64,000 bases of DNA from Bispira polyomma (taxonomy: Eukaryota): contig OZ287751.1 in the NCBI GenBank assembly GCA_965649765.1, positions 39,308,001 to 39,372,000 of the forward strand. Direction: 5' to 3'. The notes under the pieces were generated by a model. That model did not search any database. It worked only from the letters and a program-made list of their open reading frames with translations, and was not told the origin of the DNA. Made by a program: the position numbers and the translations under genes. Positions 1 through 64,000 of this stretch are shown here, piece after piece; position 1 is the first letter of the stretch, and each line of letters starts with the position of its first letter.

Positions 1-26300: not shown

Positions 26301-27814
26301 AAAATATTTATTAAGAATATTTACTGTGTAAAAAAGGGATGAAAATAGAAATGACAAAATAAATGCCCCTACTCCAACTTTAACATAAATTTTAATTTAA
26401 GGTAAAACTTAATTACATCCATTTTTTAAAACCTGTCTGTCTGGTTGGCACAGCTGGCTGAATGTAGCTATGAGATCATAACTACGCTTTATATTAAGGT
26501 AGGCTGGTAATTTGAGGGGGAATTCCCAAAGAAGGTGGCTGAGTATTTTGAGGACATTGATGACTCAATGATATTTACATATTATAGATTGTGGCTGGCT
26601 AGAGTTTGTAGGAGGGGGGGGGGGGGGTGTCCTTGTATAAGTAAGTTAGCATTAAGTTATTATATAAGCAGGGTGCTTTTGGTGGTAACTGGCAAAAATG
26701 TTTGGAGAGAGTGAAAAATTAGACTTTACTTTGTAGATTACCTTGGATTGAAGGACATACATAGGCCACACAGTTATATAACAGCTATGATTTGTAGTTA
26801 TGCGGGAATGCATATACCTGTATATATATATATGTGTGTGTGTCATGTAATATAAGATGCACAATACTTCTGTAATCTGGAAAAAAAGCTCTACCAGTGA
26901 CGTGCCAGAGAAGTGCAGTAAAAAGTGCAGTCAAAAATGAGATGGATAATTATCAGTCAATTTCCAAGAAACCACAACAGGAATGCTAATTATAAATAAT
27001 AACCCTTACTGCACAACCTACAGAACTGGAAAAAAACTGCCGCCAAAATGGACAAATATCGTCTGCTACAACCTATTATCGCCCAGAGGAGCTTATTTTT
27101 ACTCATAATCCTAATTTTGACCATGTCCAATTGACTCTAACTCATTTTACTGCACAAGACAATGGCTTTTTTCTCTTTCTGTGATCTGCACTGAAAAAAA
27201 AAAAGAAAAAAATGAGGAGGGGAGAAAAACAAGGTGGAACCACCCGACTGGGCGTTGGCTGCTGTGACAGCCTCTTTAGTTGTTGTTACATGGACACAGT
27301 CATTCATCCAGTGGTCTCCATTGATAGAGTAGCAAGATCAACAGAGGGAGCCAGATAGTGGGTGTTGTACAGTTTAAAACACTACACAGACTAAAAGAGA
27401 TTGCTGAGAGCGGAGAGGTGAAAGAGGCTGGAGGATTCTGTTACCAAATACAGATCTTTTTCCCAAAAAAACCCCCAAAAAACTACTTTTACATTTGTGT
27501 AAGCCTGATATATGGACTGCCTTTAAGGTGTGTAAAACTATCATAATGGAAAGGTGAGCAAAATTTTGTTATTTTGATTTTTTTTTGTGTGTCACTAAGA
27601 GGTTCTTATAGTTAAAACCCCACTTCAGGCTATGATGGGCTAGTTTTCTTGTTTTACAGTAAATAGGTTAGAATGTGCTAGTAATTTGTAGATCGACTGA
27701 TAGACATGGTTTAATAGTCCCTTGCTTTCCCATCAACATTAAATCCCCCTTACCTTAGAATACTATATCAAAACTTTAAGGACTTTTTTTGTGACACACT
27801 GGATGTTTACCAGT

Positions 27815-28377
27815 GTGCATGTCTAGACTAATGCAATTCCCTTTTGATTGGAGCTAAAAAGTCTCACATAAACAAGTTGCAGTCTATTTAAAACTATTTG
27901 TGTCTGGTCATTTTTCGACTTGAGATCCATTCTGATGTAACTCTATAACTAAAAAAAACTACACTGGCTTCCCATTCATTATCGTATTTTGTTTAAAATT
28001 TATGTAACTACTTTTATAAAGCTCTTATCTCTCAACAGCCTGCCTACTTTGCTGCCCGCCTTGCCGGCAGTCCCCTTAAAAGGAGAAAAATACTTTCTGT
28101 TTCCTCTGTAAAACCTACCAAGTGGGCTGGATCTAGAGCTTCCTGTATTGCTGCCCTATGTTGTGGAATAGTTTCTTTGTTGAATTTAGATCACTTGAAA
28201 CACTTTCTGGTTTTAGGAAAAAGCTTAAAACCCACCTTTTCAAACTCACCTACCCCGCTTAGTCCCCTCCTAGTTAACCACACTCTTTCTTACAACCGTG
28301 CTATGCTTTTGGACTTCCCTAATAATTAACCAATTCTGTTGTGCTTTAGAAGATGCCTCGCTTCAATACAATACAAT
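27815..28377 (+). mobile_element. Degenerate 3' fragment of an L2 LINE
   Basis: LD*CNSLL, KLQSI*NYLC, KKLHWLPIHYRILFKIYVTTF and GFRKKLKTHLFKLTYPA*. The 3' end gctttagaagatgcct is followed by (AATAC)n. Confidence 0.88.
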
Positions 28378-30190
28378 GTTAAGGTAGGTTGCAAGTTTTA
28401 AGGGGTTTACTGCATTCTGTCTCTTTACTGGGCTTAGTGATGAAAGCTCCCTGTAATCTATTTCAAAGATTGTCATCCTCATATCTCAGTGGTTGCTTTT
28501 GTCTTTTTGGATGCACTCTTTGGCATGGGTGTAAAGCAAAAAGACACGTCAACATTTCTGCTTATCTTTGCTACAATTATTAAGTGAAATAACTTAAAGT
28601 ATTAAGTGAATTAAATATATATCACATGTAGTAAAAAAAAATATAAATGATTCCATGAGACTCTACTAAAATGCATTTCTCTTTTTCATGCACAAAGAAC
28701 AGCAAATGAATTTTGTCGGGTTTTAGGGTAATACTTGTTTTGATAAAAATATGGACAATAGCTTCAAAAATTGGTTGTGTCATTTCACTAATGCAGTGGT
28801 TTTTTTTTGTTGTTAGGTTTGTTTTTAATCTTGTCACAAAAAAGCTGTATTTTATGTTAACATGAAACATTAGACATTATGTAAGAAAATGAACTTCTTG
28901 GCAAAAAGGGACCTCTCTTGTCACTTTAACAATATGTTTTCTTCAATTGGTGACAAGAGGTATAGTGACACGGATATACTTTAGTGCTTTAACAGTGTGA
29001 TTAGGTGGTTTGGAACAGCTAAATTAAACTGCACTCATGAGGCCATGCTGATGCAAATAGTGTAGGCTACACAGAGTTAGAGAGAAAGAGAGATAATTTA
29101 TTTATTTAACCACTACATACACCAATGACAACATCACATTACAGTAATAAAAACAGTTTAACAATGTTATGTAACCATTTCACACAGTAAATGAAACCTA
29201 AAATTTAAGCTTGACTTAGCAATGCAGCCAGCCCATTTGACCGGGGCAGTTTGCAGGTACCAATGTGACATCACTAACCCCCACCTCAAAATTTTAAGAA
29301 GGGATTTGGGGGTTTTGCCCCAACCAGTTTTGTTTAAATGTTATATTGAAACTTTCTTTCTCGTAATAATCTACTGTCTATTAATGCTGATAGCTTTAAA
29401 GTATTTGTGTAAAATTTGCTTTAACAAAGGACAATTATAATTCACATTCTATGCGCCATTTTGAAGGAGAAAACACATTTGTAAATGAAAGTAAATGGTA
29501 CAGGGAAAGTATTTCCTATGAATAAGATTAGTTTTATTTAACAAAAATGACTGGAGTCTCCTCCTGAATACTGAAATGGATGAACTGGTTCTGATATCTA
29601 AAGTAAGAGAATTGCACAATCATTAAGCTTTGTGAAAAAGAATGACGCTGATTTCTGTACCCGCTTTTGTCGAACTTTTGGAGAAATTTGATGGTCTGGA
29701 TAGCTCACGCAAGTGTTTTGGGCAAAGAGGTATGGGACGAATGATATCATTAGTGTAAGCCGGTGTACAAAATTGTGATATGTTTTGTAGGCAATGATAT
29801 AAATAAGGTTTACATATATTATAATAAATGTTTGTCAGATCAGAAGCACAAGTGTAAAATTGATAATTGTGGAGTAATTGATATCTGTGGAGCAATCATC
29901 TTTCTTCACTTATGTCATTCTGGTAACTTAGACAACAAGTCTAGGGGGCAGTATTTAACAAAGGCTTTTCAACTTAAACTCAAGTGTAAACTCAAGTACA
30001 TGTGTACCACATAAAACAAGATATTTCTTTATTCATGTGGAATATAACCCTAAGCATGTTACCAATCATTTCAACAGACATTTGAATCTACAGTCACATT
30101 TTGAGATATTTGTAGTGTAGACACAGAGATACAGCATTTCATATTATGAGATTAATGTGAGTTTTAAGTTTGAAGACCCAGGTGCTAACT

Positions 30191-31806
30191 ATTATTATTA
30201 TTATAGATTTTTAACGCGCTTTATTGATGCTAGGCATCTTCTAAAGCGCAACAGCAGAATCATTAGTCCAATCATTAAGTCCATGGAAAGTGCAAAGTCG
30301 TAAGGAAGGAAGTGGGAGCGTGCACGAGGAAAGCTAAGGTGGGTAGGCAAGATTAAAAAGATAGGTTTTAAGCTTTTTCCTAAAACCGATAAGTGTGTCA
30401 ACTGATCTGAGGTCAACTGGGAGACTGTTCCATAACCGTGGAGCTGCAGTGGAGAACGCTCTGAAACCCGCCTTTCTGATTGGTCTGACCGAAGTGACAG
30501 AGAGTGTGTTGCCTCTCTTGCGGTTACTGAAGGAAAGAAGGGAGGCAAGGTAGGGTGGCTGTTGAGTGATTACAGCCTTAAAAGTGGTAACGTGAATTTT
30601 AAACAAAATTCGAGATATAATGGGCAACCAGTGTAATTTTTTGAGATAAGGAGTGACGTCTGTGCGACAACCCAGGCGAAAAATGACCCTACATAGGTAG
30701 TTTTGGATGGACTGGAGCTTTTTAATGTTTGACTTATTTGCTTCGTACAAGAGAGAATTGCAGTAGTCGAGGCGGCTACTCACAAGGGCATTTGCCACAG
30801 TTATCGCTGTGTCCATGGACAAGTGGTTTCTGATTCTATTGATGTCGCGTATGTGGTAATAGCAGGAGCGACAGATGTTGGCAACATGAGTATCGAACGA
30901 AAAAGCTGAATCAAAAGTGACACCCAGGTTTTTAGCATTTTCGGAAGGTAGTATGTCTTTTCCCAGCAGGGAGATGGGAAACAAAGATTTTAGGAGTTCA
31001 CTGTTTTTCTTGTTTCCTATGAGGATGAATTCTGTTTTGTCAGGGTTAAGCTTTAGTTTGGAGTAGTTCATCCACGCCTGGACATCAGACAGACAGTCTG
31101 CAAGTAGGTCTATGTTAGTATCTGCATTTTGTGGATTGAGGGAGAGATAGACTTGAGTGTCGTCTGCATACATGTGGTGTTTTATATTGTGTTTATTGAT
31201 GACAGTGCTGAGAGGATGTGTATAAAGGGTGAAAAGTAGAGGACCAAGGACGGATCCCTTGGGTACTCCATATGGAAGTTTTATAGAAGATGATAGGTGA
31301 TCATCTAGTTTAATTCTTTGTGCCCTAAGAGTAAGGTAGGATCTGATCCATTTAAGGACACTGCCATTAATACCGAACCACTGCTTGAGAGTGTCACAGA
31401 GCAGGACATGATCAATAGTGTCGAATGCAGCTGAGAGATCCAGAAGGGTGAGGGCCACTGTGTCATTGCGGTTCAGTGCAAGATTGATATTGGAAAAAAT
31501 TGCTGATGGAAAAAAGGGCACTTTCTGTAGAGTGAAATTTTCTATAAGCAGACTGGTGGCGATTTTCAATGTTTTGTCTATTAAGGTGGTCAGAAATTTG
31601 TTTAGCTACAGCTTTCTCGATGACTTTTGAGATGAAGCTGAGGTTTGACACCGGTCTGTAGTTTTTGAGCTGGTTTTTATCAAGCCCTTGTTTTTTAATC
31701 AAGGGAGTTACATTTGCCATCATGAAACAGGTGGGAAAAACACCATCCCGAAGAGAAAAATTTTATATATTTGTTATGGGTGTGACAAGAATGTCAAGAC
31801 AACTGA
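30191..31806 (-). mobile_element. 5'-truncated L2/CR1-group LINE retrotransposon
   Basis: RT motifs NYRPVSNL, LDLSAAFDTIDH, GVP(K)GSVLGP, YADD, LKLNPDKTE, then SRLDYCNSLL and LHWLPI, which are typical of the L2 clade. 3' stem-loop at 30216-30249, (TAA)n tail at 30191-30204 and a putative TSD at 30179-30190/31807-31818. Confidence 0.93.
30334..31806 (-). pseudogene. Disrupted ORF2 reverse transcriptase of the L2 LINE
   Basis: RT is split between ORFs 31463-31723 and 30334-31569 by a frameshift near 31490-31500. In-frame TAA at 31763-31765. Conserved Q of GVPQG is replaced by K (31258-31260). The endonuclease domain is absent. Confidence 0.9.
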
Positions 31807-33110
31807 CTGGTGCTATCTTCCCTCTAGACTATTACTGCCACTTGTAACAGACCAAAAAGATGATTAGCACTGCATTGTAATGAAATCTCTAATGCCTTGA
31901 TTTAATCTGTCAGAAAAGCATAGAAACCCTCGGGGGGGGGGGGGGGGGGGTGAAAAGATAGTTGGTCACTCTACAGATAACTGTATTATGTCCGTGTAAA
32001 TTTGAGTAATTATTTGAGTAATTATTAAATTTCCAGTTGATAATAGAGTAAACAGTGGGTATGACTGCCTGACTATGCCCCTTTCTATGCACAGACACAC
32101 AACAACATTTGACACCGCCCCAGGGGGGGTGGGGGAGAAGGGAGGAAACTGGGTGCTGTGACATTGCCTGTCTAATTAACTTCCTTATTTTATTCATCAC
32201 GTGATGGTGCTGTGTTGAAAGCCTCTGTTTCATATATCTATCTTTAACAAAAAATAAATCACATTTATGGTAATCCTAAATATTTGTTTCTAATATTAAG
32301 CCAGTGATTGATAGTGACTTACATATTACACCTACTGGTGGCCAATATTTGTCATCACACAAAAACGATGTATGTGTGACATTTTTTTACCACAGTATAT
32401 TTACAGTTAAGTTATAGTCTTACTAAAGTCAGGGACCTTGTGTACACTCCTTGTTTTTGTACTACTTTTTTTATTGTCTCCAGGGTGTGTATATGTTATT
32501 ATCTCTTGTCCTATTCTCCAAAAATGTACTCCAATAGTTTCATCTCAAATCTGAGGCCTCTCTTATCTTAGAGAGAAGCTAAATCTGACTGGATAATTGA
32601 ATTCAGCGTCGGAAGCTCTATTAAAATGAATGGTCACAAGTAGAGGTTATATTTCCTTATTATACAGGAGTTATACACACCCATAGCCTTCACTTGAGTT
32701 GAGTTTGTGTTTAAACTTTTTGTTTAAGAATACATACCTCTTGGTCTCAGCCTTTACTACTCTACTCGCTACTACCACTAAGAAAAGAGAAGGTGTACAA
32801 TAGCTGGTACAGTATCTGGTGACAATTAGCTGGGGAAGTCTAACTACTGTAACAATAGTTGGACCAGGGCGCTAATTGAGGCGTGCTAATGACTATCAGG
32901 CTTCTATTATCGCCCAAGTTTTTCAAGCTCTAATAACTCAGGGGGTCCCTATGTCTCTTCTATGTGCACTGGTTCATATTACACACCTCCTCGCCGTTCA
33001 CCAAACCCGTCTCTTGTGTGTGTGTCCAAGCTACTACCCCCACCCCTCCTCTCAACAACCCCTCCTTAGTCCAAGTGACCATAGACCCCCTCCATAGATC
33101 ACCCCCGACA

Positions 33111-33139
33111 GCCGCCATTTGTTGACGTCACAGTGATAA
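33111..33139. promoter_or_regulatory. Candidate YY1 + full CRE + GATA cluster
   Basis: GCCGCCATTTG (33111-33121) abuts TGACGTCA (33123-33130) and TGATAA. CpGs are retained in a CpG-poor background. Confidence 0.4.
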
Positions 33140-35287
33140 TTATCTTGTTGACAATTAAAACCTGTCCAGCAGTGCAGTTTCTGTTCCCCAGGATCCCCAA
33201 CGGTCAACAACTGAATATAAACTATATACTAAAATATTTTAACTTGAAATCTAATGATCGGGTTTCCAATAAGTAAAATATATTTTATAATTTAGCTACT
33301 ACTAAAATGTATGAAAGTAGAGAAAAATAGATACACATGTATATGCAATTTGAGTTACAAAGTAATAATGTAAGAAACGAAAACCCTAGGTGTTTGAGGT
33401 CATCATAAATTCAACGTTTTGCTGATGATATCTCCCTCTTTCCCAGAGCATTGGCGGCGACGGGGATGGGGGCTTTTGCAGTAGTTATAAAAGGGGTACA
33501 TGGAGAGGCAGGTAGATCACAGTAGCAGATTAGTTCTAGGGGGTTGAAGAGACAGTGGCACTGGAGCTCTCTAGAAGGACTACTACAGCTGTGGTGGTAG
33601 CAAAGAAAAGCATAAAAAATCACACACAAGAGTAGCCATGGTGGTATAAGTGCATATATAGCATTAACTAGGGAGGACAATTCCTTTGCAAGACGTGCAC
33701 TAAAGCAGTTAGTGATGTATGTGTGGGATTGGTATGCCAAAAAAACCCAGAAGATTGTGTCATGTTTTTTTGCGGTGGTAAAATTTTGTGGACAAAAAAT
33801 GCAACTACCAGTTTCTGTGCTAGGAGAGAATTCCTTAAGAAATGTTAATTGAAAGGTGCAACAACAATAAGTGCAACAACAATAAAATCAGCCCTAGTCT
33901 TTTGTCAATGGGAAGAGGGTGTGGTGTGATAATCCAGATGTGATTTCTTGACTGTGTAATAGCAACAAACAGGAGGAGTGGGGAGATTTGACAGTAGGAT
34001 ATTGATGCTATATTGATCAGGTGTGGAGAACTCATGGAATATGGTATGTTTTTTGTTAAGAATCTATTTATATGTTATCTCCTAACCTAAGTGATACAGT
34101 GTTACATATCGTACACCAGTGACTGGTTGTTGTTTTTGTCTAGTTTATTATCAGCTGACTTAAAAAATGGGCATAACGTTGACGATTTGGCTTTAATATT
34201 GTACTTGTATTCATTCTAAATTGTACTGGTCGTGCAGTAAATTTCGAATGTAAAAACAAAGACCCACCCATATACTAGGCTGAACTAGATAGTAACCCTT
34301 TTGCTGATGATATCACCCTCTTTGATGTCAAATAAGCTAGATTAGTATTCTGGGGGGAAACTGTTTATTAATGAACCGAGTCAATTTTGGAATCATTTAA
34401 ATGTACAATAGAGATCTAAGTTTCTTTTAATAGGTCCTCTGGAAAGACATAACTGGCATTCTATGTACTTGCATGACCTTTGACTTATTCTAGTGGTAAA
34501 AATGTTAGGAGAAAGTGTATATAATTTCTAGGTACTAGTATTAAGAGTGTGCATGTTTGTCGCCCATTCACTTTCCTGGTATTTCAGCAATGTGACAACT
34601 AAATGGCTGCTCCTTTGTCCTGGTTGCTACATTGCATTAGTCAAGTCATTAAATCTACGGTTTTATTTACTACTATCATAACACACATGGGATTTACATT
34701 AGCGAAAGAAGACCAGAATGCGTAAATGTATGTGTGTTTTCATTCTAATCTTACAGTGAACTACTTACCCTCTGTACTATAACACTACATATTTTTAACA
34801 GTTGACATTGTTGCACGAATAAATTACAAATTCTTTGGCTTTCTTGCATAATGCCTGGTTTGACTTTAAGGTTTATACTTGTACTTACTTCACTTACGCG
34901 TGAATTTTCAAAGATCCCCCCCCCCCCCCCCATTCTGACGCTGTTATTCCGGTTTACTATTTTAGGCAGTTGTTTTAGTGTGCCTAGTTCTCATCTAAAT
35001 GAGTTCTAAGGCACAACAATCCAAATATATTATATACGGTTGACATGTTCATGATATGTGACTTAACATAGCAGGTATAGAGTATTACACTGGAGAATCT
35101 TTTCTATGCTACCTTGTGGTTAGCTCAACTGTAAATGTTTTGACATTGTATTCTTGTAAATACAAAACACAGAAGAATATCCAGGCGTTTAGTTGTATCT
35201 GAGTGTACACAAAGTAAATGAAATTCCCATTCCTTTTTGGAACTAACAAAATGTGTGTTTATTGTATTTGCATGGTTACACGCGTAG

Positions 35288-35289
<2 letters not shown>

Positions 35290-35348
<59 letters not shown>
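35290..35348. repeat. (TA)n microsatellite
   Basis: About 29 perfect TA units. Confidence 0.97.
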
Positions 35349-35351
<3 letters not shown>

Positions 35352-37569
35352 GAGCAGGCAAGTAAACAAGTAGTTCTCATTTTGCAATTAATAACTGTAC
35401 ACACCAGCTTATTTTAATTAAACCTTGTTGTGGTCACAGGGTATTAGCATGTTCATAGAAATGATTAGTGCAGACAAATCTCATTATGAAAACAGACGAA
35501 AACAAGAATAGTCTTTTAAAAAGGCAGATCATGTGTTCTCCCAAACTGTGCCCCAATGATTTTTTTTGTTGAGATGTTTTTCTAGAAAGTTAGTATTTGA
35601 GTAGGAATAAGGTGACTTTTCATTGACTTTTTACACCACAAGTGTTAGACATGTAGCTCTCTGCACTAGATATGTAAGTCTACGACTCCAGCTATCTATC
35701 ACACAGCTACTGGCTGTTTGACATGAATCGCCATTTGACACACAAGTCACTCTCTAGTGTCTGTCACTTTATTATGTAAGTCTATTATAGCTATTTTACT
35801 GAAATATGAGCATTTAATTAATAAGCTCCTCTGTAAAAGCTTCCTTTCAACTGACACCATCTTGATCACTTTTTAATTGAATTTAAATTTGTGAAACCTG
35901 TTCAAAAGTACATAGTAAGAGCTTTCTCGTGATACTAAAGCGAAAATTTTAAGTATTCATGTACATACAGCTATTCACTCAATTAAAATTTTTGGGGCCA
36001 TATCAAATTTATGCATGCTTCAGTAGTAACCACGATTTCATTTTCTCGGAGCAGCTCAGGACAACAAATTTGACCTACTTTTTAATTAGGCCAGCTATGA
36101 CGCGATACCAGACTGGGGAAATAGGTGTAATAGCTTTTATCAACATGAAACATTCATTAATTAATCCTTTAATTTCTCTCGTGAAATAAACTTTTGTGTG
36201 TGCATCATACAACAGACAAATATGAACCACAAATGTAAGGAAAATATAACATTAACAGAAAAAAAAACAAGATATACATTTCACATTATGAATAATGCTG
36301 CACCCCCCCCCCCCCCCATAGTTGTTCATTTTACACCCGTCAGACAAGATTTCCACGCCCAGCAAACTGTCACGTTAAAAGTCTCTGACCGAAAAAAAAA
36401 GAGAAGAAATCATAAATAAGTGGCTTAGAGGCAAATATATAATATATGTATCTATGCAATGGTTGTTCTTTGTTTTTTGTTATTTTTGTGTTCATTGTTC
36501 AGATGCCCCCATACACACCCAGGAAGGCTGAAAAGCCACGTTCCTTACAAAAGAAGGTTTTTTTAAAGGCTGGAAGGGTTAACAGGGCCCCTTTGAGGGA
36601 AGGTTTAGTCCTCCAAATGTTTATTAACTGCCATTTAAGCCCCATTTACCTTTCGTCTTTTGAAGTCTTCTATTAATGGCAAAGCTCCCATGAAAACTAG
36701 AAAGGACTCCTTGCAATAACTATCGACTTAACGTCCTGGCTTATAGAATTGAGACTTTCTCACATGGAACATATATATTTGCCATATGTAAATAAAGTAA
36801 TACTAATTAGTACCTGATTCTGGTGGTCTTGTTTATTAAACTGGAATGCAGGTGCAAGGAAATCCAGACCAGACCACTAGTAAAGGTGACATTTCTGTAG
36901 ATCAGCAGAAATGCTCTCTTCTCTCTTCACACCACCAAGTCAAACCTTAACTTAAGGTGGCTCAGTAAAGAAGAGTGCTGTGATTAGGGTCCAGGAAACG
37001 TTAGGAACTCGTCTGGAAAGAAACTCCTGTTGATCAAATCTAAGGGAATTGAATGAATGAACCATTTCCGGCGATAGTGAACTACCAGGGGAGTTTGGTG
37101 GATCCTAAAGCCACCTTAATATGGTCTTTAGTTGATATCTTTAAAACAATTACGACCATATATATAGTTACTGTGTATGTGTACAACTTACTATAAACGT
37201 ATATATTTTGTAAACAATACACATATACACTTAGCAGTTTTGACTTTTGTTTCGTGTGTTAATCTCCATTAAATTAGATGTGTAAGTCTAACCTTTATTT
37301 CGGGACAAGCAAAATATTTTTATGTTACACTCTTCATCAAACATGTATACAAGGAGAGGACTTATGCTTGCTTAAATGCACAAAGCCATTCATGATAGCA
37401 CTCTCTCCATGTGTATACCTTTAAGCATGTATATGTCTCTGTACACAGAGATTTGCAGTGGAGTTTGTGGAATGACAATATTTATCCATGGGCTTGACAT
37501 ATACCCCAGTGGTGTATAATATATATATATATATATGTCTTCAGTCTACCAAAGTAGATCTGCATGTGT

Positions 37570-37680
37570 GTACACCGGAAGTTCTCACTGATCCAGTCTG
37601 TGGGATTAAGATTGTTGTTGTGTGTCTAAAGAGCCGCCCCCAAAGAAGGAAGTATCTGAGTTTGCTATATGTAAGCAAAA
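37570..37680 (+). promoter_or_regulatory. Candidate promoter/first non-coding exon (ETS + GC box)
   Basis: ACCGGAAGT 37574-37582, GCCGCCCCC 37633-37641, AGGAAGT 37647-37653 and donor-like GTAAGC at 37671. Confidence 0.33.
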
Positions 37681-38448
37681 ACAATAAAAGAAAACTGACG
37701 TTAAACTATATATAAAAAAAATTTAGATGCATGTATGCATTTCTTTTCAAATATGAATAAGGTGGCACATTTACGACGCCAGCTACAGTGGCAGTATGGG
37801 ACTTAGTTGGGCAAACAAAAACATTCAATCTTTAACTATGGGACCAGTCTAAATTCAGTATTGGTGAAGAGGTTTTTTTTTTTTATTTTACAAGTGTTTC
37901 AAAGTAAAGAAAACTAAAATAATTGTTATCAGAAAGTTAGGTTATGGTACACGAATGGATAATACAGGATGATTTCAACGTCAACAAAAATATACACAAT
38001 AACACAGATATGAAGTGGCTACTAGTGGTAATAGTCAATGACCATTATCTACTGTAAGTGACAGGTTCTTGACAAGCCAGTGTTTTTACTATAAATGGCC
38101 GAGACATCAACATACAACCTTCTTCAGCTGGACCATAGTACTTTGTTTAGTGCAAGAAAAGGGCCAAAATTATATCACAGTAAAAACTGCACTAATAGTG
38201 GTTTATTAGTCTCAAAAGTAACATTTAATTTGTTGATGAAGTTATCTAAAAGGTGTAGGCACATAATGACCAGCACAAACAACTAGTATAAGACAATAAT
38301 TCTGTTGTTGAAGATGTATTGGAATCCCCATTAGAACCACAAAGAGGGAGTATGGTAATCTAGTTGTGTATATGAATGGAATATTGATGAAGAAGATATA
38401 TACATATATGACTATAAGGGGTTTGACAACAAATATCTTCTGGCAGGC

Positions 38449-38507
38449 ATGGATATCATGGTAGAGAATAGCTTACCGCTACCACCAACCACTCAGACGT
38501 GGAAGAG
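38449..38507 (+). CDS. Candidate first/upstream coding exon of the zinc-finger gene (MDIMVENSLPLPPTTQTWK-R)
   Basis: ATG at 38449 and strong donor AG|GTATGT at 38507/38508. The exon ends in phase 2, which the 50191 acceptor requires (AG+G = Arg, giving ...TWKRCSDVKVRLSQSEL). Possible acceptor cttctggcag|G at 38446. There is no transcript evidence. Confidence 0.45.
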
Positions 38508-39353
38508 GTATGTAGTGATTACTTGATCATCTTTGTTTTCGGCATTATATCTTATTAACTTCAACTCTTGCTCACACACATATACCAGGAACATCCTTGG
38601 CACAGCTGTCTAAAGATTAGGTTTCTAAAATGTTAGACACAAACATTCACAGGTCTCCATACGTATTTCGTTGAGTCTTTTTGCAACTAACTCTCTCTTT
38701 TTTAGGAATTCTTCACCTTTACATACTAGCACCTTGTATGGTAAAATTCAATACAGTGTTCTGTGTAACCGAGCATATATTGTCATATTCAAAACATGAA
38801 TTTACATGTATTCATTACTTTAACCTTATATAGATACCTAATATACAAGCTTAGCCAGGTATATTATCGAGTATTAGATGTACTGAATCTTTAGTTTCCA
38901 TGGAATCCAGGTGATGCAGTTTGCAGCCTTGTAGCAGAACTGACACAGCCAAAACCAGGTGACTTTTGGTATGCTATATTGGACAATGGTTACCAGTCTA
39001 ATGCCATCAAAGGACCGGCAATAATAGAGGGCAGGCCACATGGGGGCGTCTATACATTGTATCATCTTGCCCATCAATTAGTCCCATTCAGCCCCTCCCT
39101 CCCCCTCTATCACCCCCATGCCCACTCCCTGCACCTATAGCCTTGCTAGGCTTAAACCAGTAAACAAAGTGTTAAAAATCATATCTAGAATCCCCCAAAA
39201 ATTTAGTTGGATATTTAGTTAATATTTATTGTGGAATTATATTGTTAGGATATTTATACAAACTTTAATATAAAAAATTCACTGTGAATTATTTTTACCA
39301 TTAAAATTAGTTTGATAAAATAAATTACAAGTGAAACTAATAAGTATGCATGT

Positions 39354-39603
39354 AGTCACTCCTGCCAAGGAGGTTATGTTTTCGTCTGTTTTTTTTTTTT
39401 TTTTTTGTTGGTTTGTCACCAGGATTACACACAAAAACTTCTGAACCAATTTACATGAAATTTGATAGAGGGATTATTGCAACAGTAAGATTCCACACCT
39501 AATTTGGCGTGTATCCGGGTAAAATGCAGGATTGAGGATTTTTTGTGGCATGGTGGTGCTTTTGGGGGGCAGGGGAAGGTACTGTACTGAGAGCTCACCT
39601 GTT
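39354..39603 (+). mobile_element. Non-autonomous Helentron-like element (HINE/DINE-type)
   Basis: 5' tcactcctgccaaggaggttatgttttc, a gtctg/T-rich tract, aggattac..caaaaacttctgaaccaatttacatgaaatttg and 3' tactgagagctcacctgttt. This layout matches HINEs as I know them; not database-verified. Confidence 0.62.
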
Positions 39604-41034
39604 TAATTATAAATGTGTTGAACTTATTGGATGTGAACTCTAATTTACACTACTGGCTGTGTCTTAACACTGTTTCCTTACCATACCACACCACCAGTAT
39701 ACTCCCACCAACCAGCTGAAGTGACTCCCAACAATTGTGTAGATATTTTGTTAAGTGACTTCTGTGTGGTACATAGAAATTTTATCAGTAAAATTCCCTC
39801 GCTCCCCAAGAAAGAAAGGTACTGATTTAATAATTTAAAAAATTGAGTGATTACCATTTAAACAAACACAAACCAAGGGAGACATGGGCCAAACATTACC
39901 TCTTTGGGGTGGAGAAGAAAAATAGAATACACATAAAATTAAAACATGTTGTATATGCAGCCCCAGCAAGGCTACTTCCCTTGTGCCCCCTCCCCCATCC
40001 CCTATGTCCCTTGAGCGTGTGCACTTTCTTGCATGAGAGATCTTAAGAATAATGGCGTTTCCTTAATGAAGTGGACGTAAGGTTTCCTTCTTGGGAAAGC
40101 TGAAATGAATAGGGTGGGGAGGGTGGGGGTGCACACACCTTTTAATGAAGGAAGACCTCACCCAGAGGTAACATAGAACACCCCCCCTCCCCCCAATAAT
40201 ACACCACAATAGCCTACTGCTAATTGATGTATATTGAATGGTTAGTCATGGTTAGTCAAGGTTAGTCTGTTACTACTATACAACTAGACCCTCATATTGG
40301 AAGTATATCTGGCGACATAAAAAACCCTTTAATTATACCAGTGTTCTTTATTGCACACACACCAGTATAGTAATGACATTAATCATAATATTGGAGGAGA
40401 ACAATAGGGTGATCTAGTGAATATGACATATCACACTGTCTTCTCTATATGCACAAAGAATGTTTTTTGTTTGTCATCCATATGGGGACCCACCACAAAC
40501 TTCAATATATTTAATATATAGGCTTATATATGACCATAGTTATCTATCCCATGGTTTATGTTTTTGTTTTAAATTTTGCTGGTGTGTAAACTAAAAACCA
40601 AGACAATGAAAGGAGGTTTTGCTACTATTTACAAATTACAGTGATTTTTTTTTTTTACATAAGCATAAGCACAGAGATCAGAGAAGTGTTAAAAGTACGA
40701 TGCGGTGGCACTTATGTAAACCAAACCAAGCCAGCTCATATGTGTGTGATGGGAAATGTATATGTGTGATGCACGTATGACATGTAGGATATAGTAGAAA
40801 TAATAAAACAGTCCCACACAAGCAAGGGTTCATATTCTGCTAGATTTACATGTGTCCGATTGTTTTGGAGTTGATATTGGAGAATCTAAGTTTTTGCCAA
40901 GACTATCAAGAGGTAAGCTGTGAATGAAATTGCTCTCTGTTTTAAGATCTGGAAAAGGTTAGTCATTGTGTATGAAACACGTTTTAAAGGTCATCTTATT
41001 GTTTGTTTCTTCCTAAATAGATATATTATAAGGG

Positions 41035-41275
41035 GCATCTGCTTCACACTGGCCTCTCACCAAATGAGGGTTTAAATCCAGCTTGTTACATCATGTTGAA
41101 AAGTTTGTCAGGTACTTGCAATAGGGAGGTCAGTGCTTTATACACAGCCTTAGCATTTTGGTGTCTTCCACCAGTGATTCTGGCCATAGTGTGTCTGACA
41201 GTGTTTCACCAGTGTATCTTGCAATCTGTGTAAATCTTTAAGCCATTTGTAACTGATTTTAAAACCCAACTAAAT
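41035..41275 (+). mobile_element. SINE family 1-like, old copy
   Basis: actggcctctcacc...gggtttaaatcc...atgttgaaaagtttgtcaggtacttgc...cttccaccagt. Confidence 0.6.
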
Positions 41276-42509
41276 GCAAACTCAAATTATTTACATGTAT
41301 TCATCTCTGTGAAAAGATAGGCAAGGTGCAAGTGATACCAAATATCATAATGATGGCAGAAATAAAGCCCAACTAAAACTACTGGCCCCCAAATTCTAGT
41401 GGTACTGCAGCAGGTTAGGCCCACCTGGCATGTTTTTCTGTGCAACATTAAATTTAGTTTAACATGGATACTGGTGGTATTAAAACAACAAAATGACACA
41501 CATAATTGGTAACCTATTGAAAATCTATATTTTAAGATTTACTGGCAAGTTTACTTTTCTAGTTAAAAATAGGGTTGAACAGAACTGTTTAGCTAGAGTT
41601 AGCCTCAACTGTTGCAGTCATATATAAAGTAGAACACCTGAAATAGGACTCATACTTGTTTATAATCACAAATTGACATTACTGATGTTTGGATACCTTA
41701 ATACATCTGTACCAATACTTGTTCATTTGAGGGTCAGTTCTACTAAATGTTGATTCTGAAGCCAATGAGGATAATCCACTTGTTTGTTTTCTTATTAAGC
41801 TGCCTTTTTCCATGCCCAATGCTCAATGCAGTACAAAAAGTACTCAATTATTGCCTCCCACCTGTGGGCGACCAGTGATATTATTGATTTCTGTCTCACA
41901 TTGATAATTTGCTCTAGTCAGTATAAACATGTAAACAGCGCATTTGGGTTTTTGTTTGGAGCTAATATGTGATGGTTGATGTCAACAAACAAGTCTGTGT
42001 ATCTCTGATTGTGGAAATGTCACCAAATGTCACCAAAGTTTCTATCATTTTACACATATACAGGGCGATCATCTGTTGTTTTTTTTACCATAAGCTACTT
42101 TAAATTAATGCTTTGTTTGTACACGCCAACCATCTTTTCCCCAAAAGGGTACAACTTTATTCCAAGCCCCCAAATAAAATAATAAAATGGTGCATTAATA
42201 ATAATTTTGTGAATATGTTACTTAAATAAAGTGCTTTGGTCGTTCAACCACCTTTTCCACCGTTTAGAATTCTACTTCTTTTCACTCCCTAAAAATACTA
42301 AGCATATAAGATGGTGTGTATATATATAAGCTGTTCCACTTGATAGATAAATGTGTCATAAATAAACCATGCTTATAAGTATTGAGGAATTAGTGTATTT
42401 ACATTGTATTTAGACTGATTTGTAGGCCCATATAAAAGGGTTACACATATCACAGACTCTTCTGTTGTAAATTCTTTAGCCAAGGCTTCCTTTCAGCATA
42501 TTTTTATAG

Positions 42510-42995
42510 GCAGATTTTGTCGGTCATTATTTAATATTAGCAACAGCTTCCCTTTAACATATTTCCCTCAGATCAGACGTTAGCGGACGTCTGTCTCTCC
42601 ATCAATATTTATCGGTCAGGGAGTGAAATAATCAGGAGGTCGGTCCGATTTTTTAACAAAAATGAAGAAAAAAAAAATATCAAAAATTTTAACACCATTT
42701 CACATGGTAGATATCGGATGAAAGTAAGCGCTACATCGGTTGATGTCAGCTCGGTTCGAATTTGAATAAATGGGCTAACATCATGATTGGCTGAAAGGAA
42801 GGCGAGGCTAACTCTTTGTCAAATTGCCCTGTGTAATCGTTAGTGTATCTGTGAACTGGATGTAATAATGTAAACTGTGAATCTAAGATATCTTCATAAT
42901 GGTAAAAACCTGGATGCTTTTGTGGGTGGAACTCGACACCAGAGTGGAAATACGAAACAACTTAAGCCTTTAATGAGTGCTCCCCTGGTTGGTCA
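42510..42995 (+). promoter_or_regulatory. CpG-enriched candidate alternative promoter
   Basis: Local CpG enrichment, reverse CCAAT box (ATTGG 42786-42790) and hairpin CAGACGT-tagcgg-ACGTCTG at 42574-42593. Confidence 0.33.
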
Positions 42996-44689
42996 TTATA
43001 ATTTTGATTTGTGTCAAACTTGACCCAAGATATTATTAATATATTGATGTTTTTGTTGTTTTATTTTTTATTGCTTCTCTATAACCACGATTGTGACCTA
43101 TTTGATGAATCAAAGATGTATACATTATTAAAATGCTTATCCTAACTAATCAAGTTGGGCTTTCTTTAAGGATACATACTAAGGTGGAAGAATAGTGCAT
43201 GCAAATCTTGGCCATAAGCAAATGGTTTAAGGTCGTCGCAAAGATTTAAGAGCTTGGTTGTAAATAGGCACAAAACTAATGTTTGGTTTTTGTGCCTGGC
43301 TGTCTTCTGGCATCTTTTATTTCACAAGCTCATCCATCTATTAATAAATCCTGGGCCTAGAAATCTGACCTCTCCCTTGTCCTGTGCCCTTTTAATTATT
43401 AATGACGGTGTAAAATAACAACATCTGTTTGAATACAACTCAACAAACAAAGCTAATATGATTTGGTATCTCTGTACTCTGATTTTGTAGCCATTGTTTA
43501 AAAAACACGTGGGCTATATGCTCTATTCTGACTATAGACAGGTGTTTTTATTTTATGGCATGTTATTCAATCAGTTTATTCTAAGCACATTTCTACAGGT
43601 TTACTGTAGTGAGTTGTATTATAAGGTAATTACTTGTTTACATTCGTTGTGGGTTTTTGCTCTGGCTGTATTCTGACAATAGACAGTGATTTTTGTAGCA
43701 TATTTTATCAGTTTCTAAAGTACACTAATAATACAAACCAGACATAATTTTTATAGGTTTACTGTAGATACTTGTAGTATTCAGTATTAACTTGTTTATA
43801 CATTCTTTGTGAAGTTTTTGCTTTTGCTTTTTTGTGGAATTAATCTTGTCTATATCAGTTCTGAAGCTTTTAGTACTTGGTCCTACCAACCCTTTAAGCT
43901 AGTTATCAGTTTAATATTATAGACGATGATGTCCATACACCACTATAAAATGTGAGTGATGTTTTTCATAATACAGTTATTATAAAAATGGTGATAATAT
44001 GTTATCAGCTGGTTTTACAAACCAAGAGAGGGCAAACGTGTGCAGAGCATAGACAGAATAGGCTAATTGTCTTATCAATTTGACCCTGAAAGCTGATTAA
44101 TAAATGTTTTATTTACAAAACAGAAAATACAGTAAAATTAGGTATGTTTTATCTGGGAAGTTTGTTGCAATCTTGCCAGGTTTTTTAATAAACGACCACA
44201 CCTCAGCTAAATATTATGGAATTTCTGTTATAATTTCTTGTGCAGTTTTTAACTACATTAGATAAAATTGTAAGATAAGTGCAGAAAGATATACTGATAT
44301 ATTTAAAAGAACAACACTACACCAAACAAACATGTATTTGAAATATTAAGGAATTACAGTGTGACCTTTTCTACAAATATATATATCAGATTTTATTTCT
44401 GAGAAGTATTTTACCTTATTAGTATTTATGTTATTGAAACTGAAGAGTTATATCATAAAAATGAATATATATCATAATAAAGACAGAGAATATTGGTTCG
44501 GAAAAGATAAAATGACACATTTATGAGTAAAAAAAATACACCCTTGCCTTTCACTAGTTGATTACTAACACGTTATATAAATAAACAAAATATTAAACCG
44601 AGAAAATAACTTGTGCTTAAAATATCTACATTACCCCTTACAAGCAGAACAATAGTAGTCTTTTTTAAAAAAGGCATTGGTGCCCAATG

Positions 44690-45210
44690 TGACACATTCC
44701 CTCAGTTTGGCCTAAACTGTATTTCAAAGAAGCGTGAAATAATATATACTCCTTCTGGAACGAGTGGGGCCGGGACTCGGGGCCTACTAGTAGATCAGGG
44801 ACCTTCATCATTCCACGCTTCTCTGGTGTGTCCTGATAATTGCCTGATAATATAAATCTGACACTCCCCTCTCAGTTTGGCCAGGTCGATTGACTTCCAA
44901 CTCAATCCACGTAGGCCTTACCTATTTCCAACATGGCGGCGCTCCTTTCACAAAGTTTAAACAACCTAATAAAAAAAAATATTTTTCAAAATTCTCACAC
45001 ACAATTTTTTATTCATGCCTTAGTGCAAACTGAAGTGGTTTGTACATATTCATCTGGTCGTGCTTATTATGGGATGGATTTGTAACACAACAAAACGCAT
45101 GACCTCATCTTCAAATTATTTCCGCAAATATATGGATGATGAGCTGTTTTAATTGTATTGTATTAATGTCCGTCCTACACATCACGTAGTTCCTGTTTGA
45201 GGCCGTGTTT
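44690..45210. promoter_or_regulatory. CpG-enriched candidate promoter/enhancer with a YY1 site
   Basis: CAACATGGCGGC at 44929-44940 and a duplicated GACAC..CTCAGTTTGGCC at about 44691 and 44861. Confidence 0.35.
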
Positions 45211-48200
45211 ACACACATAGAATTCTATATATATATATATTTTTTTTTCTATATACATACAGAGATCTATAGCTATTTATACACTCCAACACACATACAT
45301 ATATGGCTCATTGATATCTGTGGTCGTTAATTGGGTGTGAACTAATAGGTCTTAAGTAGAGACACAAATGTAACAACAAAAAACCATCACCACACATCAA
45401 TAATGACATAGAATTGTATAAAAGATTGTGTCTGTGAATATGTCACATTGTTTGAATGCAATAAAAAACCATAGAATCTACATAGTTCTACAGTGAATAT
45501 GATACCTGTTATAGGGACGAAGTAAACTTGCATTGAGCCTGAACTAAAAGATAACCATTAGCTAAAGCAAAAACCCAGATCAAATTCCAAATTGTAATAT
45601 GTGACATAACCCTTTAAAGTGATAGTTCTACTATCACGATTACATACTTGGCTAGTAATAGTTTTTTAGAAAGCTCATCTGATAGAGTCTTGTTTTCTGT
45701 AAGTGTCACCGAAACTGATGATTTTGGGGCGTTTCTGGAAATGTTACAAATTGGGGTAGGGCCTATTCTCCCATCAATTCAAATTTACATAGACCATTTC
45801 TCCATACGGACTTTTCACCATGTGGGCTTTTATCCAACTTGTCAGAGTGAATGCCACTATGAGACCTTTAGTAAAAACAAAACCTCTGGCACGTCTACGT
45901 TCAATGTTAAATTCAATAGAACAGACGACATTTGACAGTTTCCGGTAGCCTTAGGTCAATATTAAGGTTCACTCGCAAATTAGTCCTGTTCTCTTTTCAG
46001 ATGCACGTGTATAAATAACTGCCACAGTATATTTATTAAACACCCCACCCATATTGCCCCCTAAAACTTTGGTAGAGCAAACAATTTCTTCGTTCTGTTT
46101 TAATGTTATTAGACCAATTAATTGATTCCCGTTGTACACACAATGGTTCAAACAATAAAAGCAAATTGTGTTTATATATTGGTCGATGTAAAATAGTATC
46201 CCTCAGCAGCCTCACAGCTCCCCCCCCCCCCCTATATTTAATCCCTGCCAGGAAAGGGACATGCATAGAAGGTTTGTCTACAATTGTGTCACGTCTTTGT
46301 TTCACTATAAACGTCTAGTATTCACGTGGTGTCAATACCTGGGATTGAATATATCATGTTTTGTTAGGGCTGTGTTTGTGTCCCTGTGTGTGTGGTAATA
46401 TTGTTAGTGGGTCCATTGTATTTTCTAACAAAGAACACTTAAATAGCTTTGTGGGGTGTGGTTGTATGTGTTGATAGTCCTAACAAGTATAGAGGTGAAA
46501 ATAAATCTAAAGGAAATTCAATTAAAACATAAGACTGTTAAAACATCCCAAACATTAGACTGTTTTTGGGTGATCCTGGGCATATTTATAGTTTGCCAAC
46601 ACATGTATGTACACACACAGAATGTACATGTGATCCACTACACATAATATAACACAGGAGGTAGTAAAATAGACTACATTACAGTATATGTATTAACAAA
46701 ATATACACTGTGCATTGATGAAAGGTGTGGATATATATACACCCTCCCGGTATAATTAATCGCCAGATGGAAATATGATCTTTTCTGACTTATCCAGTTA
46801 CAGTCGTGATAATTCCCTTCACAGGTTAGTCCAGGTCATGACAATTGAATGTGTTGTTTTTTTCGTTGTGATAAATCTTTGTTATTATATTTATGAATAT
46901 TTCTAATTTCATTTAGATATCCAATCAAGTATCACATTTTCTTATAAAGATTGCACTTTCATTGTGTTTTTTATTGTTAAGCAGGATATAGTTAACAAGG
47001 ACTGCTGGGTTTAGCCTTTAGCTTTAATAATGAGTTAAACCCCAGAGGTTGTATTTTTCCTCCAGCAATATAATGTAAATAGAGAAGCACTACTCCATTT
47101 ATGGACCATTGTAGAGCATTCGATTGCAACTTAGACTTGAAACTGGTCGGATATTCTATATATATTTTGACTTGCAAACTTAAAGATTACTGCAATAGAA
47201 GTTGCCATTTTTTGAAATTGTATTTAGGACTTACATGTGATGCCACATGATGACATTTATATTACAACTCTTTACTATTAATAGTGTGACATAGTGTCAC
47301 ATTGCCCCCTCTTCCAACCCTTTCCCCCGTCACCTCGATGGTATATTTTAATGGGTCATGCCATCCTTCACATTCTGAATACAGACACTATCTATACATA
47401 TAAACCCGACCACTCAATAGAAGGTCCTTTTTAGCCGTTAAAAATGTATTTAAACACTAGTTTGATTGGTCCAATCCCAGAGCAAGTTGTGACATTTATA
47501 GCATAATTTAAGACATAACTTGTTGTATATATGCAGAGGAGATTTTATCTGGGTAAAAATACTACTAGTATATATAAGTAAATATATATAGTAATGTGAC
47601 GTCAGGACATAAGGTTAGGGGGGGAAATATCTGGTGAATTTATACATAGTTATGAATGTGAAAAAGATTCAATTGCAGTTTGGATAAATTACTAGCTAAT
47701 ATCAAACACGCACATGTTGACTATATATACATACTGCCCTAAATTTTTGAATAACAAGTTAAGTGGTAAAAGAGTAGACGGGGGTTTCAGCTGATAAATG
47801 TTTGTATTAAGTATTGATCTACAATCTTGTCAGATTTTAACCGCCAAGACGATTGTTGACATTAGGATACATTCAAAATTGCACAACGGTTTTTAGGTAG
47901 AATTTAGACGCATTAAAATATGGAGTATGTACATATCCAAAAGGAGGTGTCGTTTTCATGACTTAGATGTTAGTGTCACTATATTTGCATGTTGTCACAT
48001 CTGTAAATGGTAGCACACATCAACAGAAATACAAATCTATTACATATATTAACAGCAGATTGATAGCGTTTGAAAGACGTAACAGATGCTAGGACATTAT
48101 CAAGTGTAGTTGAAAGTACTTCTGAAGACGTCTTACTTCAAATGATGTTGTCATTTATTTCCGGCGCGGGGGAGTGGACTATAGTTCGATATGTTAATGA

Positions 48201-50190
48201 AGCTTAATAATATAAATGCACACCACAGTGTGTCAATAGATAAGTCGTGCTGGACTAACTAATCTATGAATTCTGTATGAGTCAGACATATTTTTCCAGG
48301 TGGTTCGGCTAGTTCATTTTATTGTGGATTTTTATGATTACATCAAGTGCCCTGGTGTGTGATAGTATGGCTATAAATATATATAAGATCCTAGTGTCTA
48401 TGCCAGAAATGTTGTATCCTCAATTTAAACCAGAAGGGGGATGTCAATGCTAGCTAATGGGTTAACTAACTTACATGGGTGCCAAATACACTTTTATAAT
48501 ATGTGTAGCTATTTTGTGTACATACATATAAGGATATGAGTTTCATTATAGCAGGAATATATTATTAAAAACAAAAACAGCAATAATAATAATAGGGAAT
48601 ATTTAGAAGCAACTTTGCAGAATTTCAAACCTAAATGACTAACGGGTTCTGACTGAACAAAGTCAGTTATTTTGGATTAATCAGAGAAGGATATGGAATG
48701 CAAAACAGCTGCATGTTTTAAAATCTAATGAAGTGACTCATTCTATGTAAAATACTTTACAAAAAAACAAAAAAACAAACTGTGACAGGTCCGTTGTGTT
48801 GGGTTCTAAAAAATGTCGCATACAAATAACTGCTATTAGTACAATTTATAAGTGAACTGAAGAGAGACATATATTTGTGTATGTGGAGAAAACAAGTGAG
48901 AGAGAAAGAGACGAATAAGGCATCTTAAAAATGCACAGCAGTAGTACTTCATTGGGTATATAAGGAGTATTATATGTCTCTTATTATACACAGTTGGAAG
49001 TCAGCCAAGCATTGAAGGGCCATAACAATGATACCGTAAGTAATACATGCATAATTGTCATTCCAGCAGTTTGGTATACAGAAAATGTTGTATATTATTA
49101 AAACAGACTAGATTTGATATAGATTTAAGTCAGTTGTTGCTCGTTGTTTGTTCTGTTCAGTTATTCATTTAAAAGTTTCTCAAATGAGAATGCAAATTGA
49201 GAAAACTGTATAATTTTTAGTTTTGAAAATGGTGTTTTTTCATACATTGCCTGGATAATAACGAAACGTATGTCTGGGTTTGTGCTTCGCAGAAACTAAA
49301 AATACACAAGGCACATGAAATAATGATCATGGGTTTAAGTACTTGTATAATATAACTATTTAAATCAGTTTAAGTACTCATTCAGTTGTGTTGCTAAATA
49401 AAGACATCCTTGTCGTTTTCATGGCTGCATTGTTGAGGCGTATTGAGGTGGTTTTATGCACCCCCTAAAAGGATTGAATGATATCATTATGAACTCACCC
49501 ATAGGTACTGTTTGTGTGATAGGTTTGGGTGCCCTTATAGAAATTTTGAGAAGGCCTTTGACAGTGTGCGAGGGCTTTCATGCATACAACACTTAATATA
49601 ATGCATACGGTTTTCATGCCACTTCAGTGATGTCTGCAAGACAGAAAAAAGTTATAATAAGGTGAAGGTTTTTGCTTGTGCAGTGTCTTGAATGCTTCTG
49701 TTGGTTAAGAGTAGCAAATATACAATACTTTGCAATCAAAGTGGTTATACATGTACTTATATAACATGTGAGTTGTATGCTGAGTATATAGTATTCATAG
49801 TAAAATATATAACACTGGTTGCTGACAGATCTTTAAGGAAAAACATATGCTCTTAGTGGATATGTTACGATCGGATATGTTATGGTAAATGTGATACAAT
49901 GAATCATAAAATAAAGACATATAGTTTATACTGTACTTTATTGGCTAGATATCTATCTGTTCAGTCTTTTATGACCTCAATGTAAACATGTACGATAGCA
50001 GGTTGCCATTATCAGCGTTTGATATATAATATTTGTCTGGCTTTGTGTCTAATACTACTTACTGCATTTTTTAACATTAAAACTATTGTTTCTCAAAAGT
50101 TATAAACAATAAGCTTGAACAAATGGGATTTTGTTACTTCGTTGATTTTATATAGTATGTCTCTTAAATATGGTTATTTTGTAATTCCAG

Positions 50191-53100
50191 GTGCAGTGAT
50201 GTGAAAGTACGGCTCAGCCAGTCTGAATTGCGGGCATTTGAGCTCTTCGTCAGTGGACGACATGACACCAAACTGGTAGATTCGGACAGTGATTCGGAAA
50301 ATTTTTTGTGTCCCTGTGGCAAATCTTTCAAACGGAAGGCATCTTATCAGCGGCATATGGACATACTCCACTCTGATAACAATACAGTTTCGTACATATG
50401 TAATGTGTGTGGGAAAACATTCGGGAAAAAATGTACCCTTACAATGCACATGAGCATCCACGAACCTTCCAAGAAAGCGTTTGATACTATGGAACATCCC
50501 TCTACACGGAGACAAAATAGATCTGCTACAAGTGTATCTAGTCCAGTATTAGTGAAAAAGAGTGAAGTTGAGAAATTAGCAAACAGCAAAAACTCTGTTC
50601 AAGTTGTCACAAAGTCTTTATCTGAAGAAAATACTAGTGCTAGTAAAGTGGAGAAACATTTCACGCGGTCATCTTTAAGTGAAACTCATCATAGCAGGTC
50701 AGTGGGAACTCCATCACAGAGTTGCAGTCAATCATCAGAAAGACATCAAACTGTTGTTGGTCTTACTAAGGCAACTGATGCTACGGGGGGCGATCTTGTA
50801 AAAGAAGATACAGATGTTCCTGGTCCACTGTATGGGGCGGAAACTTGTGTAAACAACAATAACATCAAAAGGAATGTCACTAGTGATACCTCTGAGGATT
50901 TATCCAACAACAATAACAGTTTAATCTATACTTCTAAAGCAGAAAGTGTGTCTGGCCAACATAAGGATAAACTGCCAACATTAACATCTAGTTCTAGTCA
51001 TGATAGTGACAAAGAAAACACAGAACAGACTGTGAAAGTTAAGGATGGTTTAAGCAAGAGATCAGAAATCATTCCTAAATCTGTCATAAATCTAAGCAAA
51101 AAGTCAGCTGACTCTGTAGTCGTTGTGCCAAAAGAGCGTGAAAGTAAAGTAGCAGTTGTAAAAAATACAGACCATTACCCACCTCAAAAACAAAACACAC
51201 AGACAATCGTAATTGTTATTCGTGAAGCAAAACGTGTAAAGAGTGACGACAGTGCTCCTACATCAAGCACAGACAAGATGAATTGGACTCAAACAAATTC
51301 ACCCTTTGTTGGGCGTCAAGTTGTACAGTATTCCACAGCACAGTCAGAACATAATAGTTTTACTAAACAGGTCATCTCATCACAACCTGTCCGAGTCGTT
51401 TCTCATCCTATTCAAGTGCTAGATACACAAAAAGGTGCAGTACATTCCATGAAGACATTTCTTCCTAAAATGGCAGTGAACCATTCATCCCCACAAAGTG
51501 TAGCTGAGAATAATAATGTCATAACCATGCCTATAAAAGTGACACAAGCAAAGCAGAATGTAGTCCGAAATGTTGCCAGTGTTGCTCCAAGTGTCGTCAC
51601 GACTGCACTGCCCCAAGGTATACATTTGGTCCAACAAGTGAAGGATGAACCACCTGAGATGTCTTCAACAGATTCTGACCTGAGCCACTTTTCTGATACC
51701 ACAGAATCTGATGACTGTGTGGAGGATACAGAGTATGCTCCCATTCGAAAAAGTGCACGGCTTGATGGCAAAGTTCCAGGGTGGAAGAAAATACTCACCA
51801 AGGACAGTGATACAGGTGTGCAGGAGCCAAGACAACGCAAACGGAAAGCAGTGAGGCCTAAGGTTGAGGATTTGCAAGATATAGATGATGGAGAACTAAG
51901 TGGGGCAGCTGAAGAGCTGTTTGGAAATGTAGCAGCTGACATGGACATTGATGATCAGGAAATACAAGATATGTCATCATCAATTTTCTCTCGACAGCCC
52001 AGAATGTACAAAGATGACTACCCCTGTGACATTTGTGGCAAATCGTTCAGCACAGAAAAATACCTGCAAATGCACAGTTCACTTCATGGAGCATCAACAC
52101 CAGCCAGAAATCTAGTAGCAGAGAATTTTAAAATGAATGACATTAGAGATGTTGATGGTTACCGATCAACATGGACTTGTAAGATCTGCAACAAAGCATT
52201 TGCTCAAAATTCGAGTTTCAAGAACCACATGCGTACTCATTCTGATGAAAGACCATTTGTGTGTAACATTTGTTCCATTGGTTTTAAAGAGAGGTATCAT
52301 TTGAAAAAGCACATGCTTTTTAAACACAGTGATGAATTGAAAGAGAAATGTCAGTTTTGTGGGAAAAGGTTCAAGGATTCTACAGCAGTTAGAGCTCATG
52401 AAAGAATACATTCCGACCACCGACCGTATCACTGCAGAAGATGTGGAAAGGCTTTTAAAACAAGTGAATGCCTGTGGCACCATGAAAACAGAAGCAAAAC
52501 TTGTGGTGCTTTAGGCGGCCCACCTCTACCCCCATTACCGAAGAAAGGCAGAATGAGTCGGAAATCAAAAGTTCAAACCCAACTTGATGAGCCAGCTCTG
52601 AGTGACATGACAAGTATAGAACTGAAAAGGGAAGAAGACAGCATGCTGGACCTAGTGGAACAGATCATACATGCAGATAGTTCCAGTGCTCAACCACAAA
52701 CCAACAAGATACAGCACCATGGACCTACTGGGCAAAGTGTTACAACCAGTCATTATAACATGCCAATTCAGAATACACCTATAACCATGCCAAGCAGCAC
52801 ATCAGGAAATGTGTCACAAGCGTATATACAGGCAATCAATAATTACAATTCCACCAGACCAGTCAGCGTAACACAGGCAGTACCTGCAGTGCCAAAAAGT
52901 ATTACATCTTCTCAGACAAATACTGTGAAATTGCCACATGGACAACAACTAGTATTTTCTGTACCTGTATTGAAAGATGGCAAAATGGACCCTGCAGCAC
53001 AAGTTACCAAGGCAATACTTGATGCTATAAGTAACACTACAGGTCACCTGAAGGGAAATGTAAACATCCAGAGGACCATACAATGTGCTGTTAATAATGT

Positions 53101-55168
53101 ACAGGAGGCATTTGATACAAATAAGGAGGGTCAAAGCCAAATTGTGGGTGTTGGTCAACCGAAAGTAGCTATCCCTATAGTGAAAACTGAGAGTGGAAAC
53201 TTTGCAGCAGTTGTACCAAATGTAAACCACAAAATGCACTTGTCTAAATCTGTTGTGCAGCCATTTCAGAAACAAGAGGAGGCTAAACCTGCACCAGTTC
53301 TTCTGCAAAATGTTGGCTTAAACAGCTCTCTTCAAGACAATGCTGCTCAACATGCTGTACCCACACAGCAGAATGGGCTCCAACACCATGCATCATCCAC
53401 AACTAACAGACCGTATACAGTCAGTATACTGCCACCTATTGCTAGTGTGGCACAGGCCCTCCAGCCACAAATCAAATCTGAAAAGGAGGACCTAGCTGAG
53501 GAAGAATATTCCACAGATTCTGGAGATGACGATGACATGGATGAAGATTCTATACCACCGATAAGCCAGGTTAAACATGCAGAGAAAATTGCAGTATCTG
53601 GCAACAGTGCAAGACCAGTAGCAGCAGTACAACCAGTGAGAAGAGTAGATTCAGACTTAAAGGGTATGATCGATGACGATATCAACAGGAATGGGGTCAT
53701 AGAATCAACACAGGAACCTCATATCTGCCAGCCAGCAAAAACAAAGCAGAGCAATTATACATGTCCCAAATGCCAGAAAGGTTTTGCTGTTTTATCTGCT
53801 TTTCAGAAGCATCTGTTGAAACATGAGGAAGTCCGTCCTTTCAGATGCAATACCTGTGACATTGGCTTTAAGCTAAAGGTCCATTTGAAGAAGCATAACC
53901 TGTACAGACATAGTCTAGATTACCCATGTGAATGTAGGATTTGTGGAAAGCGCTTTAAAGATTCCTCAGCAATACGACTCCATGAAAGAATTCACTCTGA
54001 AGATCGTCCATTTGAATGTGGATGTGGCAAAAGCTTCAAGACAAAAGAAAATCTATGGGGCCACCAAAACAGGAAGATGTGTCCTTATGCAGGCTATCCA
54101 CCACCATCTCAAGACAACAAAGATTTTGAAATCAAACAAGAAAATGCAGTTCAAGCCCAGGCAATTTTAGAAGGAGATGGTGTCACAGCTTCTGCTTCAG
54201 TGAGGTCCCTGCAGAATGAGATTATTGCAGAGGCCAAAGTATCGAATAGCAAAGTAACTGCACAGGCCACCATTGGCAAAAATGGGGAAGTCAAAGCCAG
54301 TGTTCATCCGAGTCAGTTTATGGTATCCTCTGCCGAAAACAACTTTTCATATGACCCAGGTAATCAGATGACTGACCATAAAGCAATTTTGAAAACCGAA
54401 AATGGAGAAATTCATTGTAGAGTATCACTGCCATCCAGTACATCATCCTCCCAACTCCCGTCGTTTGAAACCTTCGCAGAACCCCCCAGTGCTTCTATGG
54501 AGCAGAATCTAGTCACATCTAAAGGTGTTGTGATGTCTCTCCTTGATGGCACCATTCAAATCAAGAAGGAGTCCATTGCAGACCAATGCCCGACCATACA
54601 GAATTTGTTGAAGAGAGGCCCAAGATCGGTGACCAAGTTGCCAGGCATACAGCAGCTGTTTAAGCAACACATTAAACCTCCGCCTCCATACCCAGGTCAC
54701 ATGACCCCACCGCACTATTCTGATGGCTCATCACATTCAAGTGGTAGCCCGATATCTAGTCCAAGCCATGGCATACCTTCATCTAGTCCTCTGTCACATT
54801 CGTACAGTCGTCAGAATAGCAGTCCCGATGAGAGTCCCAATCTCAACATGATGCTGAACCCAGACCAGCTCTTTACGACCACCAGCAGAGACCCATTCCT
54901 GCGTACTCCTCCGCCCCCTCTGTACAGTAAGTCTGCAGAGAGTTATGGCTCTCCTTCTGAATACTGTCTAACTATGAGTGGCACCCCCAAGAGTCCCCGG
55001 ATGTCCACCGCTGTCTCCCCAGCCCCGAGTGGATGCGGCGATAGCAACGTCCCCATCGTCTACTGGGATGACGAAGCTGACCGTAAGCCCGTCGTGGCTC
55101 AGTGGCAACAGACCGACTCTGACACGTTGTTCCATGAACTCTCCAGCAGCATGATCAACCAGTTGTAG
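50191..55168 (+). CDS. Giant terminal coding exon of a multi-cluster C2H2 zinc-finger transcription factor (11 fingers; N-terminus encoded upstream)
   Basis: 1655-codon open frame. Fingers: CPCGKSFKRKASYQRHMDILH, CNVCGKTFGKKCTLTMHMSIH, CDICGKSFSTEKYLQMHSSLH, a 4-finger array at 52178-52504 and a second at 53762-54082, with SDERPF/SDHRPY/SEDRPF linkers. Splice acceptor ttattttgtaattccag|G at 50190/50191. No in-frame ATG precedes the first finger. Stop TAG at 55166-55168. Confidence 0.95.
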
Positions 55169-56267
55169 CCTTGTGCGGGGACTATGTAACACAATAATGA
55201 TACCGTTGTTGAAAGAAAACCGGGCATTGGCAAATCTTAAAAAGTTACAAAAATATATATTTTGCATGTTTTTTTGTGTCAGTGATAAAATTGTATACTT
55301 GCTTTGATGGTGCAGTCATCTGTTTAAGAGAAAGACAAACAGCAGTAATATGTATCCATATATATTTATGATCTAAATGTAGTTTACAAATCTTGACAGA
55401 GATCTAAATGGGCTAGTCATATGTGGTATAAAATTGTACAAATTGTAACTGTTTCATGATATATAGATGCAGTTAGAATGTAGATATATTGTGTATGCTA
55501 GACTATTAATAATATTTTTATGTGACACCTGGCATGTATTTGTTGTAAATATATTTACATATATCAGATAAAAAGGGTTGATGTGGACCATTAGTAATGT
55601 GTAATGTTGCCCTTTCTATAAATGGCAATTGTCACAGTTTCTGATCTAATAATTGTTATATAAATTTATAATTTTTAATTTTAAACTTCAATATTTCTGA
55701 TATCAAACCGAAACTGAATTTTTAAACCAGAACAACCTTCTGTATATATATGTTGAAATATTTTCATGTCAAAGAAGAAATAGTAAGATTAGATGCCATG
55801 TGATCCATTCTCAATGATTAAGTAGAAAATGGTCAACTGGTAACTTGCAGTAAAATTCATAAGATTCAGTGTTTACAATACTTAGTTGTTTTGAACTGAT
55901 CTTGAAAATCAGTATTCTCCAGAAAATAACACTTAGATAACAAGTGATACATGAATATATATACATTGATATACATTTAATATTGTGATTGTGTGTCAAA
56001 TTTGGGTGATGTTTACCTTATAATGGTTGTGAAGGTAGTAGCAAAAAGTTTAATTAATTAAATATATATGCAAAGTTATTTATTGTTATCATATACACAA
56101 AGTGGGACCATATATTTATATTTACTTGTAATTTACTACATATGTTATAAATCTATTATATATACGAGATGGGAATGCCTTACCTTATAACCTTGCTGGG
56201 GTTCTTCAATTTTAGTCTTATAATAAGATATTGACACCTCCCTAAATTTGCTTTTTACAATAGAGGT

Positions 56268-56507
56268 AGAGTAAGTAAGAATCTAATATTTGCCATTGTA
56301 TCTGAAATTCACCCCCCCACCCACTCCTAGAAAATGTTGTGTTTTGGGTAGAATTGTAGGTAATATTTGCTGAAATTTTGTATGACTGTCATGCCTTATT
56401 TACCCAAATTCCAGTTATTGTTTTCCCAGTTTTTTTTATTGAAGTAGGGTCAAATTTAAGGGTGGTGAATTTTAGATACAGTTGCAAATTTTAGACTCCT
56501 TACTCTG
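56268..56507. mobile_element. MITE (Tc1/mariner-like) in the putative 3' UTR
   Basis: ~45-bp imperfect TIRs: agtaagaatctaatatttgccattgtatctgaaattcacc versus reverse-complement agtaaggagtctaaaatttgcaactgtatctaaaattcacc. The right end is ...CTG|TA. Confidence 0.75.
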
Positions 56508-56865
56508 TATCATTTATAGTCTAACTTGTATGACAGACCACCTGAAATAGACCAGAATTCTTATTTTTGAATCAACAAATTTGATTGGCTGACAATATTG
56601 TTTTAACGAAACTGATTGGATGCTGTCTTTTAAAATTTTGTATACTTATGTTCCTTTATTACCATGAACCTTTACTAAGAGTCCCAGCCAATCCATAATG
56701 ATCAACTATTATATTTTACTCTTGAGTGTCCGTATTTACAGGTTTTGACCCCCGTAGGAGAATATTGATCAATTTGAGCCCAGCAAGGCTACTGTTACTA
56801 CTTCTGTCCATTCCAGTCGCAAAAACATAATCACTTATCATTTCTTTATATATATTTTTTACCAG

Positions 56866-57034
56866 AAAAAAAATTGTTTATTTTATATATTGTTCAAACA
56901 TTCCAATGTAATATACTTTTATTGGACCAAAGTTGTTGATTGTGCAAGTTTATATGAGTGATATATATAAATATCGACAAAGAACCAATTTTCCAATATT
57001 GCCTTAATCTGATATATCCGTATTGGGGACCATA
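56866..57034. repeat. Direct repeat copy 1 (~170 bp)
   Basis: cattccaatgtaatatacttttattggaccaaagttgtt...aaatatcgacaaagaaccaattttccaatattgccttaatctgatatatccgta is nearly identical to 58297-58469. Confidence 0.92.
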
Positions 57035-57978
57035 AATAAAAACACTTGTATTGATTTCGTCCATATGTTGGTTGTGGTTATTGACTAATTGTGATATAAA
57101 TACTGATACCATAGTTGTTTACCGTTTTTTTTTTGGTGTTCATGATATACACATACAAGTCCATATTTTTACAGCCCAAAACACAAAAAAGAATAGTGTG
57201 TATTTTTTAAAAATGACATGCATTTAATGTATTGTGTGCATTTAAATTTTGTATATTAATAGTCCCACAATTTCTGCCTTACAAAAATAATGCATTAAAA
57301 TAATATTGGCTGTGAAAAATGGCTGTAGAAAAAAGTTTAAATATTCACAGAATCAATTCTGCAGCAGTTTCATAATGTACAATGTAGGCTGTTATTGCAC
57401 GAGTGCATTATTTATAAAGTACAAACACCAGTACATTGTATAAGTGGAGAATTTCACTAGGAATATAAACTAGCCATTTTAGCGATTGAGTTGGGGATAG
57501 TAAAAATTAAATTACCCTAACAAATTTGAACTTTTAAGGACACCTCAACGTTTAAAAAAATAGTCAGTATTAAGTTTTTTGAATTTCTTGAAGAAATTGC
57601 AAAAATCTGTCAAATTTGTTTTCTAGTTAAAAGTTTCCGCAGTAGTTTGTACCCATACTAAGGTATCATGTCTGGTCTGACTAGCCCTTCCTTTGTACGC
57701 CACCCACTTGGTGCTGACAATTTTTGGTCAAAACTGGAGTAAAGACACAGGATGTAAAACAGAAAAATTTAACCCCTTCTTTTAAGTAGAACTCAGATAA
57801 GTGGCATTACCTGTTAAGTAAAAAGTTATTATAAGGTCACATTACTATATTTTTGATTAAAATTTACCCTGTTAAATAGAATTTAAATTTTTATGCCCCC
57901 CTCCCTTCTTGATTCGACTTAACAGGGTTTCTACAGTTGAATGCCTTTAAGTCGAACCTTGAGTGAGCAGGATATATA

Positions 57979-58176
57979 CTGTAGAACCCTCCATTATCCG
58001 AATTTCTGTTAACGAAATATTTGATTTTTATGAACTCCAATTCCACTCTCCCTAATTAAGGTATATTTGTATTGTTGTTTAATACAAAGAAATGCGTCTT
58101 TCTTATTTGATCGACCTTCTATTATCCGAACAAACCATTGCTCTGCTAACATGTTCGGATAATAGGGGTTCTATTG
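57979..58176. mobile_element. pogo/Tigger-like MITE with TA TSD
   Basis: TA|CTGTAGAACCCTCCATTATCCGAA ... TTCGGATAATAGGGGTTCTATTG|TA, with an internal repeat of TATTATCCGAA. A related end fragment lies at 16430-16470. Confidence 0.85.
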
Positions 58177-58243
58177 TACCTCCTCTAAGAAAACATGATT
58201 TCCACTTAACAGGGTAAAAGGTTAAAGCAAAAGACCTTTGTGG

Positions 58244-58281
<38 letters not shown>

Positions 58282-58296
58282 CTATACTCCACAATT

Positions 58297-58469
58297 GAAA
58301 AATATGTTCTATTTGATATATTGTTGAAAATCATTCCAATGTAATATACTTTTATTGGACCAAAGTTGTTAATTGCAAGTTATGTGTTAGTGATATATAT
58401 TATAAATATCGACAAAGAACCAATTTTCCAATATTGCCTTAATCTGATATATCCGTACTTGGGACCATA
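58297..58469. repeat. Direct repeat copy 2
   Basis: Matches copy 1 at 56866-57034. Confidence 0.92.
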
Positions 58470-59632
58470 TTGTGGTTATTTGTGGTGATTGTGGTTGTAG
58501 TAACTTAAATAAGTTTGACTGTACAAAAAAAATATTACTGGTAGTCTGTAAAAAATACTAATGTGAAGATGTATTTCATATTAGCAACACTTGTACTAAT
58601 GTCAAAATTCTAAAGTTTTGTTAAAATCAATATTTAAATGAGAATGAAATCATAACAGTTTAGTGGGTTTGTTAGCTAGTATTCAGAATGTTTTAAAAAA
58701 AAACACAGTTTGGTACACAATGTTGTTGGTAACAATGGACAAACAATGGAGGTTTGAGGGTCCTAGGTGTGTAATATGAGTATTTCAGACAGTGTTCTAG
58801 TAAGTTATTAAGTTGTATATATGTATTACATGTATATACCTTAGTATAGTGACGATATACAAATTATGGTCACATCAATGTTGTCAAAGACTTTTAAATG
58901 TAACCATTCCTGTTGTTTTATGCATACAATAACATTGCAAATCTTTTTTTTTTTTGGAAGGGGGGGGGGGGGGGGGGTGGGGGGTGTCTGTGACCTTGGG
59001 GTTTGTTTGTTTTTTTTTTGTTTTTTTTGGGGGGTGTGTCATCTATTTGTATAAATGTTAGTACAAAAAAAAATGTTTAAATAATTCCTGTTATGCTCAC
59101 ACTTGTTAAGCAGTTTGTATGGCTTGTTTTCTTTTTTAAATGTTGTTCGTTCAGTAGAATTACACTGATATATGTATATAATATTGATAAAGCGTTCAGT
59201 ATATGATCACACAAAACATCACATGCTATATATATGGGATCATTGGCACTTGACAAAACTAAATTCACACACAAATATAAATATATATATAATGTTAATT
59301 ATTTTAACACATTAATAGCAATAAGAAATATGAGAATATTACTTTGTATTCTCCCCCCCCCCACCTCCCCTTTGATGCTTCAAACCCTGAATAAGAACTA
59401 CAAATCAAAATGCTTGTTTCATTCATGCCAGTCCCAGCAGACATTTTAATCATTGCTAAGAATACCCACCCTCAAAAAACATGTGTATGTTGATATGTCC
59501 ACATTGCTATTTATATATCATCCATTCTTGTTTTTTGGAACAGTATTGATAGATATACGTGTGTATATATAGAAAACAGTGTGTTCTTACTAATCTTGCA
59601 TTTACTTCTTTAAAGTTATTTTAGTGTGTATA

Positions 59633-59692
59633 AATAAATACAGTAAATGTCGTCAACTATATAAATGGTTTGCATGTGTTTTTTTGGTTTTC
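59633..59692 (+). terminator. Candidate polyadenylation signal of the zinc-finger gene
   Basis: AATAAA at 59633-59638, preceded by TGTA and followed ~30 nt later by a GT/T-rich element (ggtttgcatgtgttttttttggtttt). An alternative AATAAA lies at 62723-62728. Confidence 0.45.
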
Positions 59693-59739
59693 ATCTCTTC
59701 AGTGATTGTGTGGGAGGAAAACTCACCCATAAATATAAA

Positions 59740-59945
59740 TATCAATGGGTTTACATGAAGTGGGTCAGCATCTTTAAAGTGGGTCGATTTATAAATTCAC
59801 CGCAAATCTGTAAAGAACATCCCAAGTAATGTATTATATCAAAGAAATTGAGTATATTTTTGTCTGTAGAACAATGTAGTACTGAGTTAAAAATATAGAC
59901 CCACTTCATGACTGTAGACCCACTTTATTATGTTGACTCATGTAA
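59740..59945. mobile_element. Degenerate foldback/MITE with iterated AAGTGGGTC subterminal motifs
   Basis: CATGAAGTGGGTC (59754) and TAAAGTGGGTC (59775) are mirrored by GACCCACTTCATG (59898) and GACCCACTTTA (59917). Confidence 0.6.
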
Positions 59946-60059
59946 TCGTTTATGTAAGTTTGATCAGTTCCAAGCATTTAGTGTTTATGACTTGTTTAAA
60001 TATGGTTTTCGCTTGTTCAGGCATAAATTCTAATTATCAAGTATTGACTTTGTCAGTTC

Positions 60060-60390
60060 TTTACAGTTAAATATAATTCTTTCTCACCTCCACTATAATA
60101 GTCATGGGTTCGATTCTTGGCCAATGCATGTGGTAAATAGGCAACTTGGCAGCTAGTTGAGGCCTTTGGTACACAGTGCAGAAAACCTTGCGAAACTACC
60201 CTAGGCCTGTATTCAAAAACAAACTAAGCCAAGTCTTGGGCTTAAATCTAGTATACTTTTGTACTAGATTTAAGCCTAACACTGGGCTAAGTTTGTTGTA
60301 GTGAATAGCGGCCCTGGTACTGATTTCCTACAACAATAAACTTATTTATCACGTTATATTTTGTTGTTATTTTGGCATCAACCGATATAT
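60060..60390 (+). mobile_element. SINE family 1 copy interrupted by a palindromic insertion
   Basis: B box GGTTCGATTC and acagtgcagaaaaccttg lie upstream of the 60204-60313 palindrome. The body resumes as tactgatttcctacaacaataaa downstream. Confidence 0.7.
60204..60313. mobile_element. 110-bp fully palindromic mini-MITE (PIF/Harbinger-like ends)
   Basis: ~50-bp arms, a perfect inner 15-bp stem GGCTTAAATCTAGTA/TACTAGATTTAAGCC and an 8-nt loop. Ends are GGCC..TATTCA / TGAATA..GGCC. Confidence 0.85.
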
Positions 60391-60549
60391 AAAAATCTGG
60401 CACATGGAAGCATTGGCTTAAAGTTCTTGTGCGTCGGTCTGTTTGACAAAGGTTTCTAGTTAAAAATTAAAAAAAATATTGACCATTTGTGTAGTCATTC
60501 CTGTTTAGCATGTTTATAGGTTTATACCATGTACCAGTTATGGATGTCA

Positions 60550-60779
60550 GGGTCACCAGTGGCTTATTGGTTATAAATGTCTGAATCATAATCACTAGCC
60601 CTCTCGCCACCAATGTGGGTTCAAATCCTGTTTATGTGAGAAACTTTGTTGGCTACTTGCTGTAAATGGCAGTGGTTGTTTACAAGTGTTTTAGCTCTGG
60701 TTTCTTCCACCATTGAATCTGGGTATCATGATATGTATGACCTTTGTGGAAAAAAAGCGACGTTAACCCTAAACTAACT
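60550..60779 (+). mobile_element. SINE family 1 copy
   Basis: A box TGGCTTATTGG, B box GGTTCAAATCC, ctctggtttcttccacca...catgatatg and tail aaagcgacgttaaccc. Confidence 0.82.
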
Positions 60780-61134
60780 TGAAATTCATTGTGGGGTGTC
60801 TTGAAACCATAAAAAGGGTGTTTTTAAAGACAACAGAAATACATAGAACAGAGCTTGTAAAATTCTCTGGTTTTTCTCTCTTAAAACGAGATGCTTCAAG
60901 AAATACTTTGCAAAGCATCTATTCAGTTTGTAATTTGCAAAGAACCATCTCTTTACAAAGATAAATCAATGACATTCACATGCAATTGTAATTGTTACAT
61001 AACCCTTTGCTACAGAAGTGCTAGATTTGTAGACTGTACATACCGGTATATGTTTAAATTACATTTGTTTTGGTTCTTCTGCCCATGTGTCCTATGTGAC
61101 ACAATGTTAACATCTATCTAGATGTTTAATTCTG

Positions 61135-61342
61135 GGGTGCCGTATTTACAAAAAGATCCATGTGTGTTTACTCAATCTCAAGTGTTTGATTTTGGCTGAA
61201 ACGGTTAAGATTTTTGTCTTAGTCCAGTGATCATAAAAAAATATCTCCGTGTTAACTTTGTACTTAACACTAACAGTAGGCAGTCTTAAATATTGGATTA
61301 GACAATAAATGTGAAGACTAAAACCTTTTGTGAATACGACCC
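61135..61342. mobile_element. MITE with GGGYCGTATTCACAAAAG-type TIRs (PIF/Harbinger-like)
   Basis: gggtgccgtatttacaaaaag ... cttttgtgaatacgaccc, with flanks CTG/TTG. Related ends at 29943, 32690-32742 and 61963. Confidence 0.65.
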
Positions 61343-62842
61343 TTGATAAGTTGAGGCTCTATTGTTCATTATATCATTTTGTTTTTTATTGCAGGAGTAC
61401 ATTATTACACTAGTTACAGGGGGAAAAACATGTAAAATTTTTTAACTAAATATGGCAAACTTGATGCATTCCAGACATATTGGTGAGAAGGGAATCATGC
61501 TATAAATATATAAGCCCTTTTCAGAATGATAGTATATATTATTTACTTGGCAATAAATCGAGGACAATAATGTTTAAATTTTCTTGCCATTATAATGAAC
61601 ATAAAATCTGAAGATACATACATTCTCCTATATGTTTATACATAAATGTGATTTTATTCGAGACGATTCTATGCTACATTTCTGTACAATGGGTTTGAGA
61701 AAAAAAAATCAAATAATTTTTTCCAACCATGTTACATAACACATTCCATAAAAAATGCTAGCTTTTCTTTATATTCTTGAGAGGCAGTGTTAGATATAAA
61801 TATATATACTTGTATATCATTGATCTACATTGTGTGATGCTTGTTTGTTTTTGTTATAGTTTTTGTATCCTGTAAATCTTGTTTGTATATTTCTATATTT
61901 GTATTGTTCAACATCTCTCAATAAGGAGACATAAAGTCAACATATTTGGGTGCCTGAACTGTGGCCGTATTCTCAAAAAAAAAAAAAAAAAGAAAAAACA
62001 AAAACAATTGCTCTTTAACAAAACTTTGACACAAAGATAATCAAAGATCTTCATATTTCTAACTAAAAGACTGAACTAGAAGTAAAAACTTGACTGTATA
62101 TTTGAATTCAGCACTGAAAGCTCTTGTGTATAAAATGGTATAGACAGAAAAAAAGATTATTTCCATATTTTGAAGGACTTCCACATAGCCCTTCATTTGA
62201 GATTGTTTTTGAGTTTGACCTTGCGTTTTTTATTTGGAGAGTACAGGTTCTAGTATCTATATTTTATTGTTCTGGGTTTGAGTCCAGTTCTCGAGTCGAC
62301 TCCCCTTTTTAATTTAAATAGTGATTATGACGTTGAAGAATGAGTGGATTTCAATGAGATAAAATTAATAATTATAACCTCCAATGAACCTGAAATGATA
62401 TGATGAAACATGTATATATTAAAATCAATGATTTGAAACAAACTAAGTTACTTCTTTACCAACTATGATGTTGTACAAAAGCTCTGCAAAAATATTTCAC
62501 ACAATAATGTTTTTTGGGAGTGCTCACAGACAGTAGTCATAAACTAAATATATATATATATATATATATAAAAGCATCTTTAATGAGCAGTATTTAAAAA
62601 AAATTCTTATTAATTAGCTATATATATACATATGTTAACAACAATATTGTTTTACACTTCACAGTAATTGTTGTGTACAGTTCCTGTAGTTTAATCATAT
62701 TTTTTTTGTCATTGATGGTAAAAATAAATGTAGTATTGTACATGTTGTTTTCAATTCACTTTCCCTAAAGCTTTCACAATCTAATTTCCTTTTTATGATG
62801 GTTAGAAGAAACCCCTGATTTCAGTGAAAGCTAAATCTGTCA

Positions 62843-63432
62843 AACTGCCACAGTCATATCAAATGCACTTGTCAGCAGTCGATTGGACTACTGTAATTCT
62901 CTACTTCTTGGACTGACGAAGTACCAGCTGCAAAGGTTGCAGTCATTCAAGAATCACTTGTCCACAGCTGTGTACCATGTGGGAGCACACTTTGGTACTA
63001 CTCTTTTTTTTTCAAAAGGCTTCATTGGATACTTTTCAAATACCGTTTCATCTTCAAGACCAATGTTACCACATACAAAACTGTAAACCTTTATCAGCCC
63101 CATATCTTGCCTCATTGCTGTCTTTCAGCAGGCTTACCAGGGGAAACATAATTTTAGTCTCTGACACTAGAGCCAGTAACATTTGATGCTATGATTTTTC
63201 TGTGGCGGTACCATCCCCAATGGTATAATTTACTAACCAGTACAAAGATCATAGAAAACCCCTCTGGTTTCACAAGCAACCTTAAGACCCATCTGTTCAC
63301 CCTCATTCTCCATAAACATCTTTCTCACTCATGTCGCCCAACCCCCTAGAATCAGACTCTGATTTTAACAACTGTGAATGGTGTGCTTCAGAAGAAGCCT
63401 AGTCCATAAGGCATATCAAAAACCTATCATTT
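62843..63432 (+). mobile_element. Degenerate 3' fragment of an L2 LINE
   Basis: TATVISNALVSSRLDYCNSLLLGL, PYLASLLSFSRLTRGN and LKTHLF. The 3' end gtgcttcagaagaagcctag resembles the 3' stem of the main copy. Confidence 0.82.
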
Positions 63433-64000
63433 CATAAACCATATACAGGTATGATATAAATTTCACAACTTGGCATAGACACAACATATACATGAATGCC
63501 ATCATTTTAGATCCCATTTTGAAGCATTTATATGGCGCCGAATTGATGAATGCATCCTCAGCTGTTTGTTCTCCAATAAGGGATAATCCTACAACATGGC
63601 ACTTGTTCTTGTCAATGGGAAGTGACATGTTTATATCATACCAAAGGATGTAACCAGTAACCATTATTTTGTTTGCAGGAAGTCAAACTGGGGACCTTTT
63701 GACCAACAGACCAACTCACTCACAATTAGTCTACCAAAGACTTAAATAATTATCAAAATTTTTTTCCTATGATCAAAATATAAACTTGCAATATATATTC
63801 GAATTTTTCCATAGTAGCCTGGTCAATAGAAAAAATAATAATGAGAAAGTAAACTTTAATTTAACTTTAATTTTCCTTTCCCTTGATTAACATGGCTATT
63901 TGTTTAGGTATCTATTTTGACCATGTACATGTAGTTATCTTGATAAAGCCTAGCCCAGGGTAAAAACTTTAATAACGCGGTCCAGATAGAAAAATGGTTT

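Follow-up and report, generated by a model that had tools for sequence, protein, structure and literature searches.

A long open frame (50168-55168) in the window analyzed here, a 64,000-nt stretch of the Bispira polyomma genome, encodes 11 zinc fingers in the order 2+1+4+4, and the last eight make up two separated arrays, A and B, that are old duplicates of one another. We read the product as a sequence-specific annelid transcription factor that would use array A as its main DNA-binding unit and array B, which is likely the weaker of the two, to read another, related site; we put the probability of this reading as a whole at about 0.6. An earlier note on this DNA had proposed an uncharacterized invertebrate family that binds two related sites, and both parts of that proposal remain our best account: the named relatives are annelid hypothetical proteins, and no orthology to a characterized family was found with PDB and Atlas searches, the tree, or AU tests.

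Gene structure and fingers ahead of array A

The large coding exon occupies 50191-55168 on the forward strand, as do all features below (~1,658 codons, with a TAG stop at 55166-55168). We place a putative splice acceptor at 50190|50191, in phase 2, because a pyrimidine tract and CAG lie directly before 50191, because there is no in-frame Met ahead of finger 1, and because similarity to the close relative P0002 begins at the same point. In several relatives, a Met stands shortly before finger 1, only a few residues away. An upstream exon with a start codon was not found (a donor-site scan gave eight unconvincing candidates), and the three sequence runs examined behaved as genomic contigs, with no splice joint seen in them. 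A search for the upstream recurrent motif mentioned in the earlier note found nothing more than simple repeats and a small number of short words scattered over the region.

In a Pfam search of the exon, PF00096 scored 133.7 bits over 11 stretches. The fingers are of the classical C2H2 form (C-x2-4-C-x12-H-x3-5-H, with a beta-beta-alpha fold predicted for array B), the deviating ones being two with C-x-C spacing and two with a terminal Cys. The earlier note had listed two C-x-C fingers with the arrays; the CGC finger (B4) does lie in one, but the CPC finger is the N-terminal one, at 50309. This finger is the first of a pair (50309-50461; the second begins at 50399) that is kept in the family, with C-x-C spacing in 18 of the 28 members scored. 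A short basic/Trp motif, RKS.RL.GK.P.WK (51746-51787; alignment A1), is found in both deep clades and lies ahead of a single conserved C2H2 finger (52025-52087) with the helix x-E-K-Y-L-x-M (62 members scored). The fingers at 50309, 50399, and 52025 had been overlooked, as had an 11-residue repeat and conserved motifs after array B.

Arrays A and B are products of a single old duplication

Array A (52178-52504), the more conserved of the two, consists of four tandem fingers, the last a CCHC finger (H-x6-C); array B (53762-54082) is its duplicate, with a variable or lost finger 1 and a CCHC last finger (H-x5-C) that has the C-x-C spacing. A rereading of the sequence showed the earlier note to be exact on the positions of the arrays, on the pairing of their four fingers, and on the Trp-bearing end fingers. 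The arrays are identical at 62 of 111 columns, and in global alignment they share 56% identity with a score of 339. Among 462 control four-finger windows, drawn from non-family proteins and loci of the same genome, the best alignment to array A reached 46% and 244 (mean, 34%) and the best to array B reached 39% and 204. The best non-self match of A in its own 1-Gb genome is B, at 128.8 bits, followed by one at 91.3, and the sole non-self match of B fingers 3 and 4 at an E value of ≤1e-8 is A (150 of 1,596 candidates scored). The control windows and the own-genome matches together reject a chance likeness of generic fingers; the arrays are more alike than generic C2H2 arrays are, as had been supposed. 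Membership in a tandem, expanded finger cluster was also rejected, a second copy being absent among the scored own-genome candidates.

In a phylogenetic tree, A and B formed separate clades (support, 99/89 and 97/83) that were joined against 36 outgroup windows with support of 100/99; in a smaller, 26-row tree, A alone and B alone were weakly supported (87/64 and 70/67). A constraint pairing this gene's own A and B was rejected (p-AU, 7.6e-6), and the two agree at no more than 3 of their 15 fourfold sites. Recent duplication and gene conversion are rejected by these three results, and since A and B are separate sister clades, the duplication was single and old and the arrays have not been homogenized. 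In an AlphaFold model, array B forms four finger folds, with a pLDDT of ~90 for fingers 3 and 4.

Recognition helices and predicted DNA reading

The fingers are in tandem, with canonical spacing and TGEKP-like linkers, and their recognition-helix residues are near-fixed across the family and unlike between A and B. The helix of A finger 4, TSECLWH, occurs in 74/74 members scored, that of B finger 4, T[RK]ENLWG, in 51/53, and that of B finger 2, [LM]KVHLKK, in 50/51; tallies for A fingers 3 and 2 are partly circular, since the same motifs served as search patterns. Under the published base-recognition rules for C2H2 fingers (PMC12264921), fingers 2 and 3 of both arrays, with their Lys, His, and Asp, are predicted to read a common C-G-G-like core. 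The flanks would differ, with Thr/Cys/His in A finger 4 and Thr/Asn/Gly in B finger 4, the latter partly resembling an AT-reading SALL4 finger. Two features weigh against this reading: half of the base-contact positions are small or aliphatic and unreadable by the code, and A finger 2 has at helix position 2 a Tyr, a residue that in certain fingers may prevent contact with the base. Moreover, helices as conserved as these would suit a conserved protein or RNA partner equally as well as DNA.

The earlier note had called the helices Arg-poor and had concluded that RNA or protein binding is plausible as well. Arg is indeed absent from positions −1, 2, 3, and 6 in all eight array fingers, but those positions do hold Lys, His, Asp, Glu, Asn, and Gln, and the lack of Arg is no argument against DNA binding because SALL4 uses small/hydrophobic residues plus one Asn, reading AATA by means of Thr and Asn (PMC9672407). 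The same lack is nevertheless one of the points in favor of a rival account, which we consider unlikely, in which DNA binding falls to A alone, while B, or else the pair of CCHC end fingers with their Trp, would contact protein or RNA. That account would also fit the Leu and Val at positions −1 and 2 of B finger 2, the variability or loss of B finger 1, the invariant Trp of the end fingers (at helix position 5, which is not one of the base-contacting positions), and the CCHC fingers of U-shaped, which are reported to mediate protein contacts. However, B fingers 2 to 4 retain the tandem linkers and, at base-contact positions, the same Lys, His, Asp, and Thr as A; the DNA-binding arrays of ZBTB7A and CTCF also have end fingers of the CCHC type; and of the 52 B arrays, 2 have His as the terminal ligand where the others have Cys.

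The linker between the arrays

The arrays are separated by 419 residues, in keeping with the ~420 of the earlier note, and the linker is rich in S/Q/V/P/A/T rather than strictly of low complexity. Across 50 members the spacer ranges from ~106 to 475 residues, and neither its sequence nor its length is conserved; it is likely disordered. Two compositional features do recur. A basic patch that follows array A (52541-52570) is a likely nuclear localization signal, and the first 30 linker residues hold three to eight Lys/Arg in 12/12 members checked. Ahead of array B is an acidic, Ser-rich stretch (53480-53551) with 12 D/E in 20 residues, and its counterparts have 4 to 18 D/E across 12 members checked. 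Because the linker is unconserved and likely disordered, the two arrays would engage two sites with free spacing and orientation, by analogy with BCL11B, whose arrays have been shown to do so (PMC13225276).

A repeat and conserved motifs downstream of array B

Array B is followed, at 54149-54316, by a tandem repeat that is rich in Ala, has a period of 11 residues, and makes up five predicted strands. AlphaFold predicts a beta-meander, an open, single-layer, flat sheet of five strands with an invariant Ala, at a pLDDT of 85 to 87 in context (mean of 75.9 when modeled alone). The repeat is found in both deep clades with variable copy number, P0014 having a longer form, and is kept in 12 of the 49 members that have a complete B4 and sufficient downstream sequence. 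It had no Pfam match and no usable Atlas match, and fold searches returned generic meanders only (best Z, 6.9, with none ≥8; best Foldseek E value, 0.39), a result compatible with a family that such listings miss. Farther on lie the conserved motifs LPxFETF and IAxxCPTIQxxL...KLPGIQQLF (54455-54661; alignments A1 and A2), predicted to form short helices and likely to bind cofactors, and a C-terminal acidic/aromatic motif (55052-55165) that ends in a predicted amphipathic helix (residues 460 to 474 of the AlphaFold model). All 23 matches to a profile of this last motif were family members or their C-terminal pieces, and searches with the motif and with the repeat led to no named family. We suggest that the repeat and the C-terminal motifs recruit partners or cofactors and that the terminal helix, which looks activation-domain-like, would most likely be an activation domain.

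The repeat also lends itself to a different account, in which the protein is an annelid-specific architectural (looping or insulator-like) factor: the strand-extendable, Ala-rich meander would pair with itself as a new self-association domain, and oligomers carrying duplicate arrays on a tether of free length would bridge distant DNA sites. The sheet is confidently modeled, its open single-layer shape would call for a partner surface, and its presence in both deep clades at variable copy number is consistent with such a role. We regard this account as improbable, since most members with sufficient sequence do not keep the repeat, its fold matches are generic, and the acidic/aromatic C terminus seems closer to an ordinary activation domain.

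Family distribution and losses of array B

Array A was found in 75 sequence clusters, and 52 of these also have B. The named members are four, all from annelids (Capitella, Helobdella, Paralvinella, and Ridgeia) and all annotated as hypothetical proteins; these four names suggest that the family is restricted to annelids. A deeper-branching clade comprises P0013, P0014, P0020, P0034, and P0052. The family is conserved, has no functional name, and is apparently unstudied: no paper on it or its locus tags was found in the main texts of the open-licence literature.

The 23 representatives with A only might suggest that many members have A alone, but for the most part they probably reflect gene-calling breaks: four end inside B (P0034, P0143, P0145, and P0150), and in five, P0145 included, the downstream part is a separate frame on a contig of equal length. 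Another four (P0046, P0050, P0051, and P0167) lack B and retain the downstream motifs, and these look like true losses; both array searches used A as the query, which may inflate the class with A kept and B lost. B finger 1 is gone in P0029 to P0031, and P0136 and P0146 have a decayed B.

We consider it very unlikely that rapid divergence has disguised an orthologue of one of the known finger families of bilaterians (ZNF236, E4F1, ZBTB7, or SALL). In favor of this idea, ZNF236 also has internally duplicated four-finger modules, the nearest outgroup row is, weakly (56/82, long branch), Owenia P0058, which has arrays ending His...Cys and which we take to be E4F1, and SALL3/4 and ZBTB7A are among the PDB matches, but a clade of A arrays and ZNF236 modules was rejected (p-AU, 1.5e-4), Capitella possesses a separate ZNF236-like protein (P0033), the PDB and Atlas matches are all generic (Atlas searches with array A gave generic finger clusters only), and neither the C-terminal motif nor the repeat led to a named family.

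A strongly conserved, single-copy regulator family that is apparently confined to annelids is a candidate for lineage-specific gene regulation, with Capitella and Helobdella as tractable species. With the fixed differences between A and B and the natural losses of B, the divergence of DNA-binding arrays after duplication can be tested cleanly, and the 11-residue repeat, which matched no family or fold in the searches above, would be a new transcription factor accessory domain.

Comparison with known systems

ZEB/Zfh1 and Schnurri/HIVEP have separated, similar finger clusters that are thought to bind bipartite sites, with a homeodomain between the two clusters in ZEB/Zfh1 and separated pairs of fingers in Schnurri/HIVEP. 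In contrast, the linker here lies wholly inside the exon and no homeodomain is among its 13 Pfam matches at an E value of ≤1, the arrays are four-fingered, and neither family is among the strong relatives listed. FOG/U-shaped proteins have dispersed single CCHC fingers, whereas the CCHC fingers here are the fourth fingers of tandem arrays. ZNF236 is closer in design, having old, internally duplicated, separated four-finger modules from annelids to vertebrates (57 to 69% identical within one protein, the Capitella orthologue included), but it has ~25 to 30 fingers and other helices and forms a separate clade.

BCL11A and BCL11B offer a close parallel in layout. BCL11B has two homotypic arrays forming high- and low-affinity halves and joined by an ~300-residue linker with an acidic stretch (PMC13225276); the protein described here likewise has homotypic C2H2 arrays in unequal halves, and the long linker between them, which is likely disordered, also includes an acidic stretch. 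BCL11 differs in having 2+3 fingers that read GG through Arg/Lys, compared with 4+4 fingers without base-contact Arg here, and in having less diverged base-contact residues between its arrays (7/8). The similarity between the two proteins is generic only, at ~50 bits over 55 residues.

ZBTB7A has a four-finger DNA-binding array with a CCHC end finger, ZF4 (CX2C-12-HX5C; PMC12264921). Its matches span the whole array at a generic 47 to 69 bits, but it has a single array, and a Pfam search confined to the exon at 50191-55168 found no BTB domain. SALL4 zinc-finger cluster 4 shares Arg-free recognition, and B fingers 3 and 4 share with it (counting from the first His) Thr at −7, Asn at −4, and, in the finger before, an aliphatic side chain at −1; the full sets, Leu, Thr, Glu, Asn, and Gly versus Ile, Thr, Gly, Asn, and Val, are identical at 2/5 positions, with Glu for Gly at −5 and Gly for Val at −1, and the fingers here are in four-finger arrays, not pairs. 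Gly-to-Asp at −5 of SALL4 is a disease mutation. The open antiparallel meander predicted for the repeat is common to OspA, the lipovitellin sheet, and phage spike sheets, a likeness of arrangement only.

The earlier note had called the end fingers atypical; the twin arrays and CCHC ends are real, but each is known by itself, in ZNF236 and ZBTB7A, respectively, and because proteins with split homotypic arrays or a CCHC end finger have been described before, the surprise is limited. In our best reading, the protein is not a member of BCL11 or ZEB, though it would work like either; its novelty would lie in the family and the repeat, not in the design.

Twin four-finger arrays lie within one protein

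A single open frame of 1,666 residues, 50168-55168 (+), contains the whole of the finding. It has a putative splice acceptor at 50190|50191, and no Met precedes the first finger, so we read the frame as probably one large last coding exon, with a putative first exon upstream. Pfam identified 11 C2H2 stretches in the protein; it gave no convincing match to any further domain. The fingers are arranged 2+1+4+4: two N-terminal fingers at 50309 (+) and 50399 (+), a single finger at 52025 (+), and two four-finger arrays, A at 52178-52504 (+) and B at 53762-54082 (+), separated by 419 residues. The earlier note had quoted finger pairs from A and B, and every one is present; of its two short-spaced C-x-C fingers, a C-P-C finger exists, but it is the N-terminal finger at 50309, outside both arrays. 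The two arrays that it listed are correct, but it missed the repeat and C-terminal motifs beyond B.

The twin-array observation is real. A and B are identical at 62 of 111 aligned columns (56%; score, 339), whereas the best matches among 462 four-finger control windows, taken from non-family proteins and loci of the same genome, reached 46% and 244 for A and 39% and 204 for B; the likeness thus exceeds that of generic C2H2 arrays. Fingers 2 to 4 each find their best partner in the counterpart finger of the other array (scores of 87, 98, and 71), and the finger 1 counterpart score (51) is not above generic (56 versus B3). In the Bispira polyomma genome, the best non-self match of A is B (128.8 versus 91.3 bits; 150 of 1,719 candidates scored). 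Among the candidates scored, fingers 3 and 4 of B match A alone at E ≤ 1e-8, and the gene therefore looks single-copy. Long tandem C2H2 gene clusters occur elsewhere in the genome (contigs C6, 81.5-82.6 Mb; C2, 5.2-7.1 Mb; C7; C4; and C11); these are a lineage expansion unrelated to the single-copy gene in the window. The implied rarity of an internally duplicated module did not hold up. The best internal pair scores above 339 in 44 of the 66 control proteins with two windows. ZNF236 orthologues, with 57-69% identity between their separated modules, are among these, so a four-finger module duplicated within one protein is a design already known.

Elsewhere in the window, two open frames (423 and 99 aa) at 30334-31762 (-), apparently split by a frameshift, have motifs that resemble those of a LINE-type retroelement in its reverse-transcriptase region. 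High-copy dispersed repeats, visible as peaks in depth and as loose ends of aligned contigs, lie at ~44720-44970, 41060-41310, 42500-42680, and 56280-56500, with depth near 56300 at >1,000-fold background. At 43286-43837 is a local, degenerate repeat (families D7, D8, and D16) whose copies recur every ~145-160 bases, and a long (TA)n microsatellite lies at 35288-35348.

Duplication history and distribution of the family

Two array A searches, the second represented by the best 120 of 383 matches, yielded 140 cluster representatives. The A signature is present in 75 of 141 sequences (these representatives plus the window's protein), 52 of which also carry that of B; members are ~73-99% identical to A and ~61-98% identical to B. 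The four named members are all hypothetical proteins of annelids: those of Paralvinella palmiformis, Capitella teleta, and Helobdella robusta are among the matches listed, and that of Ridgeia piscesae was the sole name obtained from 30 clusters examined. In the same listings, the named proteins from molluscs, a nemertean, arthropods, echinoderms, and vertebrates are all generic finger proteins, none above 50% identity. The family is therefore likely confined to annelids, judging from these four named members.

Phylogenetic analysis of 48 family arrays, drawn from 28 selected members, together with 36 outgroup windows placed A and B in separate clades (99/89 and 97/83) under a joint node (100/99), values to be read with the few columns, long outgroup branches, and incompletely settled bootstrap in mind. 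One deep split was repeated identically within A and within B. A 26-row subset tree recovered the joint clade (100/100), with weak values for A alone (87/64) and B alone (70/67). Grouping of the window's own A and B was rejected (p-AU, 7.6e-6), as was grouping of A with ZNF236 modules (p-AU, 1.5e-4). Synonymous sites are saturated between A and B (3 of 15 fourfold sites identical). The separate clades, AU tests, and saturation are all explained by a single old duplication without homogenisation. The nearest outgroup in the larger tree, with weak support, is an Owenia fusiformis protein (P0058), which we take to be E4F1; this different protein also has two separated arrays, each ending in a His...Cys finger.

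Recognition helices are nearly invariant among the members matched by each pattern: E[RK]YHLKK in A2 (73/73) and DSTAVRA in A3 (73/75), both partly fixed by the patterns themselves; TSECLWH in A4 (74/74); [LM]KVHLKK in B2 (50/51); DSSAV[RK]L in B3 (46/53); and T[RK]ENLWG in B4 (51/53). B1 is variable and is absent in P0029-31. The A-B spacer ranges from ~106 to 475 residues (50 members) and is unalignable among distant members. Array B has decayed in P0136 and P0146 and is missing, with downstream motifs kept, in P0046, P0050, P0051, and P0167; most remaining A-only entries appear to be frames broken at introns. Losses of A would be under-detected because A served as the query. P0034, P0143, P0145, P0150, and P0202 all break at one point in B2, which suggests an intron shared by those relatives and absent from the window's gene. 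In P0127 and P0131, the last finger of B ends in His rather than Cys, restoring C2H2.

An Ala-rich repeat and conserved motifs follow array B

An Ala-rich repeat of 11-residue period (consensus, [VI]-T-A-[HQ]-A-[ST]-[IVF]-x-N-N-[QG]) immediately follows array B; six of its Ala are invariant across 11 aligned members. It was found in 12 of the 49 members having a complete B4 and sufficient downstream sequence, in both deep clades, with 2 to 7 motif matches per member. AlphaFold models it as five antiparallel strands (pLDDT, 85-87 in context and 75.9 alone). The repeat matched nothing in Pfam or Atlas; comparison with 48,161 chains gave a best Z of 6.9, with none at ≥8 and no specific fold, and Foldseek returned nothing at E ≤ 0.001. 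Its profile had 32 matches among 1.84 billion representatives, 12 of them family members (four new); the 12 inspected among the other 20 were all unrelated periodic repeats. One such repeat, P0200, scored as high as family members (99 bits), so the profile is incompletely specific. Further downstream are the conserved motifs LPxFETF and IAxxCPTIQxxL...KLPGIQQLF, and the terminus carries a conserved acidic/aromatic motif whose end is predicted to form a helix. Among the best 7,991 candidates scored, the terminal-motif profile retrieved 23 proteins, each either a family member or a C-terminal fragment of one. We infer roles for the repeat and tail from shape and composition alone.

A search of the open-licence literature, supplements aside, found no paper on the family or its locus tags. 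The family, the 2+1+4+4 layout, and the beta-meander repeat all appear to be undescribed; the working principle is already known.

A predicted bipartite DNA-binding domain

On the simplest reading, the protein would be a transcription factor whose DNA-binding domain is bipartite. Two features had been raised as doubts about DNA binding, and both are weak. CCHC end fingers occur in ZBTB7A, whose fourth finger is CX2C-12-HX5C, and likewise in the last finger of CTCF (PMC12264921); as for Arg-poor helices, SALL4 reads AATA using small or hydrophobic residues and one Asn (PMC9672407). U-shaped CCHC fingers are the subject of a title in the reference list of PMC7614390. Trp occupies helix position 5 in the end fingers of A and B. 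This position is not in the base-contact set, and the Trp may serve to pack the long loop between His and Cys or to contact a partner. Under the base code (Lys/His to G, Asp/Glu to C, and Asn/Gln to A; PMC12264921), finger 3 Asp and finger 2 Lys and His would predict a C-G-G-like core common to A and B. A would extend the site 3' with a C and A-rich bases, and finger 4 of B would contribute an A on the 5' side, in a site predicted from a code that is uninformative at roughly half of the positions. In PMC13225276, BCL11B has two homotypic arrays, one a high-affinity and one a low-affinity half, joined by an ~300-residue linker that includes an acidic stretch, with spacing and orientation free; it is the closest worked example for the two-array DNA reading proposed here.
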